In this document: piece after piece, positions 1 to 55,378 of the stretch
Numbering within the stretch: position 1 is the stretch's first letter
Layout: each line of letters starts with the position of its first letter
Source of the DNA: Armatimonadota bacterium
GTDB lineage: Bacteria > Armatimonadota > Zipacnadia > Zipacnadales > UBA11051
Length of the DNA stretch: 55,378 nucleotides
Reading direction: 5' to 3'
Assembly (NCBI GenBank): GCA_046483205.1
Contig: JAWODS010000209.1
Location: forward strand, 1 to 55,378
The notes under the pieces: model-generated
Told to the model about the DNA's origin: nothing
The model's input: only the letters and a program-made list of their open reading frames with translations
Database searches by the model: none
Made by a program: the position numbers and the translations under genes

Positions 1-91
1 TGAATCGAAGCTGTTTGAAATCGTCGAAGGAACATCAGAAATCCAGCGACTGGTCATTGCCAACCGCCTTCTGAAAGAGGCCCAGTCGTAA
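1..91 (+). CDS. acyl-CoA (butyryl-CoA-type) dehydrogenase, C-terminal fragment; the 5' end lies outside the window
   Basis: The frame starting at nt 2 reads ESKLFEIVEGTSEIQRLVIANRLLKEAQS*. EGTSEIQRLVIA is the conserved C-terminal tail of acyl-CoA dehydrogenases. etfB-etfA lie immediately downstream. Confidence 0.75.
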   Translation, partial: ESKLFEIVEGTSEIQRLVIANRLLKEAQS

Positions 92-121
92 GAGTATAAT
101 TGCCCTTAGTGGGGGTTTTCA

Positions 122-916
122 ATGCGAATAATCGTATGTATCAAACAGGTGCCGGATACGACCGAGGTCCAGTTCGATGAAGAAAAGGGCACACTGATAC
201 GCGACGGCGTGCCACATATTATCAACCCGTTTGATGAAAACGCTATCGAGGCGGCGCTGACGCTCGTCGAGGAGCATGGTGGCGAGGTCATCGTCCTGAG
301 CATGGGCCCACCGCAGACCGAAGACCGCCTGCGCGAGGCAATTGCAATGGGTGCCGACCGCGCTGTTTTGCTGTGCGATCGTGCGCTGGCCGGAGGGGAC
401 ACGCTGGCCACCAGCTACTCGCTGGCCCAGGGCATCAGGAAGATAGGCGATTATGATCTTATCTTCACCGGCAAACAGGCCTTCGACGGCGACACCGGGC
501 AGGTTGGCCCGGGACTGGCGGAGCAGCTTGGAATCCCGCAGGTCACCTACGCCATTGAGATCGAAGAAGTGGACACTGAGAGCAACGAGATCCAGGTCCG
601 CAGACTGCTGGATGACGGTTTTGAAGTGGTGCGCACGAAGATGCCGTGTGTCGTCACTGCCGTCAAGCAGCTCAATGAGCCGCGCCTGGCGGGTCTCAAG
701 GGGCGGATGCAGGCCAAGAAAGCCGAGATTGATGTCTGGACGGCTGAAGAGATCGAGGCGGACTGCGACTGCTGTGGCCTGGATGGCTCGCCGACCAGTG
801 TGATTGAAGTCTTTACGCCCAGCCGTGATATCGAGGGTGAAAAGATCGAGGGCGAAACCCCCGAAGAGATTGCTCGGAAGCTTTTGGATGCACTAAGCGC
901 AGACAAGCTGGTGTAA
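122..916 (+). CDS. etfB: electron transfer flavoprotein beta subunit
   Basis: 264 aa. The N-terminus MRIIVCIKQVPD and the motif GKQAFDGDTGQVGP are typical of EtfB. It is paired with etfA. Confidence 0.9.
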   Translation: MRIIVCIKQVPDTTEVQFDEEKGTLIRDGVPHIINPFDENAIEAALTLVEEHGGEVIVLSMGPPQTEDRLREAIAMGADRAVLLCDRALAGGDTLATSYSLAQGIRKIGDYDLIFTGKQAFDGDTGQVGPGLAEQLGIPQVTYAIEIEEVDTESNEIQVRRLLDDGFEVVRTKMPCVVTAVKQLNEPRLAGLKGRMQAKKAEIDVWTAEEIEADCDCCGLDGSPTSVIEVFTPSRDIEGEKIEGETPEEIARKLLDALSADKLV

Positions 917-999
917 GCCCCATTCACAGGTGTCTGCAGCGAGCGGACCGTTGTGGATCGTGGCGATGATTTTGACAGTGTAGAATGTGAGGGTAGATC

Positions 1000-2199
1000 A
1001 TGCCGATCTATGTAGATGCAGAAAAATGTGTGGGCTGCGAGCAGTGTATCCCCGCGTGCCCCTATGGTGCCATAGAAATGCAGGATGGCGTGGCGGTATT
1101 TACCGAAGATTGCACGCAATGCGGCATGTGCATTTCAGCCTGCAGCTTCGGTGCGATTGTGCGGGAACGCACGGCGGTCTGCGACATCGATTTGTCCGAA
1201 TACTCGGGCGTCTGGGTGGTTGCAGAGCTGCATGACGAGGGGCTTGCTGATGTCACGCTGGAGCTTTTGGGCAAGGGCCGGGACCTGGCGGACCGCCTTG
1301 ACGAAGAGCTCAGCCTCGTCCTGCTCGGCAACGATGTGTCGGACCTTGCGGATGATGCGGCGAAGCACGGCGCTGACCGGGTGTATCTTGCCGAGGCGCC
1401 GGAGCTGGACCCCTACACCACCGGCCCCTACACCGATGTTATCACACGATTGATCAACCAGTACAAGCCGGAAATTGTCCTGATTGGCGCCACGGCTCTG
1501 GGCCGAGACCTTGCCTCGCGCATTGCTGCACGCATTGGCGCAGGTCTGACGGCGGATTGCACCGGGCTGGATATCGACCCGGATGAAAAGATCCTGGTGC
1601 AGACCCGCCCGGCCTACGGTGGCAATGTCATGGCGACAATCGTCTGCCGGCACGCACGTCCACAGATGGCGACCGTCCGACCAAGAGTCTTCAAACGATC
1701 GGAACCGCAGCCTGATAATAGGGCGGAGGTCATCGAAGTCCCCGTTGAAATTCGCGAAGAATCGCTGCTTACACGCGTTATTGAGATCATCAAGGAAGAA
1801 AGTGACGAAGCTGCGGATCTGCAGGACGCCGATATTATTGTCTCCGGCGGACGTGGCCTGGGAGCTCCGGAAAATTTCAAGCTTATCCGCGAGCTGGCCG
1901 AGGAGCTCGATGCTGCTGTTGGAGCGTCCCGTGCAACCGTGGACGCCGGCTGGATTCCCGCCTTCCACCAGGTGGGACAGACGGGCAAAACGGTGCATCC
2001 GAAGGTGTATATCGCCTGCGGGATATCGGGCGCCGTGCAGCACCTGGCGGGCATGAAATCATCCGACTGTATCGTGGCGATCAACAAGGACGCCAACGCG
2101 CCGATCTTTGATGTCGCTCACTACGGCATCGTGGGCGACCTTTTCGATATCGTCCCGGCTCTTACAAAGCAGCTTCGGAAGGAACGTGGAGCCACATGA
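1000..2199 (+). CDS. etfA: electron transfer flavoprotein alpha subunit with an N-terminal 2x[4Fe-4S] ferredoxin domain
   Basis: 399 aa. It has two CxxCxxCxxxCP/S motifs (CVGCEQCIPACP, CTQCGMCISACS). The C-terminus YIACGISGAVQHLAGM...VAINKD is the EtfA FAD-binding signature. SD GAGGG lies 6 nt upstream. Confidence 0.9.
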   Translation: MPIYVDAEKCVGCEQCIPACPYGAIEMQDGVAVFTEDCTQCGMCISACSFGAIVRERTAVCDIDLSEYSGVWVVAELHDEGLADVTLELLGKGRDLADRLDEELSLVLLGNDVSDLADDAAKHGADRVYLAEAPELDPYTTGPYTDVITRLINQYKPEIVLIGATALGRDLASRIAARIGAGLTADCTGLDIDPDEKILVQTRPAYGGNVMATIVCRHARPQMATVRPRVFKRSEPQPDNRAEVIEVPVEIREESLLTRVIEIIKEESDEAADLQDADIIVSGGRGLGAPENFKLIRELAEELDAAVGASRATVDAGWIPAFHQVGQTGKTVHPKVYIACGISGAVQHLAGMKSSDCIVAINKDANAPIFDVAHYGIVGDLFDIVPALTKQLRKERGAT

Positions 2200-3119
2200 T
2201 TGCTTTCGTATTTCCGGGCCAGGGCTCACAGAGTGTAGGGATGGGCCGGGAAATATACAACGAATTCGCGATCGCCACGGAGTACCTCGATGCCTTCGAC
2301 GAAGAGGCGGAGTTCCCGCTGCTTCTCATCATGTTCGAAGGGCCGAATGAGCGCCTGACAGCCACTGAGAACGCGCAGCCGGCGCTGGCCGCGCACTCAC
2401 TCACTGTTGCGCAAATCCTCCGGAAGGAGGGAATAGTGCCTGATATCGTCGCCGGCCACTCACTGGGAGAATACTCGGCCCTCGCAGTTGCAAAAACCTT
2501 CAACCCCTTTGATACCATAGATATCGTTCGCCAGCGCGGGCAGTTCATGGCAGAAGCCGGCACTCGCCTGGGGGGAACAATGGCGGCCGTTATCGGCCTG
2601 GATGCGCAGAAGGTTGAGGAGGCTGTCGCGTCAGTCGATGTGGGGGATGCTGTTGTGGCCAATTACAACTCGCCGGGGCAGACGGTGATATCCGGCAACG
2701 AAGATGCGGTGGAGGCGGCGGGGAAGGTCGCCGGGGAGATGGGCGCGAAGCGTGTCATCCCGCTGAATGTCAGCGGCGCTTTCCATTCACCACTCATGCA
2801 GCAGGCCGCGGACAGGCTGGCGGAGGTCCTCGCAGACACAGCGATGGATGATGCTGAACTGCCTGTCGTGACGAATGTTCTGGCAGTCCCGGAGCAGCGA
2901 GCGGCGGCGTTGAGAACCGGCCTCGTCAAGCAGCTCACTGAGCCGGTTCGCTGGGTGCAATCAGTCGAAAAGATGCTGGAAATGGGTGTGGACACATTTG
3001 TCGAGGTCGGTCCGGGGCGCGTTCTGTCCAAAATGCTGCAGCGGTCAGGCGTGGCCGCAGACGTTTACAGTACAGGGAGTGTGGACGAGATCCGGCAGGT
3101 CATCAACGACCTTGGCTGA
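2196..3119 (+). CDS. fabD: malonyl-CoA:ACP transacylase
   Basis: 307 aa. It shows FPGQGSQ and the active-site GHSLGEYSA. Its start overlaps the etfA stop (ATGA). Confidence 0.92.
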   Translation: MIAFVFPGQGSQSVGMGREIYNEFAIATEYLDAFDEEAEFPLLLIMFEGPNERLTATENAQPALAAHSLTVAQILRKEGIVPDIVAGHSLGEYSALAVAKTFNPFDTIDIVRQRGQFMAEAGTRLGGTMAAVIGLDAQKVEEAVASVDVGDAVVANYNSPGQTVISGNEDAVEAAGKVAGEMGAKRVIPLNVSGAFHSPLMQQAADRLAEVLADTAMDDAELPVVTNVLAVPEQRAAALRTGLVKQLTEPVRWVQSVEKMLEMGVDTFVEVGPGRVLSKMLQRSGVAADVYSTGSVDEIRQVINDLG

Positions 3120-3146
3120 TCCGCCGCAAAGGGAGGGCTGCATCAC

Positions 3147-3893
3147 ATGGAACTGAAAGATAAAGTGGCAATTGTCACCGGATGTGGTGGCGGTCTCGGG
3201 CGCGCCATTGCCCGGGAGCTGGCCGCCGCGGGCGCTCATATCGTCGTCAATGATATCCCCCCGGCCGAAGAGCAGGCAAACGACGTCGCCGAAATGGTCA
3301 GGGAGAACGGCGGCGGGGCCCTGGTGTGTCTTGGGAGTGTCACCTCCGAAGATGACGTCGATCTGATGGTGGATGCGGTCATGGACGAGTTCGGCCATAT
3401 CGATATTCTGATCAACAACGCCGGCATCACCCGCGACAGTCTGCTCATCCGTCTCAAAGAGGATGACTGGGACATGGTGCTGGATGTGAACCTCAAGGGC
3501 GGATTCTTGTGCACGAAGGGCGTGGCGCGGCCGATGATGAAGGCACGCGAGGGAAGTATCGTCAACATCGCCTCGGTGGCCGGGGTCATGGGCAACGCGG
3601 GCCAGGCGAACTACTCGGCGTCAAAGGGCGGTTTGATTGCACTAACCAAGACGACCGCCAAAGAGCTCGCGGGGCGCAACATCCGCTGCAACGCCGTCGC
3701 TCCGGGCTTCATCGAGACGGATATGACCGGCGTTCTTGATGAGGAGGTCAAAGAGCAGTGGCTCGCGAATATTCCGCTCGGGCGTGGTGGAAGTCCTGAG
3801 GAGGTCGCGAACGTTGTACGATTCCTCGCCGGTCCGAACGCATCATACATCACCGGTCAGGTTATCAATATTGACGGTGGCCTGATTATGTGA
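3147..3893 (+). CDS. fabG: 3-oxoacyl-ACP reductase (SDR)
   Basis: 248 aa. It has the TGxxxGLG cofactor motif, NNAG, and YSASKGG (YxxxK). SD GGGAGGG lies upstream. It sits in fab-cluster context. Confidence 0.9.
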   Translation: MELKDKVAIVTGCGGGLGRAIARELAAAGAHIVVNDIPPAEEQANDVAEMVRENGGGALVCLGSVTSEDDVDLMVDAVMDEFGHIDILINNAGITRDSLLIRLKEDDWDMVLDVNLKGGFLCTKGVARPMMKAREGSIVNIASVAGVMGNAGQANYSASKGGLIALTKTTAKELAGRNIRCNAVAPGFIETDMTGVLDEEVKEQWLANIPLGRGGSPEEVANVVRFLAGPNASYITGQVINIDGGLIM

Positions 3894-3971
3894 ACGGAGT
3901 ATCCAACGGCTGTGGCCGTTGAGATAGACACAATCCACATCTCAGCAACTGACAAAATGGAGGTAATCGCA

Positions 3972-4205
3972 TTGGCACTATTCGAGCAGGTCAAGGACAT
4001 TGTTGTAAGAGAGCTCTCTGTCCCCGAGGGACAGGTTACTGAAGAGGCGACTTTCACGGGGGATCTCAACGCTGACTCGCTGGATGTCGTTGAGCTCGTT
4101 ATGGCGTTCGAGGACGAGTTCGACGTGGAAATTCCGGACGAAGACGCCGAAAAGATCCAGACCGTTGGAGATGCAGTAAGCTATCTTGAAGAGCACACCA
4201 GCTAG
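3972..4205 (+). CDS. acpP: acyl carrier protein
   Basis: It carries the [32 protein letters not shown] phosphopantetheine-attachment motif. The listed ORF starts at 3912, but TTG at 3972 lies 8 nt after GGAGG (3959-3963). That start gives a 77-aa ACP with the DSL serine at position 36, as in canonical ACPs. Confidence 0.88.
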
Positions 4206-4336
4206 GCTCCGCTCGTGCTGCCGGAAATAGACGGAAGCACTGGGCGGTTGCAGGCGCTGTCTGACAGAGATCTGAGGCGACGACGAGCGGCCGCCCGTAT
4301 CAGCTCTTCAGGTAATATGGTAATGGTGAATGATAC

Positions 4337-5572
4337 ATGGCGCGACGCGTAGTAATCACAGGATATGGAATGCTGTCATGTTTCGGGATCGGCCATGACG
4401 CTATCTGGGAGGCCGTGTGCGATGAGGCGTGCGGTATCGATCACATCACCCGTTTTGATGTGACTGAGTATGATTCCCAGATCGCCGCACAGGTTCCGGA
4501 TTTTGAGATGGACGAACGAGTTGACCCGAAGCTCAGCAAACGGGCGGACCGGTTTACCCAGTTTGCGCTTCAGGCCAGCCAGGAAGCGCTGGACATGGCC
4601 GGAATTGAGCGGACGGAGGAGCCCCGTGATGATATCGGGGTTTTGATCGGCTCCGGTATCGGTGGCATGGAGACATGGGAGGAGCAGTACGAGCGCCTCC
4701 TCAACAGGGGCCCCGGACGGGTCAGCCCATTTTTGGTGCCCATGCTCATCAGCGATATGGCGTCGGGGCTTGTTTCGATCATGATCGGAGCACGCGGCCC
4801 CAATCTCGCCGCTGTGACCGCCTGCGCGAGTGCCACTCACTCGACGGGCCTCGCCTTCGATATGATCCGTCACGGACGCAGCGAGATCATGGTGACCGGC
4901 GGAAGCGAGGCGGCAGTCACAAAGACGGCGCTGTCGGGCTTCTGCTCCGCACGCGCACTTTCAACGCGCAATGACGCCCCCAAAGATGCGTGCCGCCCGA
5001 TGGACCGGGACCGCGACGGGTTCGTCATCGGTGAAGGCTGCACTATTGTGATCCTGGAAGAGCTCGAGCATGCGAAGGCACGCGGTGCAGATATTTATGG
5101 AGAGCTCATCGGCTTCGGCATGAGCGGCGACGCGTATCATATCACCGCTCCGGAGCCCGAAGGGACTGGCGCTGTGCTGGCGATGGAAGCGGCGCTGAAG
5201 GACGCCGGACTCACCACTGACGACATCGACTACATCAACGCCCATGCGCCAGGAACACCACCCGGTGACGCGATGGAGGGGCACGCCCTGCTGGACCTGT
5301 TTGGCGAAGACACGCCACCCGTCAGTTCCACCAAGGGCAATCACGGCCATCAGCTCGGCGCAACCGGCGCCACGGAGCTCATTCTTTCATTGACCATGGC
5401 GCACGAAGGGTATATCCCGCCGACGCTCAACTGCGAAAACCCTGATGATTTTATGACGTTTGACATCGTCAGGGGGCAGGGGCGCGAAGTCGATATCGCG
5501 ACCATCATGAGCAACTCGTTTGGCTTCGGTGGCCACAACGCGGTCCTGATCGCCACAACGGCCGGTTACTGA
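4337..5572 (+). CDS. fabF: 3-oxoacyl-ACP synthase II
   Basis: 411 aa. It has the active-site region AVTACASATHS, HAPGTP, and the C-terminal NSFGFGGHNAVL. It follows acpP. Confidence 0.92.
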   Translation: MARRVVITGYGMLSCFGIGHDAIWEAVCDEACGIDHITRFDVTEYDSQIAAQVPDFEMDERVDPKLSKRADRFTQFALQASQEALDMAGIERTEEPRDDIGVLIGSGIGGMETWEEQYERLLNRGPGRVSPFLVPMLISDMASGLVSIMIGARGPNLAAVTACASATHSTGLAFDMIRHGRSEIMVTGGSEAAVTKTALSGFCSARALSTRNDAPKDACRPMDRDRDGFVIGEGCTIVILEELEHAKARGADIYGELIGFGMSGDAYHITAPEPEGTGAVLAMEAALKDAGLTTDDIDYINAHAPGTPPGDAMEGHALLDLFGEDTPPVSSTKGNHGHQLGATGATELILSLTMAHEGYIPPTLNCENPDDFMTFDIVRGQGREVDIATIMSNSFGFGGHNAVLIATTAGY

Positions 5573-5593
5573 ACCGTGATACGGTTCACTTTT
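5571..5593 (+). terminator. weak hairpin plus T-run directly after fabF
   Basis: GAACCG-tgata-CGGTTC (5571-5587) is followed by ACTTTTC. The stem is only 6 bp. Confidence 0.3.
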
Positions 5594-5670
5594 CAGACTG
5601 CTGCTGCGGCCCCTGTGGTGTTCAGGCAGGGGTCGCTGCGTTTCAGCAAAGATTGTGCAGGAGCATTGTC

Positions 5671-6399
5671 ATGACGCAGGAGCCGGACTGGGCGGAGGTT
5701 CGTGACAAATTGAATCTGCCCTCAGAGATGGACCTCACACTTCTCAGGCGCGCATTCTCACACGGGTCGTTCGTGCGGGAGAGCGACCGTGACCCGGTGG
5801 AGTCCAACCAGCGACTGGAGTTTCTCGGAGATGCGGTGCTGGACCTGGCGCTTGCGATGAAGCTGTATGAACAGCACCCGGATGTCGCCGAGGGTGAGCT
5901 TACAAAAATGAAGTCAATGCTCGTGCGTGCCGAGGCGCTGGAAACGGTGGCCAGAGACCGGGGCCTGAACCGCTTTCTACTACTCGGTCATGGCGAAGAA
6001 GAAGGCGGGGGACGGCAGAAGCCGTCCATACTTGCCGACTGCACCGAGGCCCTGATTGGCGCCATTTACCTGTCCTGTGGCTGGAACGCTGCGAGAGATT
6101 TCGTTCTCGATGCCTTCGACGCGCTTCTGGAAAGAAATACGGCGGGGGAGCTGGTCTTCGATCACAAGAGCAGACTGCAGGAGTTCCTCCAGGCGGTTGG
6201 GTACAGGCCCCCGGTGTACAGGCCGCTGCAGGTTAGCGGGCCCGATCATGATCGAACTTTTGTCATGGAAGCGGTGCTGAGTGGAAAACAAATCGGCATC
6301 GGAGAGGGTCCCAGCAAGCAGCAGGCCGAACAATCCGCCGCCCTGAATGCCCTTCAAACCCGGGATGAATGGCTTCCCGATGCGCTGCAGGGCGGATGA
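5671..6399 (+). CDS. rnc: ribonuclease III
   Basis: It carries the RNase III signature ERLEFLGDAVL and a C-terminal dsRBD (SGPDHDRTF...GEGPSKQQAEQSAA). ATG at 5671 is preferred over the ORF-track TTG at 5653. Confidence 0.9.
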   Translation: MTQEPDWAEVRDKLNLPSEMDLTLLRRAFSHGSFVRESDRDPVESNQRLEFLGDAVLDLALAMKLYEQHPDVAEGELTKMKSMLVRAEALETVARDRGLNRFLLLGHGEEEGGGRQKPSILADCTEALIGAIYLSCGWNAARDFVLDAFDALLERNTAGELVFDHKSRLQEFLQAVGYRPPVYRPLQVSGPDHDRTFVMEAVLSGKQIGIGEGPSKQQAEQSAALNALQTRDEWLPDALQGG

Positions 6400-6442
6400 G
6401 ACTTCATCCGAGTATCCTGAGAACCGTATGTGGTGGGTGGCG

Positions 6443-8875
6443 ATGAGCTCCGAACGATCACACAAAACTGTTCTCGCCGCAATTGTCCTCGCGCTTCTTT
6501 CCTCCACAGCCTTTGCCGCCTCCCATGGGCCATACACCTTCCTTTACGGGATGGATATGGCCGCGGCAGACCAGGTCCTGAGCGATTCAGTGGAACTGGG
6601 GCTGAATACGATCTACATTGATCTGAAGGCCGGCGATTTGGATGATCTGTCATCGGTGCGCCGCCTTGTCCATCACGCCGCCGGCTGGGGCTTTGAGGTC
6701 ATCGTCGGCCTCCCCACGACCACCTTCACCCGCAGGCCTCTGTCACCGTATTCCAGCGATTACCGTGCGGCAGTGTCCGACATGCTTGCCCGCACCGTCT
6801 CGGCGCTTTCGGACGAACCGGGCTTGAGCGCCTGGGCGACAGGGCATTATCTGGAGAAACATATTAGCTACACCGACGGCGACTTCCGGCAATTCCTGCA
6901 AAAGCGCTATGGCACGATTACGACCCTGAATGAGGCGTGGGGATCCGATTACCAGAGATGGAGGGCGATAAACCAGGAGGATGCTCTGGGCCTGAATGAA
7001 GATGATGTCTTTATCGGGAAAGCCGCCATTGATGTCGCCGATTACAGGGAGGCAGCGTACCGCGAGCTTCTTGACCTGTGGGCCGCAGAAATCCGTAAAC
7101 ACGATCCCAACCGGCCGTTGATGACGGGGCTGATCAGCCTCTATCGCTCCATTCCCTCGGTGCCGGACAGCTACAACGTTATCGCCGTGACCATGCCCCC
7201 GGAGATTATGACCCCCGGAGATGTCCCCGACGCCGGCACTCACAACGTTCACGCTGCGGATATGGCGCGGCGCGGGGGGCGGTTTGATGTCGTCACCACC
7301 CTGCGACTGCCTCTTTCGGATATCGACCGCATCGCGGAGTGGGTGAGAGAAGCGGACCTGCATGGAGCCTCGGGTATCGGCCTGGAAAACTGGGAGCGGC
7401 TGTCCGAAAACCGTCATCTCATGCGGGTGCTGAAGCGGGTTCTGAACGAGCAGTGGGAATACAGCTCCCTGCAGAGCAGCCCTCAGCCGTGTGCAGCAGT
7501 CATCCATTCGCCATACGCCGAGGGCTACAGCGTCCTGGATGTGCCGGTATATGGCTACCTCAGGGGATTTGCGACCGGGCAGCCAACGAGCCCGATTGAG
7601 GACCTGCGTCTCGGAACCTGTTTCGGCATAATTGACGTCCTGGCCCCTTCAGACCTGGATGCGGTAGATCTTCAGCGTTACAGCGTCCTGATCGCACCCA
7701 CGGCTGTGGGGCTAACGCGTCAGCAGTGCATCATCCTGTCGCAGTACGTCAGGAAAGGTGGCGCACTGATCACCGACATCGGAGCGGGGATGGCGCTGTC
7801 GGCTTCCTTTTTGTCCATCCCGCCAGACCTGCAGCAGGTACTGGGGGTCCAGAAGCTGGTGGATCCCGCTGCCCGGGCGGGTAACCTGCGCGTATCGGCG
7901 CGTTTACCGAGCTTTCCTGATTTGCGAGTGGGGATGGAGAGCGAGGGAACGTTTGAAATCCAGGTGGCGAGATCGAACGATACGGTCACCACTCGGGCCG
8001 GGGAGTATGCGGTGAGTTCGCCCTCCGCCTTCGCATCCACATCCGGGGGGGCCAGGGCACTGGCGGTGATGGAGGCGCGTCCGGATAAGGATACGGAGGA
8101 TGTGCAACTGCCTCCGTCACTTCAAGAGCAGGGTGTAGAGATGCGCAGTAAGCCGGGCCTGTTCTGCGGGCTGCTGCATAACCGCTACGGCAGCGGTGTG
8201 AGTATCTTCGCCACACATCACATCTATCCGTACTGGCCGCTTTCGGATGCTGTGAACACGGCCCTGCACTATGATCTGATGGCACGCCGGGCGCCATGTG
8301 AGCTTGTCGATGCGGCATTTCTGCCCGATAACGTCGAGATGAGCTGGCAGGGAGACGGTGTGCGGCTGTTAAATCCCGGTCTCCGGCCGCAGAGCTACCC
8401 CCTGGCGCTGTATGGGATGCACGACAGGCTGTTGAATGCCGCTTTGAACGAAACTTTCGCAGAGGTCCGGGAGGATCGCGGCCGGCAATTGGCGGTCGTT
8501 TCTGTCCCCGGTCAGCGAGTGATCTATTTCCCGCTGACTAATATACAGGTGCAGCCATACACCGGCAGTGTGAAGAGCCTCATTGAAAGGCTGAATCCGT
8601 CAGGGCTGAAACTGTCGGTCGGAGGGCCGGGGTCGCAGGTGCGGCAGGGCAGAGGGGGGCGGCCGGAGTTGACGAGGGCGGATGCGTCGGTCACGGTGCG
8701 CGTCACCATCAGCGACAGTGAGAGGTATCCTGTCACGAACGGCTCGACGCACACTGTGACAATCACGCGCAGGCGGGGTCACACTGACAGCTTCCGGGTC
8801 ACAGCCACGCCGGAGGGATTGAGCTTCAAAGCGGAGATTGACCGCAACACCATAGAAATAGCGCCGGCGGGGTAA
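6443..8875 (+). CDS. secreted glycoside-hydrolase-like protein, distantly GH42 (beta-galactosidase)-like
   Basis: The signal peptide is MSSERSHKTVLAAIVLALLSSTAFA/AS. A TIM-barrel-like N-terminal half carries YGTITTLNEAWGSDYQRW (compare the GH42 LNEAWGT.FWS motif). A middle segment, RYSVLIAPTAVGLTRQQCIILSQYVRKGGALITD, resembles the GH42 trimerisation/GATase-like domain. The start could be 6428 or 6443. Confidence 0.5.
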   Translation: MSSERSHKTVLAAIVLALLSSTAFAASHGPYTFLYGMDMAAADQVLSDSVELGLNTIYIDLKAGDLDDLSSVRRLVHHAAGWGFEVIVGLPTTTFTRRPLSPYSSDYRAAVSDMLARTVSALSDEPGLSAWATGHYLEKHISYTDGDFRQFLQKRYGTITTLNEAWGSDYQRWRAINQEDALGLNEDDVFIGKAAIDVADYREAAYRELLDLWAAEIRKHDPNRPLMTGLISLYRSIPSVPDSYNVIAVTMPPEIMTPGDVPDAGTHNVHAADMARRGGRFDVVTTLRLPLSDIDRIAEWVREADLHGASGIGLENWERLSENRHLMRVLKRVLNEQWEYSSLQSSPQPCAAVIHSPYAEGYSVLDVPVYGYLRGFATGQPTSPIEDLRLGTCFGIIDVLAPSDLDAVDLQRYSVLIAPTAVGLTRQQCIILSQYVRKGGALITDIGAGMALSASFLSIPPDLQQVLGVQKLVDPAARAGNLRVSARLPSFPDLRVGMESEGTFEIQVARSNDTVTTRAGEYAVSSPSAFASTSGGARALAVMEARPDKDTEDVQLPPSLQEQGVEMRSKPGLFCGLLHNRYGSGVSIFATHHIYPYWPLSDAVNTALHYDLMARRAPCELVDAAFLPDNVEMSWQGDGVRLLNPGLRPQSYPLALYGMHDRLLNAALNETFAEVREDRGRQLAVVSVPGQRVIYFPLTNIQVQPYTGSVKSLIERLNPSGLKLSVGGPGSQVRQGRGGRPELTRADASVTVRVTISDSERYPVTNGSTHTVTITRRRGHTDSFRVTATPEGLSFKAEIDRNTIEIAPAG

Positions 8876-8911
8876 AACCCACCGACGCTCCTCGCAACGC
8901 TGATAGACGTG

Positions 8912-9583
8912 TTACTCCTGTCCGGACGTTTCCTTCTGCAGCTTTTCCCAGTCAGCCAGAAAGCCTTCGAGGCCGCGGTCGGTCAGCGGGTGATTGAACA
9001 TCTTGTCCATCACATCAAAGGGCACTGTGGCGATGTGTGCCCCCCAGACGGCGGACTGCTGCACGTGTTCGGGCCGGCGCACACTGGCGACGATGATCTC
9101 CGTATCGTAGTCGTAGGCCCGGTAGATGTCAGCAATTTCCTCGATGATCGGCAGAGCCGCCTGGCTCATGCACATGTCTTCGATGCGGCCGAGAAATGGT
9201 GAGCAGTAACTTCCCCCGGCCTTTGCGGCGATGAGCGCCTGGGCGGTGGTGAAAACGAGAGTGATGTTGGTGTCGATGCCCTCCTGGGAAAGAATTTTGA
9301 CCGCCGCCATGCCCTCTTTTGTCATCGGAATCTTCACAACGATATTATCGGCCCACATGGCAAGGTTGCGCGCTTCCTCCAGCATGCCCTCGGTGTCCAG
9401 ACTGACGACCTCGGCACTGACAGGACGATCCCCCATAATCTCGCAGATCTTTCGGATCTGTGTCTCAAAATCGTTCCCCTCACGGGATACGAGGGTTGGA
9501 TTGGTTGTCACGCCATCCACCACGCCCCAGCTGTCGGCTTCTTTTATCTCCTCGATATTGGCCGTATCAACGAAAAATTTCAT
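8912..9583 (-). CDS. tal: transaldolase / fructose-6-phosphate aldolase (short, type 3B)
   Basis: 223 aa. [16 protein letters not shown]...GVTTNPTL...VKIP...TLVF matches the short TalC/Fsa family. Confidence 0.88.
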
Positions 9584-9628
9584 TCGTATTGTTCATCCTT
9601 CCATCACAGGATATGCGGTTGATAGGAC

Positions 9629-10702
9629 TTACAGCGGCAGCGGATCGTCCCAGGCGCGATCAAATACCTGGACTTCTCCGTCCTCTATGTACAGAAAATT
9701 TCCATTGTTGTTTTTCCACGAACCGTCGTTGTAATAGTGCCGGGGAGTGCCATCTTCTTCCCAGGTGTTGTGGTCCACCTTGTGGATGTGTCCGAACACG
9801 ATCGCGTTCGGGTCGTGATCGAAGACATGGCGGATCTGTCGTAGCCGGTTGCGCGCGGCGCGGCGCCACGGGAAGCGCGAATAGTACACGTCACCAATCT
9901 CTGTGAAGTGCTGAAGGGCGGCATCAGGAACTGTATCGGGATGTCGGAGAGTGGCCACTTCAACACCGGCCTCATCCAGCACCTGCAGCGCACGATCCTG
10001 TTCGGGGAACGGCTCGCCATCGGCCCGGACGTCCGCAAAGTCGTCCTCCAGATCGTGGGCCATGAGGCTGAGGCCAATGCGGATTTCCTCGTCAGTGAAC
10101 TGCAGCCCGTTTGGCTCCCACTGAAGGCTGTGAAAGACGTGTCTGCCAACACTCGACCACCGTGGCTGGTAGCGGTCGGAAGGCTCCAGGGCGGGGGTGG
10201 TAAAATGCTCCATCGCTTCCCCGGCGGGTGGAGGTGTCATAAGACTCACCCGCTCGCGCACGTACGCCCACAGCCAGGCGTCCACGAGATGACCGTGTTC
10301 CGCCACGATTGAGGCGTCCCCGGATTTGATGATCAAAAACGGGTAGGGAGGAGTAATCGGATACGCCCCCTTACCCAGGCAAATGGAAGGAATCCCGGCA
10401 TCATGATTGCCGACCAGGTACGCAATGCCAATTCCCGAGCGGTACATGTCGAAGAAAATATCGACAATATCAAAGTACGTTGGCAGGAAAGGGGTATCGT
10501 CCTTTTGCGGTATATCGACCATATCCCCATTGACAACGACGAGATCAACGCCCGATTCATCACGTACCCAGGTGAGGAAATCGAGAAAAGCGCGGCGCTT
10601 GGCCCTGTGATTGTCCGGGACTTCCTCGGACCATTCATCAACATGTACGTCGGAGACAACAATCGCCTTTTGGGCTTCAATGACAGAGGGTTGTGTGAAC
10701 AT
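9629..10702 (-). CDS. calcineurin-like metallophosphoesterase with a large insertion
   Basis: 357 aa. The motifs are VVSDVHVD, NGDMVD, GNHD, EHGH and, after an insert of about 170 aa, FGHIHK. See the findings. Confidence 0.7.
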   Translation of the reverse strand: MFTQPSVIEAQKAIVVSDVHVDEWSEEVPDNHRAKRRAFLDFLTWVRDESGVDLVVVNGDMVDIPQKDDTPFLPTYFDIVDIFFDMYRSGIGIAYLVGNHDAGIPSICLGKGAYPITPPYPFLIIKSGDASIVAEHGHLVDAWLWAYVRERVSLMTPPPAGEAMEHFTTPALEPSDRYQPRWSSVGRHVFHSLQWEPNGLQFTDEEIRIGLSLMAHDLEDDFADVRADGEPFPEQDRALQVLDEAGVEVATLRHPDTVPDAALQHFTEIGDVYYSRFPWRRAARNRLRQIRHVFDHDPNAIVFGHIHKVDHNTWEEDGTPRHYYNDGSWKNNNGNFLYIEDGEVQVFDRAWDDPLPL

Positions 10703-10726
10703 GTTGCCCAGCTTTCTCTGGTGCGG

Positions 10727-10978
10727 TTAATCGACGGCAATAACACCCTGGACAGTATCAACGCGGTCTTTGAGGATGCGCTCGATTACATTTGTAAGCG
10801 TCATCTGTGCCATCGGACAGCCCTTGCAATGTCCCTGAAGCCGAACGCTGACCTGGCCGTCATCATCGACATCAACAAACTCCACATCGCCACCGTCTCG
10901 CTGCAGCATCGGACGGACTTCCTCGAGCGCTTCCTTCACCTGTTGTTCTGTGCTCATTCCCTGTTCTTCTGTCGTCAT
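10727..10978 (-). CDS. NifU C-terminal-domain (Nfu-type) Fe-S cluster scaffold/carrier
   Basis: 83 aa. VRPMLQRDGGDVEFVDV...VRLQGHCKGCPMAQMTL carries the Nfu CxxC motif. Confidence 0.8.
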   Translation of the reverse strand: MTTEEQGMSTEQQVKEALEEVRPMLQRDGGDVEFVDVDDDGQVSVRLQGHCKGCPMAQMTLTNVIERILKDRVDTVQGVIAVD

Positions 10979-11083
10979 CGTATGTAAACTCCTTGCCTGT
11001 TTTTCGGACGTACATTGATACTGCTATTTTACAACACGTGCCCTGCCGGGCCAATCCCCATGACGGCTGGCGCGGCGGAGTGT

Positions 11084-12046
11084 TCAGAACTCGTCCCAGT
11101 AATCCGGCTCCCGCTGCTTGAGGAACTCAATCCCTTCGTCGTATGAGCGCACTCCGGCCAGTGTACCGACGGCGGTGGTGCAGAGCGCACCGATGGCGTT
11201 GGCGAATTTGGCCGTCCGCTCCAGGTCCCAGCCGTCGAGGTATCCCCGGAGAAACCCGGCGACATACGCATCGCCCGCACCAGTGCCATCCACGGCTGTG
11301 ACCTCGTACGCCGGCACATGCAGGCGGGTATCCGTTGAGGCGACAAACGAGCCGTTCGGCCCGTCCTTGAGTGCCACAATTTCGATCCCATATTCCAGCA
11401 GATCGTCGGCGACGTCCTCCGGCTTGCTTTTGCCGGTCAATTGCTGCGCTTCTGAGAGTGAGGGCAGGAAGAGTTGCGTGTGCTCCAGGCACGGTTCCAG
11501 CGTGTCCATCCAGCCGCCGCTGTCGTCCCAGACAGTGTCAAGCGAAATCGTGGCCCCACGTTCTGCGGCCTCGCGCATCACCCGGGCCATGGGCTCTCCG
11601 TCGAAATCCCCCATGACCAGCGCCCCGGCGAAATGCAGCACCCGGGAGCTACCGGCAAGATCCATGTCAACCTCCTCCGGCCGGAGGGTGCCGTTCGCCC
11701 CGGGGTAGTGCAGGAAGGTCCGCTCACCCTCAGAATCGATCATAATCATCGTCGCCGAGGTGGCGCTGTCGGGATCGACGGCCACGCCGTCAATGCTGGC
11801 GCCTCCCTCCTGGAGAGTGTTGGTTACGAAATGGCCGAAACCGTCATCACCGACTTTCCCCATGACGGCAGTGTCCACTCCAAGTTTATCAAGAGCGAGG
11901 CCGGTATTGGCGGCACATCCACCCAGGCCCATGCCCAGTTCGTCAACAAGGCTCAATCGTCCGCGTTGAGGCCATTCATCGATCGGGAGTGCCCACACAT
12001 CTGCCACGAGAATGCCCAGACACGCGACATCTGCCACAGTACTCAC
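11084..12046 (-). CDS. PfkB/ribokinase-family sugar kinase
   Basis: 320 aa. It has an N-terminal GG dipeptide region (GMGLGGCAANTG) and the C-terminal DGTGAGDAYVAGFL ATP/anion-hole motif. Confidence 0.8.
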   Translation of the reverse strand: MSTVADVACLGILVADVWALPIDEWPQRGRLSLVDELGMGLGGCAANTGLALDKLGVDTAVMGKVGDDGFGHFVTNTLQEGGASIDGVAVDPDSATSATMIMIDSEGERTFLHYPGANGTLRPEEVDMDLAGSSRVLHFAGALVMGDFDGEPMARVMREAAERGATISLDTVWDDSGGWMDTLEPCLEHTQLFLPSLSEAQQLTGKSKPEDVADDLLEYGIEIVALKDGPNGSFVASTDTRLHVPAYEVTAVDGTGAGDAYVAGFLRGYLDGWDLERTAKFANAIGALCTTAVGTLAGVRSYDEGIEFLKQREPDYWDEF

Positions 12047-12177
12047 CTCTAAAGATCAGCGTTTATCTGCAGTCACGCTGAAATAATATGGCTACGGTGT
12101 ACTGTTCCTCTTCCGCTTTGCATTTCCCTTCCCGGCGCAGCATTTTGACATTCAGGACCCACAACACCCCGGGTGGC

Positions 12178-12206
12178 TTTACATTGAGCCCGCGAACTGT
12201 TATACT
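12178..12206 (+). promoter_or_regulatory. putative sigma70-type promoter for rpsO
   Basis: TTTACA (12178-12183), then 17 nt, then TATACT (12201-12206). It lies about 150 nt upstream of the rpsO ATG. Confidence 0.45.
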
Positions 12207-12354
12207 GTTTTTAGTCACGTTTCCCCGACCCGGCGACGCGCCCTTCCAGCGGTCGCTGAGTTGCAGGGCAAGGACACGACCGAAGTGTTAATACAGCATG
12301 GCGTGGCCAGCGGTCGCAGGCGGCTGCTGAACAAAAAGGAAAAGGACGATAGCA

Positions 12355-12624
12355 ATGCCACTGAGCATCGAAGACAAGCAGGAAATTATTGACAAATACG
12401 CTCGCCACGAGAATGACACTGGATCACCCGAGGTGCAGGTTGCGCTTTTGACCGGACGGATCCAGTATTTGACAACACATTTGCAGGATCATCCCAAGGA
12501 CCATCACTCCCGGCGAGGCCTGCTGAAGCTCGTTGGACAGCGGCGGCGCCTGCTGAACTATCTGCGCAATAAAGACGTCATTGGATATAGAGAATTAATT
12601 GCCGATCTCGGGTTGAGACGTTAA
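12355..12624 (+). CDS. rpsO: 30S ribosomal protein S15
   Basis: 89 aa. [28 protein letters not shown] is canonical S15. It lies upstream of pnp. Confidence 0.95.
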
Positions 12625-12865
12625 GAGACTCGGGCAGGGATTAACCGAAGACAACGGCAGACACTGTTTGTCTGGCCATTGTCATACACATGTGCGCCCA
12701 GCGCACACACAAACAACAAACCGTGCAATCAGCTGAAACGAGCCCCGGGCCGAACTTAGCCGAATCGTAACCGGCCTTCGGCCCAAAGACAGGGGATCAG
12801 ACAAAACAGGGGATGGCAGTTGTGCCCCTCCTGCTTTCTCTGGCTCCCTATCTTGACGGGCTTGG

Positions 12866-12886
12866 CTTTCGGCGGATTGCCGAAAG
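12866..12886 (+). promoter_or_regulatory. hairpin in the pnp leader abutting the ribosome-binding region
   Basis: CTTTCGGC-ggatt-GCCGAAAG forms an 8-bp stem. It ends 11 nt before the pnp ATG (12898) and includes the AAAG of the AAAGGA SD-like sequence. Confidence 0.35.
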
Positions 12887-12897
12887 GACAAGACCAC

Positions 12898-15159
12898 ATG
12901 AAACAAGAAGTATCAATGGAACTCGCCGGACGTCCGCTGAAGCTCGAGACCGGACGACTGGCGCAACAGGCTGACGCATCAGTAGTCGTGACCTATGGCG
13001 ATACCGTCATACTGGCGACTGCATGTGTCGAAGACGAAAAGTCCGACCTCCCATTCCTTCCCCTTCGAGTTGACTTCGAAGAAAAGATGTACGCCGTAGG
13101 GCGCGTACCCGGCGGTTTTTTCAAGCGCGAAGGGAAACCCTCGGAAGAGGCCACCCGCACGTGCCGGAAAATCGACCGCCCGATTCGACCTCTGCTCGAC
13201 AGCGGCATGCGCAACGAGATGCAGGTTCTCATCCTGCCGCTTTCTGTCGAGGCTGACAGCTCCGTTGACGTGGCATCAATGATTGGTGCTTCAGCAGCGA
13301 TGCACCTGTCGAGAATCCCCTTCGCCGGTCCCTTTGGAGCCGTGCGTGTGGGGCTCATCGACGGCGAGCTGCAGCTCAACCCGGACTACGACGACGTGCA
13401 GGAATGCGACATGGACCTGCTGGTCGCGGCGACCGCAGAGGGCGTCGTGCAGATTGAGCTCTCCGGTGACGATGCAGACGATGACATCGTCTATGACGCC
13501 ATCGAGATGGCCACTGAGGCCTGCCAGCCGATCATCGAACTGATCAATGAGCTTCGTGAGAAAGCCGGCAAGCCCAAGGGCGAATTCGATCTATGGCGCC
13601 CGCGTGAAGAGGCCGTCGAGTACATCACCAACAACATGACCGAGCAGATCCACGATGCACTCGGCCAGCCGGACAAGGAAGCCGTCAACAGCGCTCTTGA
13701 AACCCTGAAACAGGAAGCGCGCGAAGCGCTGACCGAGCAGGGCATCGAAGACCCCGGGGCGGATGTCCACGAGGTTTTCGAAGACATCACCAAGGAGCGC
13801 CTGCAGGACCTGGCGTTTGATGAAGGCCGCCGTATTGACGGCCGCGAACTCGACGAGGTCCGCGACGTGAGTTGTGAGGTCGGGCTTCTGCCCAGGGCTC
13901 ATGGCTCGGGTCTGTTCAACCGTGGAGAGACCCAGGTCCTCACCGTGGCGACTCTCGGCGCCTACAAAGACCAGAAGCTCGTCCGCACACTGGAGGAAGA
14001 GGAATACTCCAGGTTTATGCACCATTACAACTTCCCGCCCTTCTCCACCGGCGAAGTGAAGCCGATGCGCAGCGCGTCGCGCCGCGAGATCGGGCATGGC
14101 GGAATTGGGCTCACGGCCATCGAGCGGGTTCTTCCTCCAGAAGAGGAATTCCCGTACACCATCCGCCTGGTTTCCGAGGTGCTGGCCGCGAATGCATCAA
14201 CGTCAATGGCCGCTGTGTGCGGCTGCTCGCTGGCGCTGATGGACGCGGGCGTGCCGATTAAGAAGCCGGTTGCCGGTGTCGCGATGGGCCTTATCAGGCG
14301 CGGTAACGATTACCGCATCCTCAGCGACATGCAGGGGCTCGAAGACTTCATGGGCTACATGGACTTCAAGATCGGCGGAACCCGTGACGGTATCAACGTG
14401 ATTCAGCTCGATACCAAGACACACGGTCTGCCCCTCGATGTCATCAAGGAGGGTCTCGCACGCGGCCGTGCAGGACGCCTGCAGATCCTGGATATCATGG
14501 ACAGCGTCATCTCGGAACCGCGAGAGACACTGTCGGAGCACGCACCGCGAATGATTCCGGTGCAGATCCCGCAGGCGAAGATCGGTCTCGTAATCGGGCC
14601 GGGTGGCAAGACCATTCGGAAGATGCAGGAAGATTACGAATGCACGATCGATGTTGATGACGAAGGCCTCGCCCTCGTCTTTGGCGAGGATCCGGAGAAG
14701 GTGGAAGCGGCTGCCCAGCAGATCCGCGACATGACCCGGGACATCGAGCCGGGAGAAGTCTTCACCGGCAAGGTCGTCAACACGACCGACTTTGGCGCAT
14801 TCGTCGAAGTCATGCCGGGCCGTGACGGTCTGGTACACATCTCTGACCTCGACTGGAGCCACGTCAACAAGACGACCGACGTCCTGAACGTTGGCGACGA
14901 AGTTACGGTCAAGTGCACCAATGTTGATGACGAAGGCAAAATCCGCCTGTCCCGCAAGGCGATGCTGGAGCGGGATGGAAGCAAGAAGCCAGAGGGCGGC
15001 GACAGGTCTTCGAACAAATCGAAATCGCGCGGCAGCAAAGGCAGTTCGAACAACAGCAACAAGTCCGGCAAAAAGGGTCGCCGTCCCAAAGGTAAGTCCG
15101 GCGGTGACGGCGAAGGCGCTCCGCGAGGAAACGCCTATTTCCGCAAGAAGAGTGAGTAA
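12898..15159 (+). CDS. pnp: polyribonucleotide nucleotidyltransferase (PNPase) with a basic low-complexity C-terminal tail
   Basis: It shows two RNase PH domains, then KH (GLVIGPGGKTIRKMQE), then S1 (GEVFTGKVVNTTDFGAFVEV...GLVHISDL). ATG at 12898 (MKQEVSMELAGRPLKLETG) is preferred over the ORF-track start at 12820. Confidence 0.93.
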   Translation: MKQEVSMELAGRPLKLETGRLAQQADASVVVTYGDTVILATACVEDEKSDLPFLPLRVDFEEKMYAVGRVPGGFFKREGKPSEEATRTCRKIDRPIRPLLDSGMRNEMQVLILPLSVEADSSVDVASMIGASAAMHLSRIPFAGPFGAVRVGLIDGELQLNPDYDDVQECDMDLLVAATAEGVVQIELSGDDADDDIVYDAIEMATEACQPIIELINELREKAGKPKGEFDLWRPREEAVEYITNNMTEQIHDALGQPDKEAVNSALETLKQEAREALTEQGIEDPGADVHEVFEDITKERLQDLAFDEGRRIDGRELDEVRDVSCEVGLLPRAHGSGLFNRGETQVLTVATLGAYKDQKLVRTLEEEEYSRFMHHYNFPPFSTGEVKPMRSASRREIGHGGIGLTAIERVLPPEEEFPYTIRLVSEVLAANASTSMAAVCGCSLALMDAGVPIKKPVAGVAMGLIRRGNDYRILSDMQGLEDFMGYMDFKIGGTRDGINVIQLDTKTHGLPLDVIKEGLARGRAGRLQILDIMDSVISEPRETLSEHAPRMIPVQIPQAKIGLVIGPGGKTIRKMQEDYECTIDVDDEGLALVFGEDPEKVEAAAQQIRDMTRDIEPGEVFTGKVVNTTDFGAFVEVMPGRDGLVHISDLDWSHVNKTTDVLNVGDEVTVKCTNVDDEGKIRLSRKAMLERDGSKKPEGGDRSSNKSKSRGSKGSSNNSNKSGKKGRRPKGKSGGDGEGAPRGNAYFRKKSE

Positions 15160-15189
15160 TGCTACGGGCGCCCAATGCCGGCCAGACGG

Positions 15190-15218
15190 TTGACACGAGG
15201 CGCTCCGCACTTTATAAT
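15190..15218 (+). promoter_or_regulatory. consensus sigma70 promoter for rplU-rpmA
   Basis: TTGACA (15190-15195), then a 17-nt spacer, then TATAAT (15213-15218). Both hexamers match the consensus perfectly. It lies 92 nt upstream of the rplU ATG. Confidence 0.7.
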
Positions 15219-15234
15219 ACACTCGCTTGAAGCG

Positions 15235-15271
15235 GCAGGAGCCGACCGTTACGGTCGGCTGCTGCTTTCTT
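15235..15271 (+). terminator. intrinsic-terminator-like hairpin, either the pnp terminator and/or an rplU leader attenuator
   Basis: A 14-bp stem (one mismatch), GCAGGAGCCGACCG-tta-CGGTCGGCTGCTGC, is followed by TTTCTT. It lies between the consensus promoter and the rplU start. Confidence 0.65.
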
Positions 15272-15309
15272 ATACACGTGTGAGGTTTTTGCAGAAAGGT
15301 AAAACCGCT

Positions 15310-15621
15310 ATGTACGCTATTTTTGAAGCCGGTGGCAGACAGTTTTGGGCGGAGCCCGAACAGGTCCTCAGAATCGACAGGATGGATGCTGAGGAGGGCG
15401 ACGTGGTTGAGTTTGACAAGGTCCTCGCCCTCGACGATGAGGAGCAGAAACATATAGGTCAGCCGTACGTGGATGGCGCGACCATCAAAGCAACCGTCCT
15501 CGAACAGGGCAGAGAGAAGAAAATCACGGTATTCACGTACAAACAGAAGAAGCACACAAAGCGCAAGAAGGGTCACCGTCAGCACTTTACGGCGATCCGA
15601 GTTGATGAAATTTCAACCTGA
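15310..15621 (+). CDS. rplU: 50S ribosomal protein L21
   Basis: [12 protein letters not shown]...[15 protein letters not shown] is canonical L21. The internal ATG at 15310 of ORF 15175-15621 was used. Confidence 0.93.
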
Positions 15622-15647
15622 GATTTTCAGGTACTGGGGTGATAACA

Positions 15648-15905
15648 ATGGCACATAAGACCGGTCAGGGCAGTACGCAAAACGGACGAGACAGCAATCC
15701 CAAATATCTGGGTGTCAAGGAGTATGGCGGCGAGCAGGTCAAAACCGGCCACATTCTCGTACGCCAGCGCGGCACGAAGATTAAACCCGGTCGCAATGTC
15801 GGTCGTGGTGGTGACGACACTCTGTTCGCCCTCGCAGACGGCGTTGTTGAGTACAGTGGCGCCTCCGGAGGACGGCGTGTGGTCAATGTCATCGCCTCCA
15901 GCTAA
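15648..15905 (+). CDS. rpmA: 50S ribosomal protein L27
   Basis: [24 protein letters not shown]...[20 protein letters not shown] is canonical L27. Confidence 0.95.
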
Positions 15906-15957
15906 AGCCGGGCTGCATCTCGTTGGGCTATAGGCCAGGGATAATGAGAACGAAAAT

Positions 15958-15996
15958 GGGGTCGGCGCCTTCCTTGCGCTGGCCCCTTATTTTTTT
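15958..15996 (+). terminator. rho-independent terminator after rpmA
   Basis: GGGGTCGGCGC-cttcctt-GCGCTGGCCCC forms an 11-bp stem (2 G-U pairs). It is followed by TTATTTTTTT. Confidence 0.8.
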
Positions 15997-16050
15997 GAGG
16001 GCCGCAGTGATTGGCTCAGGTATGCATTGTCGCATGTGGAGGAAATAGCT

Positions 16051-17334
16051 GTGTTTGTTGATGAAGCGACAGTCACCGTACATTCAGGTTCGGGTGGAAA
16101 TGGATGTGTCAGCTTTCGGCGTGAGGCGCATGTGCCTCGCGGCGGTCCTGACGGCGGTTCGGGTGGACGGGGAGGAAGCGTTTACCTGGTTGCCGAGCCG
16201 ATGATGCGGACACTGCTGGACTTCGAGTACAAAAACACCTATTCAGCCGCCGATGGCGCACCCGGAGAAGGCCGGGAAAAGACCGGAGCCGGCGGTGAAG
16301 ATATCGAAATCGGTGTCCCGCCAGGCACCGTGGTGTATGATATGGACACCGGAGAAAAGGTGGCCGATCTGCTGGTCGCAGGAGACAGGCTCCTTGCAGC
16401 ACGCGGCGGTGCGGGCGGACGGGGCAACACCGCCTTCAAGTCCTCCACCCGGCAGGCGCCGCGATTTGCCGAAAAAGGCGAGCCGGGAGAGACCCGACAG
16501 CTTCGACTGGAACTGAAGATTCTCGCCGATGTGGGGATCGTCGGCTTTCCGAATGTTGGCAAGTCAACATTTATCGCCCACGTCAGCGCAGCGAAGCCGA
16601 AGATCGCCAGCTATCCCTTCACCACGCTTGAGCCAAACCTCGGCGTGGTCGAACTCTCGGGCGGGCGAAGAATGGTCATTGCCGACATGCCGGGGCTCAT
16701 CGAGGGAGCCCATGAAGGCACCGGCCTGGGGCACAGGTTCCTCCGCCACGTTGAGCGCACGCATGTGCTGATTCACATGCTGGATGCGGCGGGCGTCGAG
16801 GGGCGAGATCCGCTGCAGGATTTTGAAAAGATCAACCGCGAGCTGGCTCTGCACAATGAGCGCCTCGCATCACTGCCACAGGTCGTGGCTCTGAATAAGA
16901 TTGATCTGCCCGACGGCCGCGACTACGCCCCGATGTATGCACAGGAGCTGGAAGGTGAAGCCCAAAGCGTTGTGCTGACCTCTGCAGCAACTGGTGAAGG
17001 CTGCAGCCAGCTTCTTGAAAAAGTGTGGTCGGTGCTGTCACAGCAGGAGGGGTTCAAAAGTCCTGAAACCGACCGTGAGCCCAGGGAGTTTGAAATCCCT
17101 GAAGCCCTCGAGCGCCCAACGGAGGTCCTGAAGGTCGCCGAGGATATTTACGTGGTACGCGGCACCGCCATAGAAAAGCTGATTTCGCGGCTTGATACCG
17201 AATCGCCTGAAAGTGCCGACTGGCTGCACGAACGGCTGTCGAGGCTTGGGGTTATCAAGCGTCTGAACAGTGCCGGGGCCACCGAGGGCGATACAGTTTT
17301 CCTCGAAAACCTGGAGACCGAATACACCTTCTAA
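16051..17334 (+). CDS. obg: GTPase Obg/CgtA
   Basis: It has a glycine-rich Obg fold (FVDEATVTVHSGSGGNGCVSFRRE), a G domain (GFPNVGKST, DMPGLIEGA, NKID) and a C-terminal OCT domain. GTG at 16051 lies 7 nt after GGAGGA. The ORF track starts at 16027. Confidence 0.92.
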   Translation: MFVDEATVTVHSGSGGNGCVSFRREAHVPRGGPDGGSGGRGGSVYLVAEPMMRTLLDFEYKNTYSAADGAPGEGREKTGAGGEDIEIGVPPGTVVYDMDTGEKVADLLVAGDRLLAARGGAGGRGNTAFKSSTRQAPRFAEKGEPGETRQLRLELKILADVGIVGFPNVGKSTFIAHVSAAKPKIASYPFTTLEPNLGVVELSGGRRMVIADMPGLIEGAHEGTGLGHRFLRHVERTHVLIHMLDAAGVEGRDPLQDFEKINRELALHNERLASLPQVVALNKIDLPDGRDYAPMYAQELEGEAQSVVLTSAATGEGCSQLLEKVWSVLSQQEGFKSPETDREPREFEIPEALERPTEVLKVAEDIYVVRGTAIEKLISRLDTESPESADWLHERLSRLGVIKRLNSAGATEGDTVFLENLETEYTF

Positions 17335-17396
17335 CAACGACGCACCGAACCCACGGCAATTGCCCGTAAGCGGAGGGACCGAAGATCGGCCCAAAA

Positions 17397-18599
17397 GTGT
17401 CTGTTGAAGGCGGCGACGTGCAGCACAAGCGCCTGGGAATCTCTGCCCTCGGCCACGCTGTCAGCGATGGCCTGGTCAACTTTGTCCCACCCCTGTGGTA
17501 TGTTGTTCGAACCATTTTCTCCCTGAGCGACAGCGGCCTCGGCGTTATCATGATGCTGTTTTCCGGGGTCACGAATTTCGGCCAGCCGATTTTCGGCTAC
17601 CTCACCGACCGCCTCCGCTGGAAAAACGTCATCGGCCTCGGCATCCTCCTCAGCGTTGTGACGACCTGCTTTTTGGGCTTTATCGGCACTCTCTGGGTGT
17701 TTGTGCTGGTGCTGCTTTTGAGTGGGATCGGTACGGCGCTTTTTCATCCGCAGGGTGGAGGGGCCGCCGCCCATGCCGCGGGACACCGTCGTGCGTTCGG
17801 AATGTCAATTTTCGGTCTTGGCGGTGCGATCGGTTATGCCCTTGGTGCGCTGGTGTCTCCGGCGCTTCACAATCTCGGCCTGTCGATCGGGATGGGGCCT
17901 CTGCAGGGGTTTGTCTTCGTGCTGCCGGTGGGACTGGCCTCCGCGTATGTGCTTCACGTATATTCAGAGAGAAACACGGTTCCCGCGCCGGACATACAGT
18001 TTCATCTGCGCGAGCACCTGCTGCCTTACTGGCGCTCCATCACTCCCATACTGGGCGTCATGGTTCTGCGGGCGATGACGGTGGTGGCGTTTGCGAGCTT
18101 CTACCAGGTGGTGATCGGCGATCGGGGGCTGTCGGTCATGCACCAGGGTGGGACACTTTTTGCGTTTGTATTCGGGGGTGCCTTTGGGGGCATTATCGGG
18201 GCGCGTTTGAGCGAGCTGTGGGGGCGGCGGTTTGTCACCATCGTCACAATGCTCCTCAGCCCTCCTGTGCTGTACGCAGCGCTGTATGTCTCATACTGGC
18301 CCGCGCTGGTTTTACTGTTCATTGGCGGCTTCATTCTCCGGGCCGCCGAGCCGATCAACATCGCACAGACGCAGGACCTCGTCCCCGAAGGTATCTCCAT
18401 GGCGTCATCCATCGGCATGGGGTTGTCGTGGGGTATTGCAGGCGTCATCAGCCCGTGCGTGGGATGGGTTTCGGACGCCACCGGAGACCTCCAGTACGCG
18501 CTGGCATGGACGACTCTGCTCCCTTTCATCGGCGCAGCAGTCGGCTTTTGGCTGCCCTCGGGCAAAGGTGAAAAAGACACTGCGGAGACCGCGCAGTAG
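17397..18599 (+). CDS. MFS transporter (Fsr/fosmidomycin-resistance-like)
   Basis: 400 aa with about 12 hydrophobic segments. It carries the MFS loop motif GYLTDRLRWKN. Confidence 0.75.
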   Translation: MSVEGGDVQHKRLGISALGHAVSDGLVNFVPPLWYVVRTIFSLSDSGLGVIMMLFSGVTNFGQPIFGYLTDRLRWKNVIGLGILLSVVTTCFLGFIGTLWVFVLVLLLSGIGTALFHPQGGGAAAHAAGHRRAFGMSIFGLGGAIGYALGALVSPALHNLGLSIGMGPLQGFVFVLPVGLASAYVLHVYSERNTVPAPDIQFHLREHLLPYWRSITPILGVMVLRAMTVVAFASFYQVVIGDRGLSVMHQGGTLFAFVFGGAFGGIIGARLSELWGRRFVTIVTMLLSPPVLYAALYVSYWPALVLLFIGGFILRAAEPINIAQTQDLVPEGISMASSIGMGLSWGIAGVISPCVGWVSDATGDLQYALAWTTLLPFIGAAVGFWLPSGKGEKDTAETAQ

Positions 18600-18610
18600 C
18601 CTGCGGACAG

Positions 18611-19444
18611 GTGTGGAAGGTACCGGGCCTGCTGCTGTTGAAGATAAGAGAGGAAGGCTTGAAGACAGGGGAGGTGATGCCAGTGGCCAGAGACGAGCCA
18701 CCAAAGCACAGCGGCATAATTGGCAGCCTGGTCGCACCGGCCCCCATGATTGTCGCCGCGGTCACCGTCGGCGGGGCCCTTTTGCTGTCACCCTGGGTGC
18801 TGGTGGTGGGCGTACCGGCCTGGGGGCTGGCCGTTGTCGCAACCATTTTTGGCGAGCTCAAGGACCGCGCGCAACAGAGTATCGAACGCGACCGCCAGAT
18901 AGCGGCCCTGCCACCGGAGCTTCAGGAGATGGCGAGGCGTATTGAGCGGACCGTCGAACGGATCCATGAGACTATCGACACCTCTGATGATGACGTACGC
19001 TACATGATGGTGAATCTGCAGACCGAGGTTCGTGAGCTCGCCGACAGCTCGCGGGATTTACTAGGCTCCGCCCGGCACATGCACGAATATCTGCAGGAGC
19101 ATCCCCCGGAGGCGCTTCAGGAGCAGCGCCGCCGGTTGCGAGAGCGACTGAAGCAGGCCGACGATCAGGGTACACGCGACCAACTGCAGGAGACGCTGCA
19201 GGAGCTCGACGAGCAGATTGAGACCCGGGAGCGCATCCGGGCACTCCAGCAACGGACCGAAGCAGCCCTCAGCAACATTGATGCATCGCTCGGCACCGTT
19301 CACGCACACGTCATCCAGCTCTCATCCAATAACATGTCGGGAGTGCCCGCAGAGCGGGGACCGATGCAGGAGCTCGACGAGGTGCGCGGCTCCGTCGCCG
19401 CCCTGCAGGAGGTCATTGGCAGCGAAATGTCGCAGACAGTCTGA
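18611..19444 (+). CDS. hypothetical membrane-anchored coiled-coil protein (2 TM helices plus a charged helical domain of about 190 aa)
   Basis: The TM segments are IIGSLVAPAPMIVAAVTVGGALLL and WVLVVGVPAWGLAVVATIFG. A heptad-like E/R/Q/L-rich sequence follows. The likely true start is GTG at 18683, 8 nt after GGAGG, or ATG at 18677. I recognised no family-defining motif. Confidence 0.6.
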   Translation: MWKVPGLLLLKIREEGLKTGEVMPVARDEPPKHSGIIGSLVAPAPMIVAAVTVGGALLLSPWVLVVGVPAWGLAVVATIFGELKDRAQQSIERDRQIAALPPELQEMARRIERTVERIHETIDTSDDDVRYMMVNLQTEVRELADSSRDLLGSARHMHEYLQEHPPEALQEQRRRLRERLKQADDQGTRDQLQETLQELDEQIETRERIRALQQRTEAALSNIDASLGTVHAHVIQLSSNNMSGVPAERGPMQELDEVRGSVAALQEVIGSEMSQTV

Positions 19445-19585
19445 AGCTGTAGGCCTGTTTTGTGTGATGCAGGGAATCCAGTGAGGGCGGACAATGCAGC
19501 ATTCCGTGTTGGTGACAGGCGGCGTTTGACCGGCCAGTAGCGCTGAAAACAACATCGAAGCACGACTATCAGGGAGGCGTTTGCC

Positions 19586-20353
19586 ATGTGGCGGCGTATA
19601 AAGATGATCTTTCGGTCCATGTTCGGCTGGATGATACGGGGAGCGGAAAACCCCGAAATGATCCTGCGGCAGCACATGGAGGACCTCCGCGACCGGCTGC
19701 CTGAACTCAACAGGCAGGTTGCCGAGGTGATAAAGCTGGAGAAGATGTTGGAGATGCAGCGCGACCGGCTGCAGAAGAAGGTAGAGGACCTGGACAGGCA
19801 GGTCACTGAGGCGGTTAAAATGGGTGAGAATCACAAGGAGGCCGCCAAGACGCTCATCGCCGCTCTTCAAACCGCCCGCCAGGACCTCGAGGAGACAGAG
19901 GCGCAGCTTGAGCAGGCGAAAAAGAACTCCGGACAGACGATGAAGATGCGCGACGCCTATGAGCGGAAGATCAAGCGTGACATCCAGGAAGCGATGCGCC
20001 AGATCTCCCGGGCGAAACGCGCCGAAATCCAGGAAGAAATGTCCTCACTGCTGGCATCCTTTGAAATCGGCGACGAAAGTGACGTCCTCGACCGGATGAC
20101 CGAGCGCATTGATGAAAAAATGGCGCGAGGCGAGGCGCGCACGGAGGTCGCCCAAAGCACGGTGGATGTGCAGATGATGGACATCGAGGCCGCCGCGGTG
20201 GAGACCGAGGCCGAACAGATGTACCGCGAATACCAGCGACAACTTGGCCTTGTCGAAGACGAAGAGCCCACCGACCGGACGATGGAGCCGGTGGAGACCG
20301 ACAGCGAACAACAGGAGCCGCCTGAGACGGAAATAACCACCGAAGAAGGGTAA
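19586..20353 (+). CDS. pspA: PspA/IM30 family protein (phage-shock protein A / Vipp1 / LiaH family; ESCRT-III superfamily)
   Basis: 255 aa. The N-terminus FRSMFGWMIRGAENPEMILRQHMEDLRDRL aligns with E. coli PspA [37 protein letters not shown]. It has a long coiled coil and the conserved late segment DVLDRMTERIDEKMARGEA. SD GGGAGG lies 8 nt upstream. Confidence 0.85.
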   Translation: MWRRIKMIFRSMFGWMIRGAENPEMILRQHMEDLRDRLPELNRQVAEVIKLEKMLEMQRDRLQKKVEDLDRQVTEAVKMGENHKEAAKTLIAALQTARQDLEETEAQLEQAKKNSGQTMKMRDAYERKIKRDIQEAMRQISRAKRAEIQEEMSSLLASFEIGDESDVLDRMTERIDEKMARGEARTEVAQSTVDVQMMDIEAAAVETEAEQMYREYQRQLGLVEDEEPTDRTMEPVETDSEQQEPPETEITTEEG

Positions 20354-20359
20354 GCCACC

Positions 20360-22081
20360 ATGAGCGGGAGGCACGATAGCGATACCCTCGAAAAATGGCC
20401 CGAGTGGGCCCTGAATATCAGGCGCAGCTACCTCTCCGGGGCCGCCTCGGTGTTTCTGCTGCACGGCGTCCGCGACAGTATCTCCTTTCGCGGCCGTTTC
20501 GTGCCGCTCAGTGATTTCCTCAATTACGCCTTCTGCGGGGACAAAACCACCGTGTATTACGATGTTGCACGGGGCATAAGCTTCCCGTCACCGGAGGATG
20601 AAAAGGAATTCAGGCGGTTTGTGGATGTGTACAGCAGGCGCAGCGGGGTGGCTGTGGACCTGAGGGAAAGCTACCGTCCGGAGATTGCCATTCCGCTGCT
20701 GGAGTCATTTCTCACCACCCGCGATGGCGCGGGAGTGATTATTGATTATGTCGAGAAACTGGCGCCGCGCGAAGAGGAGCGGTTCATGAGCTTCAGCCAG
20801 CGCCGGTTGGTCACGACGCTGCAGCGCTGGGGAAGCGATCCTCGGCTGGTGCGGCGCAACAATTTCGTCTTCATGATCGCCGAAGCCCTCACCGAAGTCC
20901 ACGAGGACCTGTATAACGGGACGGGTGGAACGAAGGTCGTCAGCCTGCCCCTGCCGGATTATGACGAGCGGCTGGAGTTCATCAACTTCGCCGTTGAAAG
21001 CGAGGACCTCGGTGGCGACTGTCACCTCGACATCTCACGGGAGGCCCTGGCGACGAATACCGACGGCCTCACCCGGGTGCAGATCGGCCGGCTTATCCAG
21101 CGGGCGGTGGGTGACGGCGAAACCCTCAGCCTCCGCCACACCTCGGAGTACAAGCGGGAGGTCATACAGTCCGAAATTGGTGACCTCGTGGCCTTCATGC
21201 AGCCGGAGCTGGGGCTGGACGCCGTGGCAGGCGTCGAACGGCAAAAGCGGCTGCTGGTGCAGACTGCCGAAGCCTTGCGGGAGGGACGAAAGGATATCGT
21301 TCCGAAGGGCATTCTGCTGGTGGGGCCACCGGGATGTGGAAAGACCTTCACCATGGAGTGTTTCGCCCATGACGCAGGTATCCCGTTTGTGCAGCTCCGC
21401 AATATCTTCAGCAAGTACGTGGGCTCAACGGAGAGCAATCTCGAGCGCGTATTTCACTACCTGAACGCCCTGGCGCCCGTATTCGTGTTCATTGACGAGT
21501 TCGACCAGTCGTACGGCAGGCGCGTCACCAGTGACACGGACAGCGGGGTCACCAGGCGTGTTTTTGGGATGTTCAACTCGTTTCTGGCCGATGAAAGCCA
21601 CCAGGGGCGGATTCTGTTCGGCGCGGCAACCAACAGGCCCGATCTGATCGATCCCTCCACCATGCGGGCCGGGCGCTTTGACATGAAGCTGCCGTTTTTG
21701 CTGCCCGGTGAAGAGGCCCGGAGCGCGATATTGCACGTCAGCATGAAGACGCTGGGAATCGAGCACGAGGGGCTGGACCTGGCCGGGATTCCAGAAAAGA
21801 CGCAGGGATACTCCGGCGCCGACCTCAAGGAGCTGTGTAAAGTGGCCCAGCGCCAGGCGGCCTTCGATGGACGCAGGGAGGTAGGGCTGCAAGACCTGGA
21901 GTTCGCCGTCGAGGACTACATCACCCCGACCGCGTCACGGCGTGATGAAATACGCTACATGGAGCTTCTGGCCGTTACCGCCTGCACCTCGCGCTCGCTT
22001 TTGCCGGAACAATACCTGTCCGCCATTGATTCGGGCACGATTTTTGAGGACCTGCGCGAGCTTGAGACGCTCGTTCGGTAG
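20360..22081 (+). CDS. classical-clade AAA+ ATPase with an uncharacterised N-terminal region of about 300 aa
   Basis: 573 aa. It has Walker A GPPGCGKT (21323-21346), Walker B VFVFIDEFD, sensor-1/SRH ATNRPDLIDPSTMRAGRFD and YSGADLKELC. It has no GAFTGA loop and no C-terminal HTH. It starts 6 nt after the pspA stop. Confidence 0.88.
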   Translation: MSGRHDSDTLEKWPEWALNIRRSYLSGAASVFLLHGVRDSISFRGRFVPLSDFLNYAFCGDKTTVYYDVARGISFPSPEDEKEFRRFVDVYSRRSGVAVDLRESYRPEIAIPLLESFLTTRDGAGVIIDYVEKLAPREEERFMSFSQRRLVTTLQRWGSDPRLVRRNNFVFMIAEALTEVHEDLYNGTGGTKVVSLPLPDYDERLEFINFAVESEDLGGDCHLDISREALATNTDGLTRVQIGRLIQRAVGDGETLSLRHTSEYKREVIQSEIGDLVAFMQPELGLDAVAGVERQKRLLVQTAEALREGRKDIVPKGILLVGPPGCGKTFTMECFAHDAGIPFVQLRNIFSKYVGSTESNLERVFHYLNALAPVFVFIDEFDQSYGRRVTSDTDSGVTRRVFGMFNSFLADESHQGRILFGAATNRPDLIDPSTMRAGRFDMKLPFLLPGEEARSAILHVSMKTLGIEHEGLDLAGIPEKTQGYSGADLKELCKVAQRQAAFDGRREVGLQDLEFAVEDYITPTASRRDEIRYMELLAVTACTSRSLLPEQYLSAIDSGTIFEDLRELETLVR

Positions 22082-22201
22082 CCGCTGGAAACCTTTTGCC
22101 CTCTGGCGGCGTTCAAATCATCGGTGAGATACCCCGGGGGCCATATATAGAGTTGAGAGCCCGGGCGAGGAGCATACGTTGACAAAGGACAGTCATTATT
22201 C

Positions 22202-23008
22202 GTGAAAAGCTTCACAAGGCTCTGGCGCTGGCGCCAGGCTGTATCATATCTGGTCAAACGCGATCTGAAAGTGCGGTACAAAAACTCCGCACTTGGTTTT
22301 TTCTGGTCGTTTTTGAATCCCCTCACCCAGATCATCGTCATGACCGTTGCCTTCCGCTACATCATCCAGATCGACATGCCCAATTATTCTGTGCAGCTCT
22401 TCGTTGTTTTCCTGCCGTGGATGTTTTTCATGCAGACCCTGGGTGATGGGGCAGATTGCGTGGCGCAGGATGCCGCACTCATCAAAAAATTCGCCTTCCC
22501 CCGCATAATACTGCCCATATCAAAGATGCTGTCGAACTTCGTGCACATGCTCTTCGGCTATGTGGTTCTGATTGCGATATTCATTTATCTCGACATTGTT
22601 GTGCATCCCTCGTTTGCACTCGTTCCCGTCTTTTTCGTCATCCAGATGATATTCATGCTCGGGCTGGTGCTGATATTCTCGGTTTTGCGGATGTATTATG
22701 ATGACATCCGCTTCATCCTTGAGGCGCTCCTGCGGCTGTGGTTCTATCTTACGCCGATTGCATACGATATCGAGCATGTGCTCGGTGCGTCGCAAATCGC
22801 GCCGTTTTTGAAAAAGCTGTACATCATGGCAAACCCCCTGACGCCGCTCATGATCGGCTACCGCAAGGCTCTGCTGGAGGGCGGGCAGTGGCCGATGGAG
22901 CAGTTCTGGCAGTATGTCGGGGTGTCGGCGGAGCTGTCGATACTTATCCTGGTAATAGGGCTGCTGATATGGCGGCGGCACAGCTGGCAGTTTCCGGAGC
23001 TTCTGTAA
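22202..23008 (+). CDS. ABC-2 type polysaccharide/O-antigen/teichoic-acid export permease
   Basis: 268 aa with 6 TM segments. The N-terminal VKRDLKVRYKNSALGFFWSFLNPL is the Wzm/TagG signature. Confidence 0.85.
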   Translation: MKSFTRLWRWRQAVSYLVKRDLKVRYKNSALGFFWSFLNPLTQIIVMTVAFRYIIQIDMPNYSVQLFVVFLPWMFFMQTLGDGADCVAQDAALIKKFAFPRIILPISKMLSNFVHMLFGYVVLIAIFIYLDIVVHPSFALVPVFFVIQMIFMLGLVLIFSVLRMYYDDIRFILEALLRLWFYLTPIAYDIEHVLGASQIAPFLKKLYIMANPLTPLMIGYRKALLEGGQWPMEQFWQYVGVSAELSILILVIGLLIWRRHSWQFPELL

Positions 23009-23775
23009 TGCCTGCGAACACACTTGTAGAAGTGGACAATCTGAAAAAGCGCTTCAACGTCCGCCACGAAAAGTGGACGTCGCTGAAACGGTCACTGCTG
23101 CGGCTCTTCCGGCCGTATCCGCACGAGGCATTCTGGGCACTGAAGGGCGTCTCAGTGACCATAAAGGCCGGTGAGCTCATCGGCGTTGTCGGCGTCAACG
23201 GGTCCGGGAAGAGCACACTTCTGCGGATCATCGGCGGCATTTATGTTCCGACAGAGGGCTCCGTCAACATTCACGCCCCGGTCAGCAGCCTCTTCGAGCT
23301 GGAAACCGGCTTCAATCCCCAGTTGACCGGATATGAGAACGTGTTTCTGAGCGGATCCCTGATGGGCTACAGCGGGCGGGAAATCGAGCAGGCGATGCCG
23401 GAAGTCGAAGCAATGTCGGAGCTGGAGGAGTTCCTGGAGATCCCCGTGAAGCTGTATTCATCCGGAATGCGCTTCCGGCTCGGTTTTGGTATCGCCATGT
23501 CCTTCGAACCCCAGATACTGCTGGTGGATGAGGTCCTGGCCGCGGCAGATGAGGCGTTTCAGAGAACCGCATACCGCAAGCTGGCAAGCTATCAGCAGAA
23601 GGGCGCCGCTGTCGTGCTGGTCTCACACGAGCTCGACAAAGTCAGGGAACATTGTGAACGTGTTATCTGGCTCGAAAACGGCCGCATTCGTCGCGATGGG
23701 AAGACCGATGACGTCCTTGACGCGTATTTAAAGGAGATCAACGAGGAGAATACAGGCGGGCAAGACGGTGACTGA
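23008..23775 (+). CDS. ABC transporter ATP-binding protein (Wzt/TagH-like, no C-terminal carbohydrate-binding domain)
   Basis: It has Walker A GVNGSGKST, the signature YSSGMRFRLGF and Walker B ILLVDEVL. The ATG overlaps the permease stop (TAATG). The ORF-track start at 22738 was rejected. Confidence 0.88.
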   Translation: MPANTLVEVDNLKKRFNVRHEKWTSLKRSLLRLFRPYPHEAFWALKGVSVTIKAGELIGVVGVNGSGKSTLLRIIGGIYVPTEGSVNIHAPVSSLFELETGFNPQLTGYENVFLSGSLMGYSGREIEQAMPEVEAMSELEEFLEIPVKLYSSGMRFRLGFGIAMSFEPQILLVDEVLAAADEAFQRTAYRKLASYQQKGAAVVLVSHELDKVREHCERVIWLENGRIRRDGKTDDVLDAYLKEINEENTGGQDGD

Positions 23776-25171
23776 GACACCGGAGCTGCAAAGGGAGAAC
23801 GAAAATGGTTCCCTGCCGGGCCCCGGAGTGCGGTGGCTTTGGGCGATAATCGTTGCGTATCTGCTCCTGGCAGGTGCGGCGGCGTGGATGATGCCTCTGA
23901 CACATAATGACCCGCGGTGGCCCGAACAAACGCGTCAGAAGTTTATTCCCCCGGACGAAGAGGCCCATATTGGATATATCCAGTATCTTATTGACCACCG
24001 CAGATTGCCCGTGTTCGAGGATCCTGACGCAAACTACGAGGCCCATCAACCCCCGGTTTTTTATCTCTCCTGTATCCCTGCCTTTCTGGCCGGGCGTGCG
24101 GTGGGAGAGTTGGTAACACCCTCCGAGACGCTAATGTCCGCCGTATTCTTTGTGCGTCTGTGGTGCGTGCTGATCGGCGCGGGGGTGATATACGCAGTCT
24201 ATCTGCTGGGACTGTATCTTTTTCCGAAAAGCCACCGCCTGGCCCTTGCCGCCGCCGCTTTTGCGGCACTCCTTCCAATGCACTGGGTGAATGTGGCCGG
24301 TGTCACCAATGACGGGCTGTGCGAGCTGATGGCGACGGTGGCGCTCATAGCCGCCTGCAGCCTTTCACAAAAGCCCACGGCACGCAAGGCCATCACCCTG
24401 GGCCTCCTGATCGGCGTCGGCGTGCTGGTGAAGTCCACCATGGTCATCATGTTTGCGGTGGCTGTGTTCGCCATCGGGATGGCGAAAATTGAGGATGACG
24501 GACGTGAGAAGCTGTGGACAATGGCGAAGCTGCTGGGTACGGTATGTGGCATCGCGATACTTGTCTGTGGGTGGTGGCTTCTGCGGAACCAGCTTCTGTA
24601 CGGCGATCCGCTGGTGCAAAAAGCGTTTGTAGAGCTGTTCAGCCAGGATCGCGCCACACCACAATGGTTTTTCGACCGGGGCCTGGCTCCGTCCGGCTAT
24701 TTGATGCTGGTGGTTGTCTCGACGATCTTCAGCTACTGGGGAGTCTTCGGCCAGGCCATCGTGTATATGCCTGCGTGGTATTACCTCATCGGCTTCGCGC
24801 TGTGGCTGCCCATGTTTGTAGGCCTGCTGAAAGTATGGTGGCAGGGGCGAAAACAGGAGGATACGACGCTTTCGGCTCCCTGGGTGCTTTCAGCAGTGAC
24901 GGTGCTTCTGGCAGGGTTTGTGCTCCTGCGGTTTAATATGAGCTTTTTCCAGGCCCAGGCGCGGTACCTGTTTGTGGCGATAGGGCCGATCGCGGGGGTT
25001 TTCGTCGCCGGCTGGTGGCAGATGCTGCCGGGGCCGCGCGAACAGCGGAAACGATACTGGAGGACGGTGATGTGGGTGATCTTCGTTTGCCTCGGCGTCA
25101 TGGCGCTGGTGGCCCTGTGGAACCTCCAGCCCGGCAGCCCCATACGATTCTCGCCGATTACAGGAATGTAA
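23768..25171 (+). CDS. GT-C fold membrane glycosyltransferase (PMT/ArnT-like, GT39/GT83-type)
   Basis: 467 aa with at least 10 TM segments. The first periplasmic-loop motif is PPDEEAHIGYIQY (the DE/DD motif of GT-C enzymes). Its start overlaps the wzt stop by 8 nt. Confidence 0.7.
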   Translation: MTETPELQRENENGSLPGPGVRWLWAIIVAYLLLAGAAAWMMPLTHNDPRWPEQTRQKFIPPDEEAHIGYIQYLIDHRRLPVFEDPDANYEAHQPPVFYLSCIPAFLAGRAVGELVTPSETLMSAVFFVRLWCVLIGAGVIYAVYLLGLYLFPKSHRLALAAAAFAALLPMHWVNVAGVTNDGLCELMATVALIAACSLSQKPTARKAITLGLLIGVGVLVKSTMVIMFAVAVFAIGMAKIEDDGREKLWTMAKLLGTVCGIAILVCGWWLLRNQLLYGDPLVQKAFVELFSQDRATPQWFFDRGLAPSGYLMLVVVSTIFSYWGVFGQAIVYMPAWYYLIGFALWLPMFVGLLKVWWQGRKQEDTTLSAPWVLSAVTVLLAGFVLLRFNMSFFQAQARYLFVAIGPIAGVFVAGWWQMLPGPREQRKRYWRTVMWVIFVCLGVMALVALWNLQPGSPIRFSPITGM

Positions 25172-25430
25172 GTTGTTGCAGATGTCGCTCACAAGAGGTA
25201 GGCGACGCGACCCGCATTCCCGCGGGATAATCACTGCCCGAAGATGGATCAAAGCCCGTTTGTTGCGCTGTCTTTGGCCGTGGTTTATTATGCCTATCAA
25301 CAGTACCTTATAGAAACCAATAGGCTTAAAAAATGCCCGGATGAACCCCGAAGACTTTTATGAGCCACTGTTATCATACCTATCAAAAGTGACAACCAAC
25401 GAACATACGCACTTTACGATGAGGGATTGA

Positions 25431-26216
25431 ATGAACACGGTACCATGCGATATTCACTGCCACACGGAGCGATCCGCGTGTGCTGAAGATGTAACACTTG
25501 ACTGGTATGTGGATTTTGCAACCGAAAACCCTGACGCAGTATTCGCCATCACCGACCACAGTGCCCAGATGTTCTACCCGGATGACAATCCGTGGGGATT
25601 CTGGAGTGATGATGCGCGGGAGATATTCGAGGGATGCCGCGAGAGCGGTCGGCGGCGGATCGCGGAATATATCGCCGATATCCGTGCCGCCCAAACCGGC
25701 GGGATGCTTCTGGGCATTGAGCTCGATATGTTCCTCGACGGGACTCCGGTGCTTGATGAAAACCAGCTCGATGAGTTTGATGTGCTGCTCGGCGCGGTGC
25801 ATACATACCCCGGCGTTCGGAACGATGCTCCCGCCTCGGAGGTCATTTCGGATTATCGCCAATTCGTCGAGCGGCTGATGAGATGGGGGATTCACGTTCT
25901 CGCCCACCCCTTCCGCATACTGGCCGACTCCGGCTACGTCATCAGCGACGACCTGATAGCATGGGTGGTACAAACTGCCTCCGAGCACGACGTGGCGCTG
26001 GAGATCAACTCGCATAAGCAGTTGAGGGATACGGATATTCGAATGGCGACATTGGCGCTGGAGGCAGGAGTTCCGCTTGCTGCAGGCACCGACAGTCACC
26101 GTCTCAGTGAATTCGGAGACTTTTCGTACCATACGAAGATCGCAGAGACCCTGAGGCAAACTCCACAGAGCCTGTATTCCTGCCCGATCCGGCGCTCGGC
26201 AACCGCTGCAAAATAA
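25431..26216 (+). CDS. PHP-domain metal-dependent phosphoesterase
   Basis: 261 aa. It has the N-terminal CDIHCHTERS (HxH), then ITDH, VHTY, LAHPF and GTDSH. Confidence 0.7.
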   Translation: MNTVPCDIHCHTERSACAEDVTLDWYVDFATENPDAVFAITDHSAQMFYPDDNPWGFWSDDAREIFEGCRESGRRRIAEYIADIRAAQTGGMLLGIELDMFLDGTPVLDENQLDEFDVLLGAVHTYPGVRNDAPASEVISDYRQFVERLMRWGIHVLAHPFRILADSGYVISDDLIAWVVQTASEHDVALEINSHKQLRDTDIRMATLALEAGVPLAAGTDSHRLSEFGDFSYHTKIAETLRQTPQSLYSCPIRRSATAAK

Positions 26217-26224
26217 CCGCAAAA

Positions 26225-27454
26225 ATGGAGAGATACCACGTGTCGGACTCAATTTCACATCCCATTTATGACGCAGCTTTGAACATCAAAGAAGAGCTCG
26301 TGCAGTGGCGGCGGCATATCCACCGCAATCCTGAACCCAGCATGCAGGAGCACGAGACCGCCGCCTACGTCGCAGAGCATCTCAGGGAGTTCGGTCTTTC
26401 TGAGGTGCAGACCGGCGTGGGTGAAACCGGTGTCGTCGGCCTCATCAGGGGCGAGGGAGACGCGACCGTTGCGCTGCGAGCCGATATGGATGCCCTGGAG
26501 CTGCCGGAGGAGAACGACGTGCCGTACGCCTCTGAGAATCCAGGTGTCATGCACGCCTGCGGACATGACGGTCACACGACGTGTCTTCTGGGGGCTGCGG
26601 CGATACTCGCCAATCACGGCTCCCTGCCGGGGAACGTAAAGCTGATTTTTCAGCCGGGCGAAGAGGGCCGTGCCGGGGCCCGAAAAATGATTCGTGACGG
26701 TTGCCTGCGCGATCCGGACGTCGGCGCAATCGCCGGCCTACATCTGACCAACGAAGTCCCCAGCGGTTACGTGGGGATACGGCACGGATACTGGACGGCC
26801 CAGAGCGACAGCATCGATATGACTGTCCACGGCCAGACGGGGCACGCCTCGCGGCCGGACCAGGGCGTGGATTCGGTGGCTGTCACGGCCCAGCTACTGC
26901 AAACCATCCAGGAGTTCATCGGTCGTCACACCAGCGCGCTGGACCGCAAGCTGGTCACCTTCGGAAGCATACAGGGAGGAACCCGGCGGAATATCCTGGC
27001 AGGAAGCGTTGCGCTCGAAGGCACCATTCGTACGCTGGAGCCGCGCGGGCGGGAGGCGGTGCTCGATTTCATTCAGAACCGTCTGCCGACCATCGCCGAA
27101 GCAATGGGAGCGGAGCTGGAGGTACATATCGACGAAGGCTACCCACCCCTGCACAATGACGAAAACGTGGTCAATACGATGGATGCCGCCGCCCGCGATC
27201 TTTATGGAGATGACCCTGTCGTGGATGTGCCGCAGCCGGTGCTGGGAGCCGAAGATTTCGCATTCTATGCCACCGAGGGCAATATCCCGGCCGCCATGTG
27301 CCGCCTGGGAACCCTGGATGAAGAAAAAGGCTTCACCGGAGCGCTCCACAGCACCACGTTCGATTTTGATGACGAGCACGTACTGCCCATCGGTGCTGCC
27401 CTGATGGCCAATATTGCACTTCACATGCTCAAAGGCGACTACTTGCGCTCATAG
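26225..27454 (+). CDS. M20D-family amidohydrolase (N-acyl-amino-acid amidohydrolase / hippuricase-like)
   Basis: 409 aa. The motifs are WRRHIHRNPE, ALRADMDALE, MHACGHDGH and FQPGEEG. The alternative start is GTG at 26240. Confidence 0.8.
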   Translation: MERYHVSDSISHPIYDAALNIKEELVQWRRHIHRNPEPSMQEHETAAYVAEHLREFGLSEVQTGVGETGVVGLIRGEGDATVALRADMDALELPEENDVPYASENPGVMHACGHDGHTTCLLGAAAILANHGSLPGNVKLIFQPGEEGRAGARKMIRDGCLRDPDVGAIAGLHLTNEVPSGYVGIRHGYWTAQSDSIDMTVHGQTGHASRPDQGVDSVAVTAQLLQTIQEFIGRHTSALDRKLVTFGSIQGGTRRNILAGSVALEGTIRTLEPRGREAVLDFIQNRLPTIAEAMGAELEVHIDEGYPPLHNDENVVNTMDAAARDLYGDDPVVDVPQPVLGAEDFAFYATEGNIPAAMCRLGTLDEEKGFTGALHSTTFDFDDEHVLPIGAALMANIALHMLKGDYLRS

Positions 27455-30400
27455 CGGACCGATGACGGCATATTGACGGTGTCTCCCGGCCCATAGTCCA
27501 TCACATACGCCCGCACGGTGCCGTCTCCGTCCGCATCGGTGAAGTCGCTGTTCTGAAATGGTTCATCCAGCGTGAGTGCCCCGCCGGAAGCATCGGCCAC
27601 CCGGCCCACCGGCTCCATCTTCTCATTGACCACAGACATGCCGGGCACCACGAATGGCAGGCTCGTCGGTGTCACGATCTTCCCTTCGTCGGGCTTCAGC
27701 TCTTTCACGTAAGCCCGGCCCTTGATGGGGAGCTGGTCGCCAAACGCGAGCGTCCGGTCACCCATAACGTCGTTGATGGTGAAGGTCGCACCGTACGCAC
27801 CACGGAGTATGACGGCGGTGTGTCCATCAACGATTCGGTCGGTGGTGACCGGGTCGGCCAGCGTCACGGTGTTTGCTGTATAGTCGCAGTCGCTCACGGT
27901 AGTGTTCAGCGTTGACGGGCCCTCCAGCCGCCAGTCCCCCCTCGCCAGCAGTGTCGCGTCATGAAGATACGCCCTGTCCACCGCTCCTGCGGCATCCAGG
28001 CACAGCAGGCCAACCCGGCCGGCAAAACGGATGCCGTCTTCGATCTCGCATTCAGCCACCGGCTCGGCCGCATTGAAGTAGTAGTGGGTCGCCCCGGACT
28101 CGAGAGTGATTTTCAGGGCGACGAGGTCAGGATCGGGCGTCTCAACACGGTGCACGCTGCGAACGGACGGTTCGCCTGCACCCGGCTCGAACAGGGTCAC
28201 GAAGGTGCTGTCCAGATCCTCTCCAGCCCGGCGGCGAACGCAGAATTTGACAGCTTCCGGCGTCCCCTGGCGGTTCTTTTGAGGGATGCCGTCACACAGG
28301 AAAACATTCTCGTTCTCACCGACCAGGTGAGCGCGAAGGAACGCCCCATCGTTCGCCCTGACCAGTCCCGCAGCCTGCGGCCCCCCGGTAATAACATCCC
28401 ACTGCACCCATCCATCCGGCTGCAGCGTTGTGTTCTGCACGTTGAAGAGAAACTGAAAGCTGCTGCCGCGGTAGGTGAAGTAGTTGACCGAACCGTAGGG
28501 AGCGTCCGCGAGCTTCGGGTCATCGTAGAAATAGCCGTATTCGACGCCCGGCCCCGCCAGCGTCCCCTCTTCACGCGGTGGAGAGAAGTCGAGATTGGAG
28601 GTTACCTCTGCATTGGTGCCGTGGACCAGCCAGTCGTGCTGTGACCCGCCGCGGATGCGAAAGACATCAAGAATATACGGGCTTTGTGCGGCTGTTACCA
28701 TGGCCACCGACCGCCGGTAGGTCTCGCACTGCTCATATACGGCGTTATTTTCAGTCTCGACATACTTGCATACCGGCCCGGGATCATACGCAAGACACCT
28801 CCCGCGGCCGTTGGCCTGCGAGCTCTTATCCACCATCACCGTATTGTGAGAGATGGTGTGGGCGAAGAACCCGGCACGCCGGGGATCGGTGGAGTTGGCG
28901 GTCTCGGGATAGCCGAAATCGGGCATCATGGAGCAATTTTCGGCGAAAATATCCAGGTGCATTTTATCCCGGTGCGAGTGACCAAGGAATTTACCGTAGA
29001 ACAAAGATGCTGCAATCGTGTCGGATGTGTCACCAGTCTGAAAAATCGCCAGGCCGTAGCCGGGAAGATGCCGGTCGGAAAACCCGAGAGGGGTGTTGAG
29101 GCTGGCCGCATCCGCTGAGACCTGCTCTGTTATCGGCTCTTTGAAAATATCCCGGCCGGGCGTGCTGGACATCTCGGACAGGACGGCCGCATATCGGGGA
29201 TCTTGGTACGTCCGGTAGGCCGTGTCATAAATGTTCTCTCTCCACATGCGGCCCCGGTTGGAGATATTCCCCGAATCGCCAAGCGACGGGGTGAACTCGC
29301 CGGCGATAACCATGTCTATCGGCCAGTCGTACAGCTTCCGAAAGCGGGGATTGTCGAACACATCCACGCCATTGACCAACAAAAGCTCCGCTATCTGTGT
29401 CAGATTTCGCACCCACCCGAGATTGTAGCCCGGGGATTCAAAAGGAGTGCCGTCACAATAGACGAGGTTGTACAGCGCGTCGTACAGCGGCATCATCGTG
29501 TAAACGTCGTATTCCTCGTTGTTCAGCAGCCAGTCGATCATCGCCTCGCTGGAAGGCTCGCCCGGCGTGTCTTTCAGTGTTGCCGCAATCTCTAAAAGAC
29601 CCGACTGATGAGAGCCGTAGTTGCCCGCTATATGCCTGGTTTCCTCGACGATATGACGGGCCATGTCGCGAAGTAGCTGCTCCTCGATGAGATGGCGGAT
29701 ATCTTCGGAGCTCTTGCCCGTGTATGCTTCCAGCTCTGCACATCCCTCCGCCAGCGCCGGATATATCGCATCGTACGCCCGGGCGCATGAATGGACGGTG
29801 CTGGTCTCCCACGTATGATAAAAAAGCTTGCCATGGTAGTTACGCTTGATCTCAGTACCAATCCGCGACTGGTTGACATAGTCGTAATCGGGATAATACT
29901 CGGCAATCTGCCACAACAGCACTCCGCATTTGGAAGCATATTTCGGATCATCGGTGAACAGATAGGCCCGGTAAAGCTTGTCAATTGCCGGGAGGAGGCG
30001 CCGCCGGGTCATCCAGTGGTTGTACCAGGCGACAAACCAGTACTTCTGATCGGGGTACTCCGGAGACTGCCAGCCCCAGCCGTCGTCAGGGTGATCTCCG
30101 GTCAAAAGCGAACGGTCCTCAAAGCCGGAATCGATGAATGCCTGGTAGTCATTGCTCGGATAGACTTTGCCGCAGTTCGGACACTTGACTTTGTACGGTT
30201 TGTCAGGGTCGATGATCCATGAATAGTTGCCGTGCTTGCGCATCTGCAGACCGCAATTGGGACACCCGGTCTCATGGACATAAATAGAGCGGGGTATGCG
30301 GGGGTCGGGCACCCATGAGGCAAGCTCCTCGTGCGGTTTGTTGACGATATCTTCTGCCGCGGCGACCGCGGAGTCGCGAATCGCTTTCGCCCAGTCGTAT

Positions 30401-30528
30401 TTCTCGATGTTTTCGCGCATGGTGGCGATTTTGTCCGGGGTGTACAGCGTGCGACCGGATTTGGCATAAGCGGCTGCAGCCGTCATAATAAGGGTGGCAC
30501 AGACAATCAGCAGATACAGATTACGCAT
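27439..30528 (-). CDS. secreted heparinase II/III-family (polysaccharide-lyase-like) protein with an N-terminal Cys4 zinc-ribbon insert
   Basis: The signal peptide is MRNLYLLIVCATLIMTAAAAYA. HSHRDKMHLDIF and ISHNTVMVD match the heparinase II/III C-terminal domain hallmarks (GHxHxD, HNT). It carries CPNCG-x23-CPNCG. The start was trimmed to ATG at 30528. Confidence 0.6.
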   Translation of the reverse strand: MRNLYLLIVCATLIMTAAAAYAKSGRTLYTPDKIATMRENIEKYDWAKAIRDSAVAAAEDIVNKPHEELASWVPDPRIPRSIYVHETGCPNCGLQMRKHGNYSWIIDPDKPYKVKCPNCGKVYPSNDYQAFIDSGFEDRSLLTGDHPDDGWGWQSPEYPDQKYWFVAWYNHWMTRRRLLPAIDKLYRAYLFTDDPKYASKCGVLLWQIAEYYPDYDYVNQSRIGTEIKRNYHGKLFYHTWETSTVHSCARAYDAIYPALAEGCAELEAYTGKSSEDIRHLIEEQLLRDMARHIVEETRHIAGNYGSHQSGLLEIAATLKDTPGEPSSEAMIDWLLNNEEYDVYTMMPLYDALYNLVYCDGTPFESPGYNLGWVRNLTQIAELLLVNGVDVFDNPRFRKLYDWPIDMVIAGEFTPSLGDSGNISNRGRMWRENIYDTAYRTYQDPRYAAVLSEMSSTPGRDIFKEPITEQVSADAASLNTPLGFSDRHLPGYGLAIFQTGDTSDTIAASLFYGKFLGHSHRDKMHLDIFAENCSMMPDFGYPETANSTDPRRAGFFAHTISHNTVMVDKSSQANGRGRCLAYDPGPVCKYVETENNAVYEQCETYRRSVAMVTAAQSPYILDVFRIRGGSQHDWLVHGTNAEVTSNLDFSPPREEGTLAGPGVEYGYFYDDPKLADAPYGSVNYFTYRGSSFQFLFNVQNTTLQPDGWVQWDVITGGPQAAGLVRANDGAFLRAHLVGENENVFLCDGIPQKNRQGTPEAVKFCVRRRAGEDLDSTFVTLFEPGAGEPSVRSVHRVETPDPDLVALKITLESGATHYYFNAAEPVAECEIEDGIRFAGRVGLLCLDAAGAVDRAYLHDATLLARGDWRLEGPSTLNTTVSDCDYTANTVTLADPVTTDRIVDGHTAVILRGAYGATFTINDVMGDRTLAFGDQLPIKGRAYVKELKPDEGKIVTPTSLPFVVPGMSVVNEKMEPVGRVADASGGALTLDEPFQNSDFTDADGDGTVRAYVMDYGPGDTVNMPSSVRYERK

Positions 30529-30650
30529 ATCATCAACTCCGAAGCACGGGTGGTATGTACGGGTACTATTCGCTGACACTTGCCGCCTTTCCTTTTGCGC
30601 GCGTACTATGAGAAGCGTGGGTTGCGGCAGATGTCAGCGGGGGAGAGAGC

Positions 30651-31700
30651 ATGCTACAAATTGATGGCTCGCAGGGCGAGGGCGGCGGACAGATACTCCG
30701 GACCGCGCTCTCGCTGGGGGCGCTGACGGGGGAAGCGGTTCGCATCTTCAACATCCGGGCGGGGCGATCGCAGCCGGGACTTTCCGCCCAGCACGTCACG
30801 TGCTGCCGGGCGGTCGCAGAGGTCTGCAACGGTCGTATCGAAGGAGCCGAAATGCGCTCGGGCGAAGTCGTTTTGCATCCGGGCACGATTACCGGGGGCA
30901 GCTACGAGTTCGACGTGGCCGCCGTACGACCCAGCGCAGGCTCGACCTCCCTGGTACTGCAGAGCGTAATGCCAGTGCTGGCATTGGCGCCGAAAGCATC
31001 AACGGTGGCGATCCACGGGGGGACAGATGTCAAATGGAGTCCTCCGTATAGCTACCTCGCCAATACCTTCGTCCCGGCGCTGGAAGAATGTGGATTACGC
31101 GTGACATTGAGTCGTCCACGTGCGGGCTTCTACCCCGTCGGCGAGGGACTGCTTACCGCTGAAATCCAGCCGGCGGCGGAAGGGTTGAAGCCGATGTGGA
31201 TGGTTGAGCGCGGTGACGTTGAATCGGTCACCGTCAGCAGCACGGTGGCGCAGGGGTTGCCGGACCACATCCTCCACCGTCAGAACAAAGCAGCCGCACG
31301 GGTGCTGGGAGACGAAGGCCTGAAGGCCTCCTGCGAAGAATACTACCCCGATTCCACCTCACCCGGAACCACATGTGTGGTCAGCATTGTTTACAAAAAC
31401 GGATACGGCGGTTTTGCGGCCCTGGGGGAGAGAGGGAAACCTGCCGAAGAGGTGGGAAAAGAAGCGGCGCACAAAGCACTGGGTTTCATTCACTCACAGG
31501 CGGCCGTCGATTCTCATCTGGCCGACCAGCTTCTATTATACATGGCTCTTGGCTGTGGTGAGAGCGTCATCCAGACCCACGAGGTGACCTCCCACCTCAA
31601 GACCAATGCGGCCGTGGCCCAACAACTTCTCGATGTCCCCGTGTCGTTTCACGACTACGGGACGGTGACTGTGTATGGCATGGGCCTGTGCCACGTGTGA
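30651..31700 (+). CDS. rtcA: RNA 3'-terminal phosphate cyclase
   Basis: 349 aa. IDGSQGEGGGQILRTALSLGALTG...RIFNIRAGRSQPGLSAQH is the RtcA N-terminal signature. The catalytic-His region is AVDSHLADQL. Confidence 0.88.
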   Translation: MLQIDGSQGEGGGQILRTALSLGALTGEAVRIFNIRAGRSQPGLSAQHVTCCRAVAEVCNGRIEGAEMRSGEVVLHPGTITGGSYEFDVAAVRPSAGSTSLVLQSVMPVLALAPKASTVAIHGGTDVKWSPPYSYLANTFVPALEECGLRVTLSRPRAGFYPVGEGLLTAEIQPAAEGLKPMWMVERGDVESVTVSSTVAQGLPDHILHRQNKAAARVLGDEGLKASCEEYYPDSTSPGTTCVVSIVYKNGYGGFAALGERGKPAEEVGKEAAHKALGFIHSQAAVDSHLADQLLLYMALGCGESVIQTHEVTSHLKTNAAVAQQLLDVPVSFHDYGTVTVYGMGLCHV

Positions 31701-31751
31701 TTTGTTGGCAGCGGCGCAGGCGTCAAAAACTCAGCTTTTGAGGTGATAGGA

Positions 31752-32252
31752 ATGTCCGCCGACAAAAACAATGACGACGAAATGGAATTTGAGTATAAGA
31801 CAGTTGACGAACGCACCGCGCACAAAGAAGCGCAGGAGCCAGCCGACAATGATGAGGCCGAGGCGGTGCAGGAGAGCGCCGAAAGCGACGATGAACAGAC
31901 CGCCGGCGCGCAGCCGGAAAATGAGACTGAAGCAGAAGCCGAAGCCGATGTTCCGCCCGAGGGTGATTTTGACCAGCAGCAGGCAGCCGAACAGATGATG
32001 GCGGATATGGACATCTACACCATCCTGCGGATGATGATCGGGATGGTCGCCGAGCAGGCCTGGATCAATCTTGGATTGCGCGTGGCGCCGGGCAAAGAAG
32101 AGGCGGAGATGAAGCTTGACGAAGCGCGGGTCGCCATTGATACACTGCAGTTCATCCAGAAGAAAATGGAAAATGAGCTGGAGGACGACGAAAAACGCGA
32201 GCTGGAATCGCTGGTATCGACACTCCAGTTGAATTATGTGCGCAAGAGCTAA
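31752..32252 (+). CDS. DUF1844 domain protein (acidic N-terminal half)
   Basis: The C-terminal half, IYTILRMMIGMVAEQAWINLGL...LDEARVAIDTLQFIQKKM...ELESLVSTLQLNYV, matches the DUF1844 pattern. ATG at 31752 lies 8 nt after GAGG. Confidence 0.65.
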   Translation: MSADKNNDDEMEFEYKTVDERTAHKEAQEPADNDEAEAVQESAESDDEQTAGAQPENETEAEAEADVPPEGDFDQQQAAEQMMADMDIYTILRMMIGMVAEQAWINLGLRVAPGKEEAEMKLDEARVAIDTLQFIQKKMENELEDDEKRELESLVSTLQLNYVRKS

Positions 32253-32269
32253 CTGAGGAGAGAACGAAT

Positions 32270-33289
32270 ATGCCTGACCAACCCGTCCCTCTGGCGGTCG
32301 TGACACGCTCAGGAATGGTGGAGAGCACCCATTACGGCGATGGGGCGGTAACCGACAGCAGCGGGCGGCTCGTTGCCCATGTCGGCGATCCGCAGAAGAA
32401 ATGCTATCTCCGCTCCTCCGCCAAGCCCCTGCAGGCGCTTGTGGTGATCACATCGCAGGCCGCGGCCAACTTCGCCCTGACGGATAAAGAGCTGGCAATC
32501 TGCTGTGCGTCGCATTCTGGTTCGGCAGAACACCTGCAGACCGTGCGCGGCATCCTCGACAAAATCGGCATGAGTGAAGATGCGTTGGAATGCGGTGCCC
32601 ACATGCCGGGCGATGCAGACGAGCGCAAGAGGCTGATCCGCTCCGGCCAGGAGCCGGGGCCAATACATAACAACTGCTCCGGGAAACACGCGGGCATGCT
32701 CTCAGCCGCCCGAGCCATGGACATCGATCCGGACGGGTATTCACAGCCCAATCATATCATTCAACAGGCTGCACTGCAGATCGTCGCCGATGTGTGCGAC
32801 ATGGCACCCGGCGACATTGACCAGGGCGTTGACGGCTGTGGGGTCGTCACCTTCGGGATGCCGCTGCACAATGCGGCGACAGGTTATGCGCGCTTCACGA
32901 CCCCGGAGACGCTGCCGGAGAAGTACCAGGAGGGAGCGCGCAGGCTGGCAGGCGCCATGGCGCAATTTCCCGTGATGGTCTCCGGGCAGGGAAGCTTCAA
33001 CACGCGTCTTCTGGAGGTCTGTGGGCAGTCCCTGATCGTCAAGGGCGGGGCCGAGGGGCTCTACTGTCTCGGCATCAGGGGCGGCGACAGAGGCATCGCC
33101 GTCAAAGCCTCCGACGGCTCCGGGCGGGGGCTCCCACCGGCGCTGCTTTCGATGCTTGATACTCTCAACATGATTGAAGCCGACGACCTGGAGGAACTGA
33201 GCGAATTCGCAAAACCGGCGGTGACGAACGCTCACAACGATACCGTGGGGGAGATACGGGCGGCTTTGAGGCTCACACGGGATGGATGA
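32270..33289 (+). CDS. asparaginase-II family protein (PF06089-like)
   Basis: 339 aa. The motifs are ESTHYGDGAV, LRSSAKPLQA, CASHSG and NCSGKHAGML. Confidence 0.75.
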   Translation: MPDQPVPLAVVTRSGMVESTHYGDGAVTDSSGRLVAHVGDPQKKCYLRSSAKPLQALVVITSQAAANFALTDKELAICCASHSGSAEHLQTVRGILDKIGMSEDALECGAHMPGDADERKRLIRSGQEPGPIHNNCSGKHAGMLSAARAMDIDPDGYSQPNHIIQQAALQIVADVCDMAPGDIDQGVDGCGVVTFGMPLHNAATGYARFTTPETLPEKYQEGARRLAGAMAQFPVMVSGQGSFNTRLLEVCGQSLIVKGGAEGLYCLGIRGGDRGIAVKASDGSGRGLPPALLSMLDTLNMIEADDLEELSEFAKPAVTNAHNDTVGEIRAALRLTRDG

Positions 33290-33512
33290 CCGCGGGATTA
33301 TTGAGAAAAGCAGGGTAAGCAGGGGCGTCATGATACTCACGGTGGCTATTTTGCTGGTGGTCGTGGCGCTAATCGTGCTGCTTCCGTATTACACGAATAT
33401 CGGGCAGGTTCCAGGAACGCAACGCCAGACAGCACCCGCCGGTGAACCCGAAGGGCCGCCTCCTCCGGAAACACCGCATCCGAACACGGAAGCGCCGATG
33501 CCGAGGGAGTGA
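33282..33512 (+). CDS. possible small membrane protein with a proline-rich tail
   Basis: 76-aa ORF. It has one TM segment (MILTVAILLVVVALIVLLPYY) and then a PAGEPEGPPPPETPHP tail. The start is uncertain (33282 or 33330). I recognised no homology. Confidence 0.3.
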   Translation: MDDRGIIEKSRVSRGVMILTVAILLVVVALIVLLPYYTNIGQVPGTQRQTAPAGEPEGPPPPETPHPNTEAPMPRE

Positions 33513-33519
33513 AGCGATA

Positions 33520-34521
33520 GTGCAGACGGTGGCGGTCGTAGGAGCCGAGCGGAGAACGCCGTGGCACCTTGCGGCATATGTTGACTGTGACGCCGTGCGT
33601 GATGTGCTGCTGGCCGAGCCGGACGATCAGCGGCGCGCAGATCTCGTCGAGCCGTGGGGGATCATCAAGCAGGATGTGGCTGATTATTCGCTGCTGCTGG
33701 CTGATGATACGGTTGATATCGTGGATATATGCGCGCCTGCACACTGCAGGTCAAAAATTGCCACCGAGGCGCTGAATGCGGGCAAGCATGTGATCTGCGA
33801 GGGCCCGGCGGCGATGAATGCGGACGATTTCAGAGCACTTGCCACCGCAGCAGCCCGGGCCGAGCGCCGACTGCTGGTTTGTATCCCGCATCTGATGATA
33901 CCGGCAAATATGCGGGTGCAGGAGTTTATCGACAGCGAGGAAACCGGCCGGATAAGCCTCGCCACCATTGCGGCTTTCGGAGACGGGACTGACCGGATGG
34001 AGCTTTCGGAGGGATGGCCGGAGAGGACACAGACGGTACCAGCCATCATCACCGACGTCGTTCATGATGCGATCGCAGTGCTGCAGCGGTGGCTGGGCAA
34101 CATGACATCGGTCTCGGCCTTTTCGCCGGGAGGGATAGAGAGCATGACGGGCTGCGGAGTGAGCCTGGGGAGTGCCAGCGGCGCACTGGCGCAGATCAGT
34201 GCCGGCTACGAGCCGAGTGGCGATGGGTGGACGGAGGAGCGGCGGCTGGTCACAGAAAACGGCGTGATCCTCGTGCGCGACGATTCTGAGGATGAGCTAC
34301 CACTTATTGTGATGGAGGGTGGCATGTTCCAGCCCGTTCGCGTCCACAATCCCCCCATGATCCGGCGCCACGCCACAAAGCAGATGATCTGGAAGATCGT
34401 GGAGGCCCTGGAATGCGAGAGCGAGCCCCCGGTCACGCTCGAGGAGGCCGAAGCGGCGATCCAGACCATGGCGGCCGTGTATGAGAGTATTGAAAGTGGG
34501 CGCGTAACGGAGATCGGCTGA
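33520..34521 (+). CDS. Gfo/Idh/MocA-family oxidoreductase
   Basis: It has a Rossmann start VAVVGAE, then DIVDICAPAHCRSKIATEALNAGKHVICEGP (an EKP-like motif). GTG at 33520 lies about 10 nt after GAGGGAG. The ORF-track start at 33442 was rejected. Confidence 0.65.
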   Translation: MQTVAVVGAERRTPWHLAAYVDCDAVRDVLLAEPDDQRRADLVEPWGIIKQDVADYSLLLADDTVDIVDICAPAHCRSKIATEALNAGKHVICEGPAAMNADDFRALATAAARAERRLLVCIPHLMIPANMRVQEFIDSEETGRISLATIAAFGDGTDRMELSEGWPERTQTVPAIITDVVHDAIAVLQRWLGNMTSVSAFSPGGIESMTGCGVSLGSASGALAQISAGYEPSGDGWTEERRLVTENGVILVRDDSEDELPLIVMEGGMFQPVRVHNPPMIRRHATKQMIWKIVEALECESEPPVTLEEAEAAIQTMAAVYESIESGRVTEIG

Positions 34522-35307
34522 TCAGCGCCGGTCGGGGCGGAGCAGGTGGATGACGAAGGTCACAGGAATGGCCACCGCCGCCGTCAACAGCAGCAGGACG
34601 GTTGCGACCGTCCAGGTGGCGAAGAGTCCCTGCATGATCGGGACGAGACGGTCTGCGAGAGAGCCGAGGAGGGCACGCAGCCCCTCGGCATGTTGAGCGC
34701 TGTAGAGCGCAAGCATGACACCCGCAAAAAGCCCCAGCAGTGTGGGCATCGCATACCGCAGGTCGGTTGCGCTGGGGGAAATCTCGGCTCCGATCGTCAA
34801 CGACAGATACAAAAAGAGGTAGGTCTGCCAGTCCTGCCAGTCGAGGTTGGAAAGCAGCTCGGAGCAGTGGTGAAGCACATGCTGCGCAAGCGTGACTCCT
34901 GCGAGATGTGATGAAGGGGCCGGAACAATAATTCCGAACTGGTGTCCGATATAGACCAGTGCAACGGTGCCTGCGATCAGCGGCATGAGTGCTGCAAAAC
35001 CGTCGGCGAGCCACGGAAATCGCACGGGTGACCAGGGCTTCCCACGCACGCAGGCACCTCGACCCTCTGGATCGAATATGCAGGGTACGATATGTCGGAC
35101 GCGATAGCCGAAAAGCAGGTAACCGACCGCATGACTCGTCTCGTGCAGAATATTCCCGGGGAGACGAAGAAAGGCGAGTGGGCCACGGCTCCCGCCGGTG
35201 CCGAACGCCGACACCATCCCCCGAAAAAGCAGCCGGGATGTGAACATCAGCACAACTGCCTGCAGGAACAAAGCGGGTAGGTACGAGAAGATTGGATGAG
35301 AAATCAT
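34522..35307 (-). CDS. polytopic membrane protein with an HExxH motif (putative M50B-like membrane metalloprotease)
   Basis: 261 aa from ATG at 35307. It has about 6 TM segments and the motif NILHETSHAVGYLLFG. The upstream 147 codons of ORF 34522-35748 overlap mdh on the opposite strand and were discarded. Confidence 0.5.
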   Translation of the reverse strand: MISHPIFSYLPALFLQAVVLMFTSRLLFRGMVSAFGTGGSRGPLAFLRLPGNILHETSHAVGYLLFGYRVRHIVPCIFDPEGRGACVRGKPWSPVRFPWLADGFAALMPLIAGTVALVYIGHQFGIIVPAPSSHLAGVTLAQHVLHHCSELLSNLDWQDWQTYLFLYLSLTIGAEISPSATDLRYAMPTLLGLFAGVMLALYSAQHAEGLRALLGSLADRLVPIMQGLFATWTVATVLLLLTAAVAIPVTFVIHLLRPDRR

Positions 35308-35377
35308 AACACCGCAATTATAGCAGCAAATGACGTGACACCCAACCACGAATAAGAGACCAGACAGGAGCGATTTG

Positions 35378-36304
35378 ATGAAGGTTACGATCGTCGGAGG
35401 CGGCAACGTCGGCGCGACGTGCGCACAGCGAATTGTCGAAGGCAACATCGCCGATGTGTATCTGATAGATATTGTTGATGGCCTCGCGAGGGGCAAAGCC
35501 CTCGATCTGGCAGAGGCCGCGCCAATTATCGGACACGGTTGCTCGATTGAGGGCGGCGTCGAATACGGGCCGGCGGCTGGATCTGATATCATGGTCATTA
35601 CCGCCGGGAAGGCGCGAACGCCCGGAATGTCTCGCGACGACCTGCTGGCCACAAACGGCAGCATCGTCCGTTCGGTCGTCGAAGAGGTTACCAGGGTGGC
35701 GCCTGAAGCAATCATCCTGATGGTCTCCAATCCGCTGGATGTCACCACCTACGTTGCCCAGCAGGTGTCCGGTTTGTCCCGCGAACGCGTCTTTGGCATG
35801 GCGGGAGTGCTGGATACGGCGCGCTTCAGGGCCTTTATCGCCATGGAGCTGGGCTGCTGTCCGGCGGACGTGACTGCGATGGTGCTTGGCGGCCACGGCG
35901 ATTCAATGGTGCCACTCCCGCGCTACAGCACGGTGTCGGGGATACCTGTCACACAGCTCATCGAACCCGAGCGCCTTGCCGAGATCATCGATCGGACTCG
36001 AAAAGGCGGGGGCGAAATTGTCAGCTATCTGAAGGATGGCAGCGCCTTTTACGCACCATCGGCGGCCGTGGCACAGATGTGTGCGGCAATTTTGCGGGAT
36101 GAAAAGCGCATTCTGCCCGCCTCCGTGCGCCTGGTGGGCGAATACGGCCTGGACGATGTGTTCGTCGGAGTGCCGGCGGTTCTCGGCAGTGAGGGAGTGG
36201 AAGACGTTATCGAGATGGACCTGGACGACGACGAGCTGGAGGCCCTTCACGAATCCGCCGACCACGTCCGTGAAACGATCGATGTGTATGAAGCGCTTCA
36301 ATAG
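35378..36304 (+). CDS. mdh: malate dehydrogenase (LDH-like MDH)
   Basis: The motifs are MKVTIVGGGNVGAT, ITAGKARTPGMSRDDL (Arg at the substrate-specificity position) and MVLGGHGDSMVP. Confidence 0.88.
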   Translation: MKVTIVGGGNVGATCAQRIVEGNIADVYLIDIVDGLARGKALDLAEAAPIIGHGCSIEGGVEYGPAAGSDIMVITAGKARTPGMSRDDLLATNGSIVRSVVEEVTRVAPEAIILMVSNPLDVTTYVAQQVSGLSRERVFGMAGVLDTARFRAFIAMELGCCPADVTAMVLGGHGDSMVPLPRYSTVSGIPVTQLIEPERLAEIIDRTRKGGGEIVSYLKDGSAFYAPSAAVAQMCAAILRDEKRILPASVRLVGEYGLDDVFVGVPAVLGSEGVEDVIEMDLDDDELEALHESADHVRETIDVYEALQ

Positions 36305-36322
36305 GTGAGGACTGGCGTAAAG

Positions 36323-37162
36323 ATGCGGGAAATCAAGCCGGATGAGATTACAGAGACGGTGTATGGGCTGGCGATGGAGGCGGCTTTTGAGCTGCCCGAG
36401 GATGTGCTGGCGGCCCTGCAAAACGCGCTCCAACAGGAAACAGGTCCCGCCCGGACGGTTTTGGAGACGCTGGTGGAAAACGCGCAGATCGCCCGCGAAC
36501 AGCGAATCGCCCTCTGCCAGGATTGTGGATTGGTCGTCATCTTTGCACGCGTGGGGCGCGACTGCCACATCGCGGGTGACCTTTACGAAGCCATAGACCG
36601 CGGCGTCGCGGCGGCATACAGTGACGGGTACCTGCGCAAATCGGTGCTTGAAAAGCCGCTTCAGCGCGACAGCAACAGCGGCGACAACACGCCCGCCGTC
36701 GTGCACGTGGAACTCGTCGCCGGCGAAAATATCGAGCTGCACCTGGCTCCCAAGGGTGGCGGTTCCGAGAACATGAGCACCGTTGACATGCTGGTGCCGG
36801 CCGCGGGGCGTGATGGTGTTATCGAGCACATCGCCACACACGTCGCGCAGGCCGGAGGCAAGCCGTGTCCGCCGCTGATCGTAGGGATCGGCCTCGGTGG
36901 CACGATGGAGAAAGCGGCCCTGCTGTCGAAATGGTCGCTCATGCGGCCGCTCGGGGAACCCAGCCCGGATGCACAGGTGGCCCGGCTTGAAGCCGACATC
37001 CTCCAGGCGGTCAATGAAACCGGCGTGGGCCCGATGGGGCTTGGAGGAAAGACGACCGCCCTGGCCGTCCACGTCGAGGAGCATCCCTGTCACATTGCAA
37101 GCCTGCCCGTGGCCATCAACCTGCAGTGCCATTCCGCTCGCCACAAGCATGCCGTTATCTGA
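36323..37162 (+). CDS. class I (Fe-S) fumarate hydratase / tartrate dehydratase, alpha subunit
   Basis: The motifs are PLCQDCG-type Cys (ALCQDCGLV), LAPKGGGSENMS and INLQCHSARH. It is followed by the beta subunit. Confidence 0.82.
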   Translation: MREIKPDEITETVYGLAMEAAFELPEDVLAALQNALQQETGPARTVLETLVENAQIAREQRIALCQDCGLVVIFARVGRDCHIAGDLYEAIDRGVAAAYSDGYLRKSVLEKPLQRDSNSGDNTPAVVHVELVAGENIELHLAPKGGGSENMSTVDMLVPAAGRDGVIEHIATHVAQAGGKPCPPLIVGIGLGGTMEKAALLSKWSLMRPLGEPSPDAQVARLEADILQAVNETGVGPMGLGGKTTALAVHVEEHPCHIASLPVAINLQCHSARHKHAVI

Positions 37163-37190
37163 CATACCTGCCGCAGACCGGGGGAAGAGC

Positions 37191-37745
37191 ATGGCTCCGA
37201 CGCTGCACACACTTCAGACACCAATCAGTGACGAGGCTCTCGCGAAGTTAAGGGCCGGAGATGAAGTCCACATCAGCGGGACGATCTATACGGGACGTGA
37301 CGCCGCTCACGCCCGCCTCATGGAACTCATAGAAGCCGGAGAGCCACTGCCTATAGAGATTGAGGGCCAGGTGATATACTACTGTGGGCCGGCTCCGGCT
37401 CCTCCGGGCTCTGCGCTCGGTTCCGCCGGGCCGACAACATCCTACCGCATGGATCCATTTGCCCCGGACCTGTACCGGCTGGGACTGGCGGCCACCATCG
37501 GCAAAGGGAATCGCGGCCAGGAAGTCCGGGAAGCTTGCAGGGAGTTTCAAAAGGTCTATCTCGTGGCGGTCGGCGGAGCGGGCGCCCTCTTATCACGAAC
37601 AATCACCCGCGCCGAAGTTGTGGCGTACCCGGAGCTGGGACCTGAAGCGATCCGTCGTCTCGAGGTAAAAGATTTCCCCGCAATCGTCGCCTATGACACC
37701 TGTGGCGGCAGCGTTTTTCCGGGTGATGAACCGCTGGAAAGCTGA
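37191..37745 (+). CDS. class I fumarate hydratase, beta subunit
   Basis: 184 aa. The motifs are ISGTIYTGRDAAHARL, YYCGPAP, GPTTSYRMD, IGKG and YLVAVGGAGAL. The internal ATG at 37191 of ORF 36897-37745 was used. Confidence 0.82.
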   Translation: MAPTLHTLQTPISDEALAKLRAGDEVHISGTIYTGRDAAHARLMELIEAGEPLPIEIEGQVIYYCGPAPAPPGSALGSAGPTTSYRMDPFAPDLYRLGLAATIGKGNRGQEVREACREFQKVYLVAVGGAGALLSRTITRAEVVAYPELGPEAIRRLEVKDFPAIVAYDTCGGSVFPGDEPLES

Positions 37746-37812
37746 GGAGCCCCGGTACGGCAAACGTGCACCCTGTCCTATCGCTGATGACTGAGCGCAG
37801 CCCCCACTCGCC

Positions 37813-40716
37813 TTATTCATCGTCCTGCGTGAGGCGTTCGAGGCGTGTCTCCGCCCGGGGCGCCCAGGGACTTTGCTCGGGATAATCTCGCAGCAGCCGC
37901 CGGTAGAGCTCGACCGCCTGCTCCGCGTCTCCCATACGCTGATAGGTGGTCCCCGCCCTATAGAGCGCTCGGGCCGCCAATTCATCATCGTGTGTTCCGT
38001 CGGCCACCGTCAGATAAAGCTCCGCCGCATCCTCGAACTGCTGACTGGCGCGCTTGATCTCCGCCAGCTCCATGGTCGCCTTGTGGGATAGCTGCCGGTC
38101 TTCGGCCTTTCGGAGGTCATTCAGGATTGCCGCAGCCTTCTCGTATTCCTCAATATCAGCATACATCTGCGCGAGCCGAAGGCGGCTCTGCTGGATGTAG
38201 GCGTACTCCGGGAAATCCGTCGTCAGCCGCTCCATAACAGTAACGGCCTCCGCGGATTGATCGACTGATGCGTACGCCTCTGCGAGGAGATGAAGCATGG
38301 AGGGAAGCTGCTGGTCAGACTCGTTTTGTATGCCGGGCTTTAACATTTCTATGGCGTTGTCAAATTGCTCATTATGCATGTAGATATACCCGGCCTGCAG
38401 GCGTGCGTCCGCTGCGACCGCAGGATTGTCAGACCTCTCGACAGCCGCCAGGAAATGCTCAAGTGCGGCGGTACGCTCCTGCATTTTCAGAAGTGACCAG
38501 CCAAGCTTGTAGTGAGCTTCATCTGTCAAATCGCATTGAGGATGTTCCTCGATGAGCCGTTCGTAGAGCCTGGAAGAGGCAGAGAAATTTGACTGCTCAT
38601 ACCGTAACTCGGCCGCGGTGAACAGGGCATCCGGCGCAAGCTCGCTTTCCGGATAGGTGTCGGCGAGGTCCACAAAGGCTTCAACGGCCCGCACGATTTG
38701 CGTGTGATCGACATACACTTCGCCCAGCGCAAAGGCAACCTCCGGTGCCCATGCCGCATCATTATGAGCCTGCAGTACACTGGTGTAATACGTCACCGCC
38801 TCCCTGTGGCGGTTAAGACGAACAAGCGTTTTGCCACGCTGCACATGAGCCCGGCCGATATCGGGCGATTCGGGGAATTGCTGGATGAATTGCGTGTAGG
38901 TGTCCAGGGCGGCCACAAGCTGATTGTCGGCAACCTGCGCGTCGGCGGTCGCCATAAGTGCTGTTTCCGCCCACTCGCCTTCACTTGCCACCTCGTACGC
39001 CCGCTGGTAGGCTGCGACGGCGTCCTCCCAGTTGTCCGATGCAGCGTATTTCTCGCCAAGGCGGTAGTAGAGGCGGGGGAGAGTATCGTGCGCCGCACCA
39101 TCGGGACTGATTGCATCGATGAGCGCAGCCCCCTCCTGCACATTTCCGTCCTGCAGGTGCATGAAGGCCAGTTCGGAACGGGCGACATCCGCGCTGGAGG
39201 TGTCGGCATATTCCTGCAAGACCCGGTTGAACGCATCCCGTGCTGCCCCGGGGGTGTTCATCTTGCGGTGGGCCTGCCCGGCGATGGTCAGGGCCTCGGC
39301 GATGCCGGGATACTCCGGGTGATACTCGAGTATGAGCTGCGAGAGGTGCAAAGCCATCTGAGAGTTTCCCGCGCCCATTTCCAGGTTCGCAGCAAAGAGG
39401 GCGTTGTTGCGTGCGACACTGCTTTGCGGGTGCTGCAGCAGGAAGGACGCCAGGGCATCGAGCGTTTCTGCAGAGCCCGTTTTTTGGTGCTGTGTCCACA
39501 ATTCTCCAAACTGTGCTTTGAGCTTCTCAGCCTCGTCAGTGGCCTTTTCAGCGGCCTGTTTATATGCCGCCTGTGCCCTGGTAAAATCGCCGCGATCCAG
39601 ATACAGACCACCGAGGCGGATGCAGGCGTCTGCGATCTCGGGGTGGTCAGGATATGTATTCAGCAGGTTTTCAAACGCCTCGATCGCCTCGGAGGTTTTA
39701 CCTGCGAGCTGATAGCTGACGGCTCCCCAGTAGGCGGCTGAAGAGGCGAACTCGCTGGAACCAGACCCTGCGACGGCCGTGTAGGCTTCAGCAGCGGCCT
39801 CGTAGTCTCCCGCAGCATATCTGGCGTCGGCGGCTCGGACGGAAGCCTGGATGGCGATGTCGGACCCTGCATACTGCTCAGACACCTTTTCAAACTCAGC
39901 CGCCGCCCTCGCAAATTCGCCGCGCCGGTAGTAAACAGAGGCGATTCCCAGCATCGCCCGGGGCGCGTATTGTGAGTCCGGAAACTGCTCGATCACCGCC
40001 TCATAGGATTCGCTGGCGTCACCGTAGTTCTCCTGCCGTTCGTGAAGGCTGCCTGTGCGGTACAGCGCCTCCGCCTGCAGTTCGCTTTCGGGAAAGCGTG
40101 CGTGGAGCTCTGCAAAGGCCTTTACAGCCTTTTGTGGATCCGTGTCAGAGTACGTGGTCGCTATAGAATAGAGGGCGTACGGTGCGAGGTCTCCTTCAGG
40201 GGCAAGGTGCAGGCTGCGCTCATAGGCCTCGATAGCGGCCTGCCTGTCGCCCTGCTGGTACAGTGCCTCACCAAGCCAGTACGCGATAGTACCTGCAATT
40301 GATGATGAGCCGAATTTTTCAAGAGCCGTCTGCAGGGTGTCGGCGGCCCGCTCATATTGCCCGAGGTAAAACAGGGATGTCCCCGCTCGGAGATAGGCGG
40401 CTGGAACATCCGACCAATCCGGGTAATTCTCAAAGACGGTACGGTACTGCTGTTCGGCCTGCTCATAGCGCTTCAGCTTGTACAGACATTCCCCTGCCGC
40501 GAAATGGGCGAGCACGGCCGCCTCATGCTCCGGGTTTTGCTGCAAAAACTGCCGGTAGCTCTGCAGCGCCTTCTCCCATTCGCCCTGCTGCCGGGCCTCG
40601 TTGCCCCGCTGCAGAAGGTCACCGGGAAGCTGCTGGGCTGTGGCGGATGAAAGAGTGGCGACCGTCATGGATGCGGCGAATATAACGGCAAATAATGCCT
40701 TGTATCGCATGGGCAT
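37813..40716 (-). CDS. secreted/periplasmic tetratricopeptide-repeat protein (~20 TPR/YbgF-like repeats)
   Basis: 967 aa. The signal peptide is MRYKALFAVIFAASMTVATLSSATA. It has a recurring ~34-38-aa A/Y/L pattern (e.g. YxxAxxxYxxxxxxYPxSxxAxxA). Confidence 0.8.
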   Translation of the reverse strand: MPMRYKALFAVIFAASMTVATLSSATAQQLPGDLLQRGNEARQQGEWEKALQSYRQFLQQNPEHEAAVLAHFAAGECLYKLKRYEQAEQQYRTVFENYPDWSDVPAAYLRAGTSLFYLGQYERAADTLQTALEKFGSSSIAGTIAYWLGEALYQQGDRQAAIEAYERSLHLAPEGDLAPYALYSIATTYSDTDPQKAVKAFAELHARFPESELQAEALYRTGSLHERQENYGDASESYEAVIEQFPDSQYAPRAMLGIASVYYRRGEFARAAAEFEKVSEQYAGSDIAIQASVRAADARYAAGDYEAAAEAYTAVAGSGSSEFASSAAYWGAVSYQLAGKTSEAIEAFENLLNTYPDHPEIADACIRLGGLYLDRGDFTRAQAAYKQAAEKATDEAEKLKAQFGELWTQHQKTGSAETLDALASFLLQHPQSSVARNNALFAANLEMGAGNSQMALHLSQLILEYHPEYPGIAEALTIAGQAHRKMNTPGAARDAFNRVLQEYADTSSADVARSELAFMHLQDGNVQEGAALIDAISPDGAAHDTLPRLYYRLGEKYAASDNWEDAVAAYQRAYEVASEGEWAETALMATADAQVADNQLVAALDTYTQFIQQFPESPDIGRAHVQRGKTLVRLNRHREAVTYYTSVLQAHNDAAWAPEVAFALGEVYVDHTQIVRAVEAFVDLADTYPESELAPDALFTAAELRYEQSNFSASSRLYERLIEEHPQCDLTDEAHYKLGWSLLKMQERTAALEHFLAAVERSDNPAVAADARLQAGYIYMHNEQFDNAIEMLKPGIQNESDQQLPSMLHLLAEAYASVDQSAEAVTVMERLTTDFPEYAYIQQSRLRLAQMYADIEEYEKAAAILNDLRKAEDRQLSHKATMELAEIKRASQQFEDAAELYLTVADGTHDDELAARALYRAGTTYQRMGDAEQAVELYRRLLRDYPEQSPWAPRAETRLERLTQDDE

Positions 40717-40846
40717 TCAGTCAAAAGCTCCTTCGATCACGCAAATGCGCGAGTCGCAATGTGCTTCAGTACCTATTTAGTCAAATGAGATCACAGGACG
40801 TTGCGCTTATGAAGGTTTTGAGGCATCGAGTGATGCTGCACTCATG

Positions 40847-41740
40847 TCAACTCGTCATGTCCAGTCCCAGCTTCTGCAGGACAGCGATGAGAGTTTCACG
40901 AGCCTCCGGAGAGATCGGGCCGCAGGGGCGTGCGGTCGGGCCCACAGGCAGACCGATGAGACGTGCAGCTTCCTTGATGGGGTCGGGCACGGTGCTGAGG
41001 GAAAAGCAGCGACGCAGTGCAATCGCCTTCATCTGAAGGGCTCGTGCCTCTTCGATATCGTCATTTTTGATGTTTTCGTAAATCCCCACCATGATTGCGG
41101 GAATAATGTTGGCGCCCGCAGAGACAGCACCGGCGCCATTGGCCATGAGAGTGGAGAAGATCAGCCCGTCGTTGCCGTTCATCACGGAGAAATCGTACGG
41201 AGTGAGCCGGATAAAATCAATGGTGTTGTTAAGGTCGCCGCTCGAATCCTTCACTCCGACAATCTGGTCGATCTTCGCCAGGCGTGCCATTGTGGGTGGC
41301 TCAATTGCTACATGAGTTCTGCCCGGGAGGTTGTAAAGCACAACCGGGAGGCTGGAGGCCTCGGCAATGGCGCGGAAATGCTCGTAGATTTCCTTCTGCG
41401 AGGGGGCCACGTAATAGGGTGTGACAACAGAAACGGCGTCGGCCCCGGCCGCTTCCACCAGCCGCAGATTTTCAAGTGCCTGTCGGGTGGTCGGTGCCCC
41501 AATACCGGCCATGACGGGCACTCGCCCCGCTGCAGCACGGACGAACGCATGCGTCACACGGCCACGTTCTTCGGGATTCAGTGCGTATGCCTCACCGTGC
41601 GTGCCGACCGCAAACAGACCGTGAATGCCAGCACGGAGAAGATGCTCGACCAGTGTCGGTATAGCCTTGGTGTCCGGCGTTTCATCGTCATGCAGGGGTG
41701 TGAGTGTCGCGGCGTAAATGCCTGAGATATCGGTGGACAC
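40847..41740 (-). CDS. DapA/NAL-family class I aldolase (probable 4-hydroxy-tetrahydrodipicolinate synthase)
   Basis: 297 aa. The motifs are TPL...VGTHGEA, LYNLPGRT and the Schiff-base lysine context VGVKDSSGD. Substrate specificity within the family cannot be resolved by eye. Confidence 0.7.
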   Translation of the reverse strand: MSTDISGIYAATLTPLHDDETPDTKAIPTLVEHLLRAGIHGLFAVGTHGEAYALNPEERGRVTHAFVRAAAGRVPVMAGIGAPTTRQALENLRLVEAAGADAVSVVTPYYVAPSQKEIYEHFRAIAEASSLPVVLYNLPGRTHVAIEPPTMARLAKIDQIVGVKDSSGDLNNTIDFIRLTPYDFSVMNGNDGLIFSTLMANGAGAVSAGANIIPAIMVGIYENIKNDDIEEARALQMKAIALRRCFSLSTVPDPIKEAARLIGLPVGPTARPCGPISPEARETLIAVLQKLGLDMTS

Positions 41741-41779
41741 GGTATCACTCCCGGAAATTACGCGAAATAGTTGAGTTCA

Positions 41780-43945
41780 TCATGCACTTTCCGCCCGGGC
41801 CCGAAGTTCTTCTTTGATGGTGCTCTGCAGCGTCGAAACGTGTCTGACGAGGCGGTCAACAATCTCGTCGTCGGGCTCTGACGGGCGGAAGCGCACAACA
41901 AGGTAATCCTCCACAATCTGGCAGGCGACATTCATGGAAGCCGTCAAATCCGGCGGGATCGTCTCCAGAAATTCGTAGGCCGACAGATGCGGGAGATCTT
42001 TCGCGCCCTGGTTGTCGAGGAGATGCCGCATCTGGCGATAGGCCCACTGCGCTGTTTCAGTTTTTCCGGCGTAGCGTGGAGGGTGGTGCGAGACCCACAC
42101 AAGATAGTATCGCGTGGAGAACGCAGCAAGAACTATAAACACCACCACAACAAGCCCGACCTGCCAGTACGCGACGAGACGTCCGGTCAGAAAAATGGCT
42201 CTGTCTTTGAGCGAAGCGCCTGCATCGCGCCATACGTCGCCGAATGTCCTCTCTTCAGCCTCCTCGCGCGCTCCCGGCGTCGGCTCGAACACCATCCAGC
42301 CCATGCCCTGCAGATAGACTTCCGGCCACGCGTGGGCATCCTCGCTGCGGACGATGTACAGATCATCGTCATCCGTGCTGGTCTCACCGCGCATGAAGCC
42401 CACAGCCATGCGTGCGGGGATATCCAGAGTCCTGCACATGACGACCATGGCAGACGCGAAATGGTAGCAGTAGCCGCTTTGTGTCTTGAAAAGGAATGCT
42501 TCGACGAAATCATCTGGCCATGTCCGGGAGGGATGCAGGTCATACGTGTAGTTGTTCATCAGGTAGGTCTCAATCGCCCGGACGCTCTCGAACTCTGTGG
42601 TGGCGTCGCTGGTGATATTCTCGGCGAGCGCGCGCACCCTGGGGGAATAATCCTCTGGAAGCTCCAGGTCGCGCTGGATGTCCTCCCTGGTCGGAGGATT
42701 TTCCACCCCGGACGTTTCCGGAAGTGTCGGTGGCACCTTTGACAGCACGTAAAATGGCTTTTTTGGCAGTCGCTGGCTCACTGGAGCGATGACGCCGTCC
42801 CAACCGTATGTCACCGAAGGAACATCTGCACGGATACGCACGGGGCGATATGCGCACGGTATTGCGGCGCCAAAGGGAACGTATGGGGTGATTTCCTGCT
42901 CAACAAGCACTGCTTCGTTGCTGAGGCCGGCTGTCTGCTCGGGAATTTTCCACTCGTTGGCACCGGTGGCAGGTGCGCGGTTGAGGGCGAGTTGCATGGT
43001 CCACGCCTGGCCTGTGTAGCCGTGATAGACGCCGGTGCGCCAGTTGGTGGGACGCTCGCATTTCACCTCCATGACGATAGCGCGGCCCGTAGGAGGGTAC
43101 GTCCTCGGCAGCCAGATCGAGGCACCGGGGGCATGATCAATTTCGCCCCTGATCAAATGCATCGCCAGCCGCCGGGCCAGGTACAGCTGCACGCGATTGG
43201 TCACACGGCTGGAAAGCTCGACGCGTGCCGTCCAGAACCCGATGGCGATGGCCACGGCGATCGCCAGTACGTAGATTGTGGGCCATGAATAGGCTTTCGC
43301 CGACGAGGTTGTGGTCTCGCTGAATTCCATTCCGCTGACTTTGGAAAGCCGCGAATCGGTTTGGAGGGAGTTTTCGATTGATAAGAGACCCAGCGCCCCG
43401 AGAATCAGCAGCCCCAGAGCTGCCAGCGCCGACCAGTGTGGATGGGCCACGAGGCTCAGGAGCACTATGGATGTCGTCGGCAGTATTGTCTGGACGAGTT
43501 CGGTGATCGAGCGCAGTGAAAATGCGCGGAACGCCGTGATCCACAAAAAGACAGCCACCATGCTCCGCAGCGCCGTGAATACGCTGTCGGGCTGCTCGAA
43601 AAGATATGCGCGCACAGCCGGAGTAAACTGCACGACACCGAGAACCACCGCGGCGATAAACACAGTCCAGTTGACCGTCAGGCGCGAGATACGGGTATAG
43701 TGCAGGTAATAGGCGACCGGAAATGCTGCGACGATCAACACGCCGATGATCCCCACATACAGCGGATTTGCCATGAACGCTGAGACCGAAAGCAGCGCCG
43801 CGATCATCGTCACCCACGTGTAGATGCAGGCGACAAACCACGTGCCGGACCCTTCCTCTTTGATATGCTCCACCGGGTTCCAGCGTGGCATATCAAAGCC
43901 GAGGAGGTGTCTCATGCGCTTTATGGCTCGCTGCCAGAAGGTCAT
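41780..43945 (-). CDS. transglutaminase-domain membrane protein (TgpA-like)
   Basis: 721 aa. It has an N-terminal polytopic region. The transglutaminase core carries a Cys-His-Asp triad context: GYCYHFASAMVVMCRTLDIPARMAVGF...EDAHAWPEVY. A C-terminal TM segment follows. Confidence 0.82.
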   Translation of the reverse strand: MTFWQRAIKRMRHLLGFDMPRWNPVEHIKEEGSGTWFVACIYTWVTMIAALLSVSAFMANPLYVGIIGVLIVAAFPVAYYLHYTRISRLTVNWTVFIAAVVLGVVQFTPAVRAYLFEQPDSVFTALRSMVAVFLWITAFRAFSLRSITELVQTILPTTSIVLLSLVAHPHWSALAALGLLILGALGLLSIENSLQTDSRLSKVSGMEFSETTTSSAKAYSWPTIYVLAIAVAIAIGFWTARVELSSRVTNRVQLYLARRLAMHLIRGEIDHAPGASIWLPRTYPPTGRAIVMEVKCERPTNWRTGVYHGYTGQAWTMQLALNRAPATGANEWKIPEQTAGLSNEAVLVEQEITPYVPFGAAIPCAYRPVRIRADVPSVTYGWDGVIAPVSQRLPKKPFYVLSKVPPTLPETSGVENPPTREDIQRDLELPEDYSPRVRALAENITSDATTEFESVRAIETYLMNNYTYDLHPSRTWPDDFVEAFLFKTQSGYCYHFASAMVVMCRTLDIPARMAVGFMRGETSTDDDDLYIVRSEDAHAWPEVYLQGMGWMVFEPTPGAREEAEERTFGDVWRDAGASLKDRAIFLTGRLVAYWQVGLVVVVFIVLAAFSTRYYLVWVSHHPPRYAGKTETAQWAYRQMRHLLDNQGAKDLPHLSAYEFLETIPPDLTASMNVACQIVEDYLVVRFRPSEPDDEIVDRLVRHVSTLQSTIKEELRARAESA

Positions 43946-45210
43946 GTTTCGGCCCGCACTTTCGTCACCGTTGTGCCGGCCCCCGCGCCCAGCCGGGCGA
44001 ACGCCGATTGCACCTGCGCTGTGTCATCCGCCACTGCAGCAGGGATATGGTGAGCCTGCAGGTGGCTCCGAAGCCACTTCTGGCGGCTCTGGATATCCCC
44101 GTCCGCCTCGGGGGAGCCGACAAGGACCACACGTAGCGCGACACCGGTGGCCGCAATCCGGGTGAGCTGCTGGATAACGCCACCGCCCAGACCCGGGGTG
44201 ATGACAAAGACTGTCATACCGGCATTGGTGTGCTGCGCCCAGTCACGCATGTGCCGGGAAAATGCCTGCCTTCCGGACGGTGTGACGGTCGCGAGGGCCT
44301 CAATGGCGTGGCGGTACACCGCGCTGCTCACCTCGGGAGAGCGGAGTTCCTCAGGGAGTGTATCGCCGAAAAGCGCTGTATTGATGTTGATCTCCGCAAG
44401 GCCCTGCAGGAGCGTGGCGGCAGCGATCACCGCGACTTCAAAGCTGCTGTCAGCGCCGCTGCCGATCACCGAATCGGAGGACGCATCGAGCCAGACGGCG
44501 GACTGGTGTTGAGTGCCCCCCGCATACTCTTTGACGACCATCTCTCCCGTGTGCGCTGTAACCTTCCAGTGTACGTCCCGCAACTCGTCTCCGGGCTCAT
44601 ACAGGCGAGTGCCAACGAAGTCACCGGTTCGCTGGCGCCGGCTGGCCATTTCCAGGCGTGTGCGCTCTGAGAGCATCGCTGTCAGATCCTGCGGAGGCAG
44701 AGATAAGGGGCGGGGCAGGGCGATAAAGGATGTTGATTCCGCCGGTGGCCCGGGCCGCTGAAACATGCCCAGCGGGTCGCCTCCGACCAGTCTCGGCTCT
44801 TGGACAACATATCTGCCCCGGTGGAGGATGCTCACCGGCGCCTCGGCGGAGACTGTCTGCGAGCGACTGAGACCGGGGAGAGAAAACAGATAGGACGCTT
44901 CGTCGATCTGCAGCGTGGCGTTTTTGAGAGGGATTTTCACAGCGACGGGCGGACGCGCAATAATGCCGATATTCGAAAGCTTTATGTCCACCGTAATGTC
45001 GCTGTTTGACCACACGCGGTCGGTTGCGGCTGTGACGGACAGGTCGAGTCCGGCAATCGCCATACGGGATATCATGTAGCAGCCCAGAACGCTGGCGAGA
45101 CACACTCCGGCCATGACGTAGAGTGCCGGAGCTTCGTTCATCAGGCCGGCGAGATAAAACAGCACTGCGGCGCTCATGAAAAGCTTGTAGTTGCGGGACA
45201 TGAATAGCAA
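43942..45210 (-). CDS. DUF58 (vWA-like) protein
   Basis: 422 aa. It has 2 N-terminal TM segments and the hallmark GDFVGTRLYEPGDELRDVHWKVTAHTGEMVVKEY. It overlaps the downstream TgpA-like gene by 4 nt. Confidence 0.82.
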   Translation of the reverse strand: MLFMSRNYKLFMSAAVLFYLAGLMNEAPALYVMAGVCLASVLGCYMISRMAIAGLDLSVTAATDRVWSNSDITVDIKLSNIGIIARPPVAVKIPLKNATLQIDEASYLFSLPGLSRSQTVSAEAPVSILHRGRYVVQEPRLVGGDPLGMFQRPGPPAESTSFIALPRPLSLPPQDLTAMLSERTRLEMASRRQRTGDFVGTRLYEPGDELRDVHWKVTAHTGEMVVKEYAGGTQHQSAVWLDASSDSVIGSGADSSFEVAVIAAATLLQGLAEININTALFGDTLPEELRSPEVSSAVYRHAIEALATVTPSGRQAFSRHMRDWAQHTNAGMTVFVITPGLGGGVIQQLTRIAATGVALRVVLVGSPEADGDIQSRQKWLRSHLQAHHIPAAVADDTAQVQSAFARLGAGAGTTVTKVRAET

Positions 45211-45212
45211 CC

Positions 45213-46163
45213 TCAGACAGGCACAGGGATCTGTTCGATAATCTGCCCGAGAACGGCACTGGCCGTCATGTCGCCCATTCGAGCCTGCGGGGCGAGTTGA
45301 ATGCGATGAGCGAGCGTCGAGGTGACGAGGCGTTTAATATCATCGGGTATAACGTAATCGCGTCCCTGCAGCGTCGCCAGCGCCTGCGAACACCGGACCA
45401 TCGCCAGCGTGCCGCGCGGACTGGCACCCAGTATAAGCTCATCCGACCGCCGCGTGAGCTCGACGATATCCATCACGTAGTCGTAGATTTCATCATCCAC
45501 GTCACATTCGGAGGCCACGGCCTGCAGGTTTTGTATCTCCTCAATCGTGGTGACATGTCCAAGTTGCTCAATCGGATGCTGCCGTAGTTGAGACTGGACG
45601 ATTTCCTTTTCCTGCTCGCGGGTGGGATAGCCGATATTGAGCTTCATCATGAACCGGTCGAGCTGTGATTCGGGGAGCGCGTAAACCCCCTCATGCTCGA
45701 TCGGATTCTCCGTGGCGATGACCAGGAAGGGATCGGGCAGAGGGTAGGTGACACCGTCAACGGTCACCTGGCGCTCCTCCATCGATTCAAGCAGCGCAGA
45801 CTGCGTGCGCGGACTGGCACGATTGATTTCGTCAGCCAGCAGTATATTGGTAAACACCGGACCCCTGCGGAAGGTGAACTCGGAGGTCTTCTGGTTGTAG
45901 ATATTCACGCCCATGACATCCGAGGGGAGGAGATCGGGGGTAAACTGCAGCCGCGAGAACTTTCCGTTCACACTCGCTGCAAGTGCCTTCGCCAGCATCG
46001 TCTTGGCGACCCCCGGAACGTCTTCGAGAAGAATGTGGCCCCCGGCAAGAAGACACACCAGGGTATCTTCAATCACCGAACGTTTGCCGACAATGACGCG
46101 CTCAACGTTTTCGATAATTGCTTCGCAGAGATCCTGCGCCTGCTGGACTGTGGGGATGCTCAT
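45213..46163 (-). CDS. MoxR-family AAA+ ATPase
   Basis: 316 aa. It has ILLEDVPGVAKT (Walker A), ILLADEINRASPRTQSALLE (Walker B) and FLVIATENP. Its stop lies 2 nt before the DUF58 start. Confidence 0.9.
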   Translation of the reverse strand: MSIPTVQQAQDLCEAIIENVERVIVGKRSVIEDTLVCLLAGGHILLEDVPGVAKTMLAKALAASVNGKFSRLQFTPDLLPSDVMGVNIYNQKTSEFTFRRGPVFTNILLADEINRASPRTQSALLESMEERQVTVDGVTYPLPDPFLVIATENPIEHEGVYALPESQLDRFMMKLNIGYPTREQEKEIVQSQLRQHPIEQLGHVTTIEEIQNLQAVASECDVDDEIYDYVMDIVELTRRSDELILGASPRGTLAMVRCSQALATLQGRDYVIPDDIKRLVTSTLAHRIQLAPQARMGDMTASAVLGQIIEQIPVPV

Positions 46164-46301
46164 GTATCAGACTCCGTGTTCGATGCTTTCAACCCCGGCT
46201 GTGTAATTGGAAGTGCGAGAAATCATTGATATCTTTCAGACGAACATTTCCCGTCGAAGAGACGCGAACCTTCTTCAGGTCGTCACCAGGTGCAGGGGGC
46301 C

Positions 46302-46336
46302 AATAAGAAACGGGGACGATGCGGGAAATCGTCCCC
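46302..46336 (-). terminator. intrinsic terminator on the minus strand, about 140 nt upstream of the moxR start
   Basis: Read on the minus strand, GGGGACGAT-ttcccgc-ATCGTCCCC forms a perfect 9-bp stem. It is followed by GTTTCTTATT. Confidence 0.6.
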
Positions 46337-46821
46337 TGAGCAGGCGTTGCACAAGGTATGACGGTATGTGGCATGTCTGGTAATCCGGGATTGAGACATG
46401 ATGGATTGTTAAATATGTGTCAAAACGGACGAAATCGGTGACCCGGGGGAACCGTTGCGAACGGATGGTGGAGTCGTCTCGTTTGGGCCCCACCGGTGGC
46501 AGTGATTTTCATCCGCCAGACGTGTTCGGGAACGGGTATCGATGCGGTTTGTGTGATGAACCGCTAATCAGGCCGTCATACACGACCTTCGCCTGCGCTA
46601 CTGCATTCAGTTGTCTGGTGCCAGCAGATAAAGCCACAGCGGCGACGTCACTCATGCCGCATCCTGTATCGCGACAAAAAAATATCGCCTGCAGCTACGT
46701 CCCGCCGCCGGCGTACGAAGGGTGAGGCGGAGAGGGCGTATCCGGGCGCGACTGGAAGGAGGGAGGGTGACCTTCCGTCTTGTGGTTTTCGCCCTCTCCG
46801 TTCTCACTATACAGACGGTAT

Positions 46822-46850
46822 ATTAAAAACATTTGTTCGGTCGATTTCAA
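46822..46850 (-). promoter_or_regulatory. putative minus-strand sigma70 promoter
   Basis: On the minus strand: TTGAAA (46850-46845), then 17 nt, then TTTAAT (46827-46822). It is divergent from the mtaD promoter. Confidence 0.45.
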
Positions 46851-46874
46851 AAAATCTGCAACAATTTCGCTCAA

Positions 46875-46903
46875 TTGCCTCACAACCCCACTCACTGTAT
46901 AAT
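46875..46903 (+). promoter_or_regulatory. near-consensus sigma70 promoter for mtaD-aroF
   Basis: TTGCCT (46875-46880), then 17 nt, then TATAAT (46898-46903). It lies about 50 nt upstream of the mtaD ATG. Confidence 0.6.
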
Positions 46904-46954
46904 ATACCCACTGCCGGATGATATTACTCACCCCTGCGCTTGTTGGAGGCCTGT

Positions 46955-48280
46955 ATGTCCACGCTTCGTGTGATCAATGCAACGATACTTCCACTTGCCG
47001 GCGGCAGCGACGTCATTACCGACGGCGAGCTGGTGGCCGAGGACGGCGAGATTGTTTACGTAGGCCCGCGGCGAGATATGCCGCAGGAGGCTGACGAGAT
47101 CATTGATGCCGCTGGTGACTGCATGCTGCCGGGATTTGTCAACGCCCACACTCACGCTGCAATGACGCTTTTGCGGGGATTTGCTGATGATCTGCCGCTG
47201 CAGACGTGGCTGCAGGATCGCATCTGGCCGATCGAGGAGAACCTTGTCGAGGATGATGTGTACTGGGGGACCATGCTCGGGGCTGTGGAGATGCTTGCTG
47301 CGGGTATCACCTGCTATTGCGACATGTATCACTACTTTCAGGCGGGCACCCGGGCGGCCATCGACAGCGGCATGAGAGTCCGGCCCTCGGGAGTGCTGCT
47401 GCAGTTTTCTGATGATCCGGAGGCCCTCATGCAGGAGGCCTTCGAATTCACCATCGCGATGAAAACAGAAAGCCCGGACCGCATTATGCCGGTTCTGGGA
47501 CCGCATGCAGCTTACTCGTGCACTGACGAGATGCTGAAGAAAGTCGCCTCTGTTGCCCGGGAACATGATCTTCCCGTGCATATTCATATCTCCGAGACCG
47601 CACAGGAAGTCTCCGATATTCTGGATGAAACGGGTATGCGCCCGGTAGAGTATCTCGATACGGTCGGCATACTTGACACCAGGCTCATCGGCGTTCACTG
47701 CGTGCATCTGAGTGACCATGAGATTGAAAGGCTCGTAGAAACTGACAGCGGTGTCGTGCATTGCCCCACCAGCAATATGAAGCTGGCATCGGGGTTTGCG
47801 CCGGTGCGCGAGTTTGTACGTGCCGATGCAAACATCGGGCTGGGAACTGATGGGGCAGCCTCCAACAACCGCCTGGACATCCAGCGGGAGGCAAGCCTGG
47901 CGGCTCTCATTCACAAGGGATACCTGGATGATTCCACGGCGCTCTCGGCCGAACAGACGCTGACTATGGCGACTGTCGGAGGGGCGCGCGCGCTGCATAT
48001 CGACCACCTCGTGGGCTCCCTGGAAGTCGGGAAGCGGGCTGATTTCATACTCCTGTCGCTTGAGGCCCCCCACAACCGCCCACTGCACAATATCTGCTCA
48101 CAAATCATCTATGCAGCCAATGCCCGGGACGTATGGTGCACGGTGGTGGATGGAGAAGTTCTTTACCGAAATGGCGAGTATCCGCAGCTTGACGCCGAAA
48201 AAATCATCGCCCACGCCGAAGAATGTGCGGAGCGGCTGATCGGTGATTACAGTCGTTCACAACAGCAGGCGAGCACGTAA
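46955..48280 (+). CDS. mtaD: 5-methylthioadenosine/S-adenosylhomocysteine deaminase-type amidohydrolase
   Basis: The motifs are PGFVNAHTHAAMTLLRG, DDLPLQTWL, HISET, VHCVH and GTDGAASNN. ATG at 46955 lies 6 nt after GGAGG. Confidence 0.8.
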   Translation: MSTLRVINATILPLAGGSDVITDGELVAEDGEIVYVGPRRDMPQEADEIIDAAGDCMLPGFVNAHTHAAMTLLRGFADDLPLQTWLQDRIWPIEENLVEDDVYWGTMLGAVEMLAAGITCYCDMYHYFQAGTRAAIDSGMRVRPSGVLLQFSDDPEALMQEAFEFTIAMKTESPDRIMPVLGPHAAYSCTDEMLKKVASVAREHDLPVHIHISETAQEVSDILDETGMRPVEYLDTVGILDTRLIGVHCVHLSDHEIERLVETDSGVVHCPTSNMKLASGFAPVREFVRADANIGLGTDGAASNNRLDIQREASLAALIHKGYLDDSTALSAEQTLTMATVGGARALHIDHLVGSLEVGKRADFILLSLEAPHNRPLHNICSQIIYAANARDVWCTVVDGEVLYRNGEYPQLDAEKIIAHAEECAERLIGDYSRSQQQAST

Positions 48281-48312
48281 CGTAACGCCAGCGCAGGCAG
48301 GTTGAGATAACT

Positions 48313-49329
48313 ATGGTTATTGTAATGAAGACCGGCGCCGAAGAAGACACGGTTCAGGCCGTCATCAACAAGGTGTCGGAACTGGGGTTCACGCCACACC
48401 CAATCTATGGCGTGGAGAAAACAGTCGTTGCGGTTATCGGAGAAAAGACGCAGGACAAGATCGATACTCTGAAGACCATGCAGGGTGTGGAGCGTATCGT
48501 ACCGATCCTGCAGCCCTTCAAGCTCGCGGCCCGGGAGGTGCAGCCCACCGGGACAACGGTGAGAGTGTCCGATGATACGGTGGTAGGCGGCGATGAGATT
48601 ATCATGATGGCGGGCCCGTGCGCCATCGAGAGCCTCGAGCAGTACCTCGCCATCGGCCGGTATGTGAAGGATTCGGGCGGGAAAGTGCTGCGTGGTGGCA
48701 TTTACAAGCCGCGGACATCGCCGCACGATTTTCAGGGCCTGCGGGAAGACGGTATTCCCATTATGCGGCAGGTGCGTGAGGAGATCGGCCTGCCCATGGT
48801 GTCGGAGGTCCTTGATCCGCGCGACGTCGAGCTCATGTACGACGTCGTGGACATTTTCCAGATCGGCACCCGAAACATGCAGAACTTCAGCCTGCTCACT
48901 GAATGTGGCAAATCACAAAAACCTGTCGTCATCAAGCGGGGCATGAGTGCCACTCTGGAAGACCTGCTGAAAGCCGCCGAATACGTCCTCGTCGAAGATA
49001 ACGATGATGTGATCCTTTGTGAGCGGGGTATCCGCACCTTTGAAACACAGTACCGCAACACCCTGGATATCTCCGCAGTCCCTGCTCTGAAATCCATGAG
49101 CCACCTGCCTGTGATCGTCGATCCAAGCCACGCGGCAGGTCGGCCGGACCTCGTCCCGGCTCTCTGCAAGGCCGCCATATCCGCCGGAGCCGATGGCCTG
49201 CTGGTGGAGACGCATGCAGATCCGACGGATGCGCTGGTGGATGGTGACCAGTCTCTGGACGCGCAGCAATTCAGGCAGATGATGCAGGATCTCCGCCCGT
49301 TTGCCAGGGCAGCGGGGCGGAAACTGTGA
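48313..49329 (+). CDS. aroF: 3-deoxy-7-phosphoheptulonate (DAHP) synthase, type I-beta with an N-terminal ferredoxin-like regulatory domain
   Basis: 338 aa. The N-terminal MVIVMK...VINKV...G resembles the Thermotoga-type regulatory domain. The core carries GPCAIES, LRGGIYKPRTSP, KRG and DPSHA. Confidence 0.85.
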   Translation: MVIVMKTGAEEDTVQAVINKVSELGFTPHPIYGVEKTVVAVIGEKTQDKIDTLKTMQGVERIVPILQPFKLAAREVQPTGTTVRVSDDTVVGGDEIIMMAGPCAIESLEQYLAIGRYVKDSGGKVLRGGIYKPRTSPHDFQGLREDGIPIMRQVREEIGLPMVSEVLDPRDVELMYDVVDIFQIGTRNMQNFSLLTECGKSQKPVVIKRGMSATLEDLLKAAEYVLVEDNDDVILCERGIRTFETQYRNTLDISAVPALKSMSHLPVIVDPSHAAGRPDLVPALCKAAISAGADGLLVETHADPTDALVDGDQSLDAQQFRQMMQDLRPFARAAGRKL

Positions 49330-49345
49330 GCGTCCGAGAACAGCA

Positions 49346-50350
49346 GTGAGGTGTCAGCAAATCAGCCAACAGCCACAAACCGACGATGGGGCCGTCACTG
49401 TGCCACTGCTCGTTATCGCGGGCCCGACCGCAGCCGGCAAGACCGAGGCGGCGCTGTGTGTGGCCGAAGAGGTATCCGGCGAGATCGTCTCGGCCGACTC
49501 AATGCAGATTTACAAATATATGGACATCGGCACGGCCAAGCCGACCCCCCGGGAGCGATCGAGGGCCCCCATTCATCTGGTTGATTTTGTCGATCCGCGA
49601 GAGGGCTTCACGGTTGTCGATTTTCAGCAGCGGGCGGAAGCACATATCCAGGATATCGCGCACAGGGGCCGTCTGCCGATCCTGTGCGGTGGGACGGGAC
49701 TTTATATAAAATCGATTATTCAGCACATGGACTTTCCGCCCGAGCTTTCTGATGAGGAAAAGGCCATTCGGAAGCGCCTCCACCGCCGTGCGGAGGAAGT
49801 GGGCAGTGCCGCACTTCATGTGGAGCTGGCGGACATCGACCCGGAGGCGGCCGCCAAAATCGAGCCGCAGGATACCAGGCGTATCATCAGGGCGCTGGAG
49901 GTCATCGCAAGCACGGGACAGCTTTTTTCAGCACAGCAGTCCGTTGACGACAGTCCTGACGTGGTCTATAATTTAAGGCAATATGTTGTAACCCGCCCGC
50001 GAGAGCTTTTGTACGAAGGTATCGAAACGCGGGTGGATCGGATGCTGGAAGCCGGCTGGCTGGCGGAAGTGAAAGAGCTTCGGGAAATGGGTCTGACGCG
50101 CGAGGACCAGTCCATGAAAGCCATAGGCTACCGGCACCTGCTTGCATATCTGGATGGTAAAGCCGACTGGGACAGCACCATTGAAGATATCAAGCGAGAT
50201 ACACGCAGGTTTGCCAAGCGCCAGTTGACATGGTTCCGCTCCGGAGACTATGAGTGGCTTGAGTGGGGTACGCCTGCAGAGTTTGAAAATGCAGTTGAAG
50301 TATTGAAACGTACTGGACACCAATTGCGTGACAGGGCTTTGGGTGAGTGA
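49346..50350 (+). CDS. miaA: tRNA dimethylallyltransferase
   Basis: The motifs are LLVIAGPTAAGKT, SADSMQIYKYMDIGTAKP, GGTGLY and RQLTWFR. The start is ambiguous: GTG at 49346 or GTG at 49400. Confidence 0.88.
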   Translation: MRCQQISQQPQTDDGAVTVPLLVIAGPTAAGKTEAALCVAEEVSGEIVSADSMQIYKYMDIGTAKPTPRERSRAPIHLVDFVDPREGFTVVDFQQRAEAHIQDIAHRGRLPILCGGTGLYIKSIIQHMDFPPELSDEEKAIRKRLHRRAEEVGSAALHVELADIDPEAAAKIEPQDTRRIIRALEVIASTGQLFSAQQSVDDSPDVVYNLRQYVVTRPRELLYEGIETRVDRMLEAGWLAEVKELREMGLTREDQSMKAIGYRHLLAYLDGKADWDSTIEDIKRDTRRFAKRQLTWFRSGDYEWLEWGTPAEFENAVEVLKRTGHQLRDRALGE

Positions 50351-50351
50351 A

Positions 50352-50576
50352 TTGGCTAACAAGAAGGGGAATGTCCAGGACGCGTATCTCGAACGGATGC
50401 GGAAAAAATCTACCCGTATTCGCGTCGTACTCCTCGACGGAAAAAAGCTGACCGGGGTCGTCAAAGCGTATGACGCCTTCACCCTGATTTTGACCGTCGA
50501 TCCTGGAGGGGCGGATGTGCTAATATACAAGAGCGCAATCGCAGTAATAGGCCCCGCAAAAATGGGTGCGCAATAG
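50352..50576 (+). CDS. hfq: RNA chaperone Hfq
   Basis: It has the Sm1/Sm2 motifs VQDAYLERMRKKSTRIRVVLLDGKKLTGVVKAYDAFTLIL...VLIYKSAI. TTG at 50352 lies after GGGTGAG. The alternative start is GTG at 50343. Confidence 0.88.
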   Translation: MANKKGNVQDAYLERMRKKSTRIRVVLLDGKKLTGVVKAYDAFTLILTVDPGGADVLIYKSAIAVIGPAKMGAQ

Positions 50577-50612
50577 GCGGCGCATACGTCAATCAGTGCG
50601 CGTCGTCGAAAA

Positions 50613-50646
50613 CACGATGGGCTTCACGCCTGTCGTGCTTTTTTAT
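50613..50646 (+). terminator. rho-independent terminator after hfq
   Basis: CACGATGGGC-ttcac-GCCTGTCGTG forms a 10-bp stem (2 G-U pairs). It is followed by CTTTTTTAT. Confidence 0.6.
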
Positions 50647-50678
50647 AAGACCGCTGTATCGGGAATGTGGTGCTGCAC

Positions 50679-51551
50679 ATGCAATTTACCAAGCTGCATG
50701 GTCTCGGCAATGACTATATCTACATTGACGCAATGGAAAACGATCTGGACGACTACGACCTCTCACGCCTGACGGCGGTCCTTTCCGACCGTCATTTCGG
50801 TATCGGCGGCGACGGCGTTATCCTTATTGATGAGGCTGATGAGGTCGATTTCAGCATGCGCATCTTTAACGCCGATGGCAGCGAGGCCGAGATGTGTGGC
50901 AATGGCATACGGGCTTTTGCAAAATACCTCTACGAACACCATAAGACCACCAAGACCGAGCTGGAAGTGGAGACGCTTGCCGGGATCATCCGCCCCGAGA
51001 TGACGGTGGAAGACGGAGAGGTGACCCACGTCCGGGTGGATATGGGGCCTCCGAGACTGAAGCGCGAAGACATCCCAATGGCAGGAGAGCCACAGGATGA
51101 GCCGGTCATCGGCGAAATGCTCACTGTGGATGATCGTGATTTCGAGATTACCTGTGTATCCATGGGTAATCCCCACTGCGTTATTTTTGTCCCGGCGATT
51201 ACCGACATGCTAGTTTATACCTATGGACCACAGATCGAGGTGCATCCGGCGTTCCCGGCCCGCACGAACGTCGAATTCGTCCAGATCGTGGACACACACG
51301 CCGCTCAAATGCGCGTGTGGGAGCGGGGCGCGGGAGAGACGATGGCGTGTGGTACCGGGGCGTCGGCGAGTGCGGTCGCGGCCATACTTAACGGCCACTG
51401 CAGCGATCATGTGGTGATGCGGCTGCGCGGAGGCTATCTGTCGATCGAGTGGCAGGAGGGTGAAAGCGTGTTTCTGACAGGGCCCGCCACCGAAGTCTTC
51501 AGCGGCCAGGTCCATCCATCACTTTTGCAAAAGGCCCGCTCGGAAGACTGA
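50679..51551 (+). CDS. dapF: diaminopimelate epimerase
   Basis: The motifs are MQFTKLHGLGNDYIYID, catalytic Cys contexts EMCGNGIR and MACGTGASA, and SMGNPHCV. Confidence 0.9.
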   Translation: MQFTKLHGLGNDYIYIDAMENDLDDYDLSRLTAVLSDRHFGIGGDGVILIDEADEVDFSMRIFNADGSEAEMCGNGIRAFAKYLYEHHKTTKTELEVETLAGIIRPEMTVEDGEVTHVRVDMGPPRLKREDIPMAGEPQDEPVIGEMLTVDDRDFEITCVSMGNPHCVIFVPAITDMLVYTYGPQIEVHPAFPARTNVEFVQIVDTHAAQMRVWERGAGETMACGTGASASAVAAILNGHCSDHVVMRLRGGYLSIEWQEGESVFLTGPATEVFSGQVHPSLLQKARSED

Positions 51552-51602
51552 ATTGCCGCAAACATTTCATACAGATGTTGTCACTACCGAGGAGGAAAAG
51601 AC

Positions 51603-52796
51603 GTGGATCTCGATCTTGCCCAGCGACTACAGCGCATCCCACCGTACCCCTTCCGGGAGATTGCTCAGATCAAGGCGAAAATGATCAAAGAGGGCAATGA
51701 GCCGATAGATTTCGGTATCGGAGACCCGGACATGCCGACGCCTGAGTACGTTATCGAGGCGCTGTGTGAAGCGGCTCACGACCCGGCGACACACCCCTAT
51801 GACGAGAGCGGCTACGGCCTGCCCGAATTCAAACAGGCTGTGTCCGATTTTATGGATAAACGTTTCGGTGTGAGGGTGGACCCCGATGGGGAAGTCCAGT
51901 GCACCATCGGTTGCAAGGAATCACTGGCACACATCATCTGGGCATACATTGATCCCAGCGACATCGTCCTGGTGCCGGATCCCGCGTACTCGGTGTATAA
52001 GGTCCAGACGACGTGGTGCGGTGGCGCTCCGTTCCCGATGCCGCTTTTGCCCGAAAACAACTTCCTTCCCGACCTGGAGGCAATCCCGGAGCCGACCCGA
52101 AAAGAAGCAAAGATGATGTTTCTGAATTACCCGAATAACCCCACCGGGGCGGTCGCCGACCTGGGATTCCTGCAGGATGTCGTCGAGTTCGCCAGGGAAT
52201 ATGACATTCTGCTGGTCAATGACTGCGCATATTCCGAGGTCCGGTATGATGATTACGAGACCCACTCCATCCTCGAAGTGGAGGGCGCAAAGGAGTGCGC
52301 AATCGAGATGCACTCTTTCTCCAAGACTTTCAACATGACGGGCTGGCGGGTCGCCTGGAGCTGTGGGGGCGAGCAGTTTGTGGATGCGCTCTCTACGGCG
52401 AAGAGCAACGTCGATTCAGGTACCTTCATGGCAGTCCAGCGAGCCGCAATTGCAGCGCTGGAGGGGTATGACGAGTTCATCGGCGAACTTATGGCGGAAT
52501 ACACGCGGCGCCGTGACGCGCTGGTGAAGGGACTGCAGTGGCTCGGCTGTCCCATAAAGGCGCCGGATGCAACGTTTTACGTATGGGTGCCCATCCCCAA
52601 AAACTACGAAACAGCCGCCGACTTCTCCAGAGATCTGCTCACGGAGTGTGGCGTTCTGTGTATTCCGGGGGCTGTGTATGGCGTGTATGGTGAGGGCTTT
52701 GTGCGATTCTCCCTGACAATCAAGGGAGATGAGAAAATCGGCCAGATCGAAGAGGCCGTCGAACGAATCGACACCAATCTTTCGCTGGAGTGGTGA
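51603..52796 (+). CDS. dapL: LL-diaminopimelate aminotransferase (class I aminotransferase)
   Basis: 397 aa. The motifs are IPPYPFREI, GIGDPDMPTP, LNYPNNPTG, HSFSKTFNMTGWRVAW (PLP lysine) and KSNVDSGTF. It is adjacent to dapF. GTG at 51603 lies 7 nt after GAGGAGG. Confidence 0.72.
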   Translation: MDLDLAQRLQRIPPYPFREIAQIKAKMIKEGNEPIDFGIGDPDMPTPEYVIEALCEAAHDPATHPYDESGYGLPEFKQAVSDFMDKRFGVRVDPDGEVQCTIGCKESLAHIIWAYIDPSDIVLVPDPAYSVYKVQTTWCGGAPFPMPLLPENNFLPDLEAIPEPTRKEAKMMFLNYPNNPTGAVADLGFLQDVVEFAREYDILLVNDCAYSEVRYDDYETHSILEVEGAKECAIEMHSFSKTFNMTGWRVAWSCGGEQFVDALSTAKSNVDSGTFMAVQRAAIAALEGYDEFIGELMAEYTRRRDALVKGLQWLGCPIKAPDATFYVWVPIPKNYETAADFSRDLLTECGVLCIPGAVYGVYGEGFVRFSLTIKGDEKIGQIEEAVERIDTNLSLEW

Positions 52797-52830
52797 AAGG
52801 ACGCTGTCCCGGAACACCTGGTGATAAATT

Positions 52831-54138
52831 GTGCAGGAAATCATAGAAGTTGGCCTTGAACGCCTTGAGCTTCCGCAGGCGGAAGACGCAGTACTTGTCG
52901 GCCTGAAGAAGCTGAGAGGTGAAGGGCTGCGATCAATGCGAGAGCTGGCGAATCTGGCCATTTCCGCGGGGGCTCGACCGGTTGATGTGCTTATACAGCC
53001 CCGGCGTTCGCCCAGGCCCGCAACATATATCGGCACTGGAAAGCTGGAGGAGCTGAAAGCCCTCCAGCTGTCTCTCGATGCCGAGATCGTGCTTTTCGAC
53101 GACGAGTTGACGCCGGTGCAGGTCAGCAACCTGGTGGACGAACTTGAGTGCAAGGTCCTCGATCGAAGCGAGCTGATCCTCGACATTTTCGCCCAGCACG
53201 CCACCAGCCGCGAGGGGCAGTTGCAGGTTGAATTGGCCCAGCTTTCGTATCTTCTCCCGCGCCTTGTCGGAAAAGGCCGCATGATGGACCGAATCGGTGC
53301 GGGTGGCGGACAGGTCGGTGGCGTGGGCGTCAGAGGGCCCGGCGAGACCCGGCTGGAGACCCAGCGCAGGCGTTTGCGCAGGCGGATCGCGAAGCTCAAG
53401 GAGGAACTCGAAGAGGTTCGGAGACACCGGGAGGTTGAAAAACAGGGCCGCCAGCGGGGCGGTCTGGCCATGGTATCGCTCGTGGGATACACAAACGCCG
53501 GAAAATCAACGCTTCTGAACGCTCTGGTAGGATCAGATGAAGTGCGGGCTAACAACAGGCTCTTTGAGACCCTTGATACGACCATCCGCAAGATGGAGAT
53601 CGAGGGGGCCGAAATTCTCATCAGCGACACCGTCGGCTTCATTCACAAGCTTCCGAGGGCGCTTCTGTCGGCGTTCATGGCGACTCTTGAGCAGCTCGAA
53701 GAGGCTGATGTAATTTTGCATGTGCTCGACGCCAGTCAGCAGTGGGTAGAGACCGAACGAGAGGCCAGCGACGACATGCTGGAGAAGATCGGTGTGGCGG
53801 ACCGTCCCACGATTGTTGTGCTCAACAAGTGGGACCAGGTGGCAGGCACTGAACGGGCTGAATATCTGAAAGAGCGGATGCCCGATGCACTGCCGATTTC
53901 GGCTCAGGAACGTGCGGGACTCGACGAACTGCGGAACCGCATCGCACAGGTGGCTTTCTCAATGCTTGTTCCTCTGACATTGCAGATCCCATACGACAGT
54001 ATGCAGGTGCTGCAGATGTGCCGCAACAACGGCCGGGTGCTGGAAACGCGTTACGAGGATGAATATGTGGCGGCAGATGTCGAAATGAAGCCGGAAATGG
54101 TGGAGCGCTTGAGGTCATACGTGGTTGCTCCCGGGTAA
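52831..54138 (+). CDS. hflX: GTPase HflX
   Basis: 435 aa. It has the HflX N-domain (ATYIGTGKLEEL, IFDDELTPVQ.NL, ILDIFAQHA), GPGETRLETQRR, and a G domain (GYTNAGKSTL, DTVGF, NKWD). Confidence 0.9.
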   Translation: MQEIIEVGLERLELPQAEDAVLVGLKKLRGEGLRSMRELANLAISAGARPVDVLIQPRRSPRPATYIGTGKLEELKALQLSLDAEIVLFDDELTPVQVSNLVDELECKVLDRSELILDIFAQHATSREGQLQVELAQLSYLLPRLVGKGRMMDRIGAGGGQVGGVGVRGPGETRLETQRRRLRRRIAKLKEELEEVRRHREVEKQGRQRGGLAMVSLVGYTNAGKSTLLNALVGSDEVRANNRLFETLDTTIRKMEIEGAEILISDTVGFIHKLPRALLSAFMATLEQLEEADVILHVLDASQQWVETEREASDDMLEKIGVADRPTIVVLNKWDQVAGTERAEYLKERMPDALPISAQERAGLDELRNRIAQVAFSMLVPLTLQIPYDSMQVLQMCRNNGRVLETRYEDEYVAADVEMKPEMVERLRSYVVAPG

Positions 54139-54162
54139 GAATCGGCAGGAGTCGTTACGACA

Positions 54163-55378
54163 ATGCCGCAATCGGACGAAAAGAAAAGAAGCGAGCTACT
54201 CGTTCCGCTCAACAGGCGGAACTATTTTTTGGCAATAGCCAACGGGATTATTTTTTATGCCGGCAGACGCCTCGCCGACATCACCACCGTGGTGCCGCTG
54301 CTGCTATTCCGGCTGTCGGGTCTGAGGTGGCTCGTCGGCGCCGGACATTCCATCATTTTCATCGCCCGTGCGATACCCCAGGTTGTTGCCTCGCGATGGG
54401 TTGACACCGCGGAACGCAAGCGCCCCATCTTCATCTGGTGTGCTCTCATCCGTTTTCTGACGATCATGGCCATGGGCGTTTCGGTGCTGTATGCATCGAG
54501 GGTCGGTTACACTGTGGCGCTGGTGCTGCTTTTGAGCTTCTTCGCCCTCCGGACGCTTGCACAGGGTGTTTCAAGCCTCGCGTGGTCCGATATCGTGGCC
54601 CGCTCGGTTCCCACAACGAAGCGTGGCAGCCTCTGGAAATGGCGGATGGTGGGCGGGTTGTTTCTCGTACTGCTCTTTTCAGCACCCGCCGTGCGGTACA
54701 TGCTGGGGGATGATGCGCCGTACGAGTTTCCCGCGAATTACGCTGTATTGATCCTCGTCTCCGGCATCATCACCGGGATTGGCTGGTTCGTCTTTGCAAT
54801 GGTTCGTGAGCCCGAGGGGAAACCGGCAAAGCACACCCTGACGATGAAGCAGCACCTTGCCCGCGGCATGCGGTTTGTCACCGAAGACGCCAATTACCGC
54901 CGACTCATGCGGGTGCGAATATGTCTGAGCGCCGCCGGGGCAATCGTTCCCTTCTTCATCGCATTTGCCGTCGATGTGTGGGGCTTTAGAGACGCGATTG
55001 CAGCCACCTTCATTACGGTGCAGATACTGTCACAGATGGGCGGGTCGTTTCTGTCCGGGTGGATATCGGACCGACTGGGGAATCGCAAGCTCCTTGTCGT
55101 CTCCGGTATCACACTGTTCTTTACATCCGTGTTTGCCGCGGTTGGGACCTACGTAACGCCTCCCGGTGGTGTGATGGTGTTGGGACATCTTATAACCTGG
55201 CGCCTGCTGGTCATGATGGCGTGTTTCGTGGGCAGTGGCGTATTCATGTCACAGCTTTTCCCCGCATACACGAACTACCTGATCGACATCGCGCCACGTC
55301 GCAAGCTACCTTCATATATTGGTTTTGGCAGTGGTTTCACGGTACCCATTGCTGCAGCCCCCATTGTCTTCGGGTGGG
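54163..55378 (+). CDS. MFS-type transporter, 3' end outside the window
   Basis: This open frame from ATG at 54163 to the window end (405 codons, no stop) was translated by hand and is not in the ORF track. It has multiple TM segments and the loop motif GWISDRLGNRK. Confidence 0.65.
   Translation, partial: MPQSDEKKRSELLVPLNRRNYFLAIANGIIFYAGRRLADITTVVPLLLFRLSGLRWLVGAGHSIIFIARAIPQVVASRWVDTAERKRPIFIWCALIRFLTIMAMGVSVLYASRVGYTVALVLLLSFFALRTLAQGVSSLAWSDIVARSVPTTKRGSLWKWRMVGGLFLVLLFSAPAVRYMLGDDAPYEFPANYAVLILVSGIITGIGWFVFAMVREPEGKPAKHTLTMKQHLARGMRFVTEDANYRRLMRVRICLSAAGAIVPFFIAFAVDVWGFRDAIAATFITVQILSQMGGSFLSGWISDRLGNRKLLVVSGITLFFTSVFAAVGTYVTPPGGVMVLGHLITWRLLVMMACFVGSGVFMSQLFPAYTNYLIDIAPRRKLPSYIGFGSGFTVPIAAAPIVFGW

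Follow-up and report, generated by a model that had tools for sequence, protein, structure and literature searches.

The window, that is the whole 55,378-nt Armatimonadota contig that was analysed, carries three co-directional open-reading frames (ORFs), all on the + strand, encoding a helical protein with a putative transmembrane hairpin (referred to as G1), a PspA/IM30 homologue and a classical AAA ATPase. The surroundings in the window are housekeeping genes (PNPase, L21, L27 and Obg). The features of the locus are:

18683..19444, + strand: G1, 253 aa from a likely GTG start at 18683 (longest ORF from 18611)
18713..18853, + strand: pair of hydrophobic segments in G1, putative transmembrane hairpin (Kyte-Doolittle)
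19586..20353, + strand: PspA/IM30 (ESCRT-III superfamily), 255 aa (PF04012; structure-chain alignments)
20228..20290, + strand: C-terminal tail motif of PspA (recurring pattern in ATPase-linked PspAs)
20360..22081, + strand: two-domain classical AAA+ ATPase, 573 aa (ORF; AF2 model; Foldseek)
20360..21214, + strand: ATPase D1, residues 1-285, inactive AAA-like (hhalign; conservation)
21215..21919, + strand: ATPase D2 with lid, active classical AAA (PF00004 + PF17862)
21323-21346, + strand: Walker A of D2
21413-21424, + strand: pore loop 1 of D2 (KYVG)
21485-21502, + strand: Walker B of D2
21665-21676, + strand: Arg fingers of D2
21920..22078, + strand: helical extension at the ATPase C-terminus, residues 521-573 (AF2 helices; invariant residues)

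An earlier note on this DNA had described three co-directional genes, and all three ORFs lie where it placed them, on the + strand. For the first, the ORF at 18611-19444 stands but its start probably lies further in: the most likely start, judged from the sequence, is the GTG at 18683, which has a GGAGG 9 nt upstream and gives a 253-aa product identical to the database entry P0121. With this start the gap to the preceding MFS gene, previously given as 12 nt, becomes 83 nt. The pspA ATG also has a GGAGG ribosome-binding site 9 nt upstream, and the ATPase is 573 aa long as described, with its ATG 6 nt past the pspA stop and its ribosome-binding site within the pspA 3' end.

Domains of the three proteins

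The second gene is a PspA/IM30 homologue, as had been proposed, scoring 81 bits on PF04012 (PspA_IM30; gathering cut-off 33.9) over nearly the full length (residues 2-211 on profile positions 3-209 of 220), and residues 2-208 align to solved Vipp1/PspA chains (6zvr, 8qbr, 7o3w and others; E 8e-7 to 4e-5). Outside the Pfam core lies a conserved bipartite tail motif (EYQRQLGL...RTMEP, residues 215-235). PspAs linked to the ATPase in several phyla share the pattern [EA]Y[KQ][RKQ]Q[ML]G with a downstream [KR][TS][LM], and in some clades KTM forms the PspA C-terminus itself. This tail could be where the ATPase docks on or engages PspA.

Near its N-terminus G1 carries a pair of hydrophobic segments (residues 35-53 and 63-81 in the 277-aa numbering, with means of 1.98 and 2.16 in a 19-residue Kyte-Doolittle window) followed by a helical region of ~190 aa, and its AF2 model consists entirely of helices (pLDDT 82), in agreement with the two-segment helical protein first read from the sequence. 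Of 38 G1 family members inspected, 36 have one or two such segments, and G1 may be the membrane anchor of the locus. The family is compact and orphan, with 287 cluster representatives; no Pfam or NCBIfam family matched G1, nor did the LiaI/LiaF, PspB and PspC anchor domains in Pfam at E <= 1. No sequence, profile or fold similarity of G1 to Snf7/ESCRT-III or PspA was detected: Snf7 and PspA were absent among the best 25 of the 80 Pfam families listed when 20 G1 family members were scanned, ten remote members had no Snf7 or PspA match in Pfam, hhalign of G1 against the PspA set gave a probability of 2%, the G1 profile found no ESCRT-III chain among PDB sequences, and Foldseek placed no ESCRT-III chain among the best 50 matches of the G1 model (best E 0.026), although, being weak on extended helical proteins, it could have overlooked a structural kinship. 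G1 homologues, taken as markers of the module, occur in the cultured genera Tahibacter, Dokdonella, Lysobacter, Agrilutibacter and Chitinivorax, so that genetics and in vitro reconstitution can be brought directly to bear on the module hypothesis.

In the ATPase, the PF00004 AAA domain covers residues 318-445 and AAA_lid_3 (PF17862) residues 472-514. The GPPGCGKT, FIDEFD and second region of homology quoted in the earlier note were all located (residues 322-329, 377-382 and, as ATNRPDLIDPSTMRAGRFD, 423-441), and K328, D379, E380, V354, G355, R436 and R439 are identical in 81 of 81 ATPase family members; judged by these residues, the translocation apparatus of D2 is intact. The region N-terminal to D2, which the earlier note names only as the N-terminal region, is not an unknown domain: residues 1-297 have no Pfam match even at E <= 1, but Foldseek and hhalign identify it as a degenerate AAA domain, D1. 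The AF2 model of the ATPase (pLDDT 87.8) aligns over ~590 columns with the D1-D2 tandem of p97, Cdc48, AFG2, Rix7 and NVL (E ~3e-25, TM up to 0.61), and hhalign of D1 against D2 (E = 2e-5, 142 columns) sets VIIDY on the Walker B VFIDE and lid on lid. The P-loop lysine is present in D1 in 0 of 81 sequences, DY replaces the DE of Walker B, and the domain is preceded by an invariant N-terminal LPxWA motif (P14 and W16 conserved in 80/80). D1 is, by these sequence features, a decayed and inactive duplicate AAA domain; from model and alignments together, the ATPase has the tandem D1-D2 fold of Cdc48/p97, its D1 being dead. The C-terminal extension is conserved and forms helices at 523-541, 550-558 and 560-572 in the AF2 model, and M534, L536, L548 and L568 are invariant in A1.

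The ATPase had been distinguished from PspF-type enhancer-binding proteins as a classical-clade AAA without the GAFTGA loop and C-terminal HTH, and we likewise rejected that identity: Sigma54_activat (PF00158), HTH_8 and GAFTGA were not found in searches of Pfam, NCBIfam and the sequence, and there is no sigma-54 promoter at pspA. The reported lack of a sigma-54 element upstream of pspA was borne out by a -24/-12 search, which gave no match in that region, and over the whole window 30 matches were observed against 30 expected by chance.

Conservation of the gene linkage

Our census comprised 80 ATPase-related loci from species-representative genomes. PspA is present in 47 of the 80, always upstream and co-directional, and G1 in 45, upstream and co-directional in all except one (L060); these are the only broadly conserved neighbours, any other being found in 16 loci or fewer. 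All deep branches of the ATPase tree include loci with PspA/G1, and outside one derived clade 51 of 54 loci carry PspA and/or G1, the three exceptional loci sitting at contig ends with <=1,067 nt of upstream sequence. The derived clade, of Myxococcota type, has neither gene, and half of it has a different partner. At least five phyla carry the module, which is found in Armatimonadota, Acidobacteriota, Cyanobacteria-like, Elusimicrobia, Polyangiales and Xanthomonadales-type genomes. Reading frames abut or overlap (a 6-nt gap in the window, 4-nt overlaps in many loci), the gene order is identical in an orthologous contig with independent gene calls, and the linkage is kept through gene-order rearrangements and across phyla. 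The linkage to PspA/G1 is ancestral and near-universal for the ATPase family. By synteny in at least five phyla, abutting or overlapping frames and the same layout in the orthologous contig, the three genes form the single tightly coupled, conserved module that the earlier note supposed; chance adjacency, which it had set beforehand as the refutation of its proposal, fails clearly in the census.

Not every locus holds all three genes. G1-ATPase pairs occur with no adjacent PspA (L002, L003 and L048), and PspA-ATPase pairs occur with no G1 (L010 and Thermoanaerobaculia), PspA being directly coupled to the ATPase in the absence of G1 in several clades (L010, L070-L079). As both kinds of pair exist, the obligatory substrate is ambiguous.

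Proposed mechanism and alternatives

We propose that the locus encodes a conserved three-component membrane-maintenance module in which the ATPase most likely extracts PspA subunits, a reading to which we give a probability of roughly one half. PspA, with its ESCRT-III fold, would polymerise on the cytoplasmic face of the membrane, where G1, held by its N-terminal hydrophobic hairpin and with a helical domain predicted to be cytoplasmic, is probably a membrane-resident adaptor or nucleator, or else a co-substrate. The ATPase is probably a double-ring hexamer, in which the dead D1 ring would be scaffold and docking tier and the active D2 ring would thread polypeptide via its [W/Y]-V-G pore loops, pulling PspA subunits, possibly G1 also, from the polymer. 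Threading may begin at the conserved, flexible C-terminal tail of PspA, and the PspA coat would be turned over, remodelled or recycled at the expense of ATP. The ATPase may in this way be a disassemblase of PspA polymers, with the role that Vps4 has for archaeal and eukaryotic ESCRT-III performed by a Cdc48-type tandem AAA instead of a Vps4-type enzyme. In its favour are the conserved linkage and close spacing of the genes, the match of the D1-D2 fold to the substrate-threading p97/Cdc48/AFG2, the invariant D2 motifs beside a decayed D1, the PspA_IM30 match with its tail motif, and the same functional proposal made from gene neighbourhoods by Ravi et al. 2024. Against it stand the result that Pfam found no MIT or other known ESCRT-III-binding domain in the ATPase, the two kinds of incomplete locus described above, and one large clade of the ATPase family that works with neither PspA nor G1.

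The ATPase could instead serve membrane-protein extraction or quality control, acting like Cdc48, Msp1 or FtsH on membrane proteins that are damaged or mislocalised, with G1 as adaptor or receptor and PspA sealing or stabilising the bilayer without being the substrate. Its fold and best sequence matches would suit this, being to Cdc48/VAT/AFG2 and FtsH/PAN, not Vps4, as would the G1-ATPase pairs described above, the clade of the family that has no PspA, and the transporters (ABC, MFS) and TonB_C protein nearby in subsets of loci. We nevertheless consider it unlikely, as PspA is the most frequent single neighbour and in several clades couples directly to the ATPase with G1 missing, and the module includes no protease or ubiquitin-like tagging partner. 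Regulation of the PspA-PspF type has a precedent in E. coli, where PspA binds the PspF AAA+ domain and acts as a negative regulator (PMC7619361); here PspA would inhibit the ATPase until membrane stress titrated it off, freeing the ATPase to act on another target, and the tight gene coupling would suit a stoichiometric complex. The ATPase, however, has no DNA-binding domain or sigma-54 interaction loop and belongs to the classical clade of threading enzymes, its pore loops being invariant, the search upstream of pspA found no sigma-54 promoter, and the module encodes no output target besides G1 and PspA, which together make this reading improbable.

It is highly improbable that the gene is a housekeeping AAA beside pspA by chance, or an Iet-type anti-phage defence ATPase. 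The housekeeping context of the window would fit the former and scores of D2 against PADLOC IetA (103 bits) and NCBIfam IteA (96 bits) weakly favour the latter, but the likeness to IetA is that of a generic AAA domain, scoring below Cdc48, FtsH and PAN and far under the 510-bit cut-off, no IetS protease neighbour was found in the ATPase loci, and the linkage is conserved across phyla and rearrangements. We therefore rejected an Iet system (IteA 95.6 bits in NCBIfam against 510, a PADLOC IetA match to D2 only, no protease neighbour), and chance adjacency is refuted by the 80-locus census.

Returning to the extraction of PspA subunits, we suggest, more tentatively, that bacteria may have a true ATP-driven ESCRT-III machine, made of PspA, G1 as a hitherto unrecognised family of membrane adaptors, and a tandem AAA that derives from Cdc48 and whose D1 is dead. 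If so, the present view that bacterial ESCRT-III has no remodelling ATPase of the Vps4 type would be overturned, and the machine would show either that a Cdc48-type motor was recruited convergently or that a relic survives of the transition from Cdc48 to Vps4 that has been proposed for archaea.

Comparison with known systems

As in LiaI-LiaH of Bacillus and PspB/PspC-PspA of Proteobacteria, a small membrane protein, there thought to recruit the PspA homologue to the membrane, is encoded with PspA. G1 differs in its helical domain of ~190 aa and in matching none of the LiaI/LiaF, PspB and PspC domains, and a classical AAA unfoldase is missing from those systems, PspF being a transcription activator.

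The type-II unfoldases Cdc48/p97/VAT, AFG2, Rix7/NVL and Pex1/Pex6 share with the ATPase the full-length tandem D1-D2 fold, the best D2 sequence matches, an aromatic-hydrophobic-Gly pore loop and a double Arg finger. Pex1/Pex6 combines a catalytically dead ring with an active one, as the ATPase here would. It differs from the group in lacking a double-psi-barrel N domain and a P-loop in D1, and in being bacterial and PspA-linked. We rejected membership of the Cdc48/p97/VAT family proper; the tandem fold is present, but the N domain (CDC48_N and CDC48_2 not matched in Pfam) and a nucleotide-binding D1 are not, and the TIGR01243 score (129 bits) is below the cut-off of 802.65.

ESCRT-III/Vps4 of eukaryotes and Asgard archaea and CdvA-CdvB-CdvC of Thermoproteota resemble the locus in that an ESCRT-III-superfamily polymer gene adjoins a classical AAA, in the three-gene set of membrane adaptor, polymer and ATPase (Cdv), and in a polymer subunit with a conserved C-terminal tail, which in ESCRT-III bears the MIM. 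However, Vps4/CdvC is built from an N-terminal MIT, one AAA cassette and Vps4_C, whereas the ATPase here has none of these and carries a dead D1 before D2; CdvA, a PRC barrel with coiled coil and no transmembrane segment, is unrelated to G1. Membership of Vps4/CdvC was rejected on the lack of MIT and Vps4_C (not matched in Pfam), the two cassettes, and a score against NF041006 CdvC (83.9 bits, cut-off 650) below those for Cdc48, FtsH and PAN (~129 bits), so that the Vps4-like ATPase of the earlier note is Vps4-like neither in architecture nor in sequence affinity.

Makarova et al. 2024 describe haloarchaeal 'Halo_adaptin' loci in which a PspA-like gene immediately precedes, on the upstream side, a MIT-less classical AAA ATPase with Cdc48/VAT ancestry. 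That ATPase differs in keeping a VAT-like N domain, grouping with Vps4, having a single AAA cassette and winged-helix neighbours, and being archaeal (PMC10936438).

The closest architecture is the PspA-associated gene dyad 'Inactive-Classical-AAA + Classical-AAA' of Ravi et al. 2024 (mSystems, PMC11237479), exemplified by AEY64320.1/AEY64321.1 of Clostridium sp. BNL1100 and the OGG56892.1 operon of Handelsmanbacteria, for which ATP-dependent membrane remodelling comparable to Snf7/Vps4 was proposed from gene neighbourhoods. There also PspA adjoins a two-AAA-domain protein with an inactive N-terminal copy, sometimes with a membrane-anchored helical protein and ABC transporter genes. The order differs (G1-PspA-AAA here, AAA-PspA in Clostridium), as do the lineage, here Armatimonadota, and the membrane-anchored partner, a 'divergent Snf7' in that study against a G1 family with no detected Snf7/PspA similarity. 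On identical architecture and context, the third gene is a PspA-associated inactive AAA + classical AAA ATPase of this type. The pairing, the membrane-anchored partners and the Vps4 analogy having been published, this is not a new kind of system. New relative to the one earlier computational mention are the ancestral, near-universal PspA/G1 linkage of the ATPase family, a motor fold that is a Cdc48 tandem and not a Vps4 build, a G1 partner that is a compact orphan family of 287 representatives, and a tail motif common to ATPase-linked PspAs. The module is a concrete candidate for the disassembly of bacterial PspA/Vipp1 polymers, linked throughout its evolution.

The three-gene locus and its signals

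The three co-directional open-reading frames claimed in an earlier, sequence-only note were all present in the window at the reported place, and its observation of the three-gene set proved correct overall.

18683-19444, + strand: gene 1, product G1, 253 aa, from a likely GTG start at 18683 with GGAGG 9 nt upstream; product identical to database entry P0121
19586-20353, + strand: gene 2, PspA/IM30, 255 aa, full-length match to PF04012
20228-20290, + strand: bipartite tail motif of PspA, residues 215-235 (columns about 230-275 of A3, the alignment of ATPase-linked PspAs)
20360-22081, + strand: gene 3, AAA ATPase, 573 aa, PF00004 AAA at residues 318-445 and AAA_lid_3 at residues 472-514

The gap between the MFS gene and gene 1, first read as 12 nt, is 83 nt given the likely start at GTG 18683. 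A GGAGG ribosome-binding site precedes pspA, and the ATPase ATG lies 6 nt past the pspA TAA, with AAGAAGGG within the final pspA codons. We found no terminator-like sites on the + strand between the three module genes, promoter scans remained at chance level, and the motif scan found no sigma-54 sites near pspA (30 matches vs 30 expected in the whole window), in line with the original report that no sigma54 -24/-12 element lies upstream of this gene. An RNA leader or riboswitch was rejected, as an Rfam scan of the whole window returned no family.

Conservation of the gene neighbourhood

Scanning a single genome for each species gave 564 confirmed relatives, of which the best 80 loci were analysed; all 80 carry D1, the degenerate N-terminal AAA domain. 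Iterated profiles built from the window's PspA and G1, searched against six-frame ORFs of these loci, recovered PspA in 47 and G1 in 45. Only these two were broadly conserved among clustered neighbour ORFs, the next cluster reaching 16 loci at most. PspA lies upstream on the same strand in every locus that has it, as does G1 except in L060, and the module reading frames frequently abut or overlap. Armatimonadota loci run G1-PspA-AAA, and those of Acidobacteriota and Cyanobacteria-like genomes PspA-G1-AAA.

When contexts were placed on a neighbour-joining ATPase tree, 40 loci had both PspA and G1, 7 PspA only, 5 G1 only, 14 an unrelated protein designated 'U', and 14 none of these. Of the 28 loci in the last two classes, 25 fall in a single derived clade whose labels read Myxococcota or Deltaproteobacteria, and the remaining three (L007, L046 and L069), which lie outside that clade, each have at most 1,067 nt of sequence upstream. 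The census refutes a chance adjacency, the possibility raised in the earlier note that the AAA gene might usually occur without pspA. An orthologue of about 70% identity, on a contig whose genes were called independently and whose PspA is annotated PspA_IM30, has the order S15-PNPase-L21-L27-Obg-MFS-G1-PspA-AAA-ABC2-ABC, as in the window. The context of P0118, a relative of 31% identity, differs and is without PspA, so this protein sits at the limit of the linked family. The coupling is conserved, and a functional coupling of the three genes is strongly supported.

Several metagenome-assembled genomes carry taxon labels at odds with the placement of their ATPase and its neighbours, and these labels are unfit for phyletic counts: L014, L054, L056, L059 and L064 are titled 'Heliobacteriaceae' or 'Heliomicrobium' and lie inside the Acidobacteriota-type clade, and L026, L035, L050 and L055 are titled 'Enterobacterales' or 'Klebsiella pneumoniae' and lie inside the Myxococcota-type clade.

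Directly 3' of the module (window 22202-25171) are an ABC-2 permease, an ABC ATPase and two PMT_2/DUF2142 multi-pass glycosyltransferase-like proteins, a block kept in the orthologous contig (L082:9867-14132). Ten of the 80 loci have an ABC ATPase close to the AAA gene, which echoes the transporter association in the Psp survey of Ravi et al. (2024, mSystems, PMC11237479). Obg (window 16027-17334), usually after L21 and L27, occurs within a few kb of the ATPase in 12 of 80 loci, upstream in L003, L004 and L082 and downstream in L018, L029, L037-L042, L055, L065 and L068; this proximity is seen in PspA-linked Armatimonadota and in the PspA-less clade alike.

Architecture of the ATPase and its partners

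The ATPase motifs quoted in the earlier note are all present, and its N-terminal half is conserved in an alignment of 16 family members, where D1 has a strand-like 'FLLHG-VRD' at the P-loop position and 'IIDYV(D/E)K' at the Walker B position. In an AlphaFold2 model (pLDDT 87.8, pTM 0.77), residues 30-280 are predicted as a beta-alpha-beta core and helical bundle, and Foldseek, run on the complete model, matched it to the D1-D2 tandems of p97, Cdc48, AFG2/Drg1, Rix7 and NVL along about 570-620 columns (E about 3e-25, TM up to 0.61). Profile-profile comparison of the N half with the C half (E = 2e-5, 142 columns) set VIIDY opposite the VFIDE of Walker B, and lid opposite lid. The motifs of D2, the active C-terminal AAA domain, are intact: K328, D379, E380, the pore-loop [W/Y]-V-G, R436 and R439 are invariant across 81 family sequences, in all of which the P-loop lysine is absent from D1. 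P14 and W16 of an N-terminal LPxWA motif are kept in 80 of 80. D2 scored about 127-129 bits with each of the Cdc48, FtsH and PAN models and lower, at 84 bits, with that of CdvC; its best PDB matches were VAT, p97 and AFG2, and Pfam detected no MIT, Vps4_C or CDC48_N domain in the ATPase. Given the tandem fold, the D1 and D2 motifs, the scores and the absent domains, the ATPase is, as judged from sequence and model, of a Cdc48-type type-II unfoldase build that has lost the N domain and D1 activity.

Gene 2 matched PF04012 at 81 bits (cut-off 33.9) over profile positions 3-209 of 220 and its residues 2-208 align to solved Vipp1/PspA chains, which bears out its initial identification as PspA/IM30; no NCBIfam PspA equivalog matched, which places it among the family's divergent members. 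ATPase-linked PspAs carry a bipartite motif beyond the Pfam core, [EA]Y[KQ][RKQ]Q[ML]G and, 10-30 residues on, [KR][TS][LM], taking the form EYKRQMGL then KTM or KTL; in the window's PspA the two parts read EYQRQLGL and RTM. The second part is the PspA C-terminus in several clades, with KTM terminal in Xanthomonadales-type and some other members. An unfoldase or adaptor would recognise short linear elements of this type, and the tail is a candidate engagement site.

G1 possesses two strongly hydrophobic N-terminal segments, matching the two membrane segments first read in gene 1, and the window's protein had no significant match to Pfam, NCBIfam or PDB sequences. An exhaustive profile search found 287 cluster representatives at E <= 1e-3, most members among the matches listed being 260-310 aa, and all those with source names were annotated 'hypothetical'; cultured genera with G1 include Tahibacter, Dokdonella, Lysobacter, Agrilutibacter and Chitinivorax. 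G1 is, by these profile matches, a compact orphan family. Seven helices make up the all-helical model of G1 (pLDDT 82), in which confidence is low for the hydrophobic N-terminal region. The idea that G1 is a divergent Snf7/ESCRT-III, drawn from the 'SIG+TM+Snf7' partner of Ravi et al., met with no similarity in any search: Pfam scans of 20 G1 members (among the top 25 of 80 families) and of 10 remote members found no Snf7 or PspA, hhalign of G1 with PspA gave 2%, and the G1 profile had no ESCRT-III match among PDB sequences. Foldseek of the model against PDB reached a best E of 0.026, and its top 50 matches contained no ESCRT-III chain; since Foldseek performs poorly with extended helical proteins, kinship with ESCRT-III is 'not detected' rather than 'excluded'. 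LiaI, PspB and PspC anchors were rejected for want of domain matches. One remote member, P0302, had a sub-threshold match (E = 0.0013, 19 bits) to PF10112 (XpaC-like '5-bromo-4-chloroindolyl phosphate hydrolysis protein'), a single case that may be noise.

Partners vary between lineages. The derived Myxococcota/Deltaproteobacteria-labelled clade retains the same two-domain ATPase and has lost PspA and G1; in 14 of its loci (L015:4451-5926, L016:4447-5937, L036:4629-6002, L042:2156-3655 and 10 further) the ATPase is directly 3' of 'U', a protein that has no Pfam domain and is typically about 420-520 aa long, with a beta-rich N-terminus, coiled-coil middle and beta-rich C-terminus; this looks like a partner swap. 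A TonB_C protein of about 345 aa lies between G1 and the ATPase (PspA-G1-TonB_C-AAA) in 12 Acidobacteriota-type loci (L022:4801-5907, L052:4851-5867 and 10 further), and hints at an outer-envelope link in diderm lineages. The G1 position is occupied in L005 (867-1613) by an unrelated 248-aa protein with two hydrophobic segments, and in Thermoanaerobaculia (L070:3565-4311, L077:4387-5154) by a Pro-rich, soluble coiled-coil protein about 250 aa long, which was rejected as a divergent G1 (hhalign 14%, no hydrophobic segment).

A proposed membrane-maintenance module and known systems

The best-supported reading is that the three genes serve membrane maintenance as one module, with the ATPase extracting PspA. 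The D2 ring would pull PspA, and perhaps also G1, out of assemblies bound to the membrane, the enzyme presumably being a double-ring hexamer, and G1 may act as a membrane-resident adaptor, nucleator or co-substrate. G1-AAA pairs, PspA-AAA pairs and a clade with neither partner all occur. A rival reading is an extractase resembling Cdc48/Msp1, to which PspA would give assistance only. PspA might instead inhibit the ATPase in the style of PspF; PspF-type regulation is opposed by the lack of bEBP domains and of a sigma-54 site, gene 3 having no Sigma54_activat, HTH_8 or GAFTGA in Pfam and NCBIfam scans, as the earlier note held for GAFTGA and the HTH. A role in defence has essentially no support, the anti-phage Iet system being rejected on only generic AAA similarity.

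The survey by Ravi et al. already reports a pairing of PspA with an inactive-AAA/AAA protein, describes partners as membrane-anchored or coiled-coil, one of them a 'membrane-anchored divergent Snf7', and makes an explicit Snf7/VPS4 comparison. In the haloarchaeal 'Halo_adaptin' loci of Makarova et al. (2024, PMC10936438), a PspA-like gene directly precedes a classical AAA ATPase of Cdc48/VAT ancestry without MIT; that archaeal enzyme differs in its VAT-like N domain and single AAA cassette, groups with Vps4, and is accompanied by winged-helix proteins. The PspA-AAA pairing is not mentioned by Popp et al. (2022), and literature searches found no experimental study of it. Because the module idea is already in the literature as a prediction, this locus is an Armatimonadota member of a known pairing; to this the present work contributes a census of ancestral linkage, the assignment of a Cdc48-type fold, a definition of G1 as a family, and the PspA tail motif. 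The ATPase differs from Vps4 in anatomy and is not a Vps4-type enzyme, so that the initial label 'Vps4-like' is wrong for a Cdc48-type tandem with no MIT or Vps4_C, yet reasonable as a functional analogy. The module offers a directly testable candidate mechanism for the remodelling of ESCRT-III polymers in bacteria.

Follow-up and report, generated by a model that had tools for sequence, protein, structure and literature searches.

The pspA-ATPase locus

The window analyzed here, that is, the whole stretch of 55,378 nucleotides, contains a gene of the PspA/IM30 family (ESCRT-III superfamily) that is followed on the same strand by a gene for a 573-aa AAA ATPase, as given in the list of open reading frames for the whole window, and is preceded by a gene for a membrane protein. 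These genes and the domains of the ATPase are:

18611..19444, forward strand: 277-aa protein in which a two-transmembrane (two-TM) hairpin is joined to an extended helical region in the cytosol, as judged from hydropathy
19586..20353, forward strand: PspA/IM30 gene, 255 aa (Pfam PspA_IM30, 1.2e-22)
20360..22081, forward strand: whole ATPase gene, a two-tier classical AAA protein whose N-tier is degenerate and whose C-tier is active (open reading frame list, Pfam, AF2 model, Foldseek)
20396..20947, forward strand: alpha/beta subdomain of the N-tier, residues 13-196 (DSSP of the model; hhalign match to the active module, starting at residue 105)
20960..21187, forward strand: helical lid of the N-tier, residues 201-276 (model; aligned to the Cdc48 D1 and D2 lids and to the lid of the protein's own active module)
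21188..21235, forward strand: linker between the tiers, residues 277-292 (model)
21236..21916, forward strand: active classical AAA module, residues 293-519 (Pfam, NCBIfam, motifs)
21926..22075, forward strand: C-terminal three-helix extension, residues 523-572 (family-specific; model)

The stop codon of pspA and the start codon of the ATPase gene are separated by 6 nt, an arrangement that suggests co-expression of the two genes; a promoter and terminator scan of the intergenic spaces within 18300-22400 yielded nothing informative. The PspA protein carries an acidic tail (residues 212-255) that extends past the Pfam match. Envelope and ABC-transporter genes lie downstream of the ATPase in the window.

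The active C-terminal module

The Pfam matches of the ATPase, to AAA (8.9e-28) and AAA_lid_3 (6.2e-10), are confined to residues 318-514. The C-terminal module combines the Walker A and B motifs, the sensor-1 Asn, the Arg fingers, an aromatic pore loop 1 and the lid that define classical AAA ATPases (PF00004), with the motifs located as follows:

21323-21346, forward strand: Walker A, GPPGCGKT, residues 322-329
21410-21424, forward strand: pore loop 1, SKYVG (KYVG, residues 352-355)
21488-21505, forward strand: Walker B, FIDEFD, residues 377-382
21623-21643, forward strand: sensor 1, AATNRPD, residues 422-428
21665-21682, forward strand: Arg fingers, RAGRFD, residues 436-441, after which comes the AAA lid

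This Walker A motif is the sole G....GK[ST] sequence in the protein (GK[ST] at residue 327). The C-terminal extension includes a conserved LLP..Y motif, with P549 nearly invariant in the consensus of alignment A2.

The N-terminal region is a complete, catalytically dead AAA module

No Pfam family, MIT included, matches residues 1-300 at E<=1. The fold of this region was taken from an AF2 model of the ATPase that was built on an alignment of 75 homologues (pLDDT 95.3, pTM 0.90); the model of the full protein obtained from the single sequence was unusable (pLDDT 36). The N-tier has an AAA-like fold in which the elements follow the order alpha0, beta1, hairpin, alpha1, beta2, insert, alpha2, beta3, alpha3, beta4, beta5, and beta5 is followed by a four-helix lid. 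The alternating beta/alpha character that the earlier note had attributed to this region is thus borne out by the model. When the whole chain was compared using Foldseek, the p97/Cdc48 chains comprising D1 and D2 aligned over 560-600 columns, with E of about 1e-25 and TMq of 0.57-0.63.

Profile comparisons lead in the same direction. A profile restricted to the N-domain (A3) matched Cdc48 among the PDB sequences with E=1e-16 and, among single-module chains, p97 D2 (1.4e-7), Vps4 (2.6e-7) and PAN (4.2e-7); a smaller profile (A1) gave 2e-8. Furthermore, the N-terminal and C-terminal halves of the family align with each other in hhalign with 96.1% probability and E=3e-9 in the local mode, and with 97.5% probability in the global mode. 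In the profile matches, the homology of the N-domain to classical AAA modules spans the region from the Walker B strand to the lid. The first ~100 residues of the ATPase do not match AAA modules significantly at the sequence level in hhalign; in the global alignment, the front of the N-domain is placed with low confidence and in conflict with the model-based beta1, and was left out of the motif mapping. The resemblance of the N-domain to AAA modules is well beyond chance.

These results bear on the possibility of a novel recognition domain unrelated to AAA, or else an MIT-like or other known adaptor, in the N-terminal 300 aa. The lack of a Pfam match and the absence of AAA similarity from the first ~100 residues are compatible with such a domain, but the profile matches to Cdc48, p97, Vps4, PAN and the protein's own active module, together with the two-tier structural alignment with p97, leave it with hardly any credibility, so that it is refuted as far as computation allows; an MIT domain, which the earlier note had already discounted, is a three-helix structure incompatible with the alpha/beta fold. 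A novel substrate-recognition domain, the second option in that note, need not be invoked.

The N-terminal module displays the classical AAA fold in its alpha/beta element order, its lid and its homology (model, Foldseek, profiles and hhalign): residues about 13-276, within the first 285, make up an entire classical AAA module, lid included, that is catalytically dead. Hence the ATPase is a type II (two-tier) AAA protein of D1(dead)-D2(active) design, as the earlier note had surmised, because it matches a two-tier fold, its N-domain is homologous to AAA profiles and to its own active module, and the catalytic residues of the N-tier are replaced.

Degeneration of the N-tier sites

The remnants of the ATPase motifs and the other distinctive segments of the N-tier are:

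20459..20476, forward strand: P-loop remnant, LHGVRD, residues 34-39, directly after beta1 (alignment counts)
20573..20677, forward strand: insertion of ~35 residues, residues 72-106, between beta2 and alpha2 (model, hhalign, column counts)
20738..20755, forward strand: Walker B remnant, IIDYVE, residues 127-132, aligned to FIDELD of p97 D1 and to the protein's own FIDEFD
20861..20896, forward strand: beta4 and sensor-1 remnant, NFVFMIAEALTE, residues 168-179 (hhalign column mapping)
20945..20974, forward strand: LPLPDYDERL, residues 196-205, a structural hallmark of classical AAA modules retained after beta5

Three segments that had been picked out in the earlier note as relics of an inactivated P-loop fold, ASVFLLHGVRDS (residues 29-40, nt 20444-20479), GVIIDYVEKLAPRE (residues 125-138, nt 20732-20773) and NFVFMIAEALTE, are located where they had been placed and correspond, as proposed, to beta1, beta3 and beta4; beta1, and with it the putative Walker A position, is assigned from the order of secondary structure elements in the predicted fold. 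The stated absence of GKT also holds: a motif scan detected no GK[ST] in residues 1-300, and a P-loop is lacking in the N-domains of all 75 homologues. In the model, a beta-hairpin (residues 40-49) sits at the place of the P-loop. The family motif of the P-loop remnant is F-[LI]-L-H-G-(N)-[VI]-x-D, with D39 present in 74 of the 75 sequences and H35 in 56.

The insertion, which includes an 18-residue helix, occupies the place where active modules have pore loop 1; within it, G72 is invariant and F75 is found in 67/75 sequences. The helix that comes next (residues 107-120) is equivalent to alpha2 of the active module according to hhalign. In the Walker B remnant, the Asp is retained and Tyr130 takes the place of the catalytic Glu; among the 75 homologues, 60 have D or E at the Asp position, 68 have Y, F or H at the Glu position, and 67 have E or D at the position of E132. 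The sensor-1 Asn position is occupied by Ala176 (N in 31, S in 15 and T in 8 of the 75 homologues). The Arg-finger positions, just upstream of LPLPDYDERL, are N186 and G189; 39/75 homologues have an Arg in the vicinity of the finger position. Altogether, the N-terminal module has none of the P-loop Lys/Thr, Walker B Glu, sensor 1 or Arg fingers of an active ATPase.

The structural hallmarks P136, P199, D200, R204 and G236 are retained in the N-tier; in LPLPDYDERL, P199 is found in all 75 sequences and R204 in 73. The lid contains TDGLTRVQI, the counterpart of the T.G.SGADL motif.

The polar residues at the former nucleotide site (D39, H35 and E132) are unusually conserved, and given the homologues that keep the sensor-1 Asn or an Arg near the finger position, the N-domain might be thought to bind a nucleotide or another small ligand at a non-canonical site around H35, D39 and E132 and to serve as a regulatory tier. 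We consider this very improbable: the P-loop Lys/Thr is found in no family member, the hairpin fills the P-loop place in the model, and the protein from the window itself has Ala, Asn and Gly at the sensor-1 and Arg-finger positions.

Family breadth and genomic context

The family to which the ATPase belongs includes 981 cluster representatives at E<=1e-10, most of them 560-610 aa long; its hits number 1761 in all. Several cellular members are labeled COG0464 ('SpoVK/Ycf46/Vps4'), a generic label, and the Ycf46 literature that we found concerns physiology, with no domain information. The family extends to phages: PHROG 8638 matches the ATPase at 2.3e-48, Mycobacterium phage Corndog gp96 matches residues 47-531 with E=6e-33, and gp96, like 33 further phage records, spans at least 80% of the full-length query; tblastn of the N-domain alone against phages gave no match. 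The best BFVD matches are phage proteins labeled 'ycf46', such as that of Pseudomonas phage SM1, which aligns over 602 columns with a TM of 0.75. The phage proteins (PHROG 8638, Corndog gp96, SM1) are full-length homologs that have the two-tier layout in common with the ATPase from the window; in Corndog, gp96 has no PspA neighbor.

A genome-wide locus search with an alignment of close relatives (A4) returned 80 loci, of which 4 (L009-L012) are true members of the family; the others encode different AAA proteins caught via the P-loop pattern. A pspA gene lies upstream of the ATPase gene in L002, L004/L005, L009, L011, L012 (with one gene in between) and L090. Altogether, of the 16 distinct members sampled, 7 have PspA either next to the ATPase or one gene off, and a further 3 have the TM-coiled-coil partner, so that 10 of the 16 have one or the other. 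Homologs of the two-TM coiled-coil protein are encoded upstream of the ATPase in L002, L010, L011 and L001, with a partial one in L009; this protein is the second recurrent partner of the ATPase. The pairing with PspA recurs with ATPases that are 35-37% identical to the one in the window, in Sericytochromatia (L004) and in L090, and at this level of divergence, mere conservation of gene order falls far short of explaining it.

The remaining 6 of the 16 members sampled have neither partner nearby, some of them in phage-like contexts: L006 and L007 show many small open reading frames, ParB_N, T5orf172 and an intein. Together with the breadth of the family, its phage representatives and the synteny of an ABC-2 permease downstream of the ATPase in L009-L011, these loci speak for an alternative in which the N-tier is indeed dead but the ATPase serves as a general or mobile-element unfoldase, and its adjacency to PspA is incidental or reflects some other shared process, involving, for example, the downstream envelope or ABC-transporter genes. 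This alternative appears unlikely, if worth keeping in mind, considering that the adjacency persists among distant ATPases, that the gap to pspA in the window is only 6 nt, and that a published survey independently reports the same dyad in Firmicutes and Handelsmanbacteria (PMC11237479).

Relationship to known AAA systems

The survey in question, that of Ravi et al. (2024, mSystems), which is purely computational, described "Inactive-Classical-AAA+Classical-AAA" proteins encoded beside PspA, with AEY64320.1 from Clostridium sp. BNL1100 and the Handelsmanbacteria locus OGG56892.1 as exemplars (PMC11237479). These proteins have in common with the ATPase from the window the N-terminal inactive AAA module, the C-terminal classical AAA module and the PspA neighbor, and their loci similarly include an additional membrane-anchored helical partner and nearby ABC-transporter genes. 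Because this architecture has been published, the ATPase is an Armatimonadota-like addition to a known kind, and the present analysis adds detail and a new lineage rather than a new concept; the published description gives no motif-level or structural detail, and our protein is likened to AEY64320.1 by architecture only. Ravi et al. classify the membrane partner as a divergent Snf7, whereas the TM-coiled-coil protein in the window shows no detectable relation to PspA/ESCRT-III, either by hhalign (0.8%, with small, shallow profiles) or by Pfam, which gave no match.

Among the well-characterized AAA proteins, p97/VCP/Cdc48/VAT are the best matches for both tiers and share with the ATPase the two stacked classical AAA modules with lids, the KYVG pore loop in D2, the Arg fingers of the SRH and AAA_lid_3. 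However, p97 D1 binds and hydrolyzes nucleotide whereas the N-tier of the ATPase lacks a P-loop, and the N-terminal double-psi barrel of p97 is absent from the ATPase, which has just ~12 residues ahead of alpha0. Compared to p97, the ATPase additionally contains the ~35-residue insertion, the hairpin at the P-loop place and the C-terminal three-helix extension. The score against the NCBIfam CDC48 model is 129 bits (E 1.7e-37), below the cut-off of 803, so that the protein does not qualify as a member of the Cdc48/p97/VAT group. Pex1/Pex6 and NSF are type II AAA proteins in which one non-hydrolyzing ring serves as a scaffold or channel and the other ring is the motor; their silent rings still bind ATP via the P-loop, and NSF has its silent ring at the C-terminal position. 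In contrast, the silent ring of the ATPase has no P-loop.

[quoted passage not shown] Vps4 and CdvC have one AAA tier and an MIT domain, whereas the ATPase has two tiers, no MIT domain and no Vps4_C/beta-domain signature in Pfam. The CdvC model scores 83.9 bits against a cut-off of 650; its E of 1e-23, compared to 1.7e-37 for CDC48, indicates that the ATPase is not a Vps4 ortholog.

Several other assignments were rejected. The PspF-type enhancer-binding AAA+ proteins are set apart by Sigma54_activat and HTH_8, neither of which matches the ATPase in Pfam. The anti-phage ATPase IetA/IteA is represented by a score of 95.6 bits against the IteA cut-off of 510 and by PADLOC IetA matches on the active module only, and no protease that could be an IetS-type partner is encoded among the neighbors of the ATPase in the window. 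A role in defense is rejected because the matches to IetA/IteA and TRIP13 are limited to the generic AAA module and fall far under the cut-offs.

A candidate disassembly machine for PspA polymers

The way in which bacteria disassemble and recycle PspA/Vipp1 polymers has yet to be explained, and recent reviews describe Vps4-like ATPases as absent from bacteria (PMC7619361, PMC10936438). A gene for a classical AAA unfoldase located right after pspA in several phyla is an obvious candidate for the missing Vps4-like activity. We consider it likely that the ATPase functions as a double-ring hexamer in which a dead N-ring is stacked over an active D2 ring and which remodels PspA, the link to PspA being a genomic one. 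The nucleotide-free N-ring would serve as an assembly scaffold and as the entry or docking tier; by analogy with p97, NSF and Pex1/Pex6, it could be a scaffold, a receptor or both. In the D2 ring, the Walker A and B motifs, the KYVG pore loop, sensor 1 and the Arg fingers are all intact, and this ring would use ATP to pull on the substrate. The likeliest substrates seem to be PspA, which the ATPase may grasp at the acidic C-terminal tail, and/or the coiled-coil protein with the two-TM hairpin, and the outcome would be the ATP-driven disassembly or remodeling of membrane-bound PspA polymers, analogous in function to the action of Vps4 on ESCRT-III, with a dead AAA ring in place of the MIT domain.

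A more specific proposal, which we put forward tentatively and regard as rather less than an even bet, is that the N-ring is a dedicated receptor for the C-terminal tail of PspA and/or for the two-TM partner and structurally replaces the MIT-MIM interaction, such that the membrane anchor, PspA and the two-tier ATPase together make up a bacterial ESCRT-III with its disassemblase. If true, such a three-gene unit would contradict the view, held at the level of reviews, that bacteria have no Vps4-type regulator of PspA polymers.

With a dead N-ring instead of an MIT domain, the expectation is that the ATPase forms a stable double-ring hexamer, binds one nucleotide per protomer and docks PspA on the N-tier; in D2, the targets for mutation are E380 (E380Q) and K328 (K328A).

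Domain architecture of the ATPase

The ATPase is encoded in a row with a PspA/IM30 gene and a gene for a predicted membrane protein, its ATG lying 6 nt downstream of the PspA/IM30 stop codon.

Genes of the ATPase locus (window coordinates)
18611..19444, + strand: predicted membrane protein of 277 aa (two-TM hairpin, long helical tail), one gene upstream of PspA/IM30
19586..20353, + strand: PspA/IM30 gene, 255 aa (Pfam PspA_IM30, 1.2e-22)
20360..22081, + strand: two-tier ATPase gene, ORF of 573 aa

The only Pfam domains detected in the ATPase are classical AAA at residues 318-445 (8.9e-28) and AAA_lid_3 at 472-514. Residues 1-300 match no Pfam family, MIT included, at E<=1; therefore, the ATPase lacks an MIT domain, as the earlier note held. 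The three strings quoted in that note are in place (residues 29-40, 125-138 and 168-179), and its claim that no GKT precedes the active module holds, the sole GK[ST] being located at residue 327, within GPPGCGKT.

Predicted fold of the N-domain

The single-sequence AlphaFold2 model was unusable (pLDDT 36); the model obtained with a full-length alignment of 75 sequences reached pLDDT 95.3 and pTM 0.90. In this model, the N-domain consists of an AAA-type alpha/beta part (residues 13-196) followed by a lid, and its elements follow one another as they do in the active module.

Elements of the AlphaFold2 model (residues)
15-25: N-domain alpha0
31-36: N-domain beta1
40-49: N-domain beta-hairpin
50-58: N-domain alpha1
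63-68: N-domain beta2
72-106 (window 20573-20677, + strand): N-domain insertion of ~35 residues, including helix 78-95
107-120: N-domain alpha2
124-129: N-domain beta3
145-159: N-domain alpha3
169-174: N-domain beta4
191-196: N-domain beta5
201-276: N-domain four-helix lid
293-307, 317-321, 442-445, 451-519: alpha0, beta1, beta5 and lid of the active module

A Foldseek comparison of the full-chain model with PDB aligned 560-600 columns to p97, Cdc48, Rix7 and Afg2 chains comprising both D1 and D2 (E ~1e-25; TMq of 0.57-0.63 for substrate-engaged protomers).

The insertion occupies the position of pore loop 1 of an active module and opens with the invariant G72 followed by F75 ('G-I-x-F'), candidate channel-lining residues. 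Past the D2 lid, residues 523-572 (window 21926-22075) form a family-specific three-helix extension with the conserved motif 'C..R.LLP..Y' and a nearly invariant P549, which is not covered by the Pfam AAA models.

Homology to AAA modules

Sequence profiles provided a test of homology that is independent of the model. The larger N-domain profile, which is free of the active module because it was cut at residue 285, matched Cdc48 at 1e-16, with D1 and D2 matched separately, and the single-module chains of p97 D2 (1.4e-7), Vps4 (2.6e-7) and PAN (4.2e-7); the best match of a smaller profile was 2e-8. When the family alignment was split at residue 285, hhalign matched the N-half to the C-half with 96.1% probability (E=3e-9, residues 105-269; 97.5% in global mode). 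Detectable sequence homology thus spans alpha2 and beta3 to the lid. The first ~100 residues are recognizable by fold only, and global hhalign places them otherwise, with no confidence; hence, that 'FLLHG' corresponds to the strand preceding the P-loop, as the model suggests, rests on element order. Together, the model, the Foldseek and profile matches and the similarity to the active module bear out the tandem D1(dead)-D2(active) reading of the earlier note.

Lost and retained residues

Columns were mapped via the hhalign alignment and residues counted over 75 homologs. At the Walker A position, the window protein has LHGVRD (F-[LI]-L-H-G-(N)-[VI]-x-D in the family), and G....GK[ST] is present in the N-domain of none of the 75. 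In Walker B, Asp129 is retained (D or E in 60/75) and Tyr130 stands in for the catalytic Glu (68/75 have Y, F or H); Ala176 takes the sensor-1 position (31/75 still have Asn), and Asn186 and Gly189 take those of the Arg fingers. The classical-AAA skeleton persists: P136, the 'P-x-P-D...R' after beta5 (P199 in 75/75, R204 in 73/75) and the lid Gly236. Family-specific conserved residues are D39 (74/75), Y67, G72 (75/75), F75 and W157. Judging by these substitutions, the N-domain is a predicted pseudo-ATPase throughout the family.

Comparison with known systems and proposed mechanism

Ravi et al. (PMC11237479) list an 'Inactive-Classical-AAA+Classical-AAA' architecture beside PspA in Clostridium sp. 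BNL1100 and at one Handelsmanbacteria locus, the latter also encoding a helical TM protein and ABC-transporter components. The window agrees with this published description in architecture and context, including ABC genes downstream of the ATPase. Our literature search found no experimental paper on the dead-N-tier family; the window ATPase is a new Armatimonadota-like member of a computationally described, biochemically untouched family. The observation and main interpretation of the earlier note were both correct with respect to motif positions, fold, homology and lost catalytic residues, to which we add a high-confidence model, a residue-level map of lost and retained motifs, the hairpin at the P-loop position and the insertion at the pore-loop position, as well as the family size, phage reach and recurrent TM-coiled-coil partner.

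Reviews describe Vps4-like ATPases as absent from bacteria (PMC7619361, PMC10936438). A Vps4 ortholog was ruled out: the ATPase has no MIT domain, comprises two tiers and scores far lower with CdvC than with CDC48, FtsH and PAN. Nor is it a Cdc48, because both the N-terminal barrel and the D1 P-loop are missing.

The best-supported mechanism, drawn mostly from p97, NSF and Pex1/Pex6, would involve a double-ring hexamer. Its N-ring, free of nucleotide, would act as an assembly and docking or entry tier; translocation of PspA or of the membrane partner by the intact D2 ring would then remodel PspA polymers. A further idea is that the ATPase may be the missing bacterial ESCRT-III remodelling ATPase.

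Spread of the N-domain family

With residues 1-300 as query, a word-indexed search returned only 9 relatives, mostly from Armatimonadota MAGs. Their N-domains were made into a profile, with which HMMER, run exhaustively, retrieved 1761 cluster representatives (E<=1e-3); of these, 981 score E<=1e-10 and 184 score E<=1e-30. The majority are 560-610 aa long and align across the full 290-residue profile. Because hundreds of full-profile homologs were found, the N-region is neither disordered nor poorly conserved among orthologs, the outcome that the earlier note had named as counting against its reading. The named members belong to Armatimonadetes, Sericytochromatia, Latescibacterota, Bacteroidia, Spirochaetota and one gammaproteobacterium, under generic labels ('AAA family ATPase', 'ATP-binding protein', 'SpoVK/Ycf46/Vps4 family'). 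The window ATPase is Armatimonadota-like, its closest relatives being 70% identical.

Some family members of 818-856 aa, namely P0014, P0015 and P0034 (L003:1909-4479), carry two tandem dead N-domains before the active module, a predicted three-tier ATPase; PspA is not adjacent at L003. In P0069, P0107, P0124 and P0142 (also L006:5001-7158), inteins with LAGLIDADG homing endonucleases interrupt the active module close to its P-loop.

Genomic neighborhoods and phage homologs

Among the neighborhoods of 16 distinct family members, window included, PspA_IM30 is directly upstream or one gene off in 7 (window and homologous loci L002, L004/L005, L009, L011, L012 and L090); this set includes ATPases sharing just 35-37% identity with that of the window, among them a Sericytochromatia protein. 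A two-TM coiled-coil homolog precedes the ATPase in the window, L002, L011, L009 (partial), L010 and L001; the last two have this partner alone, PspA being absent from between its gene and the ATPase. Neither partner is found in 6/16 (L003, L006, L007, L008, L089 and L091), of which L006 and L007 have phage-like neighborhoods.

This recurrent partner (18611-19444 in the window) has a ~190-residue helical cytosolic part; it matches no Pfam family, and hhalign detects no relation to PspA (0.8%). Past the Pfam match, PspA residues 212-255 (window 20219-20350) form an acidic, probably disordered C-terminal tail, a possible handle for the ATPase. By eye, the short tail motif E-E-P-x-x-R-T-M-[EDG]-[PS] recurs in the ATPase-linked PspAs of L002, L009, L011, L012 and L090, and is not conserved in that of L004. 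Downstream (window 22202-25171, + strand) are genes for an ABC-2 permease, an ABC ATPase and a PMT_2-type glycosyltransferase; synteny with the ATPase holds for the permease in L009, L010 and L011 and may be mere gene-order conservation among close relatives.

The ATPase matches PHROG 8638 at 2.3e-48 and Corndog gp96 of a Mycobacterium phage (L093:2312-4012) at 6e-33; the Pseudomonas phage SM1 homolog has a TM of 0.75, and 34 phage records cover at least 80% of the query, that is, are full-length homologs. Given the PspA-independent and phage-borne members, the two-tier architecture is wider than the PspA link. Among 100 phage matches, 34 are Mycobacterium and 24 Pseudomonas phage records, and the two-tier homologs are annotated just as 'AAA-ATPase' or, in UniProt, 'ycf46'.

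What the first reader, a model, noticed from the sequence alone, without database searches (positions are those of the whole stretch)
46164..46954. ~790-nt coding-free gap with divergent promoters and a minus-strand terminator: candidate ~500-nt structured RNA or attenuated leader upstream of the moxR operon
This is by far the longest non-coding stretch in an otherwise tightly packed window. All ORFs here are 102 aa or shorter, lack SD sequences and overlap each other.

Seen in the sequence: back-to-back promoters are present. They are plus TTGCCT-17-TATAAT (46875-46903, driving mtaD) and minus TTGAAA-17-TTTAAT (46850-46822). A perfect 9-bp hairpin plus U-tract on the minus strand (46336-46302) sits about 140 nt before the moxR ATG. 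Between them lie several strong local hairpins. These include GGAGAGGGCG...CGCCCTCTCC (about 46730-46799) enclosing GGAAGG-agggagggtga-CCTTCC, CATGTCT...AGACATG (46372-46400), GCGGTT...AACCGC (46544-46564), and the palindrome CCACCGGTGG (46490-46499).

Inference: this is either an independent ~500-nt ncRNA (about 46815 to 46302) or a long cis-regulatory leader or riboswitch that attenuates the moxR-DUF58-transglutaminase operon. I could not match it to RNase P, tmRNA, SRP, 5S, or the TPP, B12 or fluoride riboswitch consensus by eye.
Basis: partly seen in the sequence, partly recalled or inferred. Interest (0 to 1): 0.6.

Follow-up and report, generated by a model that had tools for sequence, protein, structure and literature searches.

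The report
Stress-promoter RNA hairpin beside moxR
The long gene-free gap upstream of moxR is not a 500-base structured RNA: only an ECF-sigma-type promoter, a 71-base RNA hairpin with a C-rich loop and a terminator are conserved, and the small secreted-protein gene found between hairpin and terminator in several relatives is absent here.

Summary
The window is from an Armatimonadota MAG. The 791-nt gap (46164-46954) is real and is the longest non-coding stretch in the window.

Thirteen distinct related loci show that only three minus-strand parts are conserved:
1. An ECF-sigma-type promoter, GAAC-N17-CGTCT (46838-46813).
2. A 71-nt hairpin immediately downstream (46799-46729). Its apical loop carries an invariant, anti-Shine-Dalgarno-like ACCCUCCCUCC.
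3. The intrinsic terminator (46336-46302).

The ~390 nt between hairpin and terminator are no more similar to close relatives than shuffled sequence, and they fold no better than chance (z = -1.4).

In more distant relatives the hairpin precedes a 99-139 aa secreted-protein gene. That gene is undetectable in the window and its two closest informative relatives. Even so, the hairpin's stems and loop motif are identical between the window and L084.

Rfam has no match. The closest analogue is the alphaproteobacterial cuckoo/CcsR RNAs, but membership fails.

My best reading is an ECF-driven, now non-coding transcript whose working part is the 5' hairpin. It probably acts by loop pairing with G-rich or Shine-Dalgarno sequences and by 5'-end stabilisation. 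The anatomy is well supported; the mechanism is inferred.

The parts
46875..46903 (+). Sigma-70-type promoter of mtaD (TTGCCT-17-TATAAT), divergent from the minus-strand unit.
   Evidence: Found by the scan. A similar divergent promoter, TTGTCC/TTGTCG-18-TATAAT, is present in L085 and L088.
46813..46838 (-). ECF-sigma-type promoter: -35 GAAC (46838-46835), a 17-nt spacer, and -10 CGTCT (46817-46813). The predicted start site is about 46804.
   Evidence: This is the only match in the window. The same GAAC-N17-CGTCT, with a fixed 17-nt spacer of variable sequence, occurs in all 13 distinct related loci. Eight of those loci were retrieved through proteins, so no DNA pattern was imposed on them. 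The CGTC -10 and GGAAC -35 elements are ECF hallmarks (PMC3397946). The start site is inferred, not measured.
46729..46799 (-). Conserved 5' hairpin. Outer stem P1: 46799-46790 pairs with 46738-46729. Inner stem P2: GGAAGG 46776-46771 pairs with CCUUCC 46759-46754. The 11-nt apical loop is 46770-46760. The invariant ACCCUCCCUCC lies at 46768-46758.
   Evidence: It folds at -39 kcal/mol with z = -5.45. The same architecture appears in all relatives. The stems differ in sequence between the three classes, while the loop motif is invariant. All paired bases and the motif are identical between the window and L084, although the flanks are randomised.
46337..46728 (-). Unconserved, ORF-less interior. 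In class I relatives (L085, L088, L093, L098, L101, L102) the small secreted-protein gene lies between the hairpin and the terminator.
   Evidence: It is 52% identical to L084 and L082, against 49.6% for shuffles, and folds at z = -1.41. No remnant of the small-protein ORF was found by tblastn, hmmsearch or nhmmer.
46302..46336 (-). Intrinsic terminator: GGGGACGAU-loop-AUCGUCCCC followed by GUUUCUUAUU.
   Evidence: Found and folded. It is conserved in L084 and L082/83 with a G-U change. Terminator-like hairpins with the same stem base occur in L088 and L101.
46164..46301 (-). Spacer between the terminator and moxR. It contains the moxR Shine-Dalgarno sequence GGAG (46175-46172). No recognisable promoter was found.
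   Evidence: No promoter was reported on this strand. The segment is 52-58% identical to relatives. In contrast, L085, L088, L101 and L109 have TTGAC[CA]-16/18-TAT[CT]AT after the terminator-like hairpin.
45213..46163 (-). moxR, the first gene of the moxR-DUF58-transglutaminase operon.

Best explanation
**What is there.** The gap holds a minus-strand transcription unit inherited from an ancestor shared with other Armatimonadota. An ECF-sigma-type promoter (GAAC-N17-CGTCT) would start transcription about 5 nt before a very stable 71-nt hairpin. The hairpin's apical loop displays an invariant, anti-Shine-Dalgarno-like ACCCUCCCUCC. A conserved intrinsic terminator would end the transcript about 500 nt downstream.

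**What changed in this lineage.** In more distant relatives the hairpin precedes a 99-139 aa secreted-protein gene. In the window's lineage that gene is undetectable. The likely product is a non-coding RNA whose interior evolves freely.

**How it most likely works.** The hairpin is the functional part. Most probably it works as a riboregulator: its exposed C-rich loop would pair with G-rich or Shine-Dalgarno sequences of target mRNAs, in trans or on its own read-through transcript. Its position at the extreme 5' end would also protect the transcript from 5'-end-dependent decay.

**Shown versus inferred.** Shown here: conservation of the promoter, hairpin and terminator; non-conservation of the interior; absence of the ORF. 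Inferred: transcription itself, the start site, dependence on an ECF sigma factor, and the pairing mechanism.
For: **Origin and locus**
- The window is from an Armatimonadota MAG.
- The order mtaD, gap, moxR, DUF58, transglutaminase is kept in relatives.

**Promoter**
- GAAC-N17-CGTCT is present in all 13 distinct loci. The spacer length is fixed at 17 nt and the spacer sequence varies.
- These elements are ECF hallmarks according to PMC3397946.

**Hairpin**
- It folds at -27 to -49 kcal/mol across the relatives. In the five sequences that were shuffle-tested, z ranged from -3.7 to -5.5.
- There are three structural classes with different stem sequences but the same architecture. All carry the invariant loop ACCC(C)UCCCUCC.
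- Within class I, 89% of cells are paired and 3 pairs have changed on both sides.

**Selection that does not depend on the ORF**
- Between the window and L084, every paired base and the loop motif are identical.
- The interior is at the shuffled level (52% against 49.6%), while moxR DNA is 76% identical.

**The small ORF**
- It is present after the hairpin in L085, L088, L089, L093, L098, L101, L102, L103, L106, L108 and L109.
- It is undetectable in the window, L084 and L082.
- In L109 the hairpin is followed directly by a terminator-like stem. Then comes a strong sigma-70 promoter (11 of 12 matches) that serves the small ORF. There the hairpin RNA looks like a unit of its own.

**Analogy**
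- In cuckoo/CcsR RNAs the loop motif is also the only conserved sequence. They are driven by a stress sigma factor and linked to a small ORF, with the sRNAs in its 5' or 3' UTR (PMC4615179, PMC8034643).
Against: - There is no expression data. The promoter, start site and terminator use are sequence inferences.
- No target was identified. Loop pairing with the start region of the small ORF is no better than with shuffled sequence. Sequences complementary to the loop are not enriched in the window.
- The antisense strand folds as well as, or better than, the sense strand in several loci. G-U and A-C cells are balanced in class I. Strand assignment therefore rests on the promoter, the ORF and the terminator.
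- Within class I the stems are almost invariant. This gives little covariation and could also reflect a constraint on sequence at the DNA or protein-binding level.
- The element always sits upstream of moxR and in the same orientation. That fits a cis role at least as well as a trans role.
Confidence: 0.55

Rival explanations
1. The transcript is a long 5' leader of the moxR-DUF58-transglutaminase operon. The ECF-type promoter would drive the operon, the hairpin would stabilise or regulate the leader, and the terminator at 46336-46302 would act as an attenuator, so moxR expression depends on read-through.
For: - The unit has the same orientation as moxR and lies next to it in all 13 lineages.
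- No sigma-70-type promoter was found between the terminator and moxR in the window.
- In L103 and L106 neither a terminator nor a promoter separates the small ORF from moxR, so co-transcription from the ECF-type promoter is likely there.
- The window's U-tract (UUUCUUAUU) is interrupted, which would allow some read-through.
Against: - L085, L088, L101 and L109 have a separate TTGAC[CA]-16/18-TAT[CT]AT promoter after the terminator-like hairpin.
- No conserved sequence between the hairpin and the terminator could sense a signal or form an antiterminator.
- Rfam finds no riboswitch.
- The terminator is conserved and stronger in L084 and L082, where it is followed by U6-U7.
Confidence: 0.25
2. 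The whole gap is only the decaying remnant of the small-protein gene. On this view the hairpin was merely a 5' stabiliser or translation element of that mRNA and has no present function in this genome.
For: - The ORF is absent and the interior is randomised.
- The hairpin-to-terminator distance is shorter here (392 nt) than in ORF-bearing relatives. In L088 and L101 it is about 550-600 nt, from the hairpin ends and the terminator starts. This is what deletional decay would give.
Against: - The promoter boxes, all 38 paired bases, the 11-nt loop motif and the terminator stem are identical or compensated between the window and L084.
- The sequence around them has diverged to the level of shuffled sequence.
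- A relic with no function should have decayed along with the ORF.
Confidence: 0.12
3. One reading: a ~500-nt independent structured ncRNA in which the structure extends along the whole length.
For: The whole region folds somewhat better than shuffles: z = -3.05 on the minus strand with only 20 shuffles.
Against: - The signal comes from the 5' hairpin and the terminator.
- The 392-nt interior has z = -1.41.
- The interior shows no conservation even against relatives whose moxR DNA is 76-82% identical.
- Rfam gives no hit.
Confidence: 0.04
4. The gap encodes an unrecognised small protein. Candidates are the 48-aa minus-strand ORF at 46655-46509, which has an AGGA Shine-Dalgarno sequence, and the 102-aa plus-strand ORF at 46417-46725.
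For: The 48-aa ORF lies downstream of the ECF-type promoter and has a plausible ribosome-binding site.
Against: - L084 and L082 have no ORF of similar sequence or frame at that position.
- The DNA there is not conserved.
- The 102-aa ORF has low GC3 (0.60, against 0.65-0.77 for most long genes in the window) and, by my reading, no Shine-Dalgarno sequence.
Confidence: 0.04

Closest known systems
Cuckoo / CcsR (alpha-r14, NfeR) sRNAs of Alphaproteobacteria
   Same: - Hairpins display a C/U-rich, anti-Shine-Dalgarno-like motif in the loop.
- The loop motif is the only sequence conserved, while the stems vary.
- Transcription starts from an alternative (stress) sigma-factor promoter.
- They are physically linked to a small-protein gene, with the RNA in its 5' or 3' UTR depending on lineage (PMC4615179, PMC8034643).
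   Different: - The motif is CCUCCUCCC, not ACCCUCCCUCC.
- They have 2-4 adjacent simple hairpins, not one nested hairpin.
- The promoter depends on RpoHI/HII, not an ECF-type sigma factor.
- The partner ORF is a cytoplasmic DUF1127 protein, not a secreted protein.
- The phylum differs.
- Rfam gives no match here.
Sigma-E (ECF)-dependent sRNAs MicA, RybB and MicL of Enterobacteria
   Same: An envelope-stress ECF sigma factor drives a short non-coding RNA that ends at an intrinsic terminator.
   Different: - There is no sequence or structure similarity, and no Rfam hit.
- Those sRNAs use 5' single-stranded seeds and Hfq.
- Here the candidate seed is an apical loop, and the transcript is about 500 nt long with an unconserved body.
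C-rich-loop sRNAs of Firmicutes (RNAIII hairpins, RsaE/RoxS)
   Same: C-rich apical loops are proposed to pair with ribosome-binding sites (discussed in PMC4615179).
   Different: - The motifs are different (UCCC/CCCC).
- The families and the regulation are different.
- There is no Rfam match here.
5'-terminal stabiliser stem-loops of mRNAs (ompA-type leaders)
   Same: A stable hairpin lies within a few nucleotides of the predicted 5' end.
   Different: A stabiliser does not need an invariant 11-nt loop sequence. The start site here is only predicted.

Membership tests
Cuckoo/CcsR RNA family | Two to four adjacent hairpins of 24-50 nt | tested here: not met
   There is a single composite hairpin, P1 enclosing P2. 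Class II has a three-way junction.
Cuckoo/CcsR RNA family | Loop motif CCUCCUCCC | tested here: not met
   The loop carries ACCC(C)UCCCUCC in all 13 loci. It is related in composition but is not the same motif.
Cuckoo/CcsR RNA family | Match to the Rfam covariance models of the family | tested here: not met
   There is no hit at gathering score in the whole window. There is none at E <= 10 in 46000-47100.
Cuckoo/CcsR RNA family | Stress-sigma promoter and linkage to a small ORF | tested here: inconclusive
   The situation is analogous but not the same. The promoter is ECF-type, and the small ORF encodes a secreted protein with no Pfam domain, not DUF1127.
ECF-sigma-dependent promoter | -35 (G)GAAC, a 16-17 nt spacer, and -10 CGTC | tested here: met
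   GAAC-N17-CGTCT lies at 46838-46813. It is invariant in position and spacing in 13 lineages. The consensus is taken from PMC3397946.
ECF-sigma-dependent promoter | Transcription depends on a cognate ECF sigma factor | not testable with these tools
   This needs in vitro transcription or a sigma-factor mutant. No sigma gene was looked for in the window.
Intrinsic (Rho-independent) terminator | GC-rich stem followed by a U-tract | tested here: met
   The stem has 9 bp, 6 of them G-C, and is followed by GUUUCUUAUU. It folds at -18.2 kcal/mol with z = -2.86. It is conserved in L084 and L082.
Riboswitch or attenuated leader | Conserved ligand- or signal-sensing structure between the promoter and the terminator | tested here: not met
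   The interior is unconserved and folds at chance level. Rfam gives no hit.
Riboswitch or attenuated leader | Mutually exclusive terminator and antiterminator pairing | not tested
   I made no systematic search for alternative pairings with the terminator's 5' arm.
5'-terminal stabiliser hairpin | Stem begins within about 5 nt of the transcript's 5' end | tested here: inconclusive
   P1 starts 13 nt after CGTCT. That places it about 5 nt after the predicted start site. The start site is inferred from the spacing of the -10 element in PMC3397946 and was not measured.

The most novel reading that the evidence does not exclude
The hairpin is a previously undescribed family of ECF-sigma-dependent regulatory RNA in Armatimonadota. 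Its loop, which resembles the 3' end of 16S rRNA, would pair with Shine-Dalgarno regions and so couple envelope stress to translation of a set of mRNAs. On this reading it began as the leader of a small secreted-protein mRNA next to the MoxR-DUF58-transglutaminase system. In the window's lineage it would have outlived its coding partner, which would be a natural case of an mRNA becoming a pure riboregulator.
Probability: 0.25. Interest if true: 0.6.

Novelty: new member of a known kind. Interest (0 to 1): 0.42.

Why it matters
- Armatimonadota have almost no described regulatory RNAs. This element would give a concrete candidate that is easy to test: a defined promoter type, a 71-nt hairpin and an 11-nt invariant loop.
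- The ORF-bearing and ORF-less versions in related genomes form a natural comparison. They could show how an mRNA leader becomes an independent non-coding RNA.
- The element also marks the moxR-DUF58-transglutaminase locus, whose function is unknown, as lying next to a probable ECF stress-responsive promoter.
- For genome annotation, the finding explains the one large "empty" gap in this window.

Tried and rejected
- **Rfam.** The gathering-score scan of the whole window gave no hits. The permissive scan of 46000-47100 gave only chance-level hits to a eukaryotic miRNA, an archaeal snoRNA and viral elements.
- **tRNA/tmRNA scan.** None found.
- **GTDB genome scan with MoxR.** The best hit was 57% identical and came from another phylum.
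- **Exact look-up of the window's MoxR.** Not on record.
- **Remnant of the small ORF.** I searched the window, L084 and L082 gaps with tblastn, a protein HMM on stop-tolerant three-frame translations, and nhmmer with a DNA profile. Nothing was found. There is no copy elsewhere in the window.
- **Cis sequestration.** The loop pairs with the small ORF's ribosome-binding site no better than with shuffles.
- **Target search.** Sequences complementary to the loop occur 24 times in the window against 18 expected, which is not informative.
- **Second copies.** The class I covariance model found no second copy in the window, none in 80 MoxR loci of other phyla, and did not reach classes II and III.
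- **Strand choice.** Folding energy and G-U versus A-C counts were both ambiguous.
- **Early idea dropped.** I first thought CGUCU pairs with AGACG as a pseudoknot. The pairing is not kept in L088, and CGTCT behaves as a -10 promoter box.
- **Metagenome pattern scan.** Four of the ten loci it returned (L094, L096, L097, L100) were chance matches.

Full report
**1. Observation**

- The window comes from an Armatimonadota MAG. Its MoxR matches a 55,378-bp NCBI contig at 100%.
- moxR starts at 46163 on the minus strand and mtaD at 46955 on the plus strand. This leaves 791 nt with only short, overlapping ORFs.
- A greedy gene map suggested other long gaps. Pfam showed that those hold rpsO, rplU and rpmA. 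This is therefore the longest non-coding stretch in the window.
- The plus-strand promoter at 46875-46903 and the minus-strand terminator at 46336-46302 are both found by the scans.
- The nested hairpin at 46729-46799 is real and very stable: -39.1 kcal/mol, z = -5.45.
It does not pass the scan and is not conserved.
- The three other hairpins or palindromes sit in a segment that folds at chance level: z = -1.41.

**2. Known families**

- Rfam 15 gives nothing at gathering score for the whole window.
- It gives only chance hits at E <= 10 for the gap.
- There are no tRNA or tmRNA genes.

**3. Relatives**

- The GTDB scan returned only distant MoxR loci, at most 57% identical.
- The protein search found close Armatimonadota MoxR proteins at 91, 88, 81, 69 and about 65% identity. 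Their contigs gave the upstream DNA.
- The order DAHP synthase, mtaD, gap, moxR, DUF58, transglutaminase is kept in L085.
- The alignments show two conserved islands on the moxR strand, a block of about 110 nt and the terminator. Everything else is scrambled.
- Identity between the window and L084, by segment:
  - promoter plus hairpin: 80%
  - terminator: 80%
  - moxR DNA: 76%
  - the 392-nt interior: 52%, against a shuffled mean of 49.6% and a maximum of 52%
  - L082 gives the same picture.

**4. The conserved block**

- A metagenome pattern scan added five further true hits, four of them new sequences. Look-ups through the small protein added four more variants. In total there are 13 distinct sequences besides the window.
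- *Promoter.*
  - All of them share [G/T]GAAC, exactly 17 nt of variable sequence, and CGTCT(AA).
  - Invariant boxes, a fixed spacer length and a variable spacer sequence are how a promoter behaves.
  - GGAAC at -35 and CGTC at -10 are the hallmarks of ECF sigma factors (PMC3397946).
  - With CGTC at -13 to -10, the start site would fall near 46804. That is about 5 nt before the hairpin.
- *Hairpin.*
  - Folding energies are -27 to -49 kcal/mol. In the five shuffle-tested sequences z is -3.7 to -5.5.
  - An outer stem P1 encloses an inner hairpin P2. The 11-25 nt loop of P2 carries ACCC(C)UCCCUCC.
- *Three structural classes.*
  - Class I is the window's type: P1 is GGAGAGGGCG/CGCCCUCUCC and P2 is GGAAGG/CCUUCC.
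  - Class II (L089, L103, L106, L108) has P1 as GGAAGGGCGGAGCACGCUG/CAGUGUGCUUCGCCCUUUUC, an extra arm, and P2 as GACACG/CGUGUC.
  - Class III (L109) has P1 as GGGACGGAACGC/GCGUUUCUCGCCCC.
  - Only the loop motif is invariant across the classes.
- *Covariation within class I.*
  - The stems barely vary: 89% of cells are paired and 3 pairs have changed on both sides.
  - Covariation is therefore modest within the class and mostly seen between classes.
- *Other copies.* The class I covariance model finds no other copy in the window and none in 80 MoxR loci of other phyla.

**5. What lies downstream**

- In every relative except the window, L084 and L082/83, a 99-139 aa ORF follows the hairpin. 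It starts 39-100 nt after the hairpin in most loci, and further downstream in L109.
- The protein has a signal peptide, a conserved core (DGQPxYxAxIQLKYMDAALAAxIFGG) and a G/S/R/Y-rich tail.
- The proteins are homologous to one another. They have no Pfam domain. They form only 20 clusters, and every cluster a source names is from Armatimonadota.
- The arrangement differs between lineages:
  - In L085, L088 and L101 the order is hairpin, ORF, terminator-like hairpin, sigma-70 promoter (TTGACC-17/18-TAT[CT]AT), moxR. The scan called the terminator in L088 and L101. In L085 I read the hairpin by eye.
  - In L103 and L106 no terminator or promoter lies between the ORF and moxR. In L106 and L108 the hairpin's 3' arm runs into U7.
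  - In L109 the order is hairpin, terminator-like stem, TTGACA-16-TATCAT (11 of 12 matches), ORF, terminator, a 783-aa gene, then moxR.
- In the window, L084 and L082, no trace of the ORF is found by tblastn, a stop-tolerant protein HMM or a DNA HMM. There is no copy elsewhere in the window.
- The ORF occurs in all three other arrangements. The ORF-less state is confined to the clade whose MoxR is at least 81% identical to the window's. Loss in this clade is the parsimonious reading. I did not build a tree.

**6. Interpretation**

- Between the window and L084, the promoter boxes, all 38 paired bases, the loop motif and the terminator stem are unchanged or compensated. The DNA around them has diverged to the level of shuffled sequence.
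- This argues that the hairpin is under selection without the ORF.
- A stable 5'-terminal hairpin with an invariant, exposed, anti-Shine-Dalgarno-like loop, driven by a stress sigma factor and linked to a small ORF, most resembles the cuckoo/CcsR RNAs (PMC4615179, PMC8034643). In those RNAs too, the loop motif is the only conserved sequence.
- Membership of that family fails on motif, hairpin number, Rfam match and taxon.
- I therefore favour a base-pairing riboregulator that doubles as a 5' stabiliser. I hold this with modest confidence for several reasons:
  - No target was found.
  - Strand energetics are ambiguous.
  - There is no expression data.
- A role as leader of the moxR operon remains open. 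The window lacks a recognisable promoter between the terminator and moxR.

**7. Verdict**

- "Structured along its length" and "riboswitch" are not supported.
- The interesting object is the 71-nt hairpin with its ECF-type promoter. It is an undescribed RNA element of Armatimonadota and belongs to a known functional kind.

Noticed in passing
L085 3342-3641; L088 660-1013; L089 2411-2785; L103 3001-3375; L106 2746-3138; L109 3001-3420: A family of small secreted proteins (99-139 aa). Each has a signal peptide, the core DGQPxYxAxIQLKYMDAALAAxIFGG and a G/S/R/Y-rich tail. There is no Pfam match, and only 20 clusters exist in 5.8 billion proteins; every cluster a source names is from Armatimonadota. 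In every locus fetched, the gene lies upstream of a moxR-DUF58-transglutaminase operon.
   Followed up: partly
L106 about 2640-2665 and L108 about 2890-2915: In these class II loci the 3' arm of the hairpin runs straight into a U7 tract. The hairpin itself therefore looks like an intrinsic terminator or attenuator placed ahead of the small ORF.
   Followed up: no
window 46749-46739 and the same place in all class I loci: An invariant, unpaired G(C/A)GCCCGG sits in the 3' internal loop of class I hairpins. No pairing partner was found. It is absent from classes II and III.
   Followed up: no
window 12047-12354 and 12625-12819: There are non-coding stretches of 308 nt upstream of rpsO (S15, 12355-12624) and 195 nt between rpsO and pnp (12820-15159). 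These are the positions of the classical S15 and pnp autoregulatory leaders. Rfam reported nothing there.
   Followed up: no
window 15175-15621: The rplU (L21) ORF, as listed, has about 45 residues ahead of the Pfam L21 domain (residues 46-146). Either the true start is downstream, leaving a leader after pnp, or this L21 has an N-terminal extension.
   Followed up: no
L088 1343-1543: A 66-aa hydrophobic ORF, probably a small membrane protein, lies between the sigma-70 promoter and moxR in this lineage only.
   Followed up: no
L109 3539-5890 and L091 627-2978: A 783-aa protein with at most faint Pfam hits (glycoside-hydrolase-like in L109, none recorded in L091) is inserted between the small secreted-protein gene and moxR in these lineages.
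   Followed up: no
window 46164-46301: No recognisable promoter for moxR lies between the terminator and the start codon. Relatives have a conserved TTGAC[CA]-16/18-TAT[CT]AT at the equivalent place. How moxR is transcribed in this lineage is unexplained.
   Followed up: partly
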